DNA of 64,000 bases, from positions 96,001-160,000 of the forward strand of contig CAWCYI010000006.1 in assembly GCA_963799845.1 (NCBI GenBank), read 5' to 3'. Source of the DNA: an uncultured Nitrososphaerota archaeon. GTDB lineage: Archaea; Thermoproteota; Nitrososphaeria; Nitrososphaerales; CADDZS01. Below are positions 1 to 64,000 of the stretch, one piece after another (within the stretch, counting starts at the first letter, position 1; every line of letters starts with the position of its first letter). The translations under genes and the position numbers were made by a program. The notes under the pieces were generated by a model. The model was not told the origin of the DNA. It was given only the letters and a program-made list of their open reading frames with translations, and did not search any database.

Positions 1-1069
1 ACTGAAAATCGGTGCAGTTGCTGCAAGATATCAGCTCTCTGTACTTTCCCTGGCTTGGAAACCAGCCCTCAATGTCGAAGGTTTTGGCAGAAACTTTCCC
101 CATGTCTCCGGAGCTCAACAGCATGACCCTGTACGGAATGCCTAGCTCCCGCATGAAACCTTCAGCATTTCGAAGCAACATTCTGTGTTCGCTTTCAGAG
201 TCTGATGGTTTGCAGTACACGAATTGCTCGACCTTTTCAAACTGGTGGACCCGTATGATACCCTTTGTGTCCCGTCCGTGCGCCCCCGCTTCTTTTCTAA
301 AGCAAGGACTGACCCCCGCGTATCTGATAGGGAGGTCTGTACCATTGAAAATCTCATCCATGTGCATGGCGGCTATCGCATGTTCTGACGTTCCAATTAG
401 GTAGAGATCCTCGTTTTCAATCTTGTAGATTACTTCTTCAAAATCTCCGAGGATGACCGCCCCGCCGATTGCTTCGCGCTTTAGCATGTACGGCGGCTGA
501 ATCAGAATAAAGTCTCGCGATCTGAGATAATCAAGAGCAGCGCAAATTAGAGCGTAATTCAATCGAGTCAAATCTCTTCTAAGAAAATAAAATCTTGCCC
601 CGGAAGTTTTGGCCGCCCTTTCTACATCGATCAGGTCAAATTCGGCAGAAATGTCAATGTGATCAATTGTGCCCGGTCTTGTCTCACCCCACCTGCTAAC
701 CTCCAGATTCGCTGTTTCGTCCGTACCAATGGGTACCGAAGGGTCAACGAAGTTGGGAATAGTTACCAATAGGCCGTTTAATTTTGCATTCGTCGATTCA
801 ATCCGCTTGTCATTTTCAGTGATTTCATCTGACGCAAGCTTCATCTTTGAGATGGTCTCCTGCACGTCCTTTCCGGAACTTTTCGCTTTTGAGACCTCGA
901 GGGAAATCCTGTTTTTTTCCTCCTTCAGTTTCTGGTTTTTTGCGATTAGCTCTCTTCTCTTCTTATCCAGGTCCAGGAGCTCTTCGAACGGAAAATTGGT
1001 AATATTCCGCTTCTCCAAATTCTCCCTGATCCTTTCGGGAGAGTCTCTGAGGATTCGAATGTCGATCAA
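1..1069 (-). CDS. serS: seryl-tRNA synthetase (3' end outside window)
   Basis: Manual translation of the minus strand from TTG at 1069: MIDIRILRDSPERIRENLEKR...coiled coil...TIPNFVDPSVPIGTDETAN, then LIGTSEH and GIIRVHQFEKVEQF (class II motif 2). Missing from the ORF track because it runs off the edge. Confidence 0.95.
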   Translation of the reverse strand, partial: MIDIRILRDSPERIRENLEKRNITNFPFEELLDLDKKRRELIAKNQKLKEEKNRISLEVSKAKSSGKDVQETISKMKLASDEITENDKRIESTNAKLNGLLVTIPNFVDPSVPIGTDETANLEVSRWGETRPGTIDHIDISAEFDLIDVERAAKTSGARFYFLRRDLTRLNYALICAALDYLRSRDFILIQPPYMLKREAIGGAVILGDFEEVIYKIENEDLYLIGTSEHAIAAMHMDEIFNGTDLPIRYAGVSPCFRKEAGAHGRDTKGIIRVHQFEKVEQFVYCKPSDSESEHRMLLRNAEGFMRELGIPYRVMLLSSGDMGKVSAKTFDIEGWFPSQGKYRELISCSNCTDFQ

Positions 1070-1278
1070 ATAATCTCGGCCTTCTCAATAACGTTAGAAG
1101 CAGAGTAAATGTGCGACACGATCTCGTCCAAAGTCGAGATTAACGTTTCAATCTTGGCATTCCGTTGATCGATGTCTATTGATATTTTGAGAGTCCGTCC
1201 CCGCTTTCTCTGGGAGAATTTCATTCCCCGCGGGAAATTTATATTGTCGGGAGCCAGAGAATTATCGACTGCGTCCAA
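1066..1278 (-). CDS. pcc1: KEOPS complex subunit Pcc1
   Basis: SLAPDN...LKISI...LISTLDEI pattern; near kae1/bud32; 4-nt overlap with serS. The true start may lie further upstream (the frame is open to 1316). Confidence 0.75.
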   Translation of the reverse strand: MDAVDNSLAPDNINFPRGMKFSQRKRGRTLKISIDIDQRNAKIETLISTLDEIVSHIYSASNVIEKAEII

Positions 1279-1316
1279 AACATGCCTGTCCGAAAATCCG
1301 ACTTCCAGACGCGCGC

Positions 1317-2717
1317 TCAGTTTCTTCTTTTTTGCTGGAATATTGAATCCACCGCCTGTTGAAATTCATGTTGCTTTGCGATTGAAAACCTTGCACCCGC
1401 GGCGTTTTTGTGCCCCCCACCCACTCCTGAAGTTCCCGCGGCAATTTGCGAAAGAATCGCTCCCAAATCATAGCTCGTCATGTCTTTGCCAGACCTCGCG
1501 GAAATCTTCACATCGCCGTCGGCGGTTGTCGTTCTCACGAATACGACCTTGGTTCGAAATCGCGAATGAGAAGCGACAAACTGACAGATTGCCCCCGTCA
1601 TCTTTTCGCTGACGACCCCGTCGCCCACTATCATGGCATAGTCACCTTTCTCATTGATCCTGTCTTCACTCGAAAGTAAATTCTGAATAGATTTCACGAT
1701 CTCGACCCTGTAATCTGAGATCAACTGATCAGACTCGTTCGCAAGAACCTGCTCATCTCCCAGACATATTGAAAGGGCAATGCTCGGTTTTCCCATTCGG
1801 CTGCAAGCGTTGATCAATACGGCTAAGTCTCTTGCATCTCTTAGGGTGGAGTATTCATCCCTCGAGTTCAAACCATAGACACTTCCCACGAGATCTTCGA
1901 CCGTATAGGTTGTTCCTGAAAGATGTGGGACTATGGCTTCGAGCAGTTTCTGCTTCTCGTCTTCGCCGAACTCCGAAGCTGTCTTCCATCTGTTTCCTGC
2001 CCTAAGTTCGATCCCTGCTGCCCGTAGCGATGCAAGGCAGGCGTCCTTGTTGCCGGTCAGACCGGGAATAAAAATTGAAACAGTGTTTGCAATTGACTCG
2101 TGAACTGGTCTCGTTTCTCTACCCCATACCATTAGATCGTTTTTCGTGTCAATCCCACTTGAAAATTCTCCATCACCTTCGAGGATCTTTGCGTTCAGTC
2201 CTATCACGCTCCGGCGAGGCCCGACATCCTGCCTATCTCCAAGAGCACCCGTCAAAGCAAGAAATGAAAGACGGTCTGAGCGAGTCTTTGCGACTAGATA
2301 GCAGAGACCTGAAGAGCTGATGGAGGTATTCCCATCGATCCCAAACTGCCATGCATTTAGCTCATTTTCGATATCTAATTCGCTTTGTGGAATCTCATGG
2401 TGATCTATTATCAGCCATTTGTCACCAAATCTTTTGGATATTTCCTTCGAAAGACCGGAGCAGATGTCAACGAAGATGATGAGATCAAACTTCGAAGTAC
2501 CCAATCGATCCAAGAATCGAGAATTTGGCTCAGACACTGCCCTGAGCTGGCAGTGTCCCTTGTTCTTCTGAATGAACTCGCAGAGAATCGCCCCAGCGCA
2601 AATGCCATCGGCGTCGTGATGAGTAGCTATCAGAATATTTTCGTTGTTTTTTGCGCTAGTAATTATCCGATTTTCAAAAAGGCGAGCTTTTTCCAGAAGC
2701 GCTTGCTCGTCTGCCAT
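1317..2717 (-). CDS. DHH-family phosphoesterase (RecJ/GAN-like)
   Basis: HHDADG, FVD, IIDHH and GGGHKNAAGA (DHHA1) motifs; conserved position after rps15. Confidence 0.9.
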   Translation of the reverse strand: MADEQALLEKARLFENRIITSAKNNENILIATHHDADGICAGAILCEFIQKNKGHCQLRAVSEPNSRFLDRLGTSKFDLIIFVDICSGLSKEISKRFGDKWLIIDHHEIPQSELDIENELNAWQFGIDGNTSISSSGLCYLVAKTRSDRLSFLALTGALGDRQDVGPRRSVIGLNAKILEGDGEFSSGIDTKNDLMVWGRETRPVHESIANTVSIFIPGLTGNKDACLASLRAAGIELRAGNRWKTASEFGEDEKQKLLEAIVPHLSGTTYTVEDLVGSVYGLNSRDEYSTLRDARDLAVLINACSRMGKPSIALSICLGDEQVLANESDQLISDYRVEIVKSIQNLLSSEDRINEKGDYAMIVGDGVVSEKMTGAICQFVASHSRFRTKVVFVRTTTADGDVKISARSGKDMTSYDLGAILSQIAAGTSGVGGGHKNAAGARFSIAKQHEFQQAVDSIFQQKRRN

Positions 2718-2746
2718 CGGCTATCCAGTTCTTGGGATCGCAATTA

Positions 2747-3196
2747 CTAGGCAAGTTGAGCAACAGCAGTTGCATATTTCCAAGAATTGGGCAATTTCTC
2801 GTGTTCTTTGTAATAACCCGAAAGACGGTGTATCTTCGCCTCAAGCAACTCGAGGGATCGGACATTTTTTCTATCGGCGTGATGATTTCCAAGATGGTCC
2901 TTTAATTTGGCGGCTCGTTCCACGAGTCGACCGAGATCCTCAGGAATTGTTTGTGGGTTCTTTCCCTCTTGAAGAACTTCGCTTATAGATTTTCCGAGGA
3001 AAGTCTTCGTGTTAGGAACTCCAAAATCGTCTCTTAGTCTCAGTCCAATCTGACTAGGTGCCAAACCCTCTTTTGCTAACTTCGAAATGTTCGCAACTAT
3101 CTCGTCCTGACTGTAATTCACCCAGCTCGGAGGACGCTTTGAGGATGGACGGGTTGATTGAGACTTGCCTCTTCGATGCGAATGTATTCGTGCCAA
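2747..3196 (-). CDS. rps15: 30S ribosomal protein uS15 (S13e/S15p)
   Basis: MARIHSHRRGKSQSTRP...PSQIGLRLRD...IPEDL...KIHRLSGYYK; start refined to TTG at 3196. Confidence 0.97.
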   Translation of the reverse strand: MARIHSHRRGKSQSTRPSSKRPPSWVNYSQDEIVANISKLAKEGLAPSQIGLRLRDDFGVPNTKTFLGKSISEVLQEGKNPQTIPEDLGRLVERAAKLKDHLGNHHADRKNVRSLELLEAKIHRLSGYYKEHEKLPNSWKYATAVAQLA

Positions 3197-3271
3197 TTGT
3201 TGAAGCAACAGAAACCGGAAATTATCCGAAATAAGCATTGCGCTGTTGAAAACGAGAAGAATCCTCCGGAG

Positions 3272-3874
3272 TCAAACAATTGCTTCCTTCGGTCTAAGAT
3301 CGGGATTCTTCTTCGATTCATTAAGGTACCATAAAGCAAGTTTTGAAATTGCCTTTGCCCGATGGGAGTAGATGGTTTTTTCCTTCATTTCCATCTCAGC
3401 AAAAGTTTTCGTGGTCCACATAGGAACGAAAATAGGATCAAAGCCGAATCCATTTTTTCCTCTGGGTTGAAGTTGAATTGTGCCTTCAGTTGCAGAAGAA
3501 AAATTCACAAACCACTTTCCATTTACACCGAAGGCGACGGAAGAGCGAAACTCTGCTTTTCTTGTCTTTGCCTCCTCTAGGAGTTTCAGAATGCCTTCGA
3601 AGCCCAGAGTCTCGAAAACAAATGAGCTATAAGGTCCTGGAAAGCCATTTAGTTGATGAATGAACAGCCCGGAATCTTCGACGAAAACCGGTTTGTCGGT
3701 TTTCGCAATGATGAGAGAAAGCGCAGTGGATGCGATCTCTTCAAGATCTGGGTGCTGGATTTCAATCTTCGAAAACTCTTCTAGTTTTTTTATTCCGATG
3801 CCGTATTGAGCCACAGCAGCTCTCGCCTCTTCGATCTTGTGATCGTTTCCCGTTGCAAAGAAGAATTCAATCAA
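3272..3874 (-). CDS. rdgB: non-canonical purine NTP pyrophosphatase (RdgB/HAM1)
   Basis: FATGNDHK, EDSGL, GFPGPYS, GFGFDPIF and SHR motifs; start refined to TTG at 3874. Confidence 0.95.
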   Translation of the reverse strand: MIEFFFATGNDHKIEEARAAVAQYGIGIKKLEEFSKIEIQHPDLEEIASTALSLIIAKTDKPVFVEDSGLFIHQLNGFPGPYSSFVFETLGFEGILKLLEEAKTRKAEFRSSVAFGVNGKWFVNFSSATEGTIQLQPRGKNGFGFDPIFVPMWTTKTFAEMEMKEKTIYSHRAKAISKLALWYLNESKKNPDLRPKEAIV

Positions 3875-4517
3875 CTTGAGCGTATCTGCCCCTTCGCTCA
3901 ATTTTTGATATTTGCCCCTTAACTATCATGGTGATTTTCTCTCCGGCCTCCGATTCGTAACCTTTCATGACGTCTTCAAACTCACTGCTAGCATTTCTCG
4001 TCGAGTCCGAGCTCCTCAGGGCTTGCTTTAGGAGATGAAGGTCTTCTGCCCTATCTTCAATTCTATCCGAGATGAATGCAAGACCAAAATCGATTAGAAC
4101 CATTCCTTCTTCCGCGAGGATTACGTTCTTTGTGGTCAAATCCCCGTGAATGATTCCCTTCGCGTGAAGCTTGGCAGCGTACTGCCCGAGTCGCTGGTAT
4201 TTCTCCTTTTTCCGGAACTGCTTGTCATTTGTGGCGTCCTTCAACAAAACTCCCGTGACGTATTCCATTATGATCTCGCTTGATTCCGGATCTGCAAAAA
4301 ATATCTTAGGGCAGTCGACTCCAGCGAGTTTGGCCGCGTGAAGGATCTCGACTTCTTCTCTAGTTCTTCTTACCCTCAATTGCTTGTCCAATGCTTCAAT
4401 TCGATATGCTTTCGGAATCCTTGTCTTTCTAATGACAACTTGTCCGTACCAGTCGATGAGGTCGATTCGTGCTTCAGCACCAAGAACCGGAGTAAAATCA
4501 TGAAGATCGTCAAGCAA
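3867..4517 (-). CDS. bud32: KEOPS kinase Bud32
   Basis: GAEA, K.RIPKAYR, HGDLTTKN, IDFGL and C-terminal RGRY motifs. Confidence 0.95.
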   Translation of the reverse strand: MLDDLHDFTPVLGAEARIDLIDWYGQVVIRKTRIPKAYRIEALDKQLRVRRTREEVEILHAAKLAGVDCPKIFFADPESSEIIMEYVTGVLLKDATNDKQFRKKEKYQRLGQYAAKLHAKGIIHGDLTTKNVILAEEGMVLIDFGLAFISDRIEDRAEDLHLLKQALRSSDSTRNASSEFEDVMKGYESEAGEKITMIVKGQISKIERRGRYAQVD

Positions 4518-5556
4518 GAGCTTTTACTGTCCTTCTATTACCGCCATTCAATTCGACTCGATCAATTCTCCACGACTGCCTGACGAAGGCTTCTTTGACT
4601 GAAACTGCGCAGCCGTTTTCATAGAACAAGAATCCAGCGGCAGAAATCTGTGACCCACAATCTCCTGCAAATTGCTTCGGGATTACTCCAAGCTTTACTC
4701 CTCTCCCATCACACATGACTTGAAGCATCCTAGAGAGCCTCTGATTTGCAGCGACTCCTCCAGTGACAAGCAGTTCGGATTTGTCCGTGAATGCAAGAGC
4801 TCTTTCCGTCGCTTCTGTCAGTATGGCAAAAGCAGTCTCCTGCACTGCAAAGGAAACAGCTTCTTTGGATTCTCCCTTAGAAAAGGAATCCTTCGCTGCG
4901 GAGAGTAAACCGGAATAGGAAACGTCATTACCTTTAATCGTGTAAGGCAGGATCAGCAGTCGTTCTCCCTCAGGATCAAATTGTGAAGCTAGAGCCTCGA
5001 TTTTCGCGCCAGCAGGAGAACTCAAACCGAAATGTCGCCCTAATTGATCTAGAAGTTGTCCTAAAGTCAAATCGAGAGTTTCGCCGTAAATTTTCCAGCC
5101 CTCGGAGCTCCTAGCAGCAATCAGTGTATGACCTCCAGAAATGAGCAGAACAAGAGGGTCTCGTAGAACTGTAAGCCACCTTCCGAGCTCGATATGTCCT
5201 ATCGCATGATTTGTTGGTACTATCTCTTTTCCAAAATAAGACGCTAGCGATCTCGCTGCAACTGCACCAACTCTCAAACACGGTCCCAGGCCTGGACCAG
5301 CGGAATAAGCGATGAAATCAAGATCCTTCACGTTCATTTTCGCGTTCTCAAGTGCACTCCGTATGACGCTCGAACAAGTTTCGACATGGTGCCTTGAAGC
5401 CTCTCTTGGATGAATTCCCGATCCTTCAGGCGCTCGGTAAACATCTTTTGCATCGGACAGAATCCTAAACTCAGAATCTTCTAGTTCCGAGACTCCAGCT
5501 CCAAAAGTATGGGCGGTGCTCTCTATGCCAAGGCAGAACAATCGTTTTTGCCTCAA
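4510..5556 (-). CDS. kae1: tRNA N6-threonylcarbamoyltransferase Kae1
   Basis: GIESTAHT, GPGLGPCL, NHAIGHIE, SGGHT and GGVAAN motifs. Confidence 0.97.
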   Translation of the reverse strand: MRQKRLFCLGIESTAHTFGAGVSELEDSEFRILSDAKDVYRAPEGSGIHPREASRHHVETCSSVIRSALENAKMNVKDLDFIAYSAGPGLGPCLRVGAVAARSLASYFGKEIVPTNHAIGHIELGRWLTVLRDPLVLLISGGHTLIAARSSEGWKIYGETLDLTLGQLLDQLGRHFGLSSPAGAKIEALASQFDPEGERLLILPYTIKGNDVSYSGLLSAAKDSFSKGESKEAVSFAVQETAFAILTEATERALAFTDKSELLVTGGVAANQRLSRMLQVMCDGRGVKLGVIPKQFAGDCGSQISAAGFLFYENGCAVSVKEAFVRQSWRIDRVELNGGNRRTVKALA

Positions 5557-6182
5557 GGCTTGCGCGATTTGCGGTAAAGATTTCCTAGGATCTCGATGTA
5601 GGGCTTTACGTCGATTAGAAAATCATCGAATTTTGCCCTCTCGAACTTGGTCTGTGACTTGCCGTTTTTCATAGTCTTCTTTTCAACCAGAACAATTCCG
5701 GAGCTCCTTTCGGCATCCTTGCTCAGGTTAGGAAAATAGATCAGAACGCCGTAGCCAATTTTTTCTTGACCCTTCGAGAATACAAGATTATAATACATGT
5801 TCATCGTCTTGACGAACTGTCGAAGCTGCTTCTTTCTGCTTTCAGATCTCTTAACCGTGTCGAAATCCTGCTTTGCCAGGCGGTCTACCAGCTCCTTCAA
5901 AGAATCGAGCTCTGTTATTTTCTTCGCATATCCTTCGAGTTCGATCGGTAGTTCGTAAACTGAATGCATGATATCCTCCCATTCGCTGATCTGAGAAAAC
6001 CTCTGACTCATTCGTAACCTTCCAGTATGCGGGTCCTCCTCAACACCCATTTCCCTCCTCAACTCTTCATTCAGTATATCCTCGACTTTCAGGCCCTTCA
6101 GCTGGGATTTCCGGCTAGACATTCGGCTACGATCATTCAGAGATTTTTCCCTACAGATATGCATTTTTGAGCCGCCTGCCAA
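5553..6182 (-). CDS. hypothetical protein
   Basis: 209-aa ORF coupled to kae1 by a 4-nt overlap; start uncertain. Confidence 0.7.
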   Translation of the reverse strand: MAGGSKMHICREKSLNDRSRMSSRKSQLKGLKVEDILNEELRREMGVEEDPHTGRLRMSQRFSQISEWEDIMHSVYELPIELEGYAKKITELDSLKELVDRLAKQDFDTVKRSESRKKQLRQFVKTMNMYYNLVFSKGQEKIGYGVLIYFPNLSKDAERSSGIVLVEKKTMKNGKSQTKFERAKFDDFLIDVKPYIEILGNLYRKSRKP

Positions 6183-6185
6183 GCT

Positions 6186-6644
6186 TTGGCTTGCTCTATT
6201 AGAAACGTGAAGCTTTTGTTGGAATTCTCATCTGTAACTGTTTCCTTTTTCGTGCATTCCACTGAAGATGAACCTAGGCTCTTGGAAACTGTACAGGCAA
6301 GATTGGGTATTCAAGAAGAAGAGATGAAAAAAGAGAAAATTCTCGGGTATTTTGGCAACGAGATAGTTTCCGTTAGAGCGCATATTATAGGACAGAGGAC
6401 TCAGACAATCTCTGACTTGATCTTCAGCTCATTATCGAAAACTGCGAGGACCCTGCTGCTTTCTGAAATCGACAAATCGCTGGATGAACATGACTCGCTT
6501 TATCTTCGACTAGATAGACAGAGCTTGAGCGATCCGGAGATTTCCCTTTCCGACGATGAGCCCATCAGAGTGAAATTGAAACCGAAAAGCAGATTCGGTG
6601 GCAGATCGTCCATGAAAGAAGAGTATGAGGAGCTAATCAGATGA
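6186..6644 (+). CDS. RNA-binding protein (DUF54 family)
   Basis: FVHSTEDE, GYFGNEI and LYLRLDRQ motifs typical of archaeal DUF54. Confidence 0.85.
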   Translation: MACSIRNVKLLLEFSSVTVSFFVHSTEDEPRLLETVQARLGIQEEEMKKEKILGYFGNEIVSVRAHIIGQRTQTISDLIFSSLSKTARTLLLSEIDKSLDEHDSLYLRLDRQSLSDPEISLSDDEPIRVKLKPKSRFGGRSSMKEEYEELIR

Positions 6645-6847
6645 GAGACAAGAAAAGGTATGTCCTATTGAGGAACTATCCAAAGCAAATGCCCGAGAAT
6701 TCGAAGTTTCTCTTTCAGAATTCAAGAGGATTCATTATCAAAACAGATCTGAAGGGTGCGGAGCTCCTCAGAAAAGAAGCTATTCTGATTTCTGGATCCG
6801 TCTGGAAATTGAAGCAACCCAAACCTCTTTATCCGAAGAAGGAGTAG
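6641..6847 (+). CDS. miniature Pop5/Rpp14-like RNase P protein
   Basis: RDKKRYVL, GFIIKT and ISGSVWKLK resemble Pop5 R.K.RY / GII+ / SGT..KLK; expected neighbourhood; only 68 aa. Confidence 0.55.
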   Translation: MRDKKRYVLLRNYPKQMPENSKFLFQNSRGFIIKTDLKGAELLRKEAILISGSVWKLKQPKPLYPKKE

Positions 6848-6851
6848 AAGG

Positions 6852-6947
6852 ATGTGGGATGAAGTGAATCGCCGTCCCAGACTGATCCCAATCTAGAAAT
6901 AGCTCCTTTGGGAAAATGAAGAACTCGCGACGATACTGACCAGACAT
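6852..6947 (+). ncRNA. candidate C/D-box sRNA
   Basis: ATGAAGT(6859)-guide-CTGA(6882)-TCCCAA..TTGGGA stem-ATGAAGA(6916)-guide-CTGA(6936), with a partial terminal stem; intergenic. Confidence 0.65.
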
Positions 6948-7038
6948 TTGACCAATTTTTTTCGGATTCTTGATCGCAGCTGTTTTTTGCGTAACAGGCT
7001 GAGGTCATCTTTAAATTGGGCTCAGAGAGCGTAGCTTT

Positions 7039-8082
7039 TTGAGCAGCTATTTGGCCGTTCTTGAGAAAACGAGACTACAGGAAATAGTATCCAATTTTGG
7101 TGGGAAATCCGTCCTTGTAGTCGGCGACCTGATGGTTGACAGGTATCAATCAATTATTGCTCGCAAGATTTCGCGTGAAGCTCCGGTTCCCGTCGGAGAT
7201 CTTCAGGGCGAACGATTGAGTCTTGGAGGAGCCGGCAATCTTGCGAATAATGTGTTGGCGCTTGGAGGGAAAGCACAAGTACTTGGATTTGTTGGTGAGG
7301 ACTCTCAGGGCGACTGGATTCGCAAGGCCTTATCAGATTCTGGAGTTGATGTGTCCGGAATCGAATCGTTCAAGCGTCCGACGACTTTGAAAACGAGATA
7401 CATAGTGAATGGCTTTCAGGTTCTAAGAGTAGACCGAGAAGTTAGGTCAGACATTGATATTGAGCTCAGCGACCGGCTTTTGAAGCACGCCGATGCTTTC
7501 ATTGCTAACTGCGACATTTTGGCGATCGCAGATTACGACAAGGGTACCATCACTTCATACCTGATCGACGCCTTGGTTGCTTCCGCGAAAAAGTCTGGAA
7601 AGAGAATAATTGCGCAGCCCAAAGTCAAGCACTACCTTGACTTCAGGGAAGTAGATTACGTAAAGTCAAATGAACGTGAAGCGAGCATTGCAACCGGGAT
7701 CTCCGTTCTGAATGAGACTGGCCTGAGGAACATCGCCACAAATCTCACGACCAGACTAAAGTGTAAAGCAATCGTATTAACGAGGTCGGAAAGGGGTATT
7801 ACAGTGTTTGAAGAGAATTATATGACAACAATTCCGCCGATGTTACCGCCAAATGAATTCGCAAGGCCAGTCGGTGTTCGAGATGCGATGACTTCTGTTC
7901 TTGCACTCTCTATAGCTTCAAGTGCTAACGCGGTCGAGGGAGCCGCCCTGAGCAATTTGGCAGCTGCCATTCGTGGAGAGCGGGCTGGCACAATTGTTGT
8001 CAGTTCAAAAGACATGATGCAAAATCTAGACAATGCTGAAAAGATACTCGACAAGATAGTCCGAGTCCCAATAAGACGTTAG
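7039..8082 (+). CDS. PfkB-family sugar kinase, HldE/RfaE domain I-like
   Basis: VVGDLMVDRY, ISREAPVPV, GGAGN.A.N, TT.KTR and DYDKG motifs; the GAGD motif appears as GVRD. Confidence 0.85.
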   Translation: MSSYLAVLEKTRLQEIVSNFGGKSVLVVGDLMVDRYQSIIARKISREAPVPVGDLQGERLSLGGAGNLANNVLALGGKAQVLGFVGEDSQGDWIRKALSDSGVDVSGIESFKRPTTLKTRYIVNGFQVLRVDREVRSDIDIELSDRLLKHADAFIANCDILAIADYDKGTITSYLIDALVASAKKSGKRIIAQPKVKHYLDFREVDYVKSNEREASIATGISVLNETGLRNIATNLTTRLKCKAIVLTRSERGITVFEENYMTTIPPMLPPNEFARPVGVRDAMTSVLALSIASSANAVEGAALSNLAAAIRGERAGTIVVSSKDMMQNLDNAEKILDKIVRVPIRR

Positions 8083-8131
8083 CTCTAAAAGCAATTAAGA
8101 GAGCGCATTTATTGGGGGGTCGCATCGAGTA

Positions 8132-8959
8132 GTGGAATTGCATGACGAAGCTTCGATCAGGCGTCTTGAGGAAATTTCGAGCAATACCAGAAAATTGATT
8201 TTGCAGACGCTCGCCGAAGCGAAATCCGGTCATCCTGGCGGGTCTCTTTCGGCGGTCGAGTTGCTTGTTGCCCTTTACTTCGGCGTAATGCATCACAACC
8301 CGAAGAATCCAAAATGGCCCGACAGAGATAGGTTCATTCTTTCAAAGGGACATGCGGCTCCACTACTTTATTCGATCCTGGCTCAGCAGGGATATTTTCC
8401 AATTGAGGAGCTAAAAACGCTGCGTAAAATCAACAGCATGCTACAGGGTCATCCCGATACTAAGAAGACTCCCGGAGTTGAAATGTGCGCTGGCTCGGAA
8501 GGTGTTGGGCTTTCAGTTGCAATCGGCGAAGCCCTCGCTGCGAGGATTGACAAGAAAGATTACCGAGTCTACGTGATGATGGGGGACGGCGAAATGGAAG
8601 AAGGCCAGATATGGGAAGCAGCCATGTGTGCATCCAAATACGGTTTGGACAACATTACAGCGATTGTAGATCGCAACGGAATCCAGCAGGATGGCTTGAC
8701 GGAGACGATAATGCCAATCGAACCGCTCAATTCCAAGTGGAAGGCGTTCAACTGGAATGTTCTGGAGGTGGACGGCTATGATTTCAACCAGATCCTTGGA
8801 GCCTTTGAGAGAGCAAAGCAGGTTCGCAATCGTCCAACCATAATAATTGCTCATACAACCAAAGGAAAGGGCGTAGAGTTCATGGAGTGGTCGCCGGAAT
8901 ATCACGGTAAAGTCCCGGATAAAGAAACGGTCAGCAAGATTATCAAAGAAATGAAGTGA
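8132..8959 (+). CDS. transketolase, N-terminal subunit
   Basis: SGHPGGSLS, RDRFILSKGHAAP, LQGHPD, GDGEMEEGQIWEA (TPP motif) and HTTKGKG. Confidence 0.96.
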   Translation: MELHDEASIRRLEEISSNTRKLILQTLAEAKSGHPGGSLSAVELLVALYFGVMHHNPKNPKWPDRDRFILSKGHAAPLLYSILAQQGYFPIEELKTLRKINSMLQGHPDTKKTPGVEMCAGSEGVGLSVAIGEALAARIDKKDYRVYVMMGDGEMEEGQIWEAAMCASKYGLDNITAIVDRNGIQQDGLTETIMPIEPLNSKWKAFNWNVLEVDGYDFNQILGAFERAKQVRNRPTIIIAHTTKGKGVEFMEWSPEYHGKVPDKETVSKIIKEMK

Positions 8960-8963
8960 CCAC

Positions 8964-9623
8964 ATGGCTAAGATAGCTCCTTCGATAGCTGCCGGCGACC
9001 AGGGAAATCTGTCCTCGGAAGCGGCTGATCTGCAGGATTGGGGAGCGGATTGGATCCACGTGGATATAATGGACGGGGTATTTGCTCCGAATCTGACCTT
9101 TGGCCCGGCAGCAGTCAAGGCGATCCGCAACTCATGTAAAATTCCATTAGATTGTCATCTTATGATCTCCAATCCTGAACTCTTTTGCGAACGATTCTTG
9201 CAGGCGGGCGGAGATATTATGACTGTTCACGCGGAGACTCTTACTCCGGAATCCCTCGTCAGAATAGAAAAAAAAGTAAAGGATTATAATGCAAAGTTAG
9301 GCGTCGCCTTCAAGCCAGCGACCGATCTATCTTCAATTGATCTCTCTGGGCGGGATATTTCTTTGATAACTGTCATGACAGTGAATCCAGGATTTTCAGG
9401 ACAAAAATTCATGCCGGAAGTTCTTCCCAAAGTCGAGAAAGCTCGTGAGCTATTCCCGAATAAGAGCGAAACGGAAATCGAAGTCGACGGAGGAGTGGAC
9501 ACGAGCAATGCGAAACTGATTGCGGAAAAGGGTGCCACAGTTCTAGTGGCAGGAAATTCCGTGTTTGGACAGAAAAATCCGGAGGCTGCACTAATGGAGT
9601 TGAAAATGCTAGTTGGAAGTTAG
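8964..9623 (+). CDS. rpe: ribulose-phosphate 3-epimerase
   Basis: IAPSI, HVDIMDG.FAPN, DCHLM, MTVNPGFSGQKF and VDGG motifs. Confidence 0.96.
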   Translation: MAKIAPSIAAGDQGNLSSEAADLQDWGADWIHVDIMDGVFAPNLTFGPAAVKAIRNSCKIPLDCHLMISNPELFCERFLQAGGDIMTVHAETLTPESLVRIEKKVKDYNAKLGVAFKPATDLSSIDLSGRDISLITVMTVNPGFSGQKFMPEVLPKVEKARELFPNKSETEIEVDGGVDTSNAKLIAEKGATVLVAGNSVFGQKNPEAALMELKMLVGS

Positions 9624-10608
9624 TAACTTGGCAGAAGTCTTCAGTAGAATCGAAAAACCAAAGATGGGTTCGATGAGGGATTCGTACGGAGAAACTCTCA
9701 CAAGGCTAGGGTCTGAAAACGAGAGCATTGTCGTGGTCGGTGCCGATACTACGGGTTCGATAAAGACGTCTATTTTTGGGCAAAAATTTCCCGAGCGATT
9801 TTTCAATGTAGGAATTGCCGAGCAGAACATGATTTCAGTCGCCGCGGGGCTTGCTATGGCTGGAAAGGTCTCGTTTGCGAGTACTTACGCGGTATTTGCC
9901 CCTGGCAAGTGCGTCGATCAATTGAGAAACGCGATTGCCTATCCGGAAATTGATGTCAAACTAGTGGCTTCCCATGCAGGGATTAGCGTTGGCCCAGACG
10001 GAGCATCGCATCAAGAGCTGGAAGATATTGCAACAATGCGAGCCATCCCGCACATGAAAGTAATGGTCCCGTCGGACTCTATTTCCACCTCGAGGATTAT
10101 CGAGATCATTTCAAAGCATCCAGGCCCTTTCTACGTTAGAATTGCGAGACCCAATATCCCAACCGTCTATTCGCAAAAAGAAGGAGAGGAAATGAAGGTC
10201 GGTGGATCAACAGTCTTCAACGAAGGAAGCGATGCGACTATTTTTGCTTGCGGTCTAATGGTTTACGAAGCTTTGGTCGCTTCAAGAAAGCTCGCAAGCG
10301 AAAAGGGGCTGTCAGTGGGTGTCATCGATTTGTACTCTGTCAAACCGATTGATACCGAAGTTATCATAAAATATGCAAAGATGTCAGGCAATGTTGTCAC
10401 CGCAGAAGAACACAACATCATTGGAGGCCTCGGAGGAGCTGTTGCAGAGATACTCGGAGAAAATTATCCCACTCCGATGAAACGAGTTGGTACGATGGAC
10501 ACGTTTGGCGAATCCGGTGAGGATAAAGAACTCATGATCAAATATGGATTGACAGCAAATAATATAGCAAACAAGGTACTCGAAGTGCGTTCAATTTCAA
10601 GAAAGTGA
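9613..10608 (+). CDS. transketolase, C-terminal subunit
   Basis: NVGIAEQN, GPDGASHQ and EEHNIIGGLG motifs. Confidence 0.96.
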   Translation: MEVSNLAEVFSRIEKPKMGSMRDSYGETLTRLGSENESIVVVGADTTGSIKTSIFGQKFPERFFNVGIAEQNMISVAAGLAMAGKVSFASTYAVFAPGKCVDQLRNAIAYPEIDVKLVASHAGISVGPDGASHQELEDIATMRAIPHMKVMVPSDSISTSRIIEIISKHPGPFYVRIARPNIPTVYSQKEGEEMKVGGSTVFNEGSDATIFACGLMVYEALVASRKLASEKGLSVGVIDLYSVKPIDTEVIIKYAKMSGNVVTAEEHNIIGGLGGAVAEILGENYPTPMKRVGTMDTFGESGEDKELMIKYGLTANNIANKVLEVRSISRK

Positions 10609-11291
10609 GGGCGAAGTTTTTGAAAATATTTTTGGACACAGCAAACCTGGATCAGATTAAGAAATACTACGATCTTGGACTTGTTGATGGAGTAACGACG
10701 AACCCGACGCTTTTGTCAAAAGAGAATGTCGATCCTCAAGAAATCATGGCAGAAATCGTCAGATTCGTCCGAGGTCCTGTTAGTCTTGAAGTAATAAGCA
10801 CAGAATATGACGGCATGATGGAGGAAGGAAGAAATCTTTCTCACTATGGAAAAAATGTAGTAGTAAAAATCCCGATGACGGCACACGGCCTGAAAGCCGT
10901 CAAGCAGCTCAAAAGTGAAGGAATCCGAACCAACGTTACGCTGATCTTTTCTCCCAATCAAGCGCTGCTCGCCGCGAAGGCGGGTGCAAGTTACGTCAGC
11001 CCCTTCATCGGAAGACTAGATGATATCGGCGAGATTGGCATGGACGTTATCCGCGACACAGTCGAAATTTTCAAGAATTACAGCTATGACGCGGAAGTAC
11101 TCGTCGCGAGTGTCAGACATCCGCTCCACGTCATCGATGCCGCAAAATTAGGCGCTCATGTGGTCACACTTCCTCCAGATGTGCTGGGAAAAATGATTAA
11201 CCATCCGCTTACCGATATGGGGCTGGCAAAGTTCCTTGACGATTGGAAAAAACTAAAGCAGACTAATCCGAAGATTGCTTTGACTACCTGA
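10605..11291 (+). CDS. tal: transaldolase / fructose-6-phosphate aldolase
   Basis: FLDTA, GVTTNPTL, VVKIP, NVTLIFS and YVSPFIGRLDD motifs. Confidence 0.95.
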   Translation: MRAKFLKIFLDTANLDQIKKYYDLGLVDGVTTNPTLLSKENVDPQEIMAEIVRFVRGPVSLEVISTEYDGMMEEGRNLSHYGKNVVVKIPMTAHGLKAVKQLKSEGIRTNVTLIFSPNQALLAAKAGASYVSPFIGRLDDIGEIGMDVIRDTVEIFKNYSYDAEVLVASVRHPLHVIDAAKLGAHVVTLPPDVLGKMINHPLTDMGLAKFLDDWKKLKQTNPKIALTT

Positions 11292-11309
11292 ACTGTGGGA
11301 TAAATAGAA

Positions 11310-11492
11310 TTGAACAACTACTGCGACAATGAAAAAAAGGTCACTTCATTCATTTTGAGGCGGAGTAACGAGGGCACGGTTTGGGAGTGCGAAAGCTGCC
11401 AATTTATCGTGCACGATCTTGCTAAGTACAAGGATAATTACAATGGGCTGCCAGCTGCCGAAGAAAAGGCAAAACAGCCGAGCTTTCTTTAG
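11310..11492 (+). CDS. small putative zinc-ribbon protein
   Basis: YCDNE...WECESC; directly follows tal. Confidence 0.5.
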   Translation: MNNYCDNEKKVTSFILRRSNEGTVWECESCQFIVHDLAKYKDNYNGLPAAEEKAKQPSFL

Positions 11493-11923
11493 GCGGCCTG
11501 GGGCCCCAATGTAAGCTCCAGGTTCTCGTTCAGATAGTTGTCGAGATTGTAGACTCTATGATACTTGTCCTTCTTGTCCTCAATCGAGTAATCTTTTGAA
11601 ATTTTTATCGGAGAGACCTTTTCAACACACTCGTGTTGAATTTCTTCTCCAGCTCGCATATTGTAGACATCAAACTTTGGATCTTCCTCTGCGTAGCAAG
11701 CGAAAACAATCCATCTGGTATCCGGGCCGTCTAGAACCGGGAAACCCGCTTCCGCTGAAAGATTGTTGAGTCCCTGAACTCTGAGCTCAGTTCCTTTTAC
11801 ATGACAAATCGAGCAGCGCCATACGTCGACGACGCCCACCGCCTCAGAACCCCTGAACAAATTTACGCATGCATAGTAACGAAACTCGTGTTCATGAGGG
11901 CCTGCTGGAATAGGTGTAGACAA
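11489..11923 (-). CDS. hypothetical protein
   Basis: 144-aa ORF with HxH and CxxC; last gene of a minus-strand run. Confidence 0.65.
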   Translation of the reverse strand: MSTPIPAGPHEHEFRYYACVNLFRGSEAVGVVDVWRCSICHVKGTELRVQGLNNLSAEAGFPVLDGPDTRWIVFACYAEEDPKFDVYNMRAGEEIQHECVEKVSPIKISKDYSIEDKKDKYHRVYNLDNYLNENLELTLGPQAA

Positions 11924-11961
11924 ATTATCTCACTGTAGTTTACTGTGAACTGCTAATCGGG

Positions 11962-12288
11962 TTAAGCGGTCTCCATAAGCTTTGCGAATTTCATTACGTA
12001 GAGATCAAAAGCATCCGAGTTTCCTTCACAGGTCTTGCAAATGGTTCTGGCAGAACCAGCTCCCGAATCTTCTTCAAGGGCTCCGTCACAGATGAAACAT
12101 GCCTTTGCAAGCTCGACAGGTTCATCCAGAGCATTTGAAAGTACCGTCAGCGCCCTCGAAACATTTGTCTCCGAAGTAAATCGAAATCCCAGTCTTGAGT
12201 CGCGTTTCACCTTTGCCTTCATCAGCTCGGCGTAGACCTCTTTTCCAACAAACGGCAGCTGAAACCAGGAATTCAACACTATTTTCAT
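11962..12288 (-). CDS. hypothetical zinc-finger protein
   Basis: CFIC...CKTC; 4 nt downstream of rfcL. Confidence 0.7.
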   Translation of the reverse strand: MKIVLNSWFQLPFVGKEVYAELMKAKVKRDSRLGFRFTSETNVSRALTVLSNALDEPVELAKACFICDGALEEDSGAGSARTICKTCEGNSDAFDLYVMKFAKLMETA

Positions 12289-12292
12289 GGGC

Positions 12293-13474
12293 TTACTTCC
12301 TGACAGTCATTTTGGTAATTACTCGCCGCTCGCTGTCACCAAAATCATTTTCTTCAAGAAACCGATCGAGATCGGCTGGACGATTCTTAAAGTAAAACGC
12401 CATAAATGGAAGATAGAAACCTGCGATCTCACTCTTTCCGGCATGATAGGATTCTGTTAGGCTTTCAGACATCTGCTTCAAGACTTTTCCATCATTCCAT
12501 ATTGCAAGACGGAGGTTCCAAGGAATGCTCGAATCGTTCCTCTGGACTTTCTTTGAAAGTATTGCAAAAGCGAGAAAACGGTCAAAGTACCTTAGTAGTC
12601 TCCAAGAGTGTTGTTGCGAAATTTTTCCCATAATCATATCTGCCTTGGAGATCAGGTCGAGCGATTCGGCCTTTGACTCAATTGAAAGATTCTTCGCCGA
12701 TACTACAGAGTCGTAAATTGATCGGATCTTATCGTAAGGCTGCGCATCGTACTGATGAAGAAGGGAAAGAGTTTCGGACAGGCTGCCGGCTTTCAGGACT
12801 GCGTCGAGTGCGGAAGAATCGCTCATGAACTGTCGATCCGTCGAAGAGCTGACTATTGTAGTTCCGGAAAGGGTCTGGAGTGTGCTGATTGATTGTCGCA
12901 CGTCGCCCCTAGAATTCGCAGCAATTTTTGTCAGAATATCGTCAGGTACTTCCAGATTTTCCCGCAATGCGATCGAACGGAGATAGATGACCAGAACATC
13001 AGGAGATACTGACAAGAAGCGCAGGACAAGCGATTTTTGTTCAATCTTTTTCAACTTCTGAGTCTCTTCCAAGTTGGCCGCCATTGCAACCGGCATCGTC
13101 GCGTTTTCAATAAAATCCAAGACAAAGTCCATTCCTGCGTAATCTGATCTCCCTGACATCCCATCGATCTCGTCCAGAAAGATCAGCAGTTTTTCCTCAC
13201 CGTAGATCGAGGCATTTTCCAGAGTTGGAGTCAGAGCTTCCCGCAGGCTGTCTCTTGTACGAACATCGCTCGCGTTGTATTCGAGAACTGTGTAACCCAA
13301 CTCATTTGCAACCGCGTAAATCGATGTTGATTTTCCCACCCCTGGGGGACCGGTAAGCAAAAGAGGTTTCGATCCGGTTTTCCAGTGCCTCAGCCACCGG
13401 ACGATTTCGAGCCGTGCCCGTTCGTTTCCGATCATCGCGGCTATTTTTTTTGGTCTGACCCTTTCGGTTAGCAA
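12293..13474 (-). CDS. rfcL: replication factor C large subunit
   Basis: ERVRPK, GPPGVGKS (Walker A), EYNASDVR, LDEID (Walker B) and GDVR motifs. Confidence 0.9.
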   Translation of the reverse strand: MLTERVRPKKIAAMIGNERARLEIVRWLRHWKTGSKPLLLTGPPGVGKSTSIYAVANELGYTVLEYNASDVRTRDSLREALTPTLENASIYGEEKLLIFLDEIDGMSGRSDYAGMDFVLDFIENATMPVAMAANLEETQKLKKIEQKSLVLRFLSVSPDVLVIYLRSIALRENLEVPDDILTKIAANSRGDVRQSISTLQTLSGTTIVSSSTDRQFMSDSSALDAVLKAGSLSETLSLLHQYDAQPYDKIRSIYDSVVSAKNLSIESKAESLDLISKADMIMGKISQQHSWRLLRYFDRFLAFAILSKKVQRNDSSIPWNLRLAIWNDGKVLKQMSESLTESYHAGKSEIAGFYLPFMAFYFKNRPADLDRFLEENDFGDSERRVITKMTVRK

Positions 13475-13522
13475 AGATAATAGTGGACATGGAGAACCTC
13501 AAATAATACCGTATCTGTAGGA

Positions 13523-14440
13523 CTAAGCAAGCAAGCCCGAAACAAGATAGACAATTAGACCGAGCATCATACCCTGCAATGCTGTGCTCTTCAGGCGAAG
13601 GCTGTCTTTTTCATTTTTCAACTTAAGGACTCGATAAGCAAGGAAAATGAAAACCGCGTCTGGAACCAAGATCAGCCCTGAGTAAACTAGAACAGCTTTC
13701 CCTAGGAGGCCGAGAAGCAAAGGAAGCGCACTCGAAGCTACTGCCAATAGGAAAAACAGTGCTGACAGTTCTTTTGCAGTCTCAGTCCCATAAGATACGG
13801 CGACGGTTCGCACATTTCGTACTTTATCTCCCTCCACATCCGCAACACCCTTGAGAATCTCCCTTCCCATACCAGCGAGAAACGAAGTAAGCGCGAGAAG
13901 ATAACCCAAATTTATAGTATAGCTCCCGAGAGCTATCGATCCGAAAATGTATGGTATGGCGAGCGAAAGAGCCACTAGAGAATTTCCAAAAAGTCCTGAT
14001 TTTTTTCCCCGATAGTTGTAATACCAGCCAATTAATGCAAAAAGCACTGCAATGCCAAAGGTAGCATATCCCAGACCGGCCGAGGCGACAAGCCCCAAGA
14101 CCAGAAGTACTATCGAAAATATCTTCGCTTGACCGACGGTGACCTTGCTGCTAGGAATTGGACGAGTCGGCTGGTTGACTCTATCTACTTCGAGGTCGTA
14201 GATGTCGTTTGAGACCATCGAAAAGGACGAGATGAAAAATCCAGTCAAGAATCCGAGAAGAGAAGTAAGGGTAAAAATTTCGTGGTAATTCTTGGAAGTT
14301 ACCGCGATTCCGACAATTACCGCGAATCCAACGAGGACTGAGTTCGCAGGCCTTATCAGAGATAACAGGGACGAGGCGGAGCTTTTCTTTTTGACTTCAC
14401 TTTTCATTTGAGAAACTGGAGCAGGGCACCTAACTTTCAC
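13523..14440 (-). CDS. digeranylgeranylglyceryl-phosphate synthase (UbiA family)
   Basis: LIRPAN, NDIYDLEVDRVNQPTRPIPS and REILK..ADVEGD motifs; multiple TM segments. Confidence 0.9.
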   Translation of the reverse strand: MKVRCPAPVSQMKSEVKKKSSASSLLSLIRPANSVLVGFAVIVGIAVTSKNYHEIFTLTSLLGFLTGFFISSFSMVSNDIYDLEVDRVNQPTRPIPSSKVTVGQAKIFSIVLLVLGLVASAGLGYATFGIAVLFALIGWYYNYRGKKSGLFGNSLVALSLAIPYIFGSIALGSYTINLGYLLALTSFLAGMGREILKGVADVEGDKVRNVRTVAVSYGTETAKELSALFFLLAVASSALPLLLGLLGKAVLVYSGLILVPDAVFIFLAYRVLKLKNEKDSLRLKSTALQGMMLGLIVYLVSGLLA

Positions 14441-14462
14441 AGGTGCACTTTAAGTCAATTTC

Positions 14463-15182
14463 CTAATCCTTCTCTTCAGCAGCAGGCTCTTTACGCCTTG
14501 GAACGAGCTGCTCGAACTGCTTCTCGGCCTCTTCGATGTCCTTGTAAGTGTCAACTGATCTCCAGTTAACGTCGTCGTATTTTGTCACTCGAAGTTTGCC
14601 ATCCTTGGCAAGTTCAGGCATCGTTTTAGCTTCAATGTTGCCGTTATCCGGCAAAAGATCTAGTATCTTTGAAGATAGGCAGTATACTCCAGCATTAATC
14701 CAGTAGTCCCGAAGGACAGGTTTTTCGCGAAAACCTTTCGCGAATCCATTTTCAATTTGTATGATACCGTATGGGCTGTTCAGTGGCACGGCAGCGATCG
14801 AACCCATGCAACCCTCGTTCACGTCTTCAACCAGTTTCCAAGGATCTAGATCAGTCAAAATGTCTCCGTTCATTGCGAAGAACTTGTCACCACTCAGAAG
14901 CGAAGCAGCGTTTTTCAAAGCACCCCCCGTTCCAAGAGGTTCCTCTTCCACCGAGTAACCGACTTTGACCCCAAACCGTTTTCCGCTGCCGATATGTTTC
15001 AAAACTGCCTCTTTGAGATAGCCGACACAGATAACGAGTTCATTGATGTCGTGCCTATGAAGCCAATCCAATTGCCACTCTAGAATCGGGACCCCGAGAA
15101 CCTCAATCATTGGTTTTGGTCTGTCGTTGGTAAGCGGTTTGAGCCTTTTTCCAAAGCCGCCGGCGAGAATAACGGCTTTCAA
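14463..15182 (-). CDS. sugar-phosphate nucleotidyltransferase
   Basis: ILAGGFGKRL.P.T..RPKP, EEEPLGTGGAL and NGD motifs. Confidence 0.92.
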   Translation of the reverse strand: MKAVILAGGFGKRLKPLTNDRPKPMIEVLGVPILEWQLDWLHRHDINELVICVGYLKEAVLKHIGSGKRFGVKVGYSVEEEPLGTGGALKNAASLLSGDKFFAMNGDILTDLDPWKLVEDVNEGCMGSIAAVPLNSPYGIIQIENGFAKGFREKPVLRDYWINAGVYCLSSKILDLLPDNGNIEAKTMPELAKDGKLRVTKYDDVNWRSVDTYKDIEEAEKQFEQLVPRRKEPAAEEKD

Positions 15183-15248
15183 TATCTTATCTTTTCCCCA
15201 GAATATCCTGTTGTAGATTTAAGGTATCGGTAGTCCGGATCCCTAATC

Positions 15249-15863
15249 TCAGAGGGGTTTAATCGGTCTCCACTTTGCAATCTTGTAATAGATTACTTCG
15301 CCCCGCCTCTCGACGACAGCGACGACCGCTTCCTTTCCCATGGTCGACATCTCATCCACATGTTTTTTCAATTCCGACAGGCTCATCGTTTTTCCCTCGT
15401 TCAGACCAAACACGATGTATTTTGCAGCCTTGTTACCGTAGTCACCTCGATCGTAGACTCTAAAGTCGATGGGAAATCCAAAGCCCTCCCGAACCACATA
15501 GCCGCGGCTTCTAAGATCTCTAAATATCAAAAATCTTGTCCAGGCGTTCTCGTCTCGCTCCATTGCGAAGCTGACATAGTCGGTGAAATTAACCTTCCCA
15601 AGTTTGGTCGATTTGCTGGATTTCTTTGCCTTATCTTTCAGCGCAAGTTTGTTGCTGTACATCAAGTAAAGCACTTCGTAATCTTTAAGGTAAAACTGAT
15701 CGTTGTCCCTGATCCCAAATCCCTTGGATTCAAGTAATTGAGCATCCTCGCTGCGAGATAGGACTACATGGTCAACCCTTTTTGAATAGAAAGCTTCGAT
15801 AATTACCTGTTGTAAATCCTCATCTTTGCCTGTCCTTTGCGAACCTGAATTTCGATCGGACAT
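15249..15863 (-). CDS. endA: tRNA-splicing endonuclease subunit, probably the structural (beta) subunit
   Basis: IFRDLRSRGYVVREG..F..DFRVY.RG and AVV...GEVIYY; the catalytic His is absent (KAAKYIV). Start taken at ATG 15863; the ORF is open to 15947. Confidence 0.88.
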   Translation of the reverse strand: MSDRNSGSQRTGKDEDLQQVIIEAFYSKRVDHVVLSRSEDAQLLESKGFGIRDNDQFYLKDYEVLYLMYSNKLALKDKAKKSSKSTKLGKVNFTDYVSFAMERDENAWTRFLIFRDLRSRGYVVREGFGFPIDFRVYDRGDYGNKAAKYIVFGLNEGKTMSLSELKKHVDEMSTMGKEAVVAVVERRGEVIYYKIAKWRPIKPL

Positions 15864-16006
15864 ATCCGAAGATTCAGAATTCTTTTGGAATCTATATACT
15901 GGATTTGGATTTTCAGGTTCAGCGGGTTCCGAAATTGTCAAGGTCAATCAGCGAACATTAAAAAAGAATCTTTCGTGACATCTCAGTTTCAAATCTAGTT
16001 TATAAA

Positions 16007-16114
16007 CCCCCCCCCACTCACGCGCCCGCGCGCCCCAGAGAGACCAAGAGACTCCAAGAGAGACTGAGAGAGTGCCAATATGCACACACACTTTCGCGTC
16101 TGCCCTAAAAGAAT
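16007..16114 (+). repeat. left terminal inverted repeat
   Basis: C9-ACTCACGCGCCCGCGCGCCCCAGAGAGACC...TGCCCTAAAAGAAT; 99 bp inside the C-run match the right copy exactly. Confidence 0.97.
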
Positions 16115-16266
16115 TATAAACGTTCTATTGCCTTCTTAGCAGACTGTATCATATTCAATCTTTGTTGTCGTTTCTTTTCTTCTAGTTCTAATTTCTTGTT
16201 CCTCAGTCTTTGAGACTGAGTTTCTTCGTCTATAACTTCTTGCTTATTCTTGTCTGTCATAGTCAT
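16114..16266 (-). CDS. 50-aa charged coiled-coil protein (element cargo)
   Basis: Manual translation MTMTDKNKQEVIDEETQSQRLRNKKLELEEKKRQQRLNMIQSAKKAIERL; ATGA-coupled to the upstream ORF; stop abuts the TIR. Confidence 0.6.
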   Translation of the reverse strand: MTMTDKNKQEVIDEETQSQRLRNKKLELEEKKRQQRLNMIQSAKKAIERL

Positions 16267-16439
16267 AATTTCTCTACCTGTTTTCTATTCTTGTTTAGAT
16301 GTTCTTGGAATTTCTTCATGTCTTTTATCTGATATACATCATGTCCTTGTTTCGCGTGAAGTTTAGCATCATGCTTTTCGAGGAATCCTTTGCACATAGG
16401 ACTTTTACAGAAATAGTATTTCTTCCCAAAGCCTAGCAA
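16263..16439 (-). CDS. 58-aa Cys/His zinc-finger-like protein (element cargo)
   Basis: Manual translation MLGFGKKYYFCKSPMCKGFLEKHDAKLHAKQGHDVYQ...; overlaps both neighbours. Confidence 0.6.
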   Translation of the reverse strand: MLGFGKKYYFCKSPMCKGFLEKHDAKLHAKQGHDVYQIKDMKKFQEHLNKNRKQVEKL

Positions 16440-16723
16440 TTTAATTTGTTTCTCCTTTTGTATTCATTCATGCACGCTTTAGAACAATAATCTTGTTTGT
16501 AATAAATTTCGTTCACTTGGTATCTTTTTCCGCATTGTTTGCATAATTGTTTGACTGCTCCATTCTTGCAGATTTTTCGGTTTGTATTTGATTCTCTCGA
16601 ATAGACGCTTGATGTTCTCTTTGTAGTCTCAAATTCTTGATTGCTAACTTCATATCCTGTAATCGCTTCCCTTTCACTTTCGTTAATTTCAAACACTTCC
16701 AATATTTTCTTTCTGAGATTCAT
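16433..16723 (-). CDS. zinc-ribbon protein (element cargo)
   Basis: CKQCGK...YCSKAC motif; ATGA coupling. Confidence 0.7.
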   Translation of the reverse strand: MNLRKKILEVFEINESEREAITGYEVSNQEFETTKRTSSVYSRESNTNRKICKNGAVKQLCKQCGKRYQVNEIYYKQDYCSKACMNEYKRRNKLNC

Positions 16724-17049
16724 GATGAGAGTTTGTAAAACCTGAATGTTTTTGGACAGAGATAGTATATTGGAATCTTTTTCTTAATGGCGTAAACGAG
16801 TTCAGACGCTACTCCAATAAGGAATAATTCGTGATATGGATAGTAATAGGACTGTAAAGAAGTGAAAACAAAGATGTCTGAACGTCTGATTACTCGAAAG
16901 AACTCTCGCATGTCTTTATCCGAGTATTTGATTGTAGAAGGATTGAATATCGAGTAATTAGGAAATTCCTTCTTAATTACCTTCAAACAGTCTCTTTCCA
17001 ATGGACTGCCATACTGCTTTATGCTATGAGCAAAATAGACTCTTTTCAT
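16720..17049 (-). CDS. nucleoside 2-deoxyribosyltransferase-like protein
   Basis: VYFAH, IFNPS, IRRSDIFVF and GVASELVYA...IPIY match the NDT-like fold pattern, including the conserved Glu. Confidence 0.7.
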   Translation of the reverse strand: MKRVYFAHSIKQYGSPLERDCLKVIKKEFPNYSIFNPSTIKYSDKDMREFFRVIRRSDIFVFTSLQSYYYPYHELFLIGVASELVYAIKKKIPIYYLCPKTFRFYKLSS

Positions 17050-17056
17050 TTTGATT

Positions 17057-17383
17057 TCACTTACTCGGAGTAGGATAAAGTTCTAATTTGCCGATTAGTC
17101 GTTTGTCTGTATGTTTCTTGTTAGGACAATGGCATAGGATTAGTTTAGGTTCGGGATTTACTACATTTCCTCTTTCATCAAACTTTGCACTAATCCGAAT
17201 TCGTTCAAAGCGATAATCAAAGGGTTGTTTCAAACGTGCGATTAGATGTATTCCGTCTTGAGTCTCGTATATGTCGAAGTTTTTAGTATCTAGATCGCAA
17301 TAGAATATACCCTTCTTTCCCTTCAGTCTAGAGGCTACTGCTTGATACCAGTTCTTTCGTTTTGGTAATCTTCGTTTCTTTAT
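17057..17383 (-). CDS. minimal AEP/primase-polymerase-like protein (ATA start, not in ORF track)
   Basis: 108-aa open frame exactly filling the gap between neighbours: IFYCDLD, YETQDGIHLI, FDYRFERIRISAK. ATA overlaps the upstream TAA. Confidence 0.6.
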   Translation of the reverse strand: MKKRRLPKRKNWYQAVASRLKGKKGIFYCDLDTKNFDIYETQDGIHLIARLKQPFDYRFERIRISAKFDERGNVVNPEPKLILCHCPNKKHTDKRLIGKLELYPTPSK

Positions 17384-17718
17384 CGTTTCTTCTTACCTCT
17401 TCCATAAACCGTTTTGAGATATTCAGGAATTGAAACGAATTTTCCACTTGGATTTCTTAGTCTCAGATTATGATTTTTGTCGAAAGTGAACTTAATTCTA
17501 GGATGCTTATTCCGATAACGGAAAGTTGCAACTTGTTTCTTGGTTAGTGGTCGTCTTTCTTGTTGTTTCTGTCTCTGTGAATAGTATTCATCTAGAATAC
17601 GCTGTTGACCTGAACTGAGCGGAGTTTTTATTTTACGTTCAACTTCAGCCGTATTGTTTGAACTCTCAACTAATTTACGGAAAGAACTCGAAAAGTCTGT
17701 AAGTTCGGTAATAATCAA
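17380..17718 (-). CDS. basic hypothetical protein (element cargo)
   Basis: 112 aa, Lys/Arg-rich C-terminal half with LRNPSGKFV. Confidence 0.65.
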   Translation of the reverse strand: MIITELTDFSSSFRKLVESSNNTAEVERKIKTPLSSGQQRILDEYYSQRQKQQERRPLTKKQVATFRYRNKHPRIKFTFDKNHNLRLRNPSGKFVSIPEYLKTVYGRGKKKR

Positions 17719-17830
17719 TTCACCTTTGTGAAATTCCTACTTCATTCATGTGGTGAGGACCCACGCACATTAGACACACCCCAATATGGAGAACCTTTTA
17801 CTGCAAGCAGTGGAGGTCCAAGATAGAAGC

Positions 17831-18124
17831 ATGCCAAGAAACTCGAGGTGGAGTCCTGATGACAAGATCAGGATAGTCCTTGAATCTTTGAACACCAACA
17901 TCTCCATGTCCGAGCTCTGCAGGAAGTACAACCTCACTCCAGGGACATTCTACCAGTGGAGGGAGAAATTCATTCACGGTGGAAAGCTTGCCCTCACTGG
18001 AGGTCTGAAGGATCCGGGGAAGGAGAAGGAGGCAGAGGTGGAGCGATTGAAGAAGCTCATTGGAGAACTAACAATCGCAAACGACGCAATGAAGCAGGTA
18101 CTGCAGGGATCGGGGAAAAAATGA
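17831..18124 (+). CDS. IS3 transposase OrfA (HTH + leucine zipper)
   Basis: WSPDDKIRIV...LCRKY...FYQW...LKKLIGELT; ends in the slippery GGGGAAAAAA run. Confidence 0.92.
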   Translation: MPRNSRWSPDDKIRIVLESLNTNISMSELCRKYNLTPGTFYQWREKFIHGGKLALTGGLKDPGKEKEAEVERLKKLIGELTIANDAMKQVLQGSGKK

Positions 18125-18951
18125 GCGTCGCAATAATGGTTAACAAAGGATTGAGCTTGAGGAAAGCTCTCCGGTCCGTTGGGTCTTCGCAGGGAGCGTA
18201 TTACTACAAGCGTCACACAAGGCAGGATAAAGGAGCTCTCCGCGATCCGTCCATCATCTCGACAGTCAGGGACATTGCTCTAAAGAAGCCTATGTACGGA
18301 ACTAGGATGATGGCAGCTCTTCTATCAAAAGAACTTCGAAGACCCATCAATAGAAAGCAAGTGCAGCACGCCTACCGCATGATGGGCTGGATCACACCTC
18401 GATTGACGAGGAATGAGGTACTGAAATCTGTCTCGGATAAGATCCCGAAACCCAATGGAATAAATCAGTCATGGCAGACCGATCTCACATACATCCGCTG
18501 CGGAATAGATGGCTTTGGATATCTCTTCAACGTCATCGACGTGTTTTCAAGAGAATGGCTTGCGTATGTCTTTGATGGTTTTGCACGTAAGGAGAATGCA
18601 GTACAGGCTGTCGTAAAAGCTCTCGAGAAGCATCCCGAAGCTTCTGGAAAAGTGACTCTCTACAGCGACAACGGATCCCAGTACATCAGCGAGACATTCA
18701 AGCAGTCGATGAAAGCTTTAGGCATTAAGCAAAGATACATCGCCTACAACACTCCCGAGCAGAATGGATCAATTGAATCGTTCCACGGACGATTCAAGCG
18801 TGAATATGTTTGGCCGTACGATTTTAGATCCTTCCAGGAAGCTGATTCACACATAGCAGAAGCCTTCATAGATTACAACGAGAGGAGACCTCACTCGGCA
18901 CTCGGTTACATGAGTCCGTACGAATTCGTCTCCCAGATAGTAGTGAAATAG
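18121..18951 (+). CDS. IS3 transposase OrfB (DDE)
   Basis: WQTDLTY, SDNGSQY, NGSIESFH and YNERRPHSALGY motifs. Confidence 0.95.
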   Translation: MSVAIMVNKGLSLRKALRSVGSSQGAYYYKRHTRQDKGALRDPSIISTVRDIALKKPMYGTRMMAALLSKELRRPINRKQVQHAYRMMGWITPRLTRNEVLKSVSDKIPKPNGINQSWQTDLTYIRCGIDGFGYLFNVIDVFSREWLAYVFDGFARKENAVQAVVKALEKHPEASGKVTLYSDNGSQYISETFKQSMKALGIKQRYIAYNTPEQNGSIESFHGRFKREYVWPYDFRSFQEADSHIAEAFIDYNERRPHSALGYMSPYEFVSQIVVK

Positions 18952-19015
18952 AAGATGACACAAAATAATATGCAGTCAAACGAGTCAAAAGTGTGTCTAA
19001 AAGATGGGGTCCAGA

Positions 19016-19444
19016 TCACATGTCTTTGATTTCTTTTTTGCAGGATTTACAGAATCTTTTTCCTGCTAGACTATCCCAATACAAAACAGGATGAATGCAT
19101 TCTTTCGGTTCTTTATTTTCAGTTTGTTTAATCGGTATTGGAGTTTGAAATTTAGGCATTGATTGTTTTTCCGCACACTTTGCATGAGTTAGACCTTTAG
19201 CAAATATTCGTTCAATATCAATTGAATCTTTGCAAATTAAGCAAGTTATAGATTCAACTTTTTCTTTGAATGTTGTAAGAGTTTCATTCTCGGTTTCTAA
19301 TGCTGAATTCGCTTGCTCTAGTTTCTTAATGTAAGAACGCTGATGGAGTATTGTTAATTTCAAATCTCCAAAATCTTCATCTTTGTCTTCTGATTTGTTT
19401 TCATCTTCCTTTGGTTTCTTATCCCAAAATTTGTTTGCACTCAT
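19016..19444 (-). CDS. coiled-coil + zinc-finger protein, C-terminus truncated by IS3
   Basis: CLIC..H..C and C.H..CKSC motifs; stop supplied by the IS end. The pre-insertion frame continues NEVGISQR* left of the IS. Confidence 0.75.
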   Translation of the reverse strand: MSANKFWDKKPKEDENKSEDKDEDFGDLKLTILHQRSYIKKLEQANSALETENETLTTFKEKVESITCLICKDSIDIERIFAKGLTHAKCAEKQSMPKFQTPIPIKQTENKEPKECIHPVLYWDSLAGKRFCKSCKKEIKDM

Positions 19445-19872
19445 TGTAATTCCTCTTTCTTTAGAACATCTGACATTTCGATTATTGAACCGTCAGCGTT
19501 CACATGAGTCGATGGGTTCTCTTTGTTTGGAAGTTCTTTTCTCGGTTTAGGCAGTTTCTTTTTTTGCGGTGTGATGTTTTTTGCATTGGCAATCAAGTAT
19601 TCGCTAAATTCTTCAGGACTATTGCGTTTGATTTTTTCATACTGTAATCTTGCACTATCTACAAAGCGTTTAGCAGTTTCAGCCGTATAACTACTGGTTA
19701 GATCGTTCATTATTTCTAGTTCAGAATTACCTCTTAACATCGCTGAAACTATCGCTGAAATAATTGCGAAATTTGAATTTGCTCCGTCATGTCCTATAGG
19801 AGCAACGACAACACTATTTTCTCTCAAATAAGCCATGACTTCAGATATGAGTTCTTTCTGCTCTTGATTCAT
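19441..19872 (-). CDS. hypothetical protein (element cargo)
   Basis: 143 aa; ATGA-coupled on both sides. Confidence 0.75.
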   Translation of the reverse strand: MNQEQKELISEVMAYLRENSVVVAPIGHDGANSNFAIISAIVSAMLRGNSELEIMNDLTSSYTAETAKRFVDSARLQYEKIKRNSPEEFSEYLIANAKNITPQKKKLPKPRKELPNKENPSTHVNADGSIIEMSDVLKKEELQ

Positions 19873-20063
19873 TGATTATCGACCTCAACGCCCACAATCT
19901 TCAATGAATCATGTCCATTATGCATAAAGGCAAGAGTGATTGTCTTGTAGTGATTATCTTTCATCCAATCTTTTATCTTTAGGGCAATCTTGTTATCATT
20001 CAATGGATTCTCAATTGCTGGAAAATTCTTTTCAAAGTATGCTTTCTGGTCGAAATTACTCAT
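19869..20063 (-). CDS. hypothetical protein (element cargo)
   Basis: 64 aa; coupled to the next ORF. Confidence 0.65.
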   Translation of the reverse strand: MSNFDQKAYFEKNFPAIENPLNDNKIALKIKDWMKDNHYKTITLAFMHNGHDSLKIVGVEVDNQ

Positions 20064-20078
20064 ATTCTCACAATTGCC

Positions 20079-20354
20079 CTAGTTGATTGATTTCCGTTCT
20101 CTATTCCATAAACGGATACAAACCCTAGAATATTCTCTAGTTAGTCGTTCAGTCGTTGTAGGATACATTTCAAAAATTAATCGACTGACTTGTTTCAAAT
20201 CCTGTTTGTTATACTCGTTCAGAGATTTGAAACTCTGTTTTTTCATTTCTTCAACTATCGATTGAATAATTACAGATCGTCTTTTCGAGGTAGCAGGAAT
20301 GAAAGTTACTTCTAATTCCGATATATTTCCTTCGTAATTAACGCCTTTTTGCAT
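20079..20354 (-). CDS. hypothetical protein (element cargo, first of operon)
   Basis: 91 aa; divergent from the wHTH/integrase unit. Confidence 0.65.
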   Translation of the reverse strand: MQKGVNYEGNISELEVTFIPATSKRRSVIIQSIVEEMKKQSFKSLNEYNKQDLKQVSRLIFEMYPTTTERLTREYSRVCIRLWNRERKSIN

Positions 20355-20417
20355 TACTTATCAGTAAACACAAATAGGTTTGAAATCCAATATCTGTTAA
20401 CCTGAGTCCGTTCTGAC

Positions 20418-20777
20418 ATGCGTAAATTTACAATGCGCCAACTTGACAATGGTCTTGAAGCAATTTTGATAGGCAGTCAAATATCGAACGCATTACAAAT
20501 AGAACCGCTTACTGTTCAGGAATTATCGGCATTAACTTATCATCCAGAATCCACCGTTTACAAACATCTTGCGAAACTGAATGAAGCGGGATATTTGGAA
20601 AAACATTTTGAAAATAGACAATGCTCTAATGGAGAAGGTCGAAAGTTTGCTGTTTATTCTTTGAAAGCGAAACCTATTGGATATATTCAGATAAACAAAT
20701 TCATGCTGAATAGACTAGAACGCAACTTGAGAAAAGAAGGTATCAATTGGAGTGTTCGAGAAACTAACTCAGGTTAA
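20418..20777 (+). CDS. winged-HTH protein, possible N-terminal part of the element transposase
   Basis: LTVQELS...PESTVYKHLAKLNEAGYLEK...GRKFAVYSL is a wHTH pattern. Confidence 0.8.
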   Translation: MRKFTMRQLDNGLEAILIGSQISNALQIEPLTVQELSALTYHPESTVYKHLAKLNEAGYLEKHFENRQCSNGEGRKFAVYSLKAKPIGYIQINKFMLNRLERNLRKEGINWSVRETNSG

Positions 20778-21453
20778 TCAAGCGTGGCTTTGTGATTTCT
20801 CTTATCTTACTAGACGATTCGCCTATTCTGGAGTCTCTAACAGGAAATACAATCCTAATCCTTCTACGGAAGAATGGAGAGGACAATGGCATAAAACAGG
20901 TTCAAAGAAGAACCCTACATTTTATCCGAAATGGTCGAGATACAACTTTCGAGAGACTGAGAAATACGGTTCTCATAGAAATATTGCAATTTACGATAAA
21001 CCTATTCTCCTTTTTGCTATTCAGGATGCTTACAGTCGTTTCATTATCCATGCTCACTTAAGACAGTCTTCCAAAGAATTCGTAAACATGTCTCATACTT
21101 TCCCTAGATGGTTTGAGTTAGACGATTGTTTCAAAGAAGCGTTTGAATTTCAAAAACCATTGAAGAGACTAGGTAAACCGTTTGAGTTTCTTATGGATGG
21201 AATGATTCATAGATGGTATAGCAAAAAACTTGAAGGTAATTATTTCATTTCAAAAGCAGTAAAAGAAAAGAATCACTTTCTCTTATCTCCCTTAGACGCT
21301 TTCTTCGGAAGGATTCAAAACGAAATGAGAACCGAATTAACTAATAGAAATCTAACCAATTATGTTGATTACTACAATTACGAAAGACCTCATTCAGCAT
21401 TGAACGGAAAGACTCCAGCAGACTATTTCTTTTCGGGTAATGTCTTTTGGTAA
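20752..21453 (+). CDS. divergent IS481/rve-like integrase core
   Basis: VNQAWLCDFS, LFAIQDAYSRFII, FLMDG, LDAFFGRIQNE and YYNYERPHSALNGKTPA motifs. Confidence 0.8.
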   Translation: MFEKLTQVNQAWLCDFSYLTRRFAYSGVSNRKYNPNPSTEEWRGQWHKTGSKKNPTFYPKWSRYNFRETEKYGSHRNIAIYDKPILLFAIQDAYSRFIIHAHLRQSSKEFVNMSHTFPRWFELDDCFKEAFEFQKPLKRLGKPFEFLMDGMIHRWYSKKLEGNYFISKAVKEKNHFLLSPLDAFFGRIQNEMRTELTNRNLTNYVDYYNYERPHSALNGKTPADYFFSGNVFW

Positions 21454-21456
21454 TCT

Positions 21457-21566
21457 ATTCTTTTAGGGCAGACGCGAAAGTGTGTGTGCATATTGGCACT
21501 CTCTCAGTCTCTCTTGGAGTCTCTTGGTCTCTCTGGGGCGCGCGGGCGCGTGAGTGGGGGGGGGGG
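21457..21566 (-). repeat. right terminal inverted repeat
   Basis: ATTCTTTTAGGGCA...GCGCGTGAGT-G11, the reverse complement of the left TIR. Confidence 0.97.
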
Positions 21567-21574
21567 TTTATAAA
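21567..21574 (+). promoter_or_regulatory. TATA box of mtnA, also the target-site duplication
   Basis: TTTATAAA ends 33 nt before the mtnA ATG; duplicated at 15999-16006. Confidence 0.7.
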
Positions 21575-21607
21575 CCGAAGGCTGGTCTAACGAACCTGAG
21601 TTCGACA

Positions 21608-22751
21608 ATGGAAGGAAAACTGAACTTCTATGAACAAAGGACGATAAAATGGGATGAAAAGAAAAATTCTGTTGTAATGATAGATCAGACCTTACTGCCG
21701 GTAACGCTATCGTTTGTTGAATGTACCGACGTTTCACAAATAATTGATGCGATAAAAACCATGAAGGTCAGGGGTGCTCCTGCCATCGGTGTAACAGGGG
21801 CGATGGGAGTTGCACTGTCTGTTTTTGCTTCCGAATCTACAACCAAGAAAGATCTTCTTCGGGAGATTGAGCCCGATGTGATCGCTCTAAAGGCTGCAAG
21901 GCCAACCGCGATAAATCTCGCATGGGGAGTGGATAGGTCTGTCGATTATCTGAAAACTAAATTGCCGGAGCAGTTTGACCGGAATCTTCCCAGGCAAGAA
22001 CTGGTTGAATTTGTCAAAGATTTAGCAGATTATGACGTTGAAACCAACAAGAAACTATCTGATCTTGGTGCCAAGCTTTTCGTTCCGGCGACAGCGTACT
22101 GACTCACTGTAATTGAATTTCAGACGTTTCGAATGAAACCTTTGGATTCAGCAGATTGCAGGTGCGCTGGCAACAGTTGGATACGGAACTGCTCTGGGTG
22201 TTCTGAGATCAGTCGCAAACCAAGGTAAGACACTGAAAGTGTACGCGGCCGAGGCAAGGCCGGTACTTCAGGGAGCGAGATTAACAGCGTTTGAACTCAT
22301 TACTGACGGGTTCGACGTTACACTCATGCCCGACACTGCAATTGGGATCTCAATGCAAAGAGGAATGATAGACAGAGTAATCGTGGGAGCCGATCGCATA
22401 ACCAAGACTGGGCACGTCTTCAACAAAGTCGGGACATATCAGATTGCAGCCTTGGCGAAGAGACACAATGTCCCATTCTATGTCGCAGCTCCACTATCGA
22501 CTTTCGACTTTGAGACCAATTTGAAGGATGTAAAGATCGAGGAGCGCTCCCCGGACGAAGTGAGGAAAATGAGAGGTCAGCAGACGGCACCCGAAAACGT
22601 GCCAGTATTCAATCCAGCGTTCGACGTAACTCCTCCCGAGCTGATCACGGCGATCATTTGCGAAGAAGGAGTCCTAACAAAGCCATTCGCACCAAAAATT
22701 AATAGGTTAAAGAAAAAAGCGCTAAGACAGAAATTAGGGCCCGTAGCCTAG
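21608..22751 (+). CDS. mtnA: methylthioribose-1-phosphate isomerase, split by a candidate intron and one probable assembly indel
   Basis: DQT.LP, VRGAPAIG, ARPTAINL, GDSVLTHCN|AGALATVGYGTALG, E.RP.LQGARLT, GADRI, NKVGTY and NPAFDVTP motifs. A 1-nt frameshift lies at TTTT 22077-22080. Confidence 0.9.
22113..22156 (+). other. candidate BHB-type pre-mRNA intron (44 nt)
   Basis: Central helix CTGT/GCAG, bulges AA^T and AT^T, internal hairpin; excision restores TGT AAT GCA (C-N-A) and the reading frame. Confidence 0.8.
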
Positions 22752-22891
22752 CATGGAGCTAAGCGTAGACTCGCATCCGCGTGCATGAGATCCTGTTTTT
22801 GATCTGCATACATCAGGGCATCGTGTTTGCCTTCAACTAGCGTGCAAGCCTTCGGAGCCGGGGGTCGTGGGTTCGAATCCCACCGGGCCCG
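22737..22891 (+). tRNA. tRNA-Arg(TCG) with three non-canonical introns
   Basis: Acceptor stem GGGCCCG/CGGGCCC; T-arm GTGGG-TTCGAAT-CCCAC; anticodon TCG at 22852-22854. Removing 22758-22812 and 22824-22847 gives a 76-nt cloverleaf. Confidence 0.9.
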
Positions 22892-23040
22892 CTCATTTTG
22901 ACCAAGGTATCAACGGAGTTCTTTTCCTATCGTCTGGTATTGCCGTTTTCAATAATTGGTTATGCCCCGGAGTTGGGGAAATAGCATTCAGGGTTAAATC
23001 CCAAAAGCGATCTCATATTATGATTAGAGTTTAACCCATT

Positions 23041-23367
23041 ATGGAAACGTACAATCTGGTTCAATGTGTGGACTGGGGACTGAGCTCCTTCGGCGCAAAT
23101 ATGAAACAAGTCACATACTCGTTGTTCGCATCTCGGAAACGAATATCATCAAACGATATCTTATCTAATCCCGAGGAGTTTGTCAATGCTTTGAAAGATG
23201 TTTTCGGTCCTGGATACCCGCTAGCGGAACGCGCAATCGTGAAAGAAATAAAGAGCGAATTCGAGCTATTTTCTCCGTCCAAGTCAAACAGCCTTCTGGA
23301 CGTCCTGGAGAACGCGAAAAGCAAGATCGCCGAGATATCAGAGAACCCGAAGATCATCGTAAAATGA
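23041..23367 (+). CDS. small helical protein (DUF3227-like), paralog 1
   Basis: CVD..LSSFG..MKQ..Y...ILSNPEEF..ALK..FG.G..LAE..IVKEI pattern. Confidence 0.7.
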   Translation: METYNLVQCVDWGLSSFGANMKQVTYSLFASRKRISSNDILSNPEEFVNALKDVFGPGYPLAERAIVKEIKSEFELFSPSKSNSLLDVLENAKSKIAEISENPKIIVK

Positions 23368-23909
23368 CATTTTGAATTTTATGAATCGTTCGCTCCATCA
23401 TAAACCTCTAAAATAAATTCATTCCTCCCTACGCTGAAAAGCTTCTTCTCACATTGTTGTCTCAGCAGTTACTATCATGATCTTAAGACTTTGGATGCAG
23501 TTCTTGGATATCCTGATAGTTTCGATTCCATCAAACGTGGGCGTTCGATACCGACACGATTTCAAAAGCCCCCTTTCTTTTCTTGCAAATTTGTCGATGA
23601 ATAAGGGACAAAGTCGGAGGATCGTCAGTCAAAAGCAGCTTATTGATCTACGATTATACTATCTGATCGCTCTCCAAAATTAGAACTTACCTGCAAATTT
23701 TAAAGTTAAGGAAGCAAAGTAGAGTAATAGACAAATGGCTTGATCATTCTCGGGTTTTTAACCAACCGAATGTATTCGAATTGCGATAGAGGGGTTTTTC
23801 GCGCTTTTCATTGCCGTTTTCAATAATTGATTGTACATCAAACTCGGGAAATATAACATTCAGGGTTAAATCCCACCATTGGCCTTGGCTAGGATTAGTC
23901 TAACCTCTC

Positions 23910-24347
23910 ATGGAAATGTCTGACCTAGTTCAATGCGTTGAGAAAGCGCTGAGTTCTTTCGGTATGAACATGAAGCAAGCCACATACTTCTCAATGGAAT
24001 CTCGAGAAGGAATGGGCTCAGACGAGATCTTATCGAATCCCGAAGCATTTATTCGCACGTTGAAAAATACATTTGGCCCAGGATATCAGCTTGCCGAACG
24101 CAGGATCGTAAAAGAAATAAACGCACTGTGCTCTCCATCCAAGTCATCCAATCTTCTTGACGCCTTGGAGATGGCGAAAGGCAAAATTACCGATTTCAGA
24201 GGCGATCGAGATTCTGCACAATTCATGAATTGGGCGGCAGCCAAGGGCCCAGAGCTGGACGCGGATGCTCAAGTGGCTCCAGTCGCTAATTTTGGTTCCG
24301 GGAACCTTACTGTAGCTTTTGTTCGACAGAAGAAAACTCAGAAATAA
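23910..24347 (+). CDS. small helical protein (DUF3227-like), paralog 2
   Basis: Clearly alignable with 23041-23367, plus a C-terminal extension; shares upstream motifs. Confidence 0.7.
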   Translation: MEMSDLVQCVEKALSSFGMNMKQATYFSMESREGMGSDEILSNPEAFIRTLKNTFGPGYQLAERRIVKEINALCSPSKSSNLLDALEMAKGKITDFRGDRDSAQFMNWAAAKGPELDADAQVAPVANFGSGNLTVAFVRQKKTQK

Positions 24348-24548
24348 GGAACTCAACTTTACATTAAACTGCTATTACTTCCTCGGCATTGATCCCGGAC
24401 CCCTAGTCGTGAGGCATCAACGGTGCTCACATAACAGGATCGAATGTGGCCTCATAGATATTCATCCAAGCCTTAACCGCTACGGCCGCTTTCATAGGTC
24501 TTATTCCCATAGTGCGAGTCCCGCAGGGCCCGCTCGACTTTATCCAAG

Positions 24549-25253
24549 TTAAATCAGCGACACTATTATGACTGCAATTATTCCAGTCAGAAAAACACCG
24601 TCAAAAGTGCCCGCTCCCCCAATACTAACGACGGGAGCTCCAAGATCTGTAATTGAACCTAGATTTGATAGATCGGCTCCAATCAACGCACCCATCGATC
24701 CAGAAACATACGCAATTACCGCCACTCCAGCACCTGGGTGGATCAACAGTGATATGATTGCAGCCGCCAAAGGAGGCAAGAACGCCGGTGTCTCTATTCC
24801 CTGGCCCTTCACTTTCCTTGCCATGAGATGCACGAGAATGGAAGTGACAACTACTCCGAGTAGAGCATAACCCGCAAGGGAGAAGTTTGTGATTAAAAGA
24901 TACGTCGAAACAAGTATTGGAACAACCGCGCCACCGACATTAACTGTAACCAAGGTAGAGATTCTAGCACACGCGGTTACCGGAACTCGGTAAGTGAGCC
25001 CATACATTCTGACTTCCCGATATCCGACGACCGGTGCGTCGCCCGACTCCCTTGTAACTGGAATATTGAGGAAGCTCCCAAAAAACGTCAAAATTAGAAT
25101 GATCCCGAACTCTGCTCTGCTGAACCCAATTTCTTCAAAAGCGGATTCAGTAACTCCTACAAACAGAAACACCAGGGTTAACACTAAGAGAGCCGCAAGC
25201 AGCATGAACAGAAAGCTCCCATGCTGCCTGTAGACTGGATAGTTTGATGACAA
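24549..25253 (-). CDS. DUF1614-family membrane protein
   Basis: GSFLNIPV, VNVGGAVVP, G.LIGADL.NL and SIGGAGTFDGVFLTGI motifs. Confidence 0.88.
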   Translation of the reverse strand: MSSNYPVYRQHGSFLFMLLAALLVLTLVFLFVGVTESAFEEIGFSRAEFGIILILTFFGSFLNIPVTRESGDAPVVGYREVRMYGLTYRVPVTACARISTLVTVNVGGAVVPILVSTYLLITNFSLAGYALLGVVVTSILVHLMARKVKGQGIETPAFLPPLAAAIISLLIHPGAGVAVIAYVSGSMGALIGADLSNLGSITDLGAPVVSIGGAGTFDGVFLTGIIAVIIVSLI

Positions 25254-25489
25254 TCTGATCCCGTTCTCTTGAATTTCTAGAATTACAGGTAACGCATAGG
25301 ACGAACCAAGTCAAATTCCGGATCTGGCTAATTCATTTAAGATATTTGGATGAATGGTTGAATATTTCTGTAAGCTCGTCGGTGTCCCAAGTCATTTTTT
25401 TGATAAACAAAAGAAAGCTAATATTGTTTCAAGAAAGTCTCTTGGCAAATCCTCATATTTTATTTTGAACCGTCGAAGGAGTATACAAC

Positions 25490-26248
25490 TTGAACATGAA
25501 CAGATCAATTGAAATAATTCCTATCGGAGGCATTCGCGAGGTAGCCGACGGTCAGGACATTGGTCTGCTCATTCTGGATGCTTGCAAGAAAAATCACCTT
25601 TCAATCAAAGACGGGGATGTGATAGTTGTCACTCACAAGATCATTTCAAAGGCCGAGGGACGAGTCCTCGATCTTTCGAAAATAACTCCTAGCAGCTTCG
25701 CCAAGAAATCTGGGAAGCACATCGGTAAAGATCCGAGACAGGTCGAAGTCATACTGTCGGAGTCTCGCCGTCTAGTGAAAATGGTCAAGGGTTTGATCAT
25801 AGCCGAAACGCAGCAAGGATTTGTGTGCGCAAACGCCGGGGTAGACCAATCAAACGTTGACCTTGGTAAGATTGTTCTTCTTCCCGTAAAACCTGATGAA
25901 TCGGCTAGAAAAATCAGGGAGAAAGTAAATCAGTCGTTAAGAATCGATGTTGCCGTAATAATCTCCGACACCTTCGGCAGGCCTTGGAGAGAAGGACAGG
26001 TCGATGTAGCTATTGGTCTCTCGGGAATTGATCCCTTCGTTGACTACAGGGGAAAGACAGATCAGTACGGGTACAACCTGAAGGCCACGGTAATCTGTGT
26101 CGCCGACGAACTTGCTTCGGCTGCAGAACTTTGTATGAACAAGCTGGACAGAGTACCGGTTGCGATAATCCGGGGGTATCCATTTTCTCGAAAGGAAGTC
26201 TCAGCCAGGCTGATTGCGAGGAAACCAGCGCGAGATCTTTTCAGATAG
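25490..26248 (+). CDS. cofE: coenzyme F420-0:L-glutamate ligase
   Basis: KIISKAEGR, CANAGVDQSN, DTFGRPWREGQ and DELASAA motifs. Confidence 0.95.
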   Translation: MNMNRSIEIIPIGGIREVADGQDIGLLILDACKKNHLSIKDGDVIVVTHKIISKAEGRVLDLSKITPSSFAKKSGKHIGKDPRQVEVILSESRRLVKMVKGLIIAETQQGFVCANAGVDQSNVDLGKIVLLPVKPDESARKIREKVNQSLRIDVAVIISDTFGRPWREGQVDVAIGLSGIDPFVDYRGKTDQYGYNLKATVICVADELASAAELCMNKLDRVPVAIIRGYPFSRKEVSARLIARKPARDLFR

Positions 26249-27190
26249 TTGGGATTCTTGAGTAAGCGCATTGGGGTTCTTTGTGGAGGCTCCGGATCTT
26301 CGAAGTTTGCCTCCGCGATCGCGAAGCATTCAGGTGACAGCGTCGCTGTTGATTTGGGATTCATAGCCAATGTTGGAGACAATTTCTGGTATCATGGACT
26401 GCTCGTTTGTCCGGACATTGATATCATAACTTACGCCCTGTCCAATCAGCTGGACACAAAAAAAGGATGGGGAATGCAAAACGATGGATATCTTGCAAAA
26501 AATACGCTGTCCAAAACAGAAAGTCCCCCTGAGTGGTTCACCCTTGGAGATCGCGACCTTGCAATTTCTCTGAGAAGAACTGAGCTTCTCCGAAAGGGCT
26601 GGAGTCTGAGCTCCATAACGCGAAAATTGGTTACATCATTGGGTTCGAGTTTTCCCGTAATCCCCTCGACTGACGATCCCGTTCAAACATTTGTCAGGAC
26701 ACATGAAGGATCGATTCACCTGCAAGAATACTGGGTAAAAAACGGAGCTCGATTCGAAGCAGTCGGCGTCGAGTTTCTAGGCATCAAAAAAGCAAAGCCG
26801 ACCGATCAGTGTCTAGAATACTGCGATGGCCGAGCTCTAATCTGCCCAGGAAATCCGGTAACCAGCATTCTACCAACGTTAAGTTTGAAGGGAGTTGTCT
26901 CTCGTCTGAAAAAGTCGAAGGTGGTTGCCGTGAGTCCGTTTGTGGGGGACAAACCGTTCTCGGGCCCTGTAGGGAAAATGATGAGCGCCGTGGGTTTGGA
27001 GGCAAATAGCCTGGGAGTCGCAAAACTGTATTCTGAATTTCTAAACCTTCTTTTCGTGGATAGGAATGAAGATTCGGCCATCGTCTTGGAGATAAAGGGT
27101 CTGGGGATCGAATGTGTCAGAACAAACACCCGGATCGACAGCGAATCGGATGGGAAAACTATCGCGATGGAGTTAATGTCTGCACTTTGA
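26249..27190 (+). CDS. cofD: 2-phospho-L-lactate transferase
   Basis: GGSGSSKF, NVGDN, CPDID, WF.LGDRD, HLQEYWV and P.NPVTSI motifs. Confidence 0.93.
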   Translation: MGFLSKRIGVLCGGSGSSKFASAIAKHSGDSVAVDLGFIANVGDNFWYHGLLVCPDIDIITYALSNQLDTKKGWGMQNDGYLAKNTLSKTESPPEWFTLGDRDLAISLRRTELLRKGWSLSSITRKLVTSLGSSFPVIPSTDDPVQTFVRTHEGSIHLQEYWVKNGARFEAVGVEFLGIKKAKPTDQCLEYCDGRALICPGNPVTSILPTLSLKGVVSRLKKSKVVAVSPFVGDKPFSGPVGKMMSAVGLEANSLGVAKLYSEFLNLLFVDRNEDSAIVLEIKGLGIECVRTNTRIDSESDGKTIAMELMSAL

Positions 27191-27840
27191 CCGAGGCATA
27201 CTCGATCGTTCCGGTCAGAGAATTAGCCGATACCAAGATTCGATTGAGTTCTGTTCTTTCCCGGGATGAACGAGCCAGCCTAACCAAAGTCTTGCTGAAG
27301 CATGTCGTCTGTGCTTATCAGAAATCGGATGTAAAAGAAATTCTTGTTGTATCGCCGATTCCAGAGGAAATAACTCTATTCCTTCATGACTTCGGGAAGA
27401 TTAGGGCGGTCCGCGAATCTCGTCGCCGCGGAGGAGTAAACTCAGCGATGAATGACGGCATTGGAGAAATTCGCAAACTCCCAGGCGAATCGAAAATCCT
27501 GTTGATGCCGTCTGATCTGCCATTCCTATCAAGTGAAGTGATTAACAGGGGGATTCGCCTCTTAGATGAGTATGATTTGATTATCAACCCGTCTGAGAGG
27601 AAAGACGGAACAAATCTCCTGGCTTTCCGTCTATCGAAGATGATCCCTCTTCACTACGACGACGACAGTTTCTCAAAACACAAGAAGGAAGCGGAAAAAA
27701 GAAAACTGAAATTTCTCACAATCGACTGGAGAGAATTATCTTTCGATGTAGACGACCCAGATGACTTGATGTCTCTTATGCACGAACTAAACGCAACTTC
27801 CAACGAATCTTTGATCGATGTTCTCTCCAGATCTAGTTGA
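27187..27840 (+). CDS. cofC: 2-phospho-L-lactate/PEP guanylyltransferase
   Basis: IVPV...K.RLS.VLS..ER, PSDLP, DGTN and FDVDDPDD motifs; start refined to TTG at 27187. Confidence 0.9.
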   Translation: MTEAYSIVPVRELADTKIRLSSVLSRDERASLTKVLLKHVVCAYQKSDVKEILVVSPIPEEITLFLHDFGKIRAVRESRRRGGVNSAMNDGIGEIRKLPGESKILLMPSDLPFLSSEVINRGIRLLDEYDLIINPSERKDGTNLLAFRLSKMIPLHYDDDSFSKHKKEAEKRKLKFLTIDWRELSFDVDDPDDLMSLMHELNATSNESLIDVLSRSS

Positions 27841-28094
27841 TACGTCGAGTGCAAAAGAAATTTGCAGAGCAAAAGTCAAGCTGATATTAAGTGGCGAAAT
27901 CATTGCGAGGGATAAGCAGAAACTTGATCCTGAAAACGTAATTTCACGCAACTATTATTAACGAACTTTCGTGCATTTGACCTTACGCAACTTTTTGGAA
28001 GGGTCTCATTGCCTCTTTGTGGTGTTGATTTAGTGCCTGAACCTAGAGGATCAACTTTCTTTTGTGAGATCTCATAGGAGCAGACCTTTACTTC

Positions 28095-29009
28095 TTGACC
28101 AAAACTGACTCTATGGAAAGTTCGTCGAGCAAGCAGAGTGTCATTAGGGACTATTATTACGTTACAAAGCCGAACGTTATCACTCTGCTCGTTTTTACCG
28201 GAGCCGCTTCCTACGTTGCTTCTGCAGGATGGCATACCAGAATTCTTCAGCTCGTTCTAGTGTGCGCTGCCATCTGGCTGGGATCTGCTGCGGCGAACAC
28301 GGTCGGGAGTTACTTTGACCGGGACGTTGATGCCATTATGAAACGGACGAGAGACAGAGCAATACCCACTGGAAGGATTGCGCCCAAAAATGCCTTAAGA
28401 TACGGCTTGACATTGCTCGCGTTGAGCCTCGTCTTATCGTACTACCTGAACCCAGTTTGCGCTCTCCCCATGGTTGCTGGGTTCCTCGACTATACCGTTG
28501 TCTACAGTTACGGACTGAAGAGAAGAAGTTGGCTGAACATTATCCTCGGAGGGTTTTCCGGAGTGATGCCGGTTCTGATTGGGTTTTACGCAGCCTCAAG
28601 CCCAGTTATCCCGCTGGTTACCGCGGTATTCATGGGATTTCTTGTCTTCTTCTGGATTCCGGAGCACATCTGGTCTCTTGCGATTCGGTTCAGGCAGGAT
28701 TACACAGAAGCAAAGATTCCGATGCTGCCGGTCGTCATTTCAGAGAAACGATCGGTCCAGGTAATTGCTATCACGACGATAATAATGGTAATCTACAGCC
28801 TGGCGCCCCTTCTATTTCCCCAGTTGCATCTTCATCTAGTCTATTTGGGAGTAGCGGGCGGCTTTGGTGCGTTGATGCTAGCCATAAATGTCTGGCTTTT
28901 GAAAGACCCGTCTCCTTCGAAGGCGTGGACTGTCTTCAAGATATCCAGTCCGTATCTTTTCTTTGTTTTCATCGGAATCGTGATCGACGTTCTAGTCTAT
29001 TCACGCTAG
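28095..29009 (+). CDS. ctaB: protoheme IX farnesyltransferase (heme o synthase)
   Basis: TKP, DRDVDAIMKRTRDR.IP.G, LKRR..NI..GG and W.PEH.W.LA motifs. Confidence 0.95.
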   Translation: MTKTDSMESSSSKQSVIRDYYYVTKPNVITLLVFTGAASYVASAGWHTRILQLVLVCAAIWLGSAAANTVGSYFDRDVDAIMKRTRDRAIPTGRIAPKNALRYGLTLLALSLVLSYYLNPVCALPMVAGFLDYTVVYSYGLKRRSWLNIILGGFSGVMPVLIGFYAASSPVIPLVTAVFMGFLVFFWIPEHIWSLAIRFRQDYTEAKIPMLPVVISEKRSVQVIAITTIIMVIYSLAPLLFPQLHLHLVYLGVAGGFGALMLAINVWLLKDPSPSKAWTVFKISSPYLFFVFIGIVIDVLVYSR

Positions 29010-29162
29010 AATCCTTCAAGAGCCGAACGCGCCTCTTGTTTCTTGCGGCTCTTTCGTAAATCGACCATTCGAGTAGCATTATCCGAGAGACTCAGATTAT
29101 TCGAAAAGAGGAATTCTAACGTTCCACAAATTGTAAATCCCCACTCTTTTGAATGCCCGTCA

Positions 29163-29897
29163 ATGGCTTCAAAGAAATCATCCACCAATCCCAGGGCAGT
29201 GATATTAGCAGGAGGAATGGGGACAAGGCTGAGACCGTACACCTATTTTGTTCCGAAGCCGATGTTGCCTCTTGGAGACAGGCCTCTCCTTGAGCACCTT
29301 ATTTTGTGGTTAAAGGAGAACGGAGTTTCAGAGTTAGTCTTGTCGGTTAGCTATTTGCACAAGACAATAGAGTCGTACTTTGATTCCGGAAGAGAGTGGG
29401 GAGTTAAGATTTCGTATGTGAGATCCCGGAAACCGCTGGGAATTTCAGGGCAACTCCTCAACGCAAAAGATTTGATCAAATCCACCTTCTATCTGCTATA
29501 CGGCGACTCTGTGTTCGACTTTGATTTGCGAGAAATGTTGAAGCAACATGAAACTACTAAATCCGTTTTGACAATGGGTTTGATGAAGTATGCACAAAAG
29601 CTCCCGTACGGGTTGATTGAAAGGGACTCGGATGGGAATGTAACATCGTGGAGCGAGAAACCGGAGTTTGGTGGTTTGATAAACGTGGGTTGTTATGTTG
29701 TGGAGCCTCGAATCTTCGACTACATTCCACACGGGAAGATGTACGGCTTTGACACGGTTGTCAGAGACATGATCAAGGCCGGAGAAAAAGTATCTTCGTT
29801 TGTCATAGAGGGAAAAGAGTTTCTTGACATCGGAGACGAGAAATCATATCGACGAGTCGACGAAATTTTCATTGAAAAAATGGGTAAAGTACTTTGA
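29163..29897 (+). CDS. sugar-phosphate nucleotidyltransferase
   Basis: ILAGGMGTRLRPYT..PKPML motif; start refined to ATG at 29163. Confidence 0.92.
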   Translation: MASKKSSTNPRAVILAGGMGTRLRPYTYFVPKPMLPLGDRPLLEHLILWLKENGVSELVLSVSYLHKTIESYFDSGREWGVKISYVRSRKPLGISGQLLNAKDLIKSTFYLLYGDSVFDFDLREMLKQHETTKSVLTMGLMKYAQKLPYGLIERDSDGNVTSWSEKPEFGGLINVGCYVVEPRIFDYIPHGKMYGFDTVVRDMIKAGEKVSSFVIEGKEFLDIGDEKSYRRVDEIFIEKMGKVL

Positions 29898-31171
29898 ATA
29901 CGAGCGACGCCAGACTAGTAGTTTTCGAGTCTGGCATAAGAGAGAATTTTTACCCGCTCACTTACACCAAGCTTGCATCGGATCTCTTTTTCGGTACCTG
30001 CACCATTCTCGAAGGTATCGAACGGAGGCTCTCAACAAAGTGCACTGATATTTATGCTCCAAAATATCTAGAGGCTTTTGCAAAGGAAGTTCATCCGAGT
30101 GTCGTCGTTAATGATCATAATTCTAGTACATGTATCATTGTAAGTTCGCTTGTCTCCCACAGGGACGAGTTCTGGGGATTTGCCCTGAATGCGATTGAAG
30201 AGCCTGGGCAAGTCATTTACATGGATCACCTCGGAAATCTCGTTTTCGGAAAACTGGACGAATCCAGCCCCTCTCTTCTGGAAAAGAATCTCAGAAAACA
30301 TTCGACGATAAAAAAAATAATACTTCCCGCGGAAATTAGCAATATCGCACTCATCAAATATCCATGGGAGCTCGTGAAAGAAAATCCTGGAAAAATCGCG
30401 TCAGATTTTTCATATCCCTCGAGATTTCAATTGAAATCCACTGATATCGAAGTCAGAGGCAGTAAAGTTTCAATTGCGGAAAATGCTGATGTAGAGCGAT
30501 TTGTGACGTTTGACTCGAGAAAAGGGCCAATAATTATCGACGAAGAAGCGGAAGTAGAAAGCTTCTCTCACCTGACCGGGCCCTGCTTTGTGGGAAAATG
30601 GACGAAGGTAAGATCTGCCAGATTGAGGGAAGGTACTTCGATAGCTTCGGGCTGCAAGGTCGCAGGCGAAATAGACGCATCCATCGTTTCCGAACGCACC
30701 AACAAGAGCCACGACGGCTATCTCGGCCATTCGGTCGTGGGAAGCTGGGTAAATCTCGGCGCCATGACCACGAATTCAGACTTGAAGAACACGTACGGCA
30801 AAATAAGCGTGAAAATGGGCCGGAAACCCATCGACACGGGAGAAATAAAGGTAGGAGTCTTCCTCGGTGACATGTCGAAGACTGCTATTGGTTCTCTTTT
30901 GAGCTCTGGTAGAAAGGTTGGCGTCGGTTCCCAGGTGTTTGGGATTGTATCTGAAGATGTACCCTCCTTCACAATGTATGGCAAATCTCTGGCTGCGCGA
31001 AGCGCGGAGATCTACATTGAAAGCGTTCTTTCGACCCAGAAGAGAATGATGGAAAGGAGGGGATTACACATGACCGATGCGATGGCGTCGCTGATAAGGT
31101 CAATTTATAAAATGACTAAAGGTGAAAGGGCTTTTCAACGGGTGGCAAAGACCCGATTCAAGCTCCCGTGA
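29894..31171 (+). CDS. GlmU-like putative sugar nucleotidyl/acyltransferase
   Basis: F.PLT N-terminus; left-handed beta-helix repeats; NKSHDGYLGHS..GSWVNLGA.T.NSDLKN. Confidence 0.85.
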   Translation: MNTSDARLVVFESGIRENFYPLTYTKLASDLFFGTCTILEGIERRLSTKCTDIYAPKYLEAFAKEVHPSVVVNDHNSSTCIIVSSLVSHRDEFWGFALNAIEEPGQVIYMDHLGNLVFGKLDESSPSLLEKNLRKHSTIKKIILPAEISNIALIKYPWELVKENPGKIASDFSYPSRFQLKSTDIEVRGSKVSIAENADVERFVTFDSRKGPIIIDEEAEVESFSHLTGPCFVGKWTKVRSARLREGTSIASGCKVAGEIDASIVSERTNKSHDGYLGHSVVGSWVNLGAMTTNSDLKNTYGKISVKMGRKPIDTGEIKVGVFLGDMSKTAIGSLLSSGRKVGVGSQVFGIVSEDVPSFTMYGKSLAARSAEIYIESVLSTQKRMMERRGLHMTDAMASLIRSIYKMTKGERAFQRVAKTRFKLP

Positions 31172-31183
31172 GTTGAAGTTATA

Positions 31184-32323
31184 TTGAAACACGCGCACGT
31201 TTCCGCCAAGAAAATAGAGTCCATACTAGCCTCGGTCTCGAAAATAGACACCTCCGGACTGCGATCAGACTATGACTCCTGGCCAAGTTTCGCCAGGTCA
31301 AGCTGGACCGGTGCTCAAACACCCCAGTTAGAGCGTACATATTCATCAATCGTCTTCGCGGGAATGGGCGGCTCAGGCATAATCGGAGAAATAATTTCTG
31401 ATCTTTCGAACGAGTTAGATTCCCTGAGGGTTGATGTCTTGAAGGAATACCATCTTCCGCGACATTACTCGAATGAGACCCTCGTCGTTGGCGTGAGTGC
31501 GAGCGGAAACACGGAAGAAACCCTTTCTGTTCTGGCAGAGGCAAACAAGAGGGGATTTGATATCTGCACGTTCGGTTCTGGTGGATTGCTGGAAAAGTTT
31601 TCCCAATCAAACCCGAGAATTAGGTTTACGAAAACGTCGATGCTAAAAGTTCCGAGATCATCGTTCCCCGGCCTATTTTATGTCGTGTTGAAATTTATGA
31701 TTCAGAACGGGTATCTCCGTATCTCAGAAGAGCACGTTCAAGATTCGATTGACTGTCTGACCAGGGCTCGAGAGTTATGCCAAAAACCCTCCGCGAAACA
31801 AAACAGGGCTCTGGAGATCGCGGCAGCCCTTTCCCAAGGGAAGAATGCCGTCCCTCTGATTTATTCGTCGAGGAGAACCCGCGCGGTAGGCCTCCGGTTC
31901 AGGCAGTCGCTCAATGAAAACGCAAAGACGCATGGATTCGACGGTGTCGTTCCCGAGCTGTGCCACAACGAGATCGTCGCCTGGGACAGAAATTCAACCG
32001 GAAAAAAGCGGACGAGTCGGGAGGAAACGGGCGGATCGAATTTCGTTCCGATATCTCTTAGATTGGAGGACGATCCGCTGGAGATCAAAACGCGTTTCCA
32101 GATCATCGATGATATTCTGAAAAGATCGAAGGCGCAGTTTATACCAGCTCCAAGCCTGGGCACTATCTATCTCAGCCGGATAATGTCAATGCTGTACGTT
32201 CTTGACTATGCGACCTACTATACTGCCATCTTCAAACACATCGATCCTATCCAAACTCCGTCGATTGATTACATGAAGAGTGAACTGAAAACTAGGTTGA
32301 ATTTTCTGTCTCGGATAGTCTAA
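31184..32323 (+). CDS. bifunctional phosphoglucose/phosphomannose isomerase (SIS)
   Basis: GMGGSG, S.SGNTEET, NENAK and PELCHNEI motifs. Confidence 0.92.
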   Translation: MKHAHVSAKKIESILASVSKIDTSGLRSDYDSWPSFARSSWTGAQTPQLERTYSSIVFAGMGGSGIIGEIISDLSNELDSLRVDVLKEYHLPRHYSNETLVVGVSASGNTEETLSVLAEANKRGFDICTFGSGGLLEKFSQSNPRIRFTKTSMLKVPRSSFPGLFYVVLKFMIQNGYLRISEEHVQDSIDCLTRARELCQKPSAKQNRALEIAAALSQGKNAVPLIYSSRRTRAVGLRFRQSLNENAKTHGFDGVVPELCHNEIVAWDRNSTGKKRTSREETGGSNFVPISLRLEDDPLEIKTRFQIIDDILKRSKAQFIPAPSLGTIYLSRIMSMLYVLDYATYYTAIFKHIDPIQTPSIDYMKSELKTRLNFLSRIV

Positions 32324-32376
32324 ACAAAAATTCATATCTGTGACCAATACTAAGGAAATCCGTTTTCTTTTCTCCG

Positions 32377-34887
32377 GTGTTGGTGTTTTTGGAAGCCGTG
32401 GTCATGGCAGGAGGAGAAGGTTCCCGACTGAGACCACTCACGTCTACGAGACCCAAACCGCTCGTGCCTGTTGTAAATCGCCCGATCCTTTGGCACGTTC
32501 TGAGGCTTCTGCAAAAACACGGAATAAACCAGGCTCACATTACTTTGCATTATCTGGCGGATCAGATTACCACTGCTTTTTCTGGGTCTCGCGACATTAA
32601 TCTTCACATCAATTATTCATTCGAGGACAGGCCTCTTGGCACCGCTGGATCGGTCAAAGCAATCGAGCAAGAACTGACCGATACTTTTCTCGTGATATCG
32701 GGGGATGTCATGACTGATTTTGATCTTTCCCGGCTCATTGAATTCCACAAGAAAAGTGGAGCAACGGTGACCATAGGGCTGGCTAGAGTCCAGAACCCGC
32801 TCGAGTATGGGGTGGTAATGACCGATTCCGAGCACAGAGTAACAAGGTTTTTGGAAAAGCCCGGTTGGTCGGAGGTCTTCAGTGATACGGTCAACACCGG
32901 GATCTACATTATCGACCGCGAGGCGCTCGAGCAAATCGAGCCAGATAAGCAGTGCGACTTTTCCAAAGATCTATTCCCAAAACTCCTGAAAAATGAAAAT
33001 TCTATTTTCGCTTTGCCCCTCGATGGGTACTGGTGCGATGTCGGGATGCCATCGCAGTACATTACAGCGCATCACGACATCTTGTCGGGCAAGACGGGCG
33101 TAGAAATTCCCGGGAAAAAGAACTCGGATAATATCTGGGTCGAGGATGGTGCGGAGATTCATCCCAGCGCCCAGCTTGTGGGACCGTGTTTGATAGGAAA
33201 TCGAGCGTTGGTTGCGAAGAATGCCTCGGTGGGGCCACTGTCGTGCATCGGTTCGCACGTATCCATAGAATCGGGGGCCGTAGTTTCAAGGTCAGTGGTG
33301 TACGATTTTGCCTACATTGGAAGAGATGCTGAGGCGAAGGGATGCGTCATTGGGAAGAGCGCCGTCCTCAGGCCGAGGGCTCGCGTCTTCGAAGGCGCGG
33401 TGATCGGTGACGGGACTCAGCTCGGAACTGGCTGTGAAGTCTCCCAGAAGGTGAGAATTTGGCCCGACAAGAGTGTCGAGAGCGGCGCGGTCGTCCGCGA
33501 GAACCTCGTCTGGGGGCTTACCTGGCAGAGAAACATTTTCGGGTCTCGGGGAATAATTGGTATTTCAAACGTCGAAATCACGCCGGAAATAACTGCGAAG
33601 CTCGGAGCAGCTTTCGGGACATTCGCGGGTTCGAAGGGCAAGGTGGTTGTAGCGAGGGACACTCTCAGATCCTCCAGAATGCTGAAGCGGTCGTTTATCG
33701 CTGGACTGCTTTCGACAGGAAACACCGTCTTTAATCTAAGAGCTTCCCCTTTGCCGCTGATGCGATTGTCTGTAGTGTCAAACAGATTAGATGGGGGAGT
33801 CTACTTCGGGGCAAATTCTAACGAACCGGATTATTCCATTTTACAGTTCATCGATTCAAAGGGGTACAACATCAGTTCCGATACTCAACGGAAAATTGAG
33901 AGTATTCTGTTCAAGGAAGAAATTCACAGGGCTTCGTATGAAGAGCTTTCAGACATATTCTATCTTCCGCAGAGCGAAGATGCTTACGAGGAGATCGTCC
34001 TAAACAATATCGATTCCCGACCGATTTCGGGTACTCGTCCTAGGATCGTAGTCGATTGCGCGCTCGGGCCGGTCTCAGTAACTGCTCCCCAGATCCTGTC
34101 GAAGTTGGGTTGCGAAGTCGTGAGTCTGAATGCGAGTACGGGGACGTATTCCACAACTCTATCCGTGTCTAGCAGTCCGTCAAACTTGAAAGACATAGTA
34201 ACGGCAGTTGGAGCAGTTGCTGGATTCCGCTTTGCGGGTGCGGGTGATACGGTCCGAATCGTGGACGAAACTGGGGAGATGTTGAGCGGGGATGAATCTC
34301 TTGCGTTAATGTCTGAGATAATGTTAAGATTGCAGCCGGGGACTATAGCCGTCCCGCTGAGTTCCTCCGGCCTGATCGAAAACATTGCAGAAAAAAAGGG
34401 TCAAAGGGTACTCCGACTAAAGACAGAACCCCGCGCATTGATGGAGGCGGTAGGATCGGGAGAGGCGAGTTTCGCGGGCAATGACGCTGGTGAGTTCATA
34501 GTGTCAAAGGATCTTCCATTCCCGGATGGTCTACTAGCTGCTGGAAAGGTGGTCGAATACTTGGCAACATCAGGTGCCCGAATCCACGAGATCAAGAAGG
34601 CAATCTATCAGCCAAGACTTGCTAAAGGCATCGTGCTTGTGCCATGGAACGAAAGGGGAAGAATAATGCGCCGGCTCGCCACGGATTTCGGTGAGAAAAG
34701 AGTCGAGAGCTTGGAAGGAATCAAACTACTGGTAGATGGCGGATGGGTACTGATCAATCCTAGTACGGACGAGCCTGTGTTCGAGATAGTTGCAGAATCT
34801 GCCAACTCCCAGAGCTCAACGACTATCTTGAAAGATTTTCAGAACCGAGTTTCTGAGATCGTAAACGGCAGCGATAGCACGGCCTAA
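32377..34887 (+). CDS. mannose-1-phosphate guanylyltransferase fused to a phosphomannomutase-like domain
   Basis: MAGGEGSRLRPLT..PKP, hexapeptide repeats, then FG..GI.G and a PGM/PMM scaffold with degenerate catalytic motifs. Confidence 0.9.
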   Translation: MLVFLEAVVMAGGEGSRLRPLTSTRPKPLVPVVNRPILWHVLRLLQKHGINQAHITLHYLADQITTAFSGSRDINLHINYSFEDRPLGTAGSVKAIEQELTDTFLVISGDVMTDFDLSRLIEFHKKSGATVTIGLARVQNPLEYGVVMTDSEHRVTRFLEKPGWSEVFSDTVNTGIYIIDREALEQIEPDKQCDFSKDLFPKLLKNENSIFALPLDGYWCDVGMPSQYITAHHDILSGKTGVEIPGKKNSDNIWVEDGAEIHPSAQLVGPCLIGNRALVAKNASVGPLSCIGSHVSIESGAVVSRSVVYDFAYIGRDAEAKGCVIGKSAVLRPRARVFEGAVIGDGTQLGTGCEVSQKVRIWPDKSVESGAVVRENLVWGLTWQRNIFGSRGIIGISNVEITPEITAKLGAAFGTFAGSKGKVVVARDTLRSSRMLKRSFIAGLLSTGNTVFNLRASPLPLMRLSVVSNRLDGGVYFGANSNEPDYSILQFIDSKGYNISSDTQRKIESILFKEEIHRASYEELSDIFYLPQSEDAYEEIVLNNIDSRPISGTRPRIVVDCALGPVSVTAPQILSKLGCEVVSLNASTGTYSTTLSVSSSPSNLKDIVTAVGAVAGFRFAGAGDTVRIVDETGEMLSGDESLALMSEIMLRLQPGTIAVPLSSSGLIENIAEKKGQRVLRLKTEPRALMEAVGSGEASFAGNDAGEFIVSKDLPFPDGLLAAGKVVEYLATSGARIHEIKKAIYQPRLAKGIVLVPWNERGRIMRRLATDFGEKRVESLEGIKLLVDGGWVLINPSTDEPVFEIVAESANSQSSTTILKDFQNRVSEIVNGSDSTA

Positions 34888-34955
34888 GTCATAATAGCAA
34901 CGCTTATTCACGAAGCTCGAAGGCACGAATTTCTGTTCTCGAAGAGTTGCGCTGA

Positions 34956-36167
34956 TTGTCCACTGGTGATTCGAAACCCATGAAAATCCTGATGTTCACC
35001 TGGGAGTATCCTCCGAGGATCGTTGGCGGGATTTCAAGGGTTGTGGAGGGACTCTCGCGCTCTCTAACTGAGTTAGGGCAGGAGGTCCACGTCATAACGA
35101 ACGAAATGCCTGGATTTCCCGCCGAGGACAACGATAGAGGGGTGCTCGTTCACCGGGTGGCGATAGAATCACCGACACCGAACTTTCATACCTGGGTGAT
35201 GATGATGAACCACTATTTTGCAAAGAGAGCCGGGAGGCTAGTGCGAGAGGTAGGCAATTTCGATATCAGCCACGTCCACGACTGGCTTGTGCTTCCCGCT
35301 GGAGCTGAGACAAAGAGTTACCTTGGGACAACGCTAGTTTCGACGCTACATTCGTTGGAATTTAGAAGAAGTGGTGGGGTTGACACGCCTGAGAGTAAAA
35401 TGGCGGACAGCCTGGAGTGGTGGATTACCTACGAGTCCTCCATTATAATTCTCTGTTCAAAATCAATGAAAGACGACACGATCAGTCACTTTCGAGTGCC
35501 TCAGGACAAGTTGCGAGTAATCCCGATCGGAATCGACCGGTCAAAGTTCAAGGATAGAAAACCAGATAGAGAAAAGACGAGGGAAAAGTATGGAGTACAT
35601 TCCGAAGAAAAACTAGTGTTGTTCGTCGGCCGTTTGACCAGTCAGAAGGGCTGCGAGTATCTGATTCGCGCGATTCCCTATATTGCCAAATTCTTCAATG
35701 TGAAACTACTCATTGCGGGCGACGGATATCTCCGTGGAGAACTTGAGGGCATCGCAGTTCGCGCGGGAGTTCGAACAAGGACAATTTTCGCCGGCTTTGT
35801 TGGAGACGATGATCTTACCGACCTTTTTCTTTGCTCAGATCTGATGATGATTCCATCGGTCTACGAACCTTTTGGTGTTGTCGCGCTTGAAGCGATGGCT
35901 GCGCGCCTCCCCGTCGTCGCGAGCAACGTCGATGGACTGGCCGAAATAATAAAGCATGAGGAAAACGGAATACTCGTTTTTCCGCGGGATAGTTCTTCCA
36001 TCGCCTGGGGTATATCGAGGATACTTTCAGATCAAGCCAATACCCAAAGGCTTGTCGAGAACGCATGGCGAGATGTCGAATCTAGGTTCTCATGGTCTAC
36101 AGTTGCGAGGCAGACTCTCGAGGTCTACAAGGAAGCAAAGCTTTCAGCGTCGAAGGATATCCGCTAG
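34956..36167 (+). CDS. GT4 glycosyltransferase
   Basis: WEYPP..VGG, HVHDW, FVGRL..QKG and PSVYEPFG.VALEAM motifs. Confidence 0.93.
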   Translation: MSTGDSKPMKILMFTWEYPPRIVGGISRVVEGLSRSLTELGQEVHVITNEMPGFPAEDNDRGVLVHRVAIESPTPNFHTWVMMMNHYFAKRAGRLVREVGNFDISHVHDWLVLPAGAETKSYLGTTLVSTLHSLEFRRSGGVDTPESKMADSLEWWITYESSIIILCSKSMKDDTISHFRVPQDKLRVIPIGIDRSKFKDRKPDREKTREKYGVHSEEKLVLFVGRLTSQKGCEYLIRAIPYIAKFFNVKLLIAGDGYLRGELEGIAVRAGVRTRTIFAGFVGDDDLTDLFLCSDLMMIPSVYEPFGVVALEAMAARLPVVASNVDGLAEIIKHEENGILVFPRDSSSIAWGISRILSDQANTQRLVENAWRDVESRFSWSTVARQTLEVYKEAKLSASKDIR

Positions 36168-36250
36168 AAAAGTCATGCATTTTGTTAATATTCCAGTGGT
36201 TAAATTATCAGACCAGCTACGATATTTTAATTTGAAAAGTGTAATCAATT

Positions 36251-36469
36251 TTGAGTGAAGAAATTATCACTATGCTTTCGAACCTCGGGGCTCTCGATGA
36301 GGATAAGGCAGTGAGCAAGAAACTCCTGAACAATTCAGAGCGATTGAAAAACTCTTACTTAGACGATGATATCAGATCGCTCGAAGAACGAGGATATGTG
36401 AAGCAGGTGCAGGACAGACTTTATCTGACTCAATCCGGCCTCGTCAGAGCCCTGTCCAACTTTAGTTGA
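36251..36469 (+). CDS. small winged-helix protein
   Basis: L..LEERGYV......YLT..G motif. Confidence 0.65.
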   Translation: MSEEIITMLSNLGALDEDKAVSKKLLNNSERLKNSYLDDDIRSLEERGYVKQVQDRLYLTQSGLVRALSNFS

Positions 36470-37168
36470 TCAGATATTCGGCGGGGGAACCGCATATTCT
36501 TCAATCGGATTTGACACGATAAGGCAATCTCCTGTCTCCAGTTTCATTCGCTCCCGCCAGCGTGGTGAAACTGTAATCGTCGGCGTTTTGATACTGAGTA
36601 CAGGCCTGCTCCCCTGGTCAATCTCGTCTGACCTTTTCAAAATCAGTTTGTCCTGGGCAGAGTCACTCGATCCATCGATCCTTTTGGAGTTCCTCGATCG
36701 AATCGATCTGACTTGAACTACTCCGCCCGAAGCATCGGCGATATTCAGAATAGACTTTTCTGAACTGAACGCAATAAAGATGGATCTAAGAATTCCGTAG
36801 GTATCATTCCCGTCCTTTGCAAAAAATTCTATTCTCTTGACCGGAGGAATATCGTCCATTCCTTCCTTTATTCTTGATAGAACTCCCCTCGGATAGATTA
36901 CCTTGGCAGAATCAACCCTTTTCAAAAGATCCGGGAATTCAAACGTTCGTTTTCTCCGAGTTTCCTCAAGCAGGCTAGAAGAGCGCATAGAATACGTGCT
37001 TACCTTATCTGATCCGTTGCGAATAGCCAGTTCACCAAGTGAAATGACTGGCGAGTTGATTAAGGTATTGGAGATGAAAGAGCGAACAGGGATTCGGATT
37101 CTTAATCCTGAAAGTTTCTGGTTTGTACAACCAACAACTAGGACAACAGGTCTGTCGATCTCTTCCAC
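36470..37168 (-). CDS. hypothetical protein
   Basis: 232-aa ORF overlapping the end of mrp. Confidence 0.6.
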   Translation of the reverse strand: MEEIDRPVVLVVGCTNQKLSGLRIRIPVRSFISNTLINSPVISLGELAIRNGSDKVSTYSMRSSSLLEETRRKRTFEFPDLLKRVDSAKVIYPRGVLSRIKEGMDDIPPVKRIEFFAKDGNDTYGILRSIFIAFSSEKSILNIADASGGVVQVRSIRSRNSKRIDGSSDSAQDKLILKRSDEIDQGSRPVLSIKTPTITVSPRWRERMKLETGDCLIVSNPIEEYAVPPPNI

Positions 37169-38286
37169 GCGATTGGCTTTGCCGTAATTCCTCCGAGTTC
37201 TATTATATGATTTCTAATCTTTCGCACGAGCGCAGCGGTTTCTTCGGAAGAGTACCGATCGATTTTTCCTTGATCTGCCAGCTTGTTCACCTCGGGATCA
37301 AACGGAAGCTTTCCCAGAAAGTTGACTTTGACTTCCTTTGCAACAGACTCGATATCAGAATCTTGAAACATATGGATTGTTTCCGAGCAGTGCGGGCACT
37401 TCATATAACTCATATTTTCGACGATTCCGGCGATAGGCACGTTCAACTGTTTTGCCATGTTTATTGATTTTCTGACTATAAGCATCGAGAGATCCTGCGG
37501 AGTCGTGACTATCACGACCGCGTCCACGGGAAGAGACTGGAAAACTGTTAGCGGCGCATCTCCAGTCCCTGGCGGAAGATCGACTAGAAGGAAATGCAGA
37601 TCACCCCAGTTAACGTCGTTGAATAGTTGTCTTATGACTCCGTTGATTATCGGCCCCCTCCAGATCACTGGAGTATCTGGAGTATCCAAGAGAAGGTTCA
37701 TGGAAATCACCTTGATTCCGGTGTCAGATGTTTTTGGCACAACGCCAACTTCGTCCGCAAAAGGTTTCCCAGACAAGCCGAATATCTTCGCAACGCTCGG
37801 GCCCGTAATGTCACCGTCGAGTATGCCGACCTCATAGCCCTGTCTTCGCAATTCTACCGCAATCATCGCCGTGACGTATGACTTGCCAACACCACCCTTA
37901 CCGGACATTACGGCGATGATGTTCTGGATTCCCTTCTTCTCCAGTTTGTCGATCCCGGCACTGAGCCCCGGCGCTTTCCCAACTGATTTTTGGTCGGCTT
38001 TCATCTGTTGAAGTCTGGAACTGAGCTTGTTGACCTCATCCTTCGTCATTGAGCTCATTCTTACATTTACTTTCGAAACGCCCGGTAGTCCTCCCAGTAC
38101 TCGATTAATATCTGTCTCAATAGTACCGGCGAGCGGGCAGCCCTTCACGGTGAGGGCAATGTCGATGTCAACATTCGAGCCGTTAATTTCGAGCTTCCGG
38201 ACCATTTCCAAATCTACGATGTTAATGCCAATCTCCGGATCCACCACTTCGCGGAGCTTGGAAATCATTTCATCTTTTGATGCCAT
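37138..38286 (-). CDS. mrp: Mrp/Nbp35 Fe-S carrier ATPase with N-terminal DUF59
   Basis: V.DPEIG.NIVDL..V, CP; SGKGGVGKS, WRGP, DLPPGTGD and ENMS..CPHC motifs. Confidence 0.95.
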   Translation of the reverse strand: MASKDEMISKLREVVDPEIGINIVDLEMVRKLEINGSNVDIDIALTVKGCPLAGTIETDINRVLGGLPGVSKVNVRMSSMTKDEVNKLSSRLQQMKADQKSVGKAPGLSAGIDKLEKKGIQNIIAVMSGKGGVGKSYVTAMIAVELRRQGYEVGILDGDITGPSVAKIFGLSGKPFADEVGVVPKTSDTGIKVISMNLLLDTPDTPVIWRGPIINGVIRQLFNDVNWGDLHFLLVDLPPGTGDAPLTVFQSLPVDAVVIVTTPQDLSMLIVRKSINMAKQLNVPIAGIVENMSYMKCPHCSETIHMFQDSDIESVAKEVKVNFLGKLPFDPEVNKLADQGKIDRYSSEETAALVRKIRNHIIELGGITAKPIAWKRSTDLLS

Positions 38287-38347
38287 CTAGAACCAAACCT
38301 AATCTCAAAAGTACTAAGCAGGTACAGTCGCGTTCTGACTTAAGACT

Positions 38348-39214
38348 CTAGCGGAAGTCCTTCAAAAGTTCCTCGTACTTTGGAAGATTGGCCTCCAGAC
38401 TCAAGTTCTGGAGAGCCATCGGTTCTTTGCTCGTGAGCGTGTTTGTCTCCAAAGAGTTTGTCTCGCCGGTGAATATCAAGCCCGTGGGTATCTTTCCCTG
38501 TGATAACAGCTCCGATGCCCGGGCGAAAGCCATGACACGACTTTTCGGCGAGTATGAAGTTTCGGCATCGAAGTTGTGAACCTGCTCCCTCCATTCCTTG
38601 TAGGTGTCATTGTAGGTGACACAAGGACTGAGGATCTCAATGAAGGCAAATCCCTTCAGAGAATTCGCATGCTGAATTCCTTTTTTCAGCAGGTCGGTCA
38701 ACTGAACCTGATTCCCCGAGAAACCTCTTGCAATGAAGGTCGTATTTTGGATCGAAAGGGCAGTCATCACAGCGTCGAAGGGAGCTTCGACGTTTCCCTC
38801 GTAGCCAGGAACTGCAGTGGGAGAAGGCTGGCCCTTTGTAAGACCGTAAGTTCCGTTTTGCATTACTATGTAGACTATACTAGGATTTCTTTTCAGAGCA
38901 TGAATGAAATGCCCAGCTCCAATAGCGTAACCATCTCCGTCCCCTCCAGCAGCTATCACCGTCAGGTTGGGATTTGCAAGTTTCACTCCGATGGCAGTCG
39001 GAAGAAGCCTTCCGTGGAGGGAATGTATGCCATAGCATTCGAGATCATTGTGGATAGATCCCGAACATCCGATTCCGCCAACAATTACGGTGTCCTTCGG
39101 CTTTATCGCAAGTTCGGACAGTGTCTTTTTCAGAGAAGCCAGAACGCCGAAATCTCCGCAACCAGGACACCAGATAGGCGTCGAAATTGGCACAGTCTTT
39201 GTCATCTTAAGCAC
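38348..39214 (-). CDS. 2-oxoacid:ferredoxin oxidoreductase beta subunit
   Basis: WCPGCGD, GIGCS, HGR, GGDGD, YGLTKGQ.SPT and SPCVTYN motifs. Confidence 0.95.
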   Translation of the reverse strand: MLKMTKTVPISTPIWCPGCGDFGVLASLKKTLSELAIKPKDTVIVGGIGCSGSIHNDLECYGIHSLHGRLLPTAIGVKLANPNLTVIAAGGDGDGYAIGAGHFIHALKRNPSIVYIVMQNGTYGLTKGQPSPTAVPGYEGNVEAPFDAVMTALSIQNTTFIARGFSGNQVQLTDLLKKGIQHANSLKGFAFIEILSPCVTYNDTYKEWREQVHNFDAETSYSPKSRVMAFARASELLSQGKIPTGLIFTGETNSLETNTLTSKEPMALQNLSLEANLPKYEELLKDFR

Positions 39215-41000
39215 TCACCCTTGGTGCCAGCCCCGACAAAACCGCGCCGGTTATCTCCTTCGGTTTGAACGAGCTGCCGTCGAATTTCGTTATGCTCTCA
39301 ATTCTATTAGAATCACCGACTGAACTTCGGATCAAGTTTGCCAGTTGTCCCTGGTAGTTGTTTTCAACAACATAAACGATATCGAGTTGATCTATGAATT
39401 CATGAAGGTCATCCTCAAGCAACGGCCAGATTGTCCTAATTTGGTGGAACCTGACTTCGACTCCCTTACCTGCGAGCTGCTCCATGCTTTCAATGATCGG
39501 ACCGTAAGTTGAACCAAATCCAATTATCCCGATTTTGGCGGTTTTCGGACCGAAATTATTCCCCTTCGGAAGATCCTTCTTCGCGAGCTCGAGTTTGTTC
39601 ATTCTCTTTCGCATCATTCTCAGGCGGTTGGTTCTGTCGGTCGACACCGCCCCAAATTCGGTGTGTTCGTTTCCGGTGACCTGAGATTCTCCACCCTCTT
39701 CTGAAGGAATAGACCTCCACGAAATCCCATCTTCAGTAAACTCATAACGCTTGAATACTGCAAGTTTCGCAAGGTCTTCCTCCGTCGCCAGCTTCCCCCT
39801 GTCGATGGTTAACTTCGTAAGATCGAATGGCTCGATGCTGGCGCTGTTCTGGCATAGAGCCTGATCGAGCAATAGGAAAACCGGCAGTTGATACTTTTCA
39901 GCGAGGTTCATCGCCTGAGAAGTAACGTAGAAACATTCGTTCGCGGTTCCTGGTGCGATGACGAGCCTGGGAAACTCCCCGTGAGATGCAAACACAACGT
40001 GATTCACATCCGACTGTTCATTTTTCGTCGGTTCGCCAGTACTTGGACCAACTCTCTGGCATTCGACAACTACTATTGGGATCTCGGCTTCTCCCGCGTG
40101 ACCGACTCCTTCAGTCATTAGAGACTGCCCGGGTCCTGAAGTTGCAACCATGACCCTGGCACCGGCATAAGCGGCGCCAATGCCCATGTTGATTACGGCC
40201 AATTCATCTTCCGCCTGCTTTACCACTCCACCAAACTTTGGCAAGCGGGGAGTGAGCCACTCCATAATGTCCGTGGCTGGAGTTATTGGATAGCCGATGA
40301 AGAACCGACCTCCGCTAGCAAGAAAGGCGAAAGCGACTGCTTCGTTGCCAGTTGAAAGAATCTTGTTCGAATTGGATGCTCGAGCGAGACTGTAAGGATT
40401 TGCCACGATATTCTTAGTCGCATAGTCAAGGCCGAGCTGCAGAGCTTTCAAATTGGATTCGAGCGCTTCTTTTCCGCGCCTTTCATACCGGACAATCAGG
40501 ACTTTCTTGAGAAGCTCGTCGTCGAGTCCGAGCAGCCTTCCCAAAACTCCGAACGTTATGGTATTCTTGAAAATATTCCTTCTGAGCTCGGAAGCAGCCA
40601 TGTTGCCGAACGGCGCCGAGTAAATCCTGAACCCCGGTTTTCTCAGTCCCGCGGAAAGCTGCCCCTTTGAGCTGTCAAATACGATCACAGCGGTGTCAGA
40701 AAGGTCAGAAAGACCCATCTGGACGGCTTCCTCGTCAAACGCGACAAGAACATCGACCTGATCTCCGATACTGTGGATATCCCTCACAGACGCGCGAATT
40801 ACTCCATCGGCGTGCCCGCCCCTGATTCTCGACAGAACATTTCTTGCATCGTAGATGTTGAGCCCAATGTCCCTGAAGACTCTACCAAGAAGATTCACTA
40901 CGGTGAGAGTTCCGTCACCGCCTTGACCCCCTATCATTACGCAAACATCGTTTTTGAGTACAGTCTGGACCTCTGATGCTTGCTCTAATTTAGTCGCCAA
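39207..41000 (-). CDS. 2-oxoacid:ferredoxin oxidoreductase alpha subunit (gamma-alpha fusion)
   Basis: GGQGGDG, IRGGH, GYPITPAT, QAEDE, ATSGPG and QR.GPSTG.PT motifs. Confidence 0.95.
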   Translation of the reverse strand: MATKLEQASEVQTVLKNDVCVMIGGQGGDGTLTVVNLLGRVFRDIGLNIYDARNVLSRIRGGHADGVIRASVRDIHSIGDQVDVLVAFDEEAVQMGLSDLSDTAVIVFDSSKGQLSAGLRKPGFRIYSAPFGNMAASELRRNIFKNTITFGVLGRLLGLDDELLKKVLIVRYERRGKEALESNLKALQLGLDYATKNIVANPYSLARASNSNKILSTGNEAVAFAFLASGGRFFIGYPITPATDIMEWLTPRLPKFGGVVKQAEDELAVINMGIGAAYAGARVMVATSGPGQSLMTEGVGHAGEAEIPIVVVECQRVGPSTGEPTKNEQSDVNHVVFASHGEFPRLVIAPGTANECFYVTSQAMNLAEKYQLPVFLLLDQALCQNSASIEPFDLTKLTIDRGKLATEEDLAKLAVFKRYEFTEDGISWRSIPSEEGGESQVTGNEHTEFGAVSTDRTNRLRMMRKRMNKLELAKKDLPKGNNFGPKTAKIGIIGFGSTYGPIIESMEQLAGKGVEVRFHQIRTIWPLLEDDLHEFIDQLDIVYVVENNYQGQLANLIRSSVGDSNRIESITKFDGSSFKPKEITGAVLSGLAPRVSA

Positions 41001-41318
41001 AATTCAAATCACCTTAAAGATCTCCTTTGAGACCGAAAACACCCAGAAAACTTGTTGCATTTCCTTTATGGTAATTCATAATATATAAGCATGGCTTGGT
41101 AAAAAAATCACTAAAAGATGAAAATTCTATAAGAATTGGATTTCCTAGTTGGATGCTCACAACGATTAGGATTCAAATTAGAAATTGCAGAGAAACTATG
41201 AAACTATCGTGACGTGATACATCTCAAGGAAAGTGTTTCATTTAGTTCCAAGATTAATACCTTTAAATATCGCGAAGGCACTTTTTCACTTCTGAGATCG
41301 GACTAACGGTCTTGTATC

Positions 41319-41714
41319 ATGCAAACCCCCTATGAAATTGCCTCTAAATCCGTAATTCCTGCCATAAGAGGAATGATATCGAGGGGATTGATTGAAAGAG
41401 ATTTCACTCAAGCTCAAATTGCGACTGCACTCGGTATAACTCAACCTGCGGTCTCAAAGTATTTTTGGGATAAGCGCGGTCGTGCGATAGACTTTGATCA
41501 CAGGGATGACGTAAAGAACATGACCGAAGCTATTACCGACGGGATTGCAAACGACAGGCTGGATAAAGTTCAGGTTGCAAATATGATAAAAGATATTTGC
41601 GACTATGTTATGCGAAGCGGGTACATGTGCGACCTCCATTTCGAAGTAGAGCCTCAAGTCAAGAACTCGAATTGCAAGATCTGCATGGAGCCTCAGGCTA
41701 CTTACTTCCAGTAG
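41319..41714 (+). CDS. HTH transcriptional regulator with C-terminal Cys/His cluster
   Basis: PYE....VIPAIR, TQAQIA..LGITQPAVSKY and C..H...C..C motifs. Confidence 0.85.
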   Translation: MQTPYEIASKSVIPAIRGMISRGLIERDFTQAQIATALGITQPAVSKYFWDKRGRAIDFDHRDDVKNMTEAITDGIANDRLDKVQVANMIKDICDYVMRSGYMCDLHFEVEPQVKNSNCKICMEPQATYFQ

Positions 41715-41744
41715 CCCGCCACTAACGGTTTTCCGTATTATTTA

Positions 41745-41779
41745 TTCTGGAAGGGAGTTCCATAAACTCCCTTCCAGAA
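41745..41779. repeat. perfect 15-bp inverted repeat (hairpin)
   Basis: TTCTGGAAGGGAGTT-CCATA-AACTCCCTTCCAGAA, intergenic. Confidence 0.85.
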
Positions 41780-41821
41780 ACAGAATAACTCTAATACCTT
41801 TGTCTTCATGCCTCGTGGCAG

Positions 41822-42871
41822 ATGCCCGAACTAAGAAAAGACTACTTTACCCGGAAGCTCGTTCTGGTGTCTGCGGAGAGAGGCAAGAGACCGATGGAAT
41901 ACAAGGTTTCGGTGAGCGATCCTCCTGAAAAGAGCTTGTGCCCCTTTTGTCCAGGGAACGAGGATATGACTCCACCTGCAGACCTTGTTTTGGTCTCGAA
42001 TGAAAACACGCTCCTGAAACTTGCAGACTCTGACACAGACAGAGTTCACGAATGGTCGGTGAGATATTTTCCCAACAGCTTTCCAGCGGTATCGCCAGAG
42101 TCCGAGACGACGTTCAGCGACTATCCACTCCAGAGCGAACCAGCTTTAGGTTACCATCACGTAATGGTCGTAACACCGAATCACTCCGCGACGTTCAGCA
42201 CTCTTTCAGTCGATCACTGGACAGAGATACTGACCACATTGCAAGATAGGGTCAGGTGGCTTTACTCGAAGAAAACAGTCGGCTATGTCTCCGTGTTCAT
42301 TAACAACGGTTATGAGGCAGGAGCATCATTTTCGCACCCACACTTACAAACAATAACATTGACAAAACTTCCTCCCACGATCGAGGAGGAAGCAGAGGCC
42401 GTTCACGAATCAATGTCGGAGTTCGGCGTCTGTCCCATGTGCAAGGTCGTAAACCTCGAATCGAACGGCCCGAGGCTAATCCTTTCTACAGATAACTTTG
42501 TTTCATTCGCACCCTGGGCTTCCTCTCATGCCTACGAATTTTGGATCTTTCCAAAGAAACACGAGACATCGTTCCTCAAGGTTTCTCAGAAGGAAATACA
42601 GGATCTTTCGACGATGCTTAAATCAACTCTTGGTGGCCTGGATGCGGTACTAAGCAACCCCTCATACAACATTGTTTTTCACATCTCCTCCGAGAAAAAG
42701 ACTACAAAGCAGATTCACTGGCACATCGAAGTTTATCCGCAGGTGATAAAGTGGGCGGGGTTGGAGCAGGGAAGCGGAGTATACGTGAACCCCGTGCCCC
42801 CGGAGATGGCTGCTCAACAACTGGGCGCGTCGGCGAGAAGACAGATTTCTACGTTGATCGGAATTACCTAA
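41822..42871 (+). CDS. galT: galactose-1-phosphate uridylyltransferase family
   Basis: ELRKD, R.KRP, CPFCPGNE, GAS..HPHLQ and HWHIE motifs. Confidence 0.92.
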   Translation: MPELRKDYFTRKLVLVSAERGKRPMEYKVSVSDPPEKSLCPFCPGNEDMTPPADLVLVSNENTLLKLADSDTDRVHEWSVRYFPNSFPAVSPESETTFSDYPLQSEPALGYHHVMVVTPNHSATFSTLSVDHWTEILTTLQDRVRWLYSKKTVGYVSVFINNGYEAGASFSHPHLQTITLTKLPPTIEEEAEAVHESMSEFGVCPMCKVVNLESNGPRLILSTDNFVSFAPWASSHAYEFWIFPKKHETSFLKVSQKEIQDLSTMLKSTLGGLDAVLSNPSYNIVFHISSEKKTTKQIHWHIEVYPQVIKWAGLEQGSGVYVNPVPPEMAAQQLGASARRQISTLIGIT

Positions 42872-43163
42872 TCATCGAATATTCGAAATTCATCCAGAGC
42901 AGTTAGGCAGTCACCCAGCTTGTAAAGCAGTTGGTCATCCAACCAACTGGTAGAGTGGTTGGCTTCGACAATAATAGACGAGAGATCATTGAATCTTCGG
43001 CCAAACGCCAATTTGTTCTCCGCAAGAAAGACAAATGAGATATGTGAGTAATCGAGTAAAAATCAGCAACATGCCTTGGGAAACGAAGGAGTGTTTCATA
43101 CAATGCCGGAATCATTTTAGTAATTAATTTGCCTCTGTTGCCACGGGCGGTGATAACAGTTTT

Positions 43164-43832
43164 TTGGATCCCCTCCTAAGGATCAAAACGACCGATAAGC
43201 TCGACGAGAAAATGAAAAAGCGAATTGTCGGAAAGATGAAAAGTCTCAATTCGGTGGTTTCAGACATCGAGAAGCTGTCGGGTTTGAGCTATCCCCAGTT
43301 CTACGTCGAACCAGTGCTGACAGTCACAGTTTCCCAAGACAATTTTGGGGGTATCGGGGTACTCTATGCCAGAACAATACCCGTAGACGCCAGCGGCAGG
43401 ATCGAAATCGTAGTCCAGGTCAGTGCGGCTCTTCTGATCTATTCCACCAAAGCAACTTTGAAGCTCGTGCTCGCACACGAATTCCTCCACTATATCGAGC
43501 TCGTCAAGGATTTCTCGAGCGGCAACATTTCATCCCAATTTACGTCAAGTTCTATATTTGAAGAGCGCTATCTTGATTCCCGTAGGGCTATCGATCCCCT
43601 GAAGCTGTTTCCTAAAAGGAAACTGGCATGGGACCTCGCAAGAGATCTTCACGGAGGTTTCGACGATGAAAAGCTGAATGAAAAGTGCCGTAAACTGTGG
43701 ATTGAGAAGGGCCTCCCGACAGCGAAAATCTCCATGGGAGAAAACCAAGTTAGAATTTCGATGGAATCCGTGGCCAATTCTCAGTTTGACCCGAAAGTCG
43801 TCGAGCTGTTATCCAAAATCGGGTCGAAGTAG
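43164..43832 (+). CDS. hypothetical protein with HExxH motif
   Basis: VLAHEFLHY, a zincin-like motif. Confidence 0.75.
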   Translation: MDPLLRIKTTDKLDEKMKKRIVGKMKSLNSVVSDIEKLSGLSYPQFYVEPVLTVTVSQDNFGGIGVLYARTIPVDASGRIEIVVQVSAALLIYSTKATLKLVLAHEFLHYIELVKDFSSGNISSQFTSSSIFEERYLDSRRAIDPLKLFPKRKLAWDLARDLHGGFDDEKLNEKCRKLWIEKGLPTAKISMGENQVRISMESVANSQFDPKVVELLSKIGSK

Positions 43833-43863
43833 AAAGCATATTACGACGCGAGGCAACTAACGC

Positions 43864-45525
43864 TTGTCGCTGAGTCGGTTGCGTGAACTTTCTCCGTCGG
43901 AAATTCAGAATGTTTCGAAAACAGTCGATCAGCTGACGAAGAAAAAAGAAGTACTCGCGATGGGAGTCTACGGCTCTCAGGTGGCCGGCTACGCGACAAA
44001 GTCGAGTGATTACGATGTTATTCTAGTATTGAAGCCGTTCAGCCAACGGATCAAGTATTTCTACTTGAAATGGGAAGCAGATTGCTCGGTTCTTGTCGTC
44101 GATCCGAGGGCGATCGAAAATGATTGTAAGAAATCGACCTTCGGTGAATTCGTCGCTGGGAGGCTACTCAATGTCTACTTGCCGGTTGTCGGTGAAGAAT
44201 TTCTTAGGGAAAATGAAGTCGCTTACAAGAAGAGGGTCATCGTCGAGGGTCTGTCGGAAGCTGTCGCCGACCATTCCCAGTTTGCCTTCGAGATCAATTT
44301 TCCGCTGAAGTATTTTCTGTTCGAGAAATTGCGAAAGAGAGCGGCAATCTATCCGCCGGTCGTCTACAGTTACTCGAAGACCTACGGCGACGATCTTCTT
44401 CAGGAAAACCTGGCAGCTTCAATGGTAGGATTCAGAAAAGCTGCCGAAGAGCTCCAGAGCGAGAACGTAATAACGTTTGATCAAGATTCAGATGCGATAA
44501 AAATCGTTCCGAACATTTTTCACGGAGGATTCTCCGCCAGAATCGAAGCGGCAGCTTCGTTTACTTCAAAGTCACTGAAACAGTACGCGATCCATGGGTA
44601 CGCTGGAAGAATAAGTCCCAACGTCGTCGGCAGGGAAGTGATTTCGAAGATCTCGCGATCGAGGAAGACGGGAAAGCTGCCGGAGTGGATACGAAATCCA
44701 AAGAATGAATGGTCGATACCGGACGGAAAACTTTTCGTTTCAAGCAAGGACTGGCTGAAGGACCTTATCGAGTTTCTAGGTCTGGACCCAAAATCCTGCA
44801 AGGTAAAGAAGAGTTCGATGGGCGAGATTTACACAGCGGCCGGATTTTACACACTTGAGGATGGTAATGGTAAGAACTTCTCGATAGCGATAAAGCGGTT
44901 CAAGGACGTCAAGGGAATGAAGTGGGGCGTCCTAAATCTGTGGTCGTTAAAGAACGCTAACTTTACTGTAAATCCCGCTGAACGATTGTACCGTGAGTAC
45001 AGGGCATCCCGCGAGCTCCGCAGGTTCGGGCTGTCGACGCCAGAATTCGTTGCTGTATTCCTTTCCCAGAAGATGAGTGTGAGTAAATTCATACGAGGGC
45101 GAGACCTTTCCAAAATAGAGTCAGCTTACCTCGACGGCACTTCCGAGGAATTGGAGCCTATATTCGCATTCGGTCGGGATCTGGCAATTATGCACAACAA
45201 CGGTTACTGCATGGGGGACACAAAACCGTCAAACTCGATTCACTGCGAAGAAGATGCGAAGATTTACTTTGTGGATCTCGAACAGGCCGTTCCCGACGGC
45301 AACAAGACCTGGGATATTGCGGAATTCATCTACTACTCGGTTCGATTCACGCTCAGAGAGGACCGGGCAAGAAGACTGGTGGCTTCATTCGTTCAGGGAT
45401 ATCAAAGCAGGAGTGAAGACCCGAAGGTTGTGGAAGAAGCGGCCGACTTGAGATACAGGGCGCCCTTCCAGCCGTTTATCGCACCGAACGTTCTGAACGC
45501 TCTGAGAAGTGATCTGAAAAAGTAA
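43864..45525 (+). CDS. nucleotidyltransferase-domain / RIO-Bud32-like kinase fusion protein
   Basis: N-terminal YGSQVAGYA..SDYD; C-terminal IAIK, H....MGDTKPSN and FVDLEQA. Confidence 0.82.
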   Translation: MSLSRLRELSPSEIQNVSKTVDQLTKKKEVLAMGVYGSQVAGYATKSSDYDVILVLKPFSQRIKYFYLKWEADCSVLVVDPRAIENDCKKSTFGEFVAGRLLNVYLPVVGEEFLRENEVAYKKRVIVEGLSEAVADHSQFAFEINFPLKYFLFEKLRKRAAIYPPVVYSYSKTYGDDLLQENLAASMVGFRKAAEELQSENVITFDQDSDAIKIVPNIFHGGFSARIEAAASFTSKSLKQYAIHGYAGRISPNVVGREVISKISRSRKTGKLPEWIRNPKNEWSIPDGKLFVSSKDWLKDLIEFLGLDPKSCKVKKSSMGEIYTAAGFYTLEDGNGKNFSIAIKRFKDVKGMKWGVLNLWSLKNANFTVNPAERLYREYRASRELRRFGLSTPEFVAVFLSQKMSVSKFIRGRDLSKIESAYLDGTSEELEPIFAFGRDLAIMHNNGYCMGDTKPSNSIHCEEDAKIYFVDLEQAVPDGNKTWDIAEFIYYSVRFTLREDRARRLVASFVQGYQSRSEDPKVVEEAADLRYRAPFQPFIAPNVLNALRSDLKK

Positions 45526-45531
45526 GTTAAG

Positions 45532-45819
45532 CTACTTTTTCTTGAAGCTCGTATACCCGCATTTCCCGCAGGTCATCCGGTCTTTGTGCTCCGCAAGGAA
45601 CACCCCACGACCGCAACGCGGGCATTCTTTCCTCAATCTTTCGACTTTTCCGCCCTTTACCTGGTAAAACTTGTAAACGGGACTTTCATTTCGTTTCTTC
45701 TTCACCGGTGCTGGAGTTTTCGCAGCCGGTGCTGGAGCTGCTGGTGCTGGAGATTTAGCTGCCGGTGCTAGAGCTGCTTCGGGTTTTGGAGTCTGTTTTT
45801 GTTCTGACATTATTTCCAT
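45532..45819 (-). CDS. rps27ae: 30S ribosomal protein eS31 (S27ae)
   Basis: [25 protein letters not shown]; Ala/Pro-rich N-terminal extension. Confidence 0.95.
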
Positions 45820-45825
45820 TCCTTC

Positions 45826-46179
45826 TTAGGATTTCTTGGCCGCTTCAGCGGGCGCGGTAGGCTTCGGTTTCAAGGCTTCACGCGCTTTCTTTCTTTCTTC
45901 CTTGGGCAATCCCCTGATCGCCAGATAAGCAGGCAGCTGTTTCTTAATCTGGCTTGAGTCCGTGTAAATATAGGCAACCGCGACCAAATCGCGGAGGCCG
46001 AATTTTCCTTCAAGCGAAATGATCCTGATCTTATCCTTCGGAATGCCTAATTTAGTAGAAATCGCCTCTGCGGCCGAGGATCTCGTAATAAAACCACTAC
46101 CGCCTTTGAAATTAAGGACGACTTCCCTTCTTGAGAGAAGCTTGTTTTCTAAATCTTTTGTTATTTCTATCGTCGACAA
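45826..46179 (-). CDS. rps24e: 30S ribosomal protein eS24
   Basis: ENKLLSRREV...FG....A.IY; conserved gene order. Confidence 0.9.
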   Translation of the reverse strand: MSTIEITKDLENKLLSRREVVLNFKGGSGFITRSSAAEAISTKLGIPKDKIRIISLEGKFGLRDLVAVAYIYTDSSQIKKQLPAYLAIRGLPKEERKKAREALKPKPTAPAEAAKKS

Positions 46180-46244
46180 ATGTGCACTAACTCGGTTTGG
46201 GAAAGATCAATCATTCCATCATAATATTTAATCGTTTAGTGTGC

Positions 46245-46817
46245 CTACTCATCTGTCGAGCTCGTCATTTTTGTTTTCGATCTCGTGAGAGAACTTATTC
46301 CCATCTCGCGCAAGATTTCTCGAGCCTTTTCCCCAGCTTTTGTAGATGACGCGACAACCAGACCTTCGTTGGGTTGCCCGTAAAACAAGACGGTATCTAC
46401 GGGGAAAAAAGCCAGTATCGGCAGTGCCAAGAGGTCTTCCTCCCCCTGGACTTCAAGTCTGATCTGCTTTCGAGAGTTAAGGATCGTTTGCAGACATTCT
46501 GCAAGTTTCTTCAAAGCATCGTCGCCAATAGAACCGCGGGGGTTTGACGTCTTGAGAATAAGGCGGTCTTTTTCAAAGATCTCTGGTAAATTTCTGCCGA
46601 TTCTCTTTTCTAAAGAATCAACAATTTCGAGGGTTGGCGAAAATCCAAACCCGTGCACCCGTTCAGTGGTGCGATCCCCGACGCAGACTGTGATTCTTTG
46701 ATCGGCAAAATAGTCAGCGAGTAAACCGTTCGTTAGCTTTGAGTCCTTGATTAAACGCCCTAAAGGAACTTTGAGCTCTTTTCGAACCTTATCGCTGATT
46801 AGGATTTCAGAGGGCAA
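46245..46817 (-). CDS. GTP-dependent dephospho-CoA kinase (DUF359)
   Basis: LK.PLG, VGD.TT, NPRGSI, V.GEEDL and YGQPNEG motifs. Confidence 0.92.
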   Translation of the reverse strand: MPSEILISDKVRKELKVPLGRLIKDSKLTNGLLADYFADQRITVCVGDRTTERVHGFGFSPTLEIVDSLEKRIGRNLPEIFEKDRLILKTSNPRGSIGDDALKKLAECLQTILNSRKQIRLEVQGEEDLLALPILAFFPVDTVLFYGQPNEGLVVASSTKAGEKAREILREMGISSLTRSKTKMTSSTDE

Positions 46818-46838
46818 CTGAATTTACAGGAATGCTGA

Positions 46839-47027
46839 TCAGCTTACTTTTAGAGCATACCGGCCGGGTTTCGTAATGTTAAGTGTCTTTGAAACAGTTG
46901 ACTTGCTTGGCTCCACGACTACGATCAAACCTGACCAATCAGGAGTCAGCTCCGTGCTGTGGCAGTTTTGACAGATCTTTCCCGTGGTAAGCGTCCTACA
47001 CTTTCGGCAAGCAAATTCTCTTGGCAA
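46839..47027 (-). CDS. spt4: transcription elongation factor Spt4 (RpoE'')
   Basis: ACRKC...C.NC...W.G......P..S.......I..PGRYAL pattern. Confidence 0.95.
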   Translation of the reverse strand: MPREFACRKCRTLTTGKICQNCHSTELTPDWSGLIVVVEPSKSTVSKTLNITKPGRYALKVS

Positions 47028-47033
47028 TCAATA

Positions 47034-47659
47034 TCACTTTTTGCTAGTTTTCTTCTCAGGCTTCTCGGCTTTCTCCTCTTTGGCCTCTGCCTTCTTTCCC
47101 GCTGCGCCCTTTTGCGCTTTCGCTACGTCCTCTTCGATCCACTCCCAGGCTCCCAGGAACGGTTGCCGGCAAGTTACTCCGATCTTACCCAGTGCAGCTC
47201 CTCGCGGAAGACTGACAGCAGTAATCCTGACCCTCACTTTGCTCCCGACTTTGAGAATTCGTTTGGACTGGCTCGCGAGAATCATCCCCTGTTTTACGTC
47301 GCTTGTGAGATAATCATCAGTAATCTGGGAAAGATGTAGAAGAGCGTCGGTCGGTCCGATGCGAACGAATGCTCCAAAGTCCGTGATTTCCACCACTTCT
47401 CCCTCGACTATCTCCTGTACCTTGGGGAAGAAGGTCATGACATCGAAGTTCACCTTATGGAAAGTTGCTCCGTCGCCTGGTATGATCTTGCCGGTAGGAT
47501 CTACCGCTATATTGGTAATCAAAATGATGTAACCGAGATCCGGGTTTATCGTACTCTCGTACTTGCCTTTGAGAATCTCCCTGGCCACCTCGTCCAACTT
47601 GGCCCCGAACTTGGCCGGAGTACCCGGATAACATCTTCTAGCTCGGAAATTTGAAACAT
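47034..47659 (-). CDS. rpoE1: RNA polymerase subunit Rpo7 (E'), with a 1-nt frameshift near the 5' end (probable assembly error)
   Basis: MFQISELEDVIRV from ATG at 47659 joins (P)PAKFGAKLDEVA if one C is added near 47620; GDGA and FGAFVRIGP.DALLH.SQI motifs. Confidence 0.93.
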
Positions 47660-47682
47660 GAGTGAAAAAATCCTTATTGTAA

Positions 47683-48111
47683 CTATTGCATTTTATCCAA
47701 TAAATAGGTTGCTGAGGTAAATGTACGGTAAAATGGCCGATTATTTCTCAATGTCAGATAGGGCAGTTTTTTTCTTTCAAGGATAGACAAAAGATTGCCG
47801 TCAAGGGTTGCAACAACTGCCTTCCCTTTCGATCTTTCGGCAAAATCGATCAACAAACGGTCCGCGTCAGCTTTCTCAGACGACGGTGCCTGGTTAACTA
47901 GCTTCACGGATTGATGCAGGACTCTCATTGCCGTTCTCGCGTTTCTCGCCGTTGACGGAATTCGGCTGAGCGACAATCCCTTTAATTCATTTTCGATTCT
48001 CGGAATCGTTGCAATTTCAAAATCAGGGTCGGCCAAAAAAGCCGCTAGCTCTGGCATCGGTTTGACTGTAACCTTCATCAAAAAATCAGTATCACACACG
48101 ATTAGGACCAT
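47683..48111 (-). CDS. PIN-domain protein
   Basis: CDTDFL, E.EL, DAD and VATLD motifs; conserved position after eIF2gamma. Confidence 0.85.
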   Translation of the reverse strand: MVLIVCDTDFLMKVTVKPMPELAAFLADPDFEIATIPRIENELKGLSLSRIPSTARNARTAMRVLHQSVKLVNQAPSSEKADADRLLIDFAERSKGKAVVATLDGNLLSILERKKLPYLTLRNNRPFYRTFTSATYLLDKMQ

Positions 48112-48129
48112 ATGATTTTCCCGTTTCGG

Positions 48130-49410
48130 CTACCGAACCTGACCGGCACCAATCAATCTCCACCGATCTCCGATCCTCCGGCTTATCGCCACTCTGCTAC
48201 CTTTTGATGCGCAGATCGGTTTTTTCAATTTGCAATCGACGATCGATTCTCTTGAGGAGCTGACTATCCCGACTGTGACCCCGGTTCCAACGTTAAGCCT
48301 TAGGACCTCGCTCATCCTGATCTTATCGACCTTCACAAGTTCCTGAGTTCCCACCGCAGTGTCGAAAAGTTTGACATCCAAAGATAGAGACTCGAAAACA
48401 GGCGGAAGATTGTTCGGCTTGCCAAGCACTGAACCAACCAAAAGATCGCTCCTGGTGTAAAACGGATCCAGTTCAGTTCCAACCGCGACTAGGCCTCCCG
48501 AATGGACCTTGTCCTGATGGCCAGCCGAAGACATCAGTGAGGTTATTCGAGTAACGATTGGTTCTCCCTCAGTTTTCCCTTCTTCTATTATTCCTGGCTT
48601 GAGCTCGACTTCGTCGTCTTCGGAAAGAACTCCCTGCAGCAAAGTGCCGCCCAGAACTCCACCGACGAGTTTAGACTCATCAAGGCCGGGATGGTTCACA
48701 TCGAAAGATCTAAGAACCTGCATGAGAGGTGGCGCACTTTCGTTTCGCGCAGGTGTCGGTATAGTATTTTCAACCGCCTCGATAAGTGCATCAATATTCA
48801 GACGATGCTGCGCAGAAATCGGAATTATTGGAGCGTCGGCAGCAACGCTTCCCGACACGAAATTTCGGATGGCCTTGTAGTTTTCAGCAGCTTCAACATT
48901 AGAAATCAAGTCCACTTTATTTTGCACTATGACAATATTTTTCATCCCCATCATTTGCAACGCCAGCAGATGCTCGCGCGTCTGCGGTTGCGGGACCTTT
49001 TCATTTGAAGCAATTACCAGTATCGATCCATCCATGACCGCCGCGCCAGAAAGCATGTTAGCCATAAGGCTCTCGTGGCCAGGGCAATCCACGAAACTAA
49101 CGACTCGGAGGAGATTCGGCTCGCCACCACAGCCTTCGCAGCTGGGCTCGGTTCGATAACATTCGGGAGCACCGCATCCGCTGCATCTGTAAAACGCGGC
49201 ATCAGCATAGCCGACTTTTATCGTGATACCTCTTCGCAATTCCTCGCTATGTGCACTAGTCCAAACTCCAGTAATGGCTTGGACAAGAGTCGTCTTGCCG
49301 TGATCAACATGTCCAGAGGTTCCAATGTTCACCTCGGGTTGCTTTGGAATCTTTCGAGTTTTGACCTCAGTTTGAATTACAGTCGTCATAAGGAGACTAG
49401 ACATAATCAC
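48130..49410 (-). CDS. eif2g: translation initiation factor 2 gamma subunit
   Basis: QPEVNIG..GHVDHGKTT, RGITIK.GY, DCPGHE, QNKVD and RWRLIG motifs. Confidence 0.97.
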   Translation of the reverse strand: MIMSSLLMTTVIQTEVKTRKIPKQPEVNIGTSGHVDHGKTTLVQAITGVWTSAHSEELRRGITIKVGYADAAFYRCSGCGAPECYRTEPSCEGCGGEPNLLRVVSFVDCPGHESLMANMLSGAAVMDGSILVIASNEKVPQPQTREHLLALQMMGMKNIVIVQNKVDLISNVEAAENYKAIRNFVSGSVAADAPIIPISAQHRLNIDALIEAVENTIPTPARNESAPPLMQVLRSFDVNHPGLDESKLVGGVLGGTLLQGVLSEDDEVELKPGIIEEGKTEGEPIVTRITSLMSSAGHQDKVHSGGLVAVGTELDPFYTRSDLLVGSVLGKPNNLPPVFESLSLDVKLFDTAVGTQELVKVDKIRMSEVLRLNVGTGVTVGIVSSSRESIVDCKLKKPICASKGSRVAISRRIGDRWRLIGAGQVR

Positions 49411-49492
49411 TAGTAAGGATATAAGCGCTTTCAGACGGAGAGTGTACTAATCGAGGAAGAATTTCTAAATAGAAAGGAATGCGAGGATTAGG

Positions 49493-49838
49493 TCATTGGA
49501 CTAGAAGCGCGTTAACTTGGTAGATCTCATCGGTTATCGTGTTCCCTCGAACCAGCTTCCTCTTCTTCAGACCCTCGCCAGCACCTTTGCGAAACCCGAT
49601 ACCCTTAGTCATCAAGACATATTTTTTGACTCCGCCCATTACGTCGCTACGCATCGGGAATCCAGCTGTGTCGCTTCCGCCGGTAATTTTTACTTTACCA
49701 CTCAGGCCCATAAGGGAGCCGTCTAGTTCGTCTCCAATCTTCAGTCCTAAGAGGGGCTGAGCCTCCTGATCCTTTCAGCTCAACCGATTGGGACTTTCCC
49801 GTCTTGGGATCGGCTACAACAATTTTGAACGTTGCCAT
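49493..49838 (-). CDS. rps6e: 30S ribosomal protein eS6, with a 1-nt frameshift (probable assembly error)
   Basis: MATFKIVVADPKTGKS from ATG at 49838 joins DQEAQPLLGLKIGDELDG...ITGGSD..GFPMR.D if one base is removed from TTT 49773-49775. Confidence 0.93.
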
Positions 49839-49969
49839 GAATGGTCACGCGAGAGTAAAAATTACCAATCCAAATCATCGCTAATAAGTATTCTTGGGTG
49901 AATAATCCATCGAATAATTGAAGCGAACTAACCATGTAAAATACAAGAAAAGAGAAAAGTGAGAATTGG

Positions 49970-50923
49970 ATGTCAACAGAAACAGTACAAATCCCTGATA
50001 AGAGCGTCGTGGATTCTTTCCTAAAGTCTCTGCGTACTGAGAAAACAAGGATGACTTACGCGCTGGCATTCCGCATAATGCTTGAGGGTCATCCCGAGAC
50101 ATTCCTCAATATGGCAGCCACTGACAGAAGGAAAGCGGAGCAGATGATCCTTGACTGGATTTATGAAAATCAGGAAAAGCTTAGTGGGTCAACTATACGA
50201 ACATATTTGGCCGCGACTCGCTCTTTGCTAGAGTTTGCTGAGATTCAAAATTTCAACTGGAGAAAAATAATCAAAGCATCCCCAAGAATGAGCAAGTCAG
50301 AGGACAGACCGCCAAACCTTCAAGAATTGAGATCCATCTTTATTCCCGGCGATGTAAGGTTCAAGTTTCTTGTTTCTGCCATGGCATCCGGCGGTTTCCG
50401 TGTAGGTGCCTGGGATTACTTCAGATTCAAAGACCTGAAAATAATTCAAGTCGAGGATCAATCTTTGAAACTAAATCCGAAGAAAATCGAGATTGGCCTT
50501 CTCAAAGTCTATTTTGGCGAACCGGAAAGCTACGAATGCTTTGTTAGCTCTGAATGCGTACAACTATTCCGGGAATACGTCAAGGAGCGAATCCGTACTG
50601 GGGAAAAAGCTCGAATCGTCGATGGAGAAACGACTCTTTTGCCTGATGCTCCCTTGCTTGCCCATCTAGTTTCATTCGAAAGCAAGAATCCAAAAAGAGA
50701 ATTGACTTGTTCCGATTCTGTAAGGAGCCAAATGACCTATTCTTGGAAAAAAGCTGGATTCTGGGAAGACAAGGAGTTCAAAGGCTGCCATGGTACCCGA
50801 AAATTCTTCAAAACTCAACTTGAGCAATTCGGGCTAAAGTCGATTGTCGTCGAAAGGCTTCTCGGGCATTCGCAAGGACTCGATTCAAACTACTACAGAC
50901 CGACAAATGATCAGCTGGCATAG
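49970..50923 (+). CDS. tyrosine recombinase/integrase (in-frame TAG cuts off the C-terminal tail)
   Basis: SGGFRVG (R), HGTRKFF (HxxR), LLGH and NYYRP (Y) motifs; the frame stays open after TAG to 51151. Confidence 0.9.
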   Translation: MSTETVQIPDKSVVDSFLKSLRTEKTRMTYALAFRIMLEGHPETFLNMAATDRRKAEQMILDWIYENQEKLSGSTIRTYLAATRSLLEFAEIQNFNWRKIIKASPRMSKSEDRPPNLQELRSIFIPGDVRFKFLVSAMASGGFRVGAWDYFRFKDLKIIQVEDQSLKLNPKKIEIGLLKVYFGEPESYECFVSSECVQLFREYVKERIRTGEKARIVDGETTLLPDAPLLAHLVSFESKNPKRELTCSDSVRSQMTYSWKKAGFWEDKEFKGCHGTRKFFKTQLEQFGLKSIVVERLLGHSQGLDSNYYRPTNDQLA

Positions 50924-51337
50924 GAGTACGTCAAATTTCAAAATTGTCTGTTTCTGGATCCTAGTCTGACTTTGAAATCTGAGAATGAATCTTTAGCGGC
51001 AGAAGCAAGGTCAGAGATCGCAGGGCAAGCCAGTGAGATCCAGCTGCTGAAATCGAAAGTTTCAGCATTGACGGATGCGTTGAGTAGTGTGACTGAAATC
51101 TTGAAGAAAATCGAGCAAGAGAGGAAAAAAGAAAATCCTACAATCAGCTGAGTTAAAACTGAGCTTTACAGATTTTTTTGAGCTGACAACGGAAGCTCCA
51201 ACCCGAAGTCATTTTCTCCGATTTATGACATTACGGGAGAGGTTACCATACTTGCTTAGAGGGGTATCCAATAGTTACTATAGCCCTCCATCTTCCGCCA
51301 AACAGTGTTTATTTCTTCTTGGCGGCCCGCGCTTTTC

Positions 51338-51457
51338 TCATAGGGAACCAACGTGGTTATCTTCCATCTTCCTCGCAGCTTCGAGAGCTGATTCGCTTGA
51401 GGGACTAGTTACAAGTTCTCTAAATCTAAAATCCTTCAGAGTTAGGAATTGTGCAAT
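51338..51457 (-). pseudogene. possible CBS-domain gene fragment
   Basis: Manual translation ..RELVTSPSSESALEAARKMEDNHVGSL* resembles the first half of a CBS motif. Confidence 0.4.
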
Positions 51458-51533
51458 TTAACGACTAGAACTTGAGTTTCTTGTGCAAGGTGATCGGCTG
51501 ATTCACCGAGAACAGACTTTTCTGAAGGCTGTT

Positions 51534-51896
51534 CTATTGTTTTACGACAGTCTTACTCATTCCCTTAGGATTCCACGCATCGTATTGAGACTTGCAGCCA
51601 TAAGCGAACGTGAGGCCTCCAATTGCTTGGAATGCTGCGCCGGAGTATCCCAAAATCTCAGGTAGAAGTCCACTTGGTAGGTATGTAGAAACGCTAAGGT
51701 CTAGTGCGATAATTCCATAGATGAAGAAAAATGCAGCGAATGAAATGTACTTCCACCCTTTTGCGAGAATACCATTCTTGAAGCCCTTCAGTAATCTGAC
51801 TGCATTCACTCCCATTCCCAAAATTCCTAATATTGTCGTGACGCCGAGGATTGCGACAATCAAACTTGTTATGTCATACATTTTGTTTCTTCTCAA
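51534..51896 (-). CDS. small membrane protein
   Basis: Three hydrophobic segments; follows the DUF3227-like gene. Confidence 0.7.
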   Translation of the reverse strand: MRRNKMYDITSLIVAILGVTTILGILGMGVNAVRLLKGFKNGILAKGWKYISFAAFFFIYGIIALDLSVSTYLPSGLLPEILGYSGAAFQAIGGLTFAYGCKSQYDAWNPKGMSKTVVKQ

Positions 51897-51905
51897 CTCT
51901 TATTG

Positions 51906-52250
51906 CTAAGATCTCAACTGCTTTCGAGCTTCGTGTATTGCACGAACCAGGCTGTCTGAATAAGTTACTTCCGTTAGATGGAACGCATCTACCAAAGAAG
52001 CTACAATAGCGGTTTCCACATGATAACCCCTATCTCCAAAGAAAGCGCGAAGACTTTCAGAGAATAATTCCGGCTTTCTTGGAATCTCACTTCTTTCGCA
52101 ATTGTAGATTGTTTTGAATCTCCAGTAGATTACGCTCTTGACGCTCGTTCCGAAGACATCCAGGCCATTATCGATGCATTCGAGGATTTTTGACTCGGAT
52201 TCATTTCCTGCAAAAATCGTACTCGATATAGGCATCTTGAGTTCTTTCAA
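51906..52250 (-). CDS. small helical protein (DUF3227-like), paralog 3
   Basis: ECIDNGLDVFG.SVK.VIY...EI..KPE.F...L...FG.....E..IV; same pattern as 23041 and 23910. Confidence 0.7.
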   Translation of the reverse strand: MKELKMPISSTIFAGNESESKILECIDNGLDVFGTSVKSVIYWRFKTIYNCERSEIPRKPELFSESLRAFFGDRGYHVETAIVASLVDAFHLTEVTYSDSLVRAIHEARKQLRS

Positions 52251-52532
52251 AATAGAATCTGACTCTGCTTACAATATAACTACGGTGGACTTGATATCTG
52301 TACGCAAAAGCCAAGAGCTCTTCTATGTACTGGCTCCATTTCACTTACTACCCCAAAGGCTAGACTGGATTAGAATAACAGGAGACGTAGGTTACTATCC
52401 TAGATGGAAGCTGACTTTCCAGATTTTTTTGACTTTACGTCGTAAGCTCCAACCTTACTATTGGAACCGCTAACAAAGTTCAGTTAGTAATTTCGTCTCG
52501 GTTTACTCACATTAAGAAAAAAAGAGCTGCGT

Positions 52533-52703
52533 TTAGCAGCTTACTTTGAACGTCGGAGCCCCTGCTGGAGGGAAGTAGAAATAACCGGCCGAGCACTCTT
52601 TCCCGTGCTGATTCCAAACTTCGAATACCGCTATAGTATTCGGCGCGGCTTGGAATACAGACACTCCCTTCGAGTTCGTGTACTCAGTCGTGTCAAGTTG
52701 AAA
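52533..52703 (-). pseudogene. start-less 3' fragment of a probable secreted-protein gene
   Basis: FQLDTTEYTNSKGVSVFQAAPNTIAVFEVWNQHGKECSAGYFYFPPAGAPTFKVSC*, followed by a GCAGC hairpin and a T-run. Confidence 0.4.
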
Positions 52704-52973
52704 TCATAACTCTGATCTTTTCATAAGTTCCCTATAACGAAGTTCGCTTATGGTGATCGGAAGTTTTTCATCGGCTTCCCGAATTTGCCGTGTGGATTTC
52801 AATTCCAGTTTTGACTCTTCGCGGTCGAGTAATCCAGAATTCCTTATCGGATAATAGTATTTCAAATGCCCTTCCGAGCTGCAAGATTCTGGCGGTTTAA
52901 GGAGACAAGATTTGCCACAGCTCAAGCAATTCCCATTTTTTATCCAGTGCGCTGTCAACTTGTCAGAAGCCAT
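52704..52973 (-). CDS. hypothetical Cys/His protein
   Basis: CLSCG..C......C...H pattern. Confidence 0.5.
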   Translation of the reverse strand: MASDKLTAHWIKNGNCLSCGKSCLLKPPESCSSEGHLKYYYPIRNSGLLDREESKLELKSTRQIREADEKLPITISELRYRELMKRSEL

Positions 52974-53065
52974 TTTATTTCATGTATATCAATCGTTCAG
53001 AACCCAAGGTCAAATTTCTGAGGTTACGCAGGGAGCGATCTCAACGTGGGGACTCGTGTCTCCTA

Positions 53066-53248
53066 TTACATTGGTGTTATGTCTCGGACACCAAATGATG
53101 GCTCCTTACCAGACCCTTCTTCTCCGATCGTGAGAAGACGCTTGAGTTCTTCGCATATCTCATCCATTGTCGGCATAGGCATCGGGTTCCCGTTGTCATC
53201 CATTTGAGAGCTGAGTTCGAGTCTGAGTTTGACATAGACTTCTTGCAT
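53066..53248 (-). CDS. small acidic hypothetical protein
   Basis: 60-aa ORF with a GGTG RBS-like element upstream. Confidence 0.45.
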   Translation of the reverse strand: MQEVYVKLRLELSSQMDDNGNPMPMPTMDEICEELKRLLTIGEEGSGKEPSFGVRDITPM

Positions 53249-53295
53249 GTTTTGTTTTCACCACAAAAAGAAAAAGGGAGGGAGACAAGTGTCTC

Positions 53296-54003
53296 CTATG
53301 AAGTTGGACAGATTGCGGTTAGGCTGTATGTGATCGAGATACCAGTGGTTTCGGTAGATACAATCTGTACGAAGGCTGCTGACCAAGTGTTGGTGTAAGT
53401 ATTGTCTCCACCCGATGCTACAACGTACGCACCGATGTCGCCATCTATGATAGGATTGTTGAAGAGTTGTACGGTAACAGTGTCCGAGCTTCCAACACCT
53501 GATGTTAGAAGTGTCAGTGTTATAGTACACGGGGATCCACCTGAATCAAACAACTCTACTGCTACGGTTCCGACTGCAACATCTGAACCAGACTCGTCTT
53601 CAACATTTGGAGTTAGCGTGGCTGTAGAAGTCGTTGTGACTGTATCAGTTACAGTCGCAGTTGTCGTCTGACAGCAGACAGCGGAAGTTGTGGTTGAGGT
53701 TATTGTTGAAGTCGATGTATCCGTCACTGTTGAAGTTGCCGTGGTTGTGCTATCAACAAAAACGGTACTCGTTGTGTGATCTGTTTTCGTGATAGTCTTC
53801 GTCACAGTTTTCTCGCTACTGTGAAGTGTGTTCGCACTCAAAGTCCCTGCTTGTGTAGAAGCTGAGACGCCAACAGAACAGGCATAGAGTACGAAGAAGA
53901 CCACCGCAAGCACAGCGATGGCCGACTTGGTTGTTGTATTGCCCGACTTGGCGAACTTACGACTGCTCTTACTTGCGGATTCTTTTAGGCTCAATCGAAT
54001 CAC
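53296..54003 (-). CDS. secreted/surface Thr-Ser-rich protein
   Basis: Basic then hydrophobic signal-like N-terminus, long T/S-rich stalk and a C-terminal beta-rich domain. Confidence 0.8.
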   Translation of the reverse strand: MIRLSLKESASKSSRKFAKSGNTTTKSAIAVLAVVFFVLYACSVGVSASTQAGTLSANTLHSSEKTVTKTITKTDHTTSTVFVDSTTTATSTVTDTSTSTITSTTTSAVCCQTTTATVTDTVTTTSTATLTPNVEDESGSDVAVGTVAVELFDSGGSPCTITLTLLTSGVGSSDTVTVQLFNNPIIDGDIGAYVVASGGDNTYTNTWSAAFVQIVSTETTGISITYSLTAICPTS

Positions 54004-54004
54004 C

Positions 54005-55285
54005 CTAAACGATTGTGACAGTCTCCGTTCCTGAGACGCTGTATGTTTGTCCGAGGAAATGCACTATGACTGCACCTGTAGCAGTTCCATCCATTGTAGC
54101 GATTTCGACTTTGGTTGGTGTGCTAGAGAATGAGGACTTACCGATGTTTGCTGTGTATGATCCCGTATAACCAGGATTTGCATTATTGATACAGTTAGGT
54201 GAACTAGCTGTTGTGCAACCATCACTCTGGACGATTATTCCGATTGGGTTGCCGTTGAAAGTGTTCTTGGAAGCCGAGTATGTATTTGGTGAGTCATATA
54301 CGTAAAGACCCGCTACGGTGTTGCCGTGGAAGTTGTTGGAGTTAGCAGTTGCTTGATCGTTGACTAGACACGCGCCTAATTGGTTCGCTTGTAGCTTGTT
54401 ATCATTGACCGTAGTTCCTGTTGCAGATTCGTAGGTTAGGATACCACAGCTCTCTGTTTGAGTGAAGGGGTTCGAACCACACACTGAAATCAAAGTGCAG
54501 ACATTTCCAGTAACTGTGTTATCAGTTACCCATCCTTTGGCACCAAAGCCTATCTGAATACCATTGGGGGCGATGAGAGCAGTGTACGGTGCATAGGGAT
54601 AGACTGTATTCCACGAGACCCAACACGATGTATCTGGATCGTTGCAGGTGATACCGTTCTTGTTGTAGTTGATAGCGTGATTGTTTTCAATCACAACGCC
54701 ATAGGATCCAATTTGGGTCTGGACGGTGATTGCGTCTCCGGGTTGACAGCCAGCGAGACTGACGGGGAGAAGAATGTTCTCGACTGTGTTGCTGAGTATC
54801 GAACCACCAGCGTTGAGAAAACCTATTCCATTGTAATCAACACCACAACCTGTGAAAGACGATTCTGCTTTAGAACCATCAACAACAAGATTCTGTATGA
54901 CTACGCCAGTCAACCCTACTAACGCTAGACCCGCGAGGATGATGTCTGCTGTTGGAGCCGATGTATCAGGATCGATTGTATTGGGAATGAGAGAAGTTGG
55001 TTGGATGAGAGTTGGATGCAGAGATGTTCCAAGACCACGGAGAACCAAATCTTTGGTGATAGATAGTTGTTCAGGATACGTTCCTGACGAGACACAAATC
55101 ACAGCACCACTAGAGGCACTCTTGATCGCGGTCTGAATGGCGTTGTTACCAACATTCTCACCAGTTATTGTTGTAGTACATGGAGGAGAATGGGTTGCGA
55201 ATACGGTTGTCGTTACGGGCAGAACTGACAGCAAAAATAATGCAGCTACCAGGACTGACATTGAAGTAAGTTTAGTTTTGTTCAT
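54005..55285 (-). CDS. secreted parallel beta-helix (pectin-lyase-like) protein
   Basis: Signal peptide; IQTAI..A..GA.ICV..GTYPEQL.I.K.L.L.G; repeated N-x-V/I...GI motifs. Confidence 0.85.
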   Translation of the reverse strand: MNKTKLTSMSVLVAALFLLSVLPVTTTVFATHSPPCTTTITGENVGNNAIQTAIKSASSGAVICVSSGTYPEQLSITKDLVLRGLGTSLHPTLIQPTSLIPNTIDPDTSAPTADIILAGLALVGLTGVVIQNLVVDGSKAESSFTGCGVDYNGIGFLNAGGSILSNTVENILLPVSLAGCQPGDAITVQTQIGSYGVVIENNHAINYNKNGITCNDPDTSCWVSWNTVYPYAPYTALIAPNGIQIGFGAKGWVTDNTVTGNVCTLISVCGSNPFTQTESCGILTYESATGTTVNDNKLQANQLGACLVNDQATANSNNFHGNTVAGLYVYDSPNTYSASKNTFNGNPIGIIVQSDGCTTASSPNCINNANPGYTGSYTANIGKSSFSSTPTKVEIATMDGTATGAVIVHFLGQTYSVSGTETVTIV

Positions 55286-55470
55286 GTCTTATTTCCTAAC
55301 GATATCGTGTTTACGGCGATACCCATCAAGCACTTGAGCTCTGCATCGTAAGCGTTCCTGAACACGGATGAGAGCCACTGGCAAATGATGCCACCAACAA
55401 CGGGTATAATCAAAAAAGGCTCAGCAAAAGTACGCAATGCACACCCTTTCTGAAGGATGTTACTACTCAT
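55282..55470 (-). CDS. small putative membrane protein
   Basis: 62 aa; ATGA-coupled to the beta-helix gene. Confidence 0.45.
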   Translation of the reverse strand: MSSNILQKGCALRTFAEPFLIIPVVGGIICQWLSSVFRNAYDAELKCLMGIAVNTISLGNKT

Positions 55471-56442
55471 CTACGTAGAGTCCGCAGATTTTGATCATAG
55501 ATCGATATCTCAGTACGACTTTCGCAGGGAGAACTCATGGAAGTAAACCTTGGCCTAGGCCAATAACGTCCTCTTTATAAATCTTGTATTTATATCGGGA
55601 TCCGGTATATTCCTTAATTATTCTATATAGCCAAATGATCGATTTTCGTCAAGAAAAGAATGGCGATCGCGATTTGATTTCTATAGCCTGCTAATTCCAT
55701 GCGACTGGCGATGGTGATTTTAAAAAAAGTATAATCGAGGAGCCATTTTCGGCCTCTCTCTTACTGTTTTGTTACGTGCAAGTACTAACCCTCTTTCACT
55801 GCTTTAAGACGAGAAAAACTGCGCTATAGAGCGTCAATTTGGTCTTTTGTGGAATCTTCACGACCTCCCTAATAACTACAACAGCGACAATCCTCAGTTT
55901 CGATAATCTCTTTCAGGGAATCAGGAAGGGAAAAAAAAGTAAGTCAACGGTACGGTAAATCTGAGAACTAAGATTGCTTTGTCTCCAATTACGCCTTCGT
56001 TTTGCCCGTTTATGATCTTCTTTACTATGGCAAATTCGTACTGATGAGACAAAACCTATCCTCTTTCCGTACTTTCAGTCCAGCTTTCCGAAGCTCTTTC
56101 TGAATCATTCCCTCTTTACCGTGAAATTTCTTCCTTAGACCAAATCTTTTCTGTTCCCGAAGGAATCTCTTACGAACAAATCATACAGTTGCTTAGTGCC
56201 AACCGTATCATTCATTTTTGCCATAGTGGTCAAGAAATATTTCTCTATGCTAGAAACTAGCTCATCGCTCGATAGAGAAAATCTAGAAGTTAGTAACAGG
56301 CCCGAAATTTTCACCCGACTGTAACGGGTAGAATTTCACCCGAGAATGATAACGAAACCCTTCCTTTCGAGTTAAAGAGATAATTAATATCACTCCCTTT
56401 GGTCATGTGAAACGGTTGGAATGTAGAAATACAAGATTTTCC

Positions 56443-57941
56443 GTAAGAGGTTACCGTTCTGAAGCTGAATTCAGGTAGTCGAGCGCGTAATCATAGAAGT
56501 TAAGTTTTCTCAGATTGCAAGTCTCTCTGACACTCATCAGCACCTTGTGGGCATCGGCTCCGTTAGTCGATTGGTTGCCATAGGTTATTTTTCTAATCAC
56601 TACACTCGGTCTTACCGCTCTCTCAGCTGCGTTGTTGTTCCAATCAACTCCCTTTTCTTCGAGAAAGGTGAAGAGCATATCCTTCTCTCGATTGAGGCGC
56701 TTCAAGAACCTCTTGCAGTTCTTTTCTCCAGTGGATGAGTACGCTTCGACGAGTGTCTCCATCCTCCTTTCGAGCCTCTTCTTTGTATTTAGGCGATCGC
56801 TCTTCACATTTACTCTCCTTCCCACCTTTATCGCGTCGTTCAGTATGCGTTTGAGCTTCTTTGCAAATGCAAGAAATTCTATCCCGGGACTCTTGTAGGT
56901 GAGAGTGTCATCCACGTCTCTTCGGTAGTGCTGCAGGCACCTCTGGTGCTTTTTACCGACGTAGTTCCACGCCGGCCACGAATCGCTTATCACGGTTCCA
57001 GGATAGTCACTCCCGAGAATCTCGAGTGGTACATCCCTGCCCCTTGAATTTGCTATCTCGTAGACGACAGACCATTTTCCTACGAACGCCCACAGCCAGT
57101 GGTTCTTTCCCTTGATCCTCCAGCTCGTTTCATCTCCGTTGAGACTCTTCTCCCTTCTGATATCAGAAATGAGCTGATCGTACACCGGACCAAAAGCTTC
57201 TGCGACCTTGGATACGGAGTGTTCTATCGCCGCATCAGTCATCTCCAGATTGAAGAGCAGCTTGAAGAGTGAACTAATCTTTGCGTATGACAACCCGAGC
57301 AGTTTCAGTGAAACTACGAGGAGCATGAGACGCAGACCGAATCTTTCATTGCTTCCTCCACCAATCACGTTTGGAATGGCGGGAGAGACCTGCCCTCCAC
57401 ACCTCTTGCAGTACCGCCTCTTGATAACGTACTCAGTTGCAACGAGTCTCGCAGGAACAATGTCCTCGACCACCCTGGTGTATTCATCCGTTGGATCTTC
57501 AGAGAGATGCCCGCCGCACTTCGGACAGGTTGTCTGGTCAAGCTCGATTCTTGCGTCAATGTGCAGAGGCCTCCTTCTGCTCTTCCCCTCATGGCCGTTC
57601 TTCCTGCCTGGTGGTCTCGTCTTCTTGTGATTGGAGGAGGAGTCTGCCTTTGCTCCTATTCCTCTTGCAACAACGGCTGATACCGTTGTCTTGAGCGAGG
57701 AGAGCTCTTCATGCAGCTGTTTGTTTTCTTCGACGACGAGTTTGTACTTCTCTTCGAAGCCGGATAACTTTTCCTTCAGCTCTTTGTTTTCCTCTTTGAG
57801 TCTGGAAAGCTCCTTCCTGAGCTTGTCATTCTCGACATCAATCTCCTCCTCAACGGTCGGCAAGAGTCTTGCGGTACAAATGAAAACAAGACTCGGCCAA
57901 ATGTCTTTCGGCCTAGGAGCTTCAAAACACTAAATGCTTAC
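56443..57941 (-). mobile_element. IS66-family insertion sequence (single-ORF type), 1499 bp
   Basis: Ends GTAAG...CTTAC; 8-bp TSD GATTTTCC (56435-56442, 57942-57949). Confidence 0.93.
56451..57863 (-). CDS. IS66-family transposase
   Basis: Coiled coil, GRK.GH.G, CPKCG..CKRCG, DETSW, ISD, QRC..H..R and NN.AERA.R motifs. Confidence 0.95.
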   Translation of the reverse strand: MPTVEEEIDVENDKLRKELSRLKEENKELKEKLSGFEEKYKLVVEENKQLHEELSSLKTTVSAVVARGIGAKADSSSNHKKTRPPGRKNGHEGKSRRRPLHIDARIELDQTTCPKCGGHLSEDPTDEYTRVVEDIVPARLVATEYVIKRRYCKRCGGQVSPAIPNVIGGGSNERFGLRLMLLVVSLKLLGLSYAKISSLFKLLFNLEMTDAAIEHSVSKVAEAFGPVYDQLISDIRREKSLNGDETSWRIKGKNHWLWAFVGKWSVVYEIANSRGRDVPLEILGSDYPGTVISDSWPAWNYVGKKHQRCLQHYRRDVDDTLTYKSPGIEFLAFAKKLKRILNDAIKVGRRVNVKSDRLNTKKRLERRMETLVEAYSSTGEKNCKRFLKRLNREKDMLFTFLEEKGVDWNNNAAERAVRPSVVIRKITYGNQSTNGADAHKVLMSVRETCNLRKLNFYDYALDYLNSASER

Positions 57942-58034
57942 GATTTTCCTAATTTTAGGTACAGTAGCGTCTGTAAACGACAAGAAACACTTGGAAAACG
58001 CCAAAAGCTACGAATCTAGGAACAGAATCGACAT

Positions 58035-59078
58035 TTGGGCCAGCTCACTCCGGAAGTTCGTGAAAAAATTCGAGAATCCTACAACAGGACTCTGAGTTAT
58101 AAGAAGACGAGCGTTGAGACAGGCGTAGACTGGAGGAAAGTCAAGAAGGTCGTTATCGCACCGCCGAACGAAGAATCCAAAACCCCAAAAAGCGTTCAAA
58201 ATCGGGCGTATTCACTGTACGCAAGGGGTAACTCACCCGTTGATGTGGCTAACGATCTTTCTATAAGTGCAGACGAAGCGCTTGGTTATCATCTTGAGTA
58301 TCTGAAACTCATTGGAAAAGGTGAACTTGCGAAGTCCCTCGCAAGGCTCGATACGCAAGAAACGAGAGCGATCTTATCACTGCAAAGTGAATTGGAAAAA
58401 CTTCGATTAAGCCCTTCAAAATTCGCGTTTATGCTTAATCTCACGGAGAAGCTCAAGAACGTCGAAGCTAGAACCAGAAATCAAGATGAAATACTTTCCT
58501 CAAGAAGATCTGAGGTACGGGCGATAAACGACCAGTTCCAGAAGACCAGCGTAACTCTTGCCTCAGCCCAGAGAGAGTTATCAAAAGTAACTTCCGAAAA
58601 AGTTTGTTTGAATGGGGAAATTACTAATCTTGAGTCCCAGAGGAATCAGATCTTAGCGGAGATACGAGCCGCGAAGAGCGATACTTCACTCGCAAAGTTC
58701 AAGGAACTCGCCGAGCAGGAGGCCAGGCGAGTGCTAGACGGAGTTAATCGACGTCGGATGATCGCAATCGCGGTTTCTTGCATGATTGATGCTCTCAGAT
58801 ACGACAGGAAAACACGAATCATGTTAGAACTAGGAGCGTCGAGCGAAAATGAAGCAACTAGGCTTTATGGAGACAGTCTTACCAACATAGTCGAGAGGTC
58901 ATTTGACGCTGAAGCCAAGAGGTTCACATCTCAGGTGATTTCGCAAATGGCGAACTCATCCAATGTTCTTCAAGCAGCCCAGCCGATAACATCATTTCAA
59001 CGCATTCCTTTCGCTGTATCGATCTTCGAAGAAGCTCGGTCAAGCAAAACGACAATCAATGAGCTTGCTCTGCATTAG
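58035..59078 (+). CDS. HTH + coiled-coil protein (element-borne)
   Basis: Two N-terminal HTH-like segments (SYKKTSVETGVDWRKVKK; AYSLYARGNSPVDVANDL) followed by heptad repeats. Confidence 0.75.
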   Translation: MGQLTPEVREKIRESYNRTLSYKKTSVETGVDWRKVKKVVIAPPNEESKTPKSVQNRAYSLYARGNSPVDVANDLSISADEALGYHLEYLKLIGKGELAKSLARLDTQETRAILSLQSELEKLRLSPSKFAFMLNLTEKLKNVEARTRNQDEILSSRRSEVRAINDQFQKTSVTLASAQRELSKVTSEKVCLNGEITNLESQRNQILAEIRAAKSDTSLAKFKELAEQEARRVLDGVNRRRMIAIAVSCMIDALRYDRKTRIMLELGASSENEATRLYGDSLTNIVERSFDAEAKRFTSQVISQMANSSNVLQAAQPITSFQRIPFAVSIFEEARSSKTTINELALH

Positions 59079-59832
59079 AGGATCGAGGCCGTGATTCCTC
59101 TTCCATCTGATCAAATTCTCGTCTGAGAATCTTCGGGAGCGGGGGCGGCGGGCCAAGCATTTGGTTTTGTCTCCTCTCGGGTTGAGTCAAGACTTTTATC
59201 ATAATGTCACGTCCGTCAGGAATTTCCAATAATTCGTAGAGTGAATTCTCAACGAATTCCTCAATCATTCTGCCTGGAGTTCCGTCAGGAGACAATGCTC
59301 CATCGAACTTTCGATATAGTCCTCGATATTGCCGAAAGTGTTCCGCTACATCACTTTGCCTTAGTCTTCGAGCCAACCAATTCCAAATTGGTGCAAGTCC
59401 CTCTTTACCTGAAGGGCTCAGAACATCTGGATTGAGGTAACCTTTCCTGATCATCTCCCCGATCCCGTCGATTATCCAGCATCTCAAAAATTTTGAAAAA
59501 GCCGTGTCATCGGAATCTTTGAGAATCTCGGAGCAGAAATCGAAGAAAGTATTTGATTCCCTATTTATCCTAAAATTGATACTTGGATCCACGAGTATCG
59601 CGATCAGTGATCCTTTGAAGGTCAGGTCAAAAATAGGAATCGTTTTCTTGTTCTTGTTTTTGCTTGGTCTCGAACCGCACATTCTCAGATATCCATCATG
59701 TACCAACCTATTCACTCGTTTGCTTACAACTTTCTGGGAAATGTCACGCAATTCGGGTTCTAAAGATGAATTGATTTTCTTTTTGAGTTTAGATTTGGAC
59801 ATCTTCCCATGTCTTGCAAACATTCTGAACAC
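59056..59832 (-). CDS. winged-HTH domain protein
   Basis: V.KRVNRLV..GYL...IPIFDLTFKG pattern. Confidence 0.7.
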   Translation of the reverse strand: MFRMFARHGKMSKSKLKKKINSSLEPELRDISQKVVSKRVNRLVHDGYLRMCGSRPSKNKNKKTIPIFDLTFKGSLIAILVDPSINFRINRESNTFFDFCSEILKDSDDTAFSKFLRCWIIDGIGEMIRKGYLNPDVLSPSGKEGLAPIWNWLARRLRQSDVAEHFRQYRGLYRKFDGALSPDGTPGRMIEEFVENSLYELLEIPDGRDIMIKVLTQPERRQNQMLGPPPPLPKILRREFDQMEEESRPRSSNAEQAH

Positions 59833-60289
59833 CCGCAGATTCAGCGGCCTAGCTTTACCTCTAAGGGCAAGCTAAGCTCTTTGTCTCGCTGTTGTTGCGC
59901 AATAGTAGACATGAGGTTACCTTTCGTCTAATTTCGAACTAATAAGCAATCAGTGTCTAACTGATTCATCATATGAACAACACCGTTTTCGCAAGAATGA
60001 AACAAGAACACGCACAACTTGTTAGAGAGGTCTGCGATAACCGCGGAGAAGATGTCTCCGACTTCATTCGAAGGGCAGTACTGAAGGAGCTGGCATCCCT
60101 TTCCTACCTCAGTGAGGCGGAGAAAAAGTCGCTCGGAATGCGGGAATAGAGGTTTTAGACTAAGTGTCAACTTTCCAAATTTCAAGGAAATCGGACATCA
60201 TGAACCCCAGGAGCGATACATCTTGACAGATTCAATCTTGAAACTCTGCCGAGAGGGAATTTGTGCTATTGAAAAAACACGTGTGAGGC

Positions 60290-60703
60290 TTGCGACTCTC
60301 GATCGCGAAGCCTCCAGTAAACTCTCTGCCAGCGATGGAAGTGAATTTGAACATGAAAGCGCCGACCCTATCTAAAAACAGTCTAGTTCGCTCGACTATC
60401 CCCGGGATCGAAGCATTGGAGCCGGGCAAATTTCTCTGCAAATGTCACGCAAAACCTCGAGAATTTTCGACTTTCGAGGGGCTTTTCCTTCATACAACTC
60501 GAACACGAAACGGGAGATTTCCCAAGAATTACGGGGCGAGTCAAGGGCATGTTTTGGGTAATCTAGACGACTCTGGAAACGAAATCGACGAGCTCTTCCT
60601 TCATAACAAACGAATGTACAACCGGTTGAAAAAAGGATCAAAGGTACAACCCGGGACGAAGATCTCGGATGAAATTTCGGAATCTGGGGAATGGTGGAAT
60701 TGA
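60290..60703 (+). CDS. hypothetical protein with C2H2-like motif
   Basis: FLCKCH...F.T..GL..H; overlaps the primpol start; start uncertain. Confidence 0.5.
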   Translation: MRLSIAKPPVNSLPAMEVNLNMKAPTLSKNSLVRSTIPGIEALEPGKFLCKCHAKPREFSTFEGLFLHTTRTRNGRFPKNYGASQGHVLGNLDDSGNEIDELFLHNKRMYNRLKKGSKVQPGTKISDEISESGEWWN

Positions 60704-61590
60704 ACCGGATCGAACCATTTACCAAATTATATCGCGATCTTGGCTTCAATATCATCCCACTGAAGCCGAAAACGAAAGAGCCCGCTATTCAATCATGGAA
60801 AGAGTATCAAACTCGGAGAGCTACTTCTGAAGAGATTAACAAATGGTGGCTGGAAGGAGCCGAGAATCCTAACAATCTTGCCATAATCACCGGGGAGATT
60901 TCGGGAGACTTAGCGGTCTTGGATTTTGATTCCACAGCCGCTTACGAGAATGCTCTCACCAAACAAGAAAGAGAGAGAGTCGAAGACAGTACGATAGTTG
61001 TCTCGACTGGTAAGGGTTATCATGTATATTTCACTTCAAGTGAACTGGAACGGAATCAAGCCTATCAAACTCCTTTCGGTCACGTTGATGTGAGGGGTGA
61101 AGGCGGTTATGTTGCCGCAGCGCCTTCAATTCATCCAACTGGCAGAGCCTATACTATCATAAGCAAGACAACCCAGATGTGGAAAGTGAACTTCAAACTT
61201 GTAATTCAAGATGTCCTAAATAATCTTGGTCATACTGGAAGAATTACAACTCTTCCAATCTTGGATTACTCCGATCTTTTCCTTCTCGCACTGAAGAAGG
61301 ATGAAGAGCTAAAGGATCTCTTCGAGGGACGTTGGACGAACTGGATTAAGAAAACCCGAAGCGAAGCAGAGTTCAGACTTATCAAGAAACTTGTCCTTTT
61401 TGGATTCTCAGACGACGCGATAAGATCCTTTATGCCTTCCTGCCAAATTGGAAAGTGGCAAGAAGAGGGTGGACCTTACCAGAGATTGACATTAGAAAAA
61501 GCACGAAGGCAATTCATACAATCGAAAACAAGAACGATGAAACCTAGAAGGCTGAATCATCCGTACCAACTAAAGCCAGGAGTTGTATAA
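60691..61590 (+). CDS. bifunctional DNA primase/polymerase (Prim-Pol)
   Basis: IIPL....K.P...WK.YQ, N.AI.TG..SG...VLDFD, TGKGYHVYF and DVRGEGGYV.A.PS.H motifs; C-terminal RSE helical domain. Confidence 0.93.
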   Translation: MVELNRIEPFTKLYRDLGFNIIPLKPKTKEPAIQSWKEYQTRRATSEEINKWWLEGAENPNNLAIITGEISGDLAVLDFDSTAAYENALTKQERERVEDSTIVVSTGKGYHVYFTSSELERNQAYQTPFGHVDVRGEGGYVAAAPSIHPTGRAYTIISKTTQMWKVNFKLVIQDVLNNLGHTGRITTLPILDYSDLFLLALKKDEELKDLFEGRWTNWIKKTRSEAEFRLIKKLVLFGFSDDAIRSFMPSCQIGKWQEEGGPYQRLTLEKARRQFIQSKTRTMKPRRLNHPYQLKPGVV

Positions 61591-61593
61591 ATC

Positions 61594-63006
61594 ATGGAAG
61601 AACCTTCACAAACACCTAGGGATCAAGAAAAGATTCCGACACTTTCAGAAGAAAGAGAATCCTTGATTTCGAAAGTTTTGAAGGACTTACCATTAGTTTG
61701 TCTCGCTGACACCGAGGAATTAACGCTTTATCGAAGAGGAGTTTATGTCCTGGGAGGAGAACAGAAGCTTAAGGGATATTTGGAAAGAACCGTTCAAGAT
61801 TGCAGCACTCGCAAAGTAAATGATATTCTGGACAGTGTGAAGCGCCGTACTTACGTCGATCGTGAAGAATTCGACAAGTACCCGACAATTCTAAACTTGA
61901 AAAATTGTCTCTACGATTTAGAGAACGATCGAGCCCTAGAACACGATCCAAAACACTATTCTTTCGTTCAACTTCCAGCTATTTACAAAGAAGGCGTCGA
62001 TTGTCCAAAGATCAAGAAATTCCTTTCCGAAGTTCTCTACGAAGAGGATATACCACTAATTCAAGAATTTTTTGGATTCATCCTTTGGAAAGAGTACCCA
62101 TCAGCAAAAGCGTTAATGTTTGTCGGCGAGGGCTCAAACGGAAAATCCACCCTTCTCAATCTGATTAAAGCGTTAGTCGGAATCGGAAATACATCAGCCC
62201 GAGGTTTGCAAGAGTTAGAAACCAACCGATTCGCAAAAGCTGACCTGTACGCGAAACTTACGAATCTCTACGCAGACTTGCCCGACGTCGCGTTGAAATC
62301 TGGTGGTACCTTCAAGATGCTAACTGGCGGCGATCAGATTACAGCCGAAAAGAAATTCCAACATTCATTCAATTTCATCAACTGTGCAAAACTACTTTTC
62401 AGTACAAACAAGATCCCAGAAGTAAACGACGATACTGATTCGTTTTTTCGGCGCTGGTTCTTGATCACCTTCCCAAATACGTTCGACGGAAAAACAGCCA
62501 ATAAGAAACTAATCAAGGAGTTAACTACTGAGGACGAGATTTCAGGGCTCCTAAATTGGGCTCTTGAAGGGTTAAGACGTTTACGAAAGAATGACTGGAA
62601 TTTCTCGAATTCTAAGAGTACTGATGAAGTTCGACTTGAATACATTCGAAAATCTTCACCGATCAAGGCGTTTCTTCTGGATTGCACACTTGCCGAAAGC
62701 GAAGGCTGGGCACCTAAACAAAGGCTGTTTGATGCCTTCTGTGAGTATTGCAGACAAGAAAAACTTCCGATAGTGGGGCGGGATTCATTCTTCAAGAAAT
62801 TACCCGAATTCCAGCATGTAGAATCTCAACGTCCGGAAATTAATGGGACTCGGACGCCATGTTTCATAGGCATATCACTCCGACTTAATCAGAACTGGAA
62901 AACACTGGCCAAGGAAGGAGAAACCCCTGAAACCGAGGAAAATTGGACTAAACTGGAAAAAGCCCTTGACAGACCTGACAGCCCTGCCACGATGGACGGA
63001 TATTGA
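61594..63006 (+). CDS. superfamily 3 helicase (P4/D5-like ATPase)
   Basis: D5_N-like LNLKN..YDL, GEGSNGKST, FK.LTGGD.I.AE.K, FSTNK.P and FFRRW motifs. Confidence 0.93.
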   Translation: MEEPSQTPRDQEKIPTLSEERESLISKVLKDLPLVCLADTEELTLYRRGVYVLGGEQKLKGYLERTVQDCSTRKVNDILDSVKRRTYVDREEFDKYPTILNLKNCLYDLENDRALEHDPKHYSFVQLPAIYKEGVDCPKIKKFLSEVLYEEDIPLIQEFFGFILWKEYPSAKALMFVGEGSNGKSTLLNLIKALVGIGNTSARGLQELETNRFAKADLYAKLTNLYADLPDVALKSGGTFKMLTGGDQITAEKKFQHSFNFINCAKLLFSTNKIPEVNDDTDSFFRRWFLITFPNTFDGKTANKKLIKELTTEDEISGLLNWALEGLRRLRKNDWNFSNSKSTDEVRLEYIRKSSPIKAFLLDCTLAESEGWAPKQRLFDAFCEYCRQEKLPIVGRDSFFKKLPEFQHVESQRPEINGTRTPCFIGISLRLNQNWKTLAKEGETPETEENWTKLEKALDRPDSPATMDGY

Positions 63007-63177
63007 TTTTGGCAAGGGTGACAGACGTGTCAAGGGTTATTCTAACTTTAAGCAAAATATTGAGGGATTCTTGAATGAACCCAGAGCCTATAGCGTGTTT
63101 TATGAGTGGTTCTATTCTAAGCGCGATTAGCGGAGAATATTCTTTCTCTAATGAAGATAATGTATTCTTCTGTGCTT

Positions 63178-63501
63178 TTAGTGAAGACTCTTCGAGCCTA
63201 AAGCCTTGTTCAGAGGATTTCGTTTCTTTGTTCGTAGCATTCCGATATATGGAGGGGCATCCTTTGTTGGCCGTATTGTAAACCTAAGAGTTGTGATTTT
63301 CTGCCTTTGATATTTCCCTGTTGCGTCAGCAACGATGAGCTTGATTCCGCCTCCGGCTTCCTTAATCTCGGTCACCGCTAAAGAAAACTCAACTGGGCCG
63401 ACTTCTGATCGACTTTGCTCAGCGGCATGAAATATGTCTTCAAGAGATTTTTCAATAAAAGAATAAAGTTCCGACTTGTCGGCTCCCTTCAACTGTTTCA
63501 T
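63178..63501 (-). CDS. Trypco2-like (trypsin co-occurring) domain protein
   Basis: EL..FI...L..I, VEF.LAV......GGIKL.V....G......T.LRFTI.P pattern. Confidence 0.65.
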   Translation of the reverse strand: MKQLKGADKSELYSFIEKSLEDIFHAAEQSRSEVGPVEFSLAVTEIKEAGGGIKLIVADATGKYQRQKITTLRFTIRPTKDAPPYIGMLRTKKRNPLNKALGSKSLH

Positions 63502-63983
63502 TTGAGATTCGCTGAAGAGCCTCGATTTTGTCGAGAAAAAGGTTTGCTTGCTGGTTCAAAAGTCACCTTCAATTTGCTCTCTTGAAAAGTGATATCATAC
63601 ATTTCGAAGAAAGGCTTCCTGCCAAGTAAGGGGAAGTTCAAATTCGTATCTTCTTCTGCCTCTGGTTCATTACGTTCAGGTAATTTTTCCGGCACAGAAA
63701 CAGGGACTGAACCGAGGGGAATCTCCTTCTTGTTTAAGATTAGCCAAATTTCCACCGCTGAGGTTCTGACATGAAAAAGCCCAGAGGCTGCCACGTTTGG
63801 CTTTGTCTCTTCCGAAAGTTTCATTTCGAGAACCTCTGCAACATCAAAAGGAATAAGAGAAATATCGGCGCCTGAGTCTAACAACATAACCGTTCTAAAG
63901 GTATGAGTTCCATTCTGCAGACGAACAGGCAACCGCGGTCGAAAAATCGGATCTCCTTGAATTAGATCCCGAGTATAATCCAC
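63498..63983 (-). CDS. retropepsin-like aspartic protease
   Basis: RP..PV.L, LLDSGAD.S.IP..VA..L and LLGR..F motifs. Confidence 0.85.
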   Translation of the reverse strand: MDYTRDLIQGDPIFRPRLPVRLQNGTHTFRTVMLLDSGADISLIPFDVAEVLEMKLSEETKPNVAASGLFHVRTSAVEIWLILNKKEIPLGSVPVSVPEKLPERNEPEAEEDTNLNFPLLGRKPFFEMYDITFQESKLKVTFEPASKPFSRQNRGSSANLK

Positions 63984-64000
63984 TGTAAAGGCAAGAGTTC

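What the first reader, a model, noticed from the sequence alone, without database searches (positions are those of the whole stretch)
22093..22170. Candidate bulge-helix-bulge intron inside a protein-coding gene (mtnA)
Seen: the invariant MtnA motif THCNAGALAT is interrupted by 44 extra nt. The insert folds as a central helix CTGT(22107-10)/GCAG(22151-54) with 3-nt segments AAT and ATT on the 3' side of each strand. It has an inner stem TGAATT/GATTCA plus a GTTTC/GAAAC hairpin, and an exon-exon helix CAGCGTAC/GTGCGCTG. Established: archaeal EndA cuts after the second nt of each bulge. Applying that rule removes exactly 22113-22156 and gives TGT AAT GCA in frame; the unspliced RNA hits TGA immediately. 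The mRNA introns I know of in archaea are mainly those of crenarchaeal cbf5. Inference: this is an EndA-spliced mRNA intron in a methionine-salvage enzyme, possibly regulatory. The outer side is a relaxed (BHL-like) motif.
Basis: partly seen in the sequence, partly recalled or inferred. Interest (0 to 1): 0.9.

Follow-up and report, generated by a model that had tools for sequence, protein, structure and literature searches.

The report
tRNA-type intron inside mtnA gene
A 44-base insert that splits the active-site motif of a methionine-salvage enzyme gene in this soil archaeon is very probably a tRNA-type (bulge-helix-bulge) intron cut out of the messenger RNA. That would make mtnA only the second archaeal protein-coding gene family known to need such splicing.

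Summary
At window 22113-22156, 44 nt interrupt THCN|AGALAT of mtnA. They fold as a 4-bp helix (22107-10/22151-54) with a 3-nt unpaired segment 3' of each strand and an inner stem.

The "upstream frameshift" is an assembly error. Contigs of three sequencing runs add a T behind 22076. With that T and the intron removed, the gene is one 366-codon frame.

Same-site inserts of 19-46 nt occur in 57 distinct mtnA sequences. Their record titles name Nitrososphaerales/Thaumarchaeota, Ca. Caldarchaeum, Bathyarchaeia and Methylarchaceae. In all 57 the central helix, both bulges and the cut rule rebuild CAC-TGY-AAY-GCN.

Among the 46 genome-derived sequences:
- the inner stem covaries;
- both exons are under purifying selection (dN/dS 0.10 and 0.16);
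- 39 of 46 have no start codon for a separate C-terminal half;
- one same-genus genome has lost the insert precisely.

The genome encodes a two-subunit, crenarchaeal-type EndA with the specificity-loop lysine, and RtcB. Its cbf5, the only known archaeal intron-bearing coding gene, is uninterrupted.

No RNA data were available, so splicing itself is inferred. I found no report of this intron. A regulatory role is untested, and only the cleavage motif is conserved.

The parts
21567..21574 (+). TTTATAAA, a TATA-box-like element 33 nt upstream of the mtnA start codon
   Evidence: Read directly from the sequence. Its promoter function is inferred.
21608..22112 (+). mtnA exon 1 (ATG 21608 to ...CAC TGT AA). 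The assembly lacks one T of the T-run 22077-22080.
   Evidence: The N-part hits MtnA models at positions 9-152 of 358 and Pfam IF-2B 1-104 of 280. Three runs' contigs insert a T behind 22076. Relatives read GAKLFR(T/S)GDSVLTHCN in one frame.
22107..22110 (+). 5' strand (CUGU, exonic) of the central 4-bp helix H
   Evidence: Pairs with 22151-22154 in the MFE fold. It is CUGY/GCAG in 41 of 41 distinct cores.
22111..22113 (+). 5' bulge AAU. The predicted cut is after 22112.
   Evidence: Unpaired in the fold. It is AAD in 41 of 41 cores.
22113..22156 (+). 44-nt intron (equivalently 22114-22157, because the junction bases repeat)
   Evidence: Its removal plus the read-supported T gives one 366-codon frame. 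Same-site inserts occur in relatives.
22114..22150 (+). Inner stem h' (22114-22120 with 22144-22150) enclosing the distal hairpin 22126-30/22135-39
   Evidence: for the fold; one search counts 7 pairs by simple extension, and the MFE fold pairs the first six (the centroid five) and then continues in a shifted register; for covariation across 41 cores; for compensatory changes in the distal hairpin of the closest relatives.
22151..22154 (+). 3' strand (GCAG, intronic) of the central helix H
22155..22157 (+). 3' bulge/loop AUU. The predicted cut is after 22156. It lies opposite UCA 22104-06 rather than against an adjacent helix.
   Evidence: outer helix adjacent in 0 of 29.
22157..22751 (+). mtnA exon 2 (T of the Asn codon, then GCA GGT ... 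to TAG 22749-51)
   Evidence: P0001 hits MtnA models at positions 167-354 of 358 and Pfam IF-2B 117-279 of 280.
22092..22169 (+). Exon-exon helix 22092-22100 / 22161-22169 that closes the whole element
   Evidence: MFE fold. Exon-exon duplex energy is -18.6 kcal/mol in 29 intron-bearing sequences against -10.9 in 16 intronless ones.
15249..15947 (-). EndA paralogue (232 aa), probably the structural beta subunit
   Evidence: PF01974 at 80 bits. In the alignment to 1a79, the enzyme's 'HS' is matched by 'AK'.
22737..22892 (+). Intron-containing tRNA gene that overlaps the 3' end of mtnA
   Evidence: The default ARAGORN and Rfam searches miss it.

Best explanation
The insert is a genuine archaeal endonuclease-type intron in the coding sequence of mtnA (S-methyl-5-thioribose-1-phosphate isomerase).

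Shown:
- The pre-mRNA can fold into a relaxed bulge-helix-bulge motif (HBh'/BHL type). The exonic CUGU pairs with the intronic GCAG, each strand is followed by a 3-nt unpaired segment, an intronic stem flanks the 5' bulge, and a more distant exon-exon helix closes the element.
- This anatomy is conserved and covaries across lineages.
- The genome encodes the enzymes that would be needed.

Inferred:
- The two-subunit (alpha-beta)2-type splicing endonuclease cuts after the second nucleotide of each bulge (after 22112 and after 22156).
- RtcB joins the exons, rebuilding the split Asn codon (AA+U) and the frame, so that the motif reads THCN-AGALAT.
- The 44-nt intron is released, probably as a circle.
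- Ribosomes that read unspliced RNA stop at the UGA that opens the intron.

The intron looks like a long-tolerated passenger rather than a sensor, because nothing beyond the cleavage motif is conserved.
For: 1. Anatomy in the window: (z = -3.5).

2. The gene is otherwise intact. The frameshift is an assembly error, and the corrected, spliced gene is one 366-codon frame. The two halves hit consecutive parts of the MtnA models.

3. Unbiased sample. Of 34 genomes of the order with an orthologue, 16 break the frame at this very site and all 16 carry the insert. 18 have open frames of 347 aa or more, and 16 of those 18 were read as intronless.

4. There are 46 distinct genome-derived and 11 metagenome-derived intron-bearing sequences, 19-46 nt long, in all three length classes mod 3 (16/20/10 of the 46). 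Cutting after the second bulge nucleotide gives CAC-TGY-AAY-GCN in every one.

5. Conservation and covariation. H is paired in 41 of 41 cores. h' positions 1-4 are 98-100% paired, with 3-6 canonical pair types at positions 2-4. The paired fraction is 0.908 against 0.735 +/- 0.017 in 1000 shuffles (0 reached it), and it falls when the partner is slid. H is in the MFE fold of 23 of 29.

6. Both exons are selected. Exon frames are open for at least 160 and at least 185 codons in 45 of 46; the exception is the window's assembly error. Median dN/dS is 0.10 for exon 2 (30 pairs) and 0.16 for exon 1 (38 pairs).

7. No start codon lies between the last stop and exon 2 in 39 of 46.

8. G006, nested within the intron-bearing family (support 99 and 100), lacks exactly the predicted intron.

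9. The third base of the His codon is the first pair of H. It is C in 16 of 16 carriers found by protein search, against 7 of 16 intronless genes.

10. Machinery. There are two EndA paralogues. One is closest to the crenarchaeal catalytic chains 3p1z_B and 2cv8_A, with K-x-R aligned to A. pernix K44/R46 (residues from PMC3241643, passages). The other lacks the aligned His. RtcB is present. Only (alpha-beta)2 and epsilon2 enzymes cut relaxed motifs (PMC5829648, abstract and introduction passages).
Against: - No RNA evidence of any kind: no spliced junction and no circular intron was seen.
- The motif is not a strict BHB. The nucleotide before H (A) faces G after the 3' bulge in 29 of 29, so the 3' site sits in an internal loop.
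- In 6 of 29 sequences the MFE fold prefers another pairing.
- In the simple adjacent count h' is under 4 bp in 1 of 29 and in 4 of 42.
- The difference in exon-exon duplex energy and the codon-bias contrast are not corrected for relatedness or base composition.
- The carriers found by DNA pattern were selected for the motif, so their uniformity is partly built in. Only the 16 found by protein search and the 11 metagenome loci are free of that bias.
Confidence: 0.88

Rival explanations
1. Split gene. The insert is a short spacer, and the N-terminal and C-terminal halves of MtnA are made as two polypeptides that assemble.
For: A stop codon follows the 5' site within one codon in 31 of 46 sequences. 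Both halves are conserved.
Against: 39 of 46 have no ATG, GTG or TTG between the last stop and exon 2, and the first ATG inside exon 2 lies 28-65 codons downstream, although conservation starts at the first exon-2 codon. The invariant Asn codon is divided between the two sides. A spacer would not need a conserved 4-bp helix, two 3-nt bulges and a covarying stem. G006 removed exactly the predicted intron.
Confidence: 0.04
2. Translational bypass. Ribosomes take off before the stop codon and land 19-46 nt downstream, as in phage T4 gene 60.
For: There is a stop codon right after the break and a hairpin behind it. The comparison with T4 gene 60 is recalled, not tested.
Against: There are no matching take-off and landing codons. 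In most carriers the codon before the stop is AAA (the 5' bulge is AAA in 30 of 41 cores), while the needed residue is Asn, which is rebuilt only by joining AA to U or C. The conserved geometry is that of the endonuclease motif. Gap lengths vary from 19 to 46 nt.
Confidence: 0.03
3. Decaying pseudogene with a chance insertion, or an assembly artefact.
For: The assembly shows a frameshift 36 nt upstream. An integrase-like fragment lies just upstream of the gene.
Against: The frameshift is contradicted by contigs of three runs from two studies. The insert is present in those contigs and in 57 distinct sequences from many assemblies. dN/dS is 0.10-0.16. This is the only IF-2B-family gene found in the genome (completeness 86.7%).
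Confidence: 0.02

Closest known systems
cbf5 pre-mRNA intron of Desulfurococcales and Sulfolobales (Watanabe 2002, cited in PMC7714728; Yokobori 2009, PMC2738675, passages read)
   Same: A short BHB-type intron inside a protein-coding gene, often with a relaxed cleavage motif. It occurs in organisms with a hetero-oligomeric splicing endonuclease, and it was gained and lost among relatives.
   Different: A different gene (a metabolic enzyme, not an RNA-modification enzyme). Different lineages by record titles (Nitrososphaerales/Thaumarchaeota, Caldarchaeum, Bathyarchaeia, Methylarchaceae). The cbf5 of this genome is uninterrupted. Splicing of cbf5 was shown experimentally, whereas splicing here was not.
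BHB intron in the 5' UTR of Haloferax volcanii HVO_1309 (PMC7714728, passages read)
   Same: An mRNA substrate of the tRNA splicing endonuclease outside tRNA and rRNA.
   Different: It lies in an untranslated leader and is cut by a euryarchaeal enzyme that needs a strict motif. The element here interrupts a codon inside an active-site motif and has a relaxed 3' side.
Non-canonical (HBh', hBH, BHL) introns of tRNA genes in TACK archaea (PMC5829648 and PMC3241643, passages read)
   Same: Same motif class, same size range, and the same predicted enzymes: (alpha-beta)2 EndA with the specificity loop, and RtcB. The genome is rich in intron-bearing tRNA genes.
   Different: The host RNA is an mRNA. 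No tRNA body is available as a ruler. Exon sequence is constrained by protein coding.
HAC1/XBP1 unconventional splicing in eukaryotes (recalled; RtcB's role in XBP1 is mentioned in the abstract of PMC8718801, seen in the search listing)
   Same: A tiny structured intron is removed from an mRNA by a protein endonuclease and an RtcB-type ligase, and removal changes the reading frame.
   Different: The endonuclease is IRE1, not EndA/TSEN, and splicing is stress-regulated. No regulation is shown here. This is an analogy, not homology of the intron.

Membership tests
Archaeal BHB (bulge-helix-bulge) intron, strict hBHBh' form | Central helix of exactly 4 bp between the two cleavage sites | tested here: met
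   CUGU 22107-10 pairs with GCAG 22151-54. It is CUGY/GCAG and fully paired in 41 of 41 distinct cores.
Archaeal BHB (bulge-helix-bulge) intron, strict hBHBh' form | Two 3-nt bulges on opposite strands, each 3' of its strand of the central helix | tested here: inconclusive
   The 5' bulge AAD is a true bulge between H and h'. The 3' segment ADB is 3 nt and unpaired in the fold, but it faces unpaired nucleotides, so it is an internal loop rather than a bulge.
Archaeal BHB (bulge-helix-bulge) intron, strict hBHBh' form | Outer helix h directly adjacent to the motif | tested here: not met
   A faces G at the first outer position in 29 of 29. An exon-exon helix exists but starts several nucleotides away and in different registers. 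It is therefore not a strict BHB.
Relaxed BHB intron (HBh' / BHL) cut by (alpha-beta)2 or epsilon2 EndA | Central helix plus one well-formed bulge plus the flanking helix h' | tested here: met
   h' adjacent to the 5' bulge is at least 4 bp in 28 of 29 and in 38 of 42. It covaries.
Relaxed BHB intron (HBh' / BHL) cut by (alpha-beta)2 or epsilon2 EndA | Host encodes a broad-specificity endonuclease (two subunits, specificity loop with Lys) and an RNA ligase | tested here: met
   There are two PF01974 genes. The catalytic one is closest to 3p1z_B, with K-x-R aligned to K44/R46 (PMC3241643). The second lacks the aligned His. RtcB scores 575 bits. Subunit assembly itself was not tested.
Relaxed BHB intron (HBh' / BHL) cut by (alpha-beta)2 or epsilon2 EndA | Excision at the predicted sites yields a functional RNA | tested here: met
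   In silico only. One 366-codon frame results in the window. CAC-TGY-AAY-GCN is restored in all 41 distinct cores of the 46 genome-derived sequences and in the 11 metagenome loci.
Relaxed BHB intron (HBh' / BHL) cut by (alpha-beta)2 or epsilon2 EndA | Cleavage and ligation observed in RNA | not testable with these tools
MtnA (S-methyl-5-thioribose-1-phosphate isomerase, IF-2B family) | Full-length match to MtnA models rather than to ribose-1,5-bisphosphate isomerase or aIF-2B models | tested here: met
   Against NF004326 the N-part scores 117.9 bits (positions 9-152) and the C-part 261.2 bits (167-354 of 358). Against the e2b2 model TIGR00511 they score 31.8 and 127.2 bits. Each half alone is below the whole-protein cut-off of 271, but their rough sum is above it.

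The most novel reading that the evidence does not exclude
The mtnA intron is an ancient mRNA intron. It would predate the split of Bathyarchaeia, Caldarchaeales and Nitrososphaerales and be kept by selection because it gates methionine and polyamine by-product salvage on the activity of the tRNA-splicing machinery. That would be an archaeal counterpart of the XBP1/HAC1 frame-switching splice. It would also be the visible tip of a wider, unannotated set of endonuclease-spliced mRNAs in TACK archaea.
Probability: 0.12. Interest if true: 0.92.

Novelty: new member of a known kind. Interest (0 to 1): 0.78.

Why it matters
- **Rarity.** Since 2002 the only archaeal coding sequence known to carry an endonuclease-type intron has been crenarchaeal cbf5. 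A 2020 paper still says so (PMC7714728), and the only archaeal mRNA-intron works in the reference list of a 2025 paper (PMC12397907, reference list read) are the cbf5 papers.
- **What this adds.** A second gene family, in a metabolic enzyme, spread over several classes including soil and groundwater lineages, with introns as short as 19 nt. This shows that mRNA splicing by the tRNA machinery is not a one-gene oddity.
- **Practical consequence.** Gene callers will report mtnA in these lineages as two fragments or as a pseudogene, so metabolic reconstructions will wrongly score methionine salvage as absent.
- **Experimental use.** It offers natural relaxed-motif substrates in a non-tRNA context, with dozens of natural variants, for studying how (alpha-beta)2 endonucleases choose sites. 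It also offers a clean case of precise intron loss.

Tried and rejected
- **RNA evidence.** No RNA holder was listed for window 21600-22760. The four DNA runs were laid instead.
- **Genome-wide search for further coding-sequence introns in G000.** There were 434,436 HBh' candidates. The number that join two open frames equals the number for cut sites shifted by 1-2 nt at every stringency, for example 147 against 153-172 for h' >= 6. A paralogue-bridging BLAST test gave 84 loci against 89 in the shifted control. There is therefore no detectable excess. A handful of further introns cannot be excluded, and mtnA itself was missed because of the assembly frameshift.
- **Second pattern hit in G000** (contig C6 1479098-1479136, minus strand, intergenic). 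It has no Rfam match, a fold z of -0.05, and was not found in 12 relatives. I treat it as chance.
- **Conserved register for the exon-exon helix.** Pairing in the window's register is no better in carriers than in intronless genes. Only the overall duplex energy differs.
- **Pseudogene, bypass and split-gene readings.** See the rival explanations.
- **Resolving the neighbouring multi-intron tRNA.** Not achieved.
- **A first version of the scan script** timed out.
- **Literature.** Searches found no report of an mtnA intron.

Full report
**What is in the window**

The gene at window 21608-22751 (+) is an IF-2B-family protein of the MtnA type. Its N-terminal part matches MtnA model NF004326 at positions 9-152 of 358, and its C-terminal part matches at positions 167-354. 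The ribose-1,5-bisphosphate isomerase model scores far lower (Pfam). It is the only member of the family found in this genome (completeness 86.7%).

The piece 22087-22113 reads GDSVLTHCN, and 22158 onward reads AGALATVGYGTALG.... The 44 nt between them begin with an in-frame TGA.

- CUGU 22107-10 pairs with GCAG 22151-54.
- AAU 22111-13 and AUU 22155-57 are unpaired.
- There is an inner stem, a distal hairpin and a 9-bp exon-exon helix.
- The energy is -34 kcal/mol, z = -3.5, and 0 of 200 shuffles fold as well.

**The upstream frameshift is an assembly error**

The assembly shifts frame in the run CTTTTC at 22076-22081. Contigs built from three public runs all carry one more T behind 22076, at full depth in each (table 4). 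X1 may be the source of this DNA, X2 is from the same study, and X4 is from another study.

The X1 contig otherwise matches the whole stretch, including the 44-nt insert. X2's records 6 and 7 together cover the insert with no difference from the window, though neither bridges it alone (table 8). So the insert is real DNA.

With the extra T and without 22113-22156, the gene is one frame of 366 codons with no internal stop. Unspliced, it stops at codon 170. The 8 closest metagenome relatives whose contigs reach far enough upstream (of 11) read exon 1 in a single frame of 169-276 codons up to the break.

**Relatives**

A protein search with exon 2 in 41 genomes of the order, drawn across families, found an orthologue in 34.
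- In 16 of them the open frame starts at the junction (190-220 aa).
- In 18 it is full length, at least 347 aa.

All 16 short ones carry an insert at exactly this codon. 16 of the 18 long ones were read and have none. The other two were not read: one had no locus, and one did not match my motif search.

A DNA pattern of the motif hit 46 of 401 genomes of the order, against 3 hits of the reversed control. 26 of the hits lie in mtnA. They are in families f1 (8 genomes), f11 (9), f19 (4), f18 (2), f14 (2) and f3 (1). Three further carriers have variant ends that the pattern misses. The large families f9, f12, f15 and f8 have uninterrupted genes.

The same pattern with exon 2 added, scanned over one genome for each of 185,579 species, gave 69 loci.
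- 42 are in mtnA. Their record titles name Nitrososphaerales, Thaumarchaeota and Nitrososphaerota MAGs, Ca. Caldarchaeum, Archaeon HR01, Ca. Methylarchaceae and Ca. Bathyarchaeia/Bathyarchaeota.
- 27 are bacterial records or otherwise lack MtnA context, about what chance predicts.

All 11 close relatives found by protein search in metagenome contigs also carry the insert, 33-44 nt long.

One carrier (G001; L002/L033) is flagged unpublished. It is one of 57 sequences, and no conclusion rests on it.

**Anatomy across the family**

The 46 distinct genome-derived carriers have inserts of 19-46 nt, in all three length classes modulo 3 (16, 20 and 10).

Among 41 distinct cores:
- The central helix is always CUGY/GCAG.
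- The 5' bulge is always AAD, and the 3' segment is always ADB.
- Cutting after the second nucleotide of each always yields CAC-TGY-AAY-GCN, that is His-Cys-Asn-Ala.
- The inner stem is paired in 100, 100, 98, 98, 82 and 65% of cores at positions 1-6.
- Positions 2-4 show 3, 3 and 6 different canonical pair types.
- The paired fraction of 0.908 exceeds all 1000 partner shuffles (0.735 +/- 0.017) and drops when the partner is slid by 1-2 nt.

The helix is in the minimum-energy fold of 23 of 29 sequences. The distal hairpin of the window's closest relatives changes by compensatory substitutions and length changes.

The motif is not a strict BHB. The base before the helix (A) faces G after the 3' segment in 29 of 29, so the 3' site sits in an internal loop closed by a more distant exon-exon helix. 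That helix has no conserved register. However, exon-exon duplex energy is -18.6 kcal/mol in 29 carriers against -10.9 in 16 intronless genes. This contrast is not corrected for relatedness or composition.

This is the relaxed HBh'/BHL class described for TACK archaea (PMC5829648, introduction passages).

**The gene is in use and needs the insert removed**

- Exon frames are open for at least 160 and at least 185 codons in 45 of 46 carriers. The exception is the window's assembly error.
- Median dN/dS is 0.10 for exon 2 (30 unsaturated pairs; maximum 0.157) and 0.16 for exon 1 (38 pairs; maximum 0.33).
- In 39 of 46 there is no ATG, GTG or TTG between the last stop and the first exon-2 codon. 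The first ATG inside exon 2 lies 28-65 codons in, although conservation starts at the first codon. This argues against a separately translated C-terminal half.
- The unspliced frame stops one codon after the 5' site in 31 of 46.
- A ribosomal hop is unlikely. Most carriers have AAA before the stop, while the needed Asn arises only by joining AA to U or C.
- The synonymous third base of the His codon, which is the first pair of the helix, is C in 16 of 16 carriers found without the pattern. It is C in 7 of 16 intronless genes.

**Gain and loss**

On a tree of 62 MtnA sequences the intron state needs at least 5 changes. At least 2 are forced by well-supported branches. Shuffled labels need 14.4 on average, and 0 of 500 shuffles were as low.

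G006, of the window's own genus, sits inside the intron-bearing family (supports 99 and 100) and lacks exactly the predicted intron. This is the pattern expected when a spliced copy replaces the gene.

Whether the intron is ancestral to these classes or moved with the gene cannot be decided here. Intronless genes of Bathyarchaeia and Caldarchaeales were not sampled, and the tree is unrooted. In the small class around one Bathyarchaeota record, 7 of 17 genomes matched the pattern.

**Machinery**

The genome has two endonuclease-domain genes.
- One (186 aa) is closest to the crenarchaeal catalytic chains 3p1z_B, 2cv8_A, 3ajv_B and 2zyz_B. It aligns K-x-R with A. pernix K44/R46. K44 is the RNA-recognition residue of the specificity loop (PMC3241643, abstract and passages).
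- The other lies in the window at 15249-15947 (-). It lacks the residue aligned with the 'H' of the M. jannaschii enzyme's HS. That this His is catalytic is recalled, not tested here.
- RtcB is present.

**Comparison with what is known**

According to PMC7714728 (2020, passages read), the only BHB intron reported in an archaeal mRNA besides their 5'-UTR case in Haloferax is in crenarchaeal cbf5. PMC2738675 (passages) mentions unconfirmed predictions in Sulfolobus genomes and a rudivirus. The only archaeal mRNA-intron works in the reference list of a 2025 structural paper (PMC12397907, reference list only) are the cbf5 papers.

Eight full-text searches found nothing on an mtnA intron. Supplements could not be opened. 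The cbf5 of this genome is uninterrupted.

I therefore file this as a new member of a known kind. The predicted mechanism is the same as for cbf5. The gene is new, the lineages are new, and the spread is unusually wide.

**What remains open**

- Splicing was not observed. No RNA run was listed.
- A regulatory role is untested, and it is not suggested by the conservation pattern.
- A genome-wide scan found no excess of further coding-sequence introns, but it could not have seen a few.

Noticed in passing
window 22737-22892 (+): A tRNA gene overlaps the last 15 nt of mtnA. ARAGORN calls it tRNA-Thr(CGU) with a 64-nt intron only when introns are allowed, and its length suggests more than one intron. 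The default ARAGORN and Rfam searches miss it. ARAGORN also calls a tRNA within 400 nt downstream of mtnA in 27 of the 62 relatives' loci scanned, whether they carry the intron or not. The isotype calls differ and are unreliable.
   Followed up: partly
whole genome G000: 32 of 35 tRNA calls need an intron, and several calls with 'introns' over 1 kb are probably false. The genome seems unusually rich in disrupted tRNA genes, which fits a broad-specificity endonuclease.
   Followed up: no
window 22076-22081: The assembly is one T short in a T-run compared with contigs of three runs. Similar homopolymer errors elsewhere in this 9-contig assembly may create false frameshifts and pseudogenes.
   Followed up: yes
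G000 contig C6 1479098-1479136 (-), locus L138: A second match to the intron pattern, with a 5-bp complementary inner stem, lies in an intergenic region upstream of a glycosyltransferase-like frame. It is not conserved in 12 relatives, has a fold z of -0.05 and has no Rfam match, so it is probably chance.
   Followed up: yes
window 20418-21453 (+) and 21470-21566: An ArsR/HTH-like frame and a frame with only the C-terminal end of an integrase core domain (rve_2/rve_3) lie directly upstream of mtnA. They are followed by low-complexity GT/CT repeats and a run of G before the TATA-like box. This may be a remnant of a mobile element.
   Followed up: no
window 15249-15947 (-): The probable structural (beta) subunit of the splicing endonuclease lies 6 kb upstream of the intron-bearing gene. 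The catalytic subunit lies about 67 kb outside the window on the same contig.
   Followed up: partly
loci L089, L113, L114, L119, L123 (Bathyarchaeia records): These carriers have mtnA introns of only 19 nt, with a 3-5-bp inner stem. That is close to the smallest size that still leaves an inner stem and a loop.
   Followed up: partly
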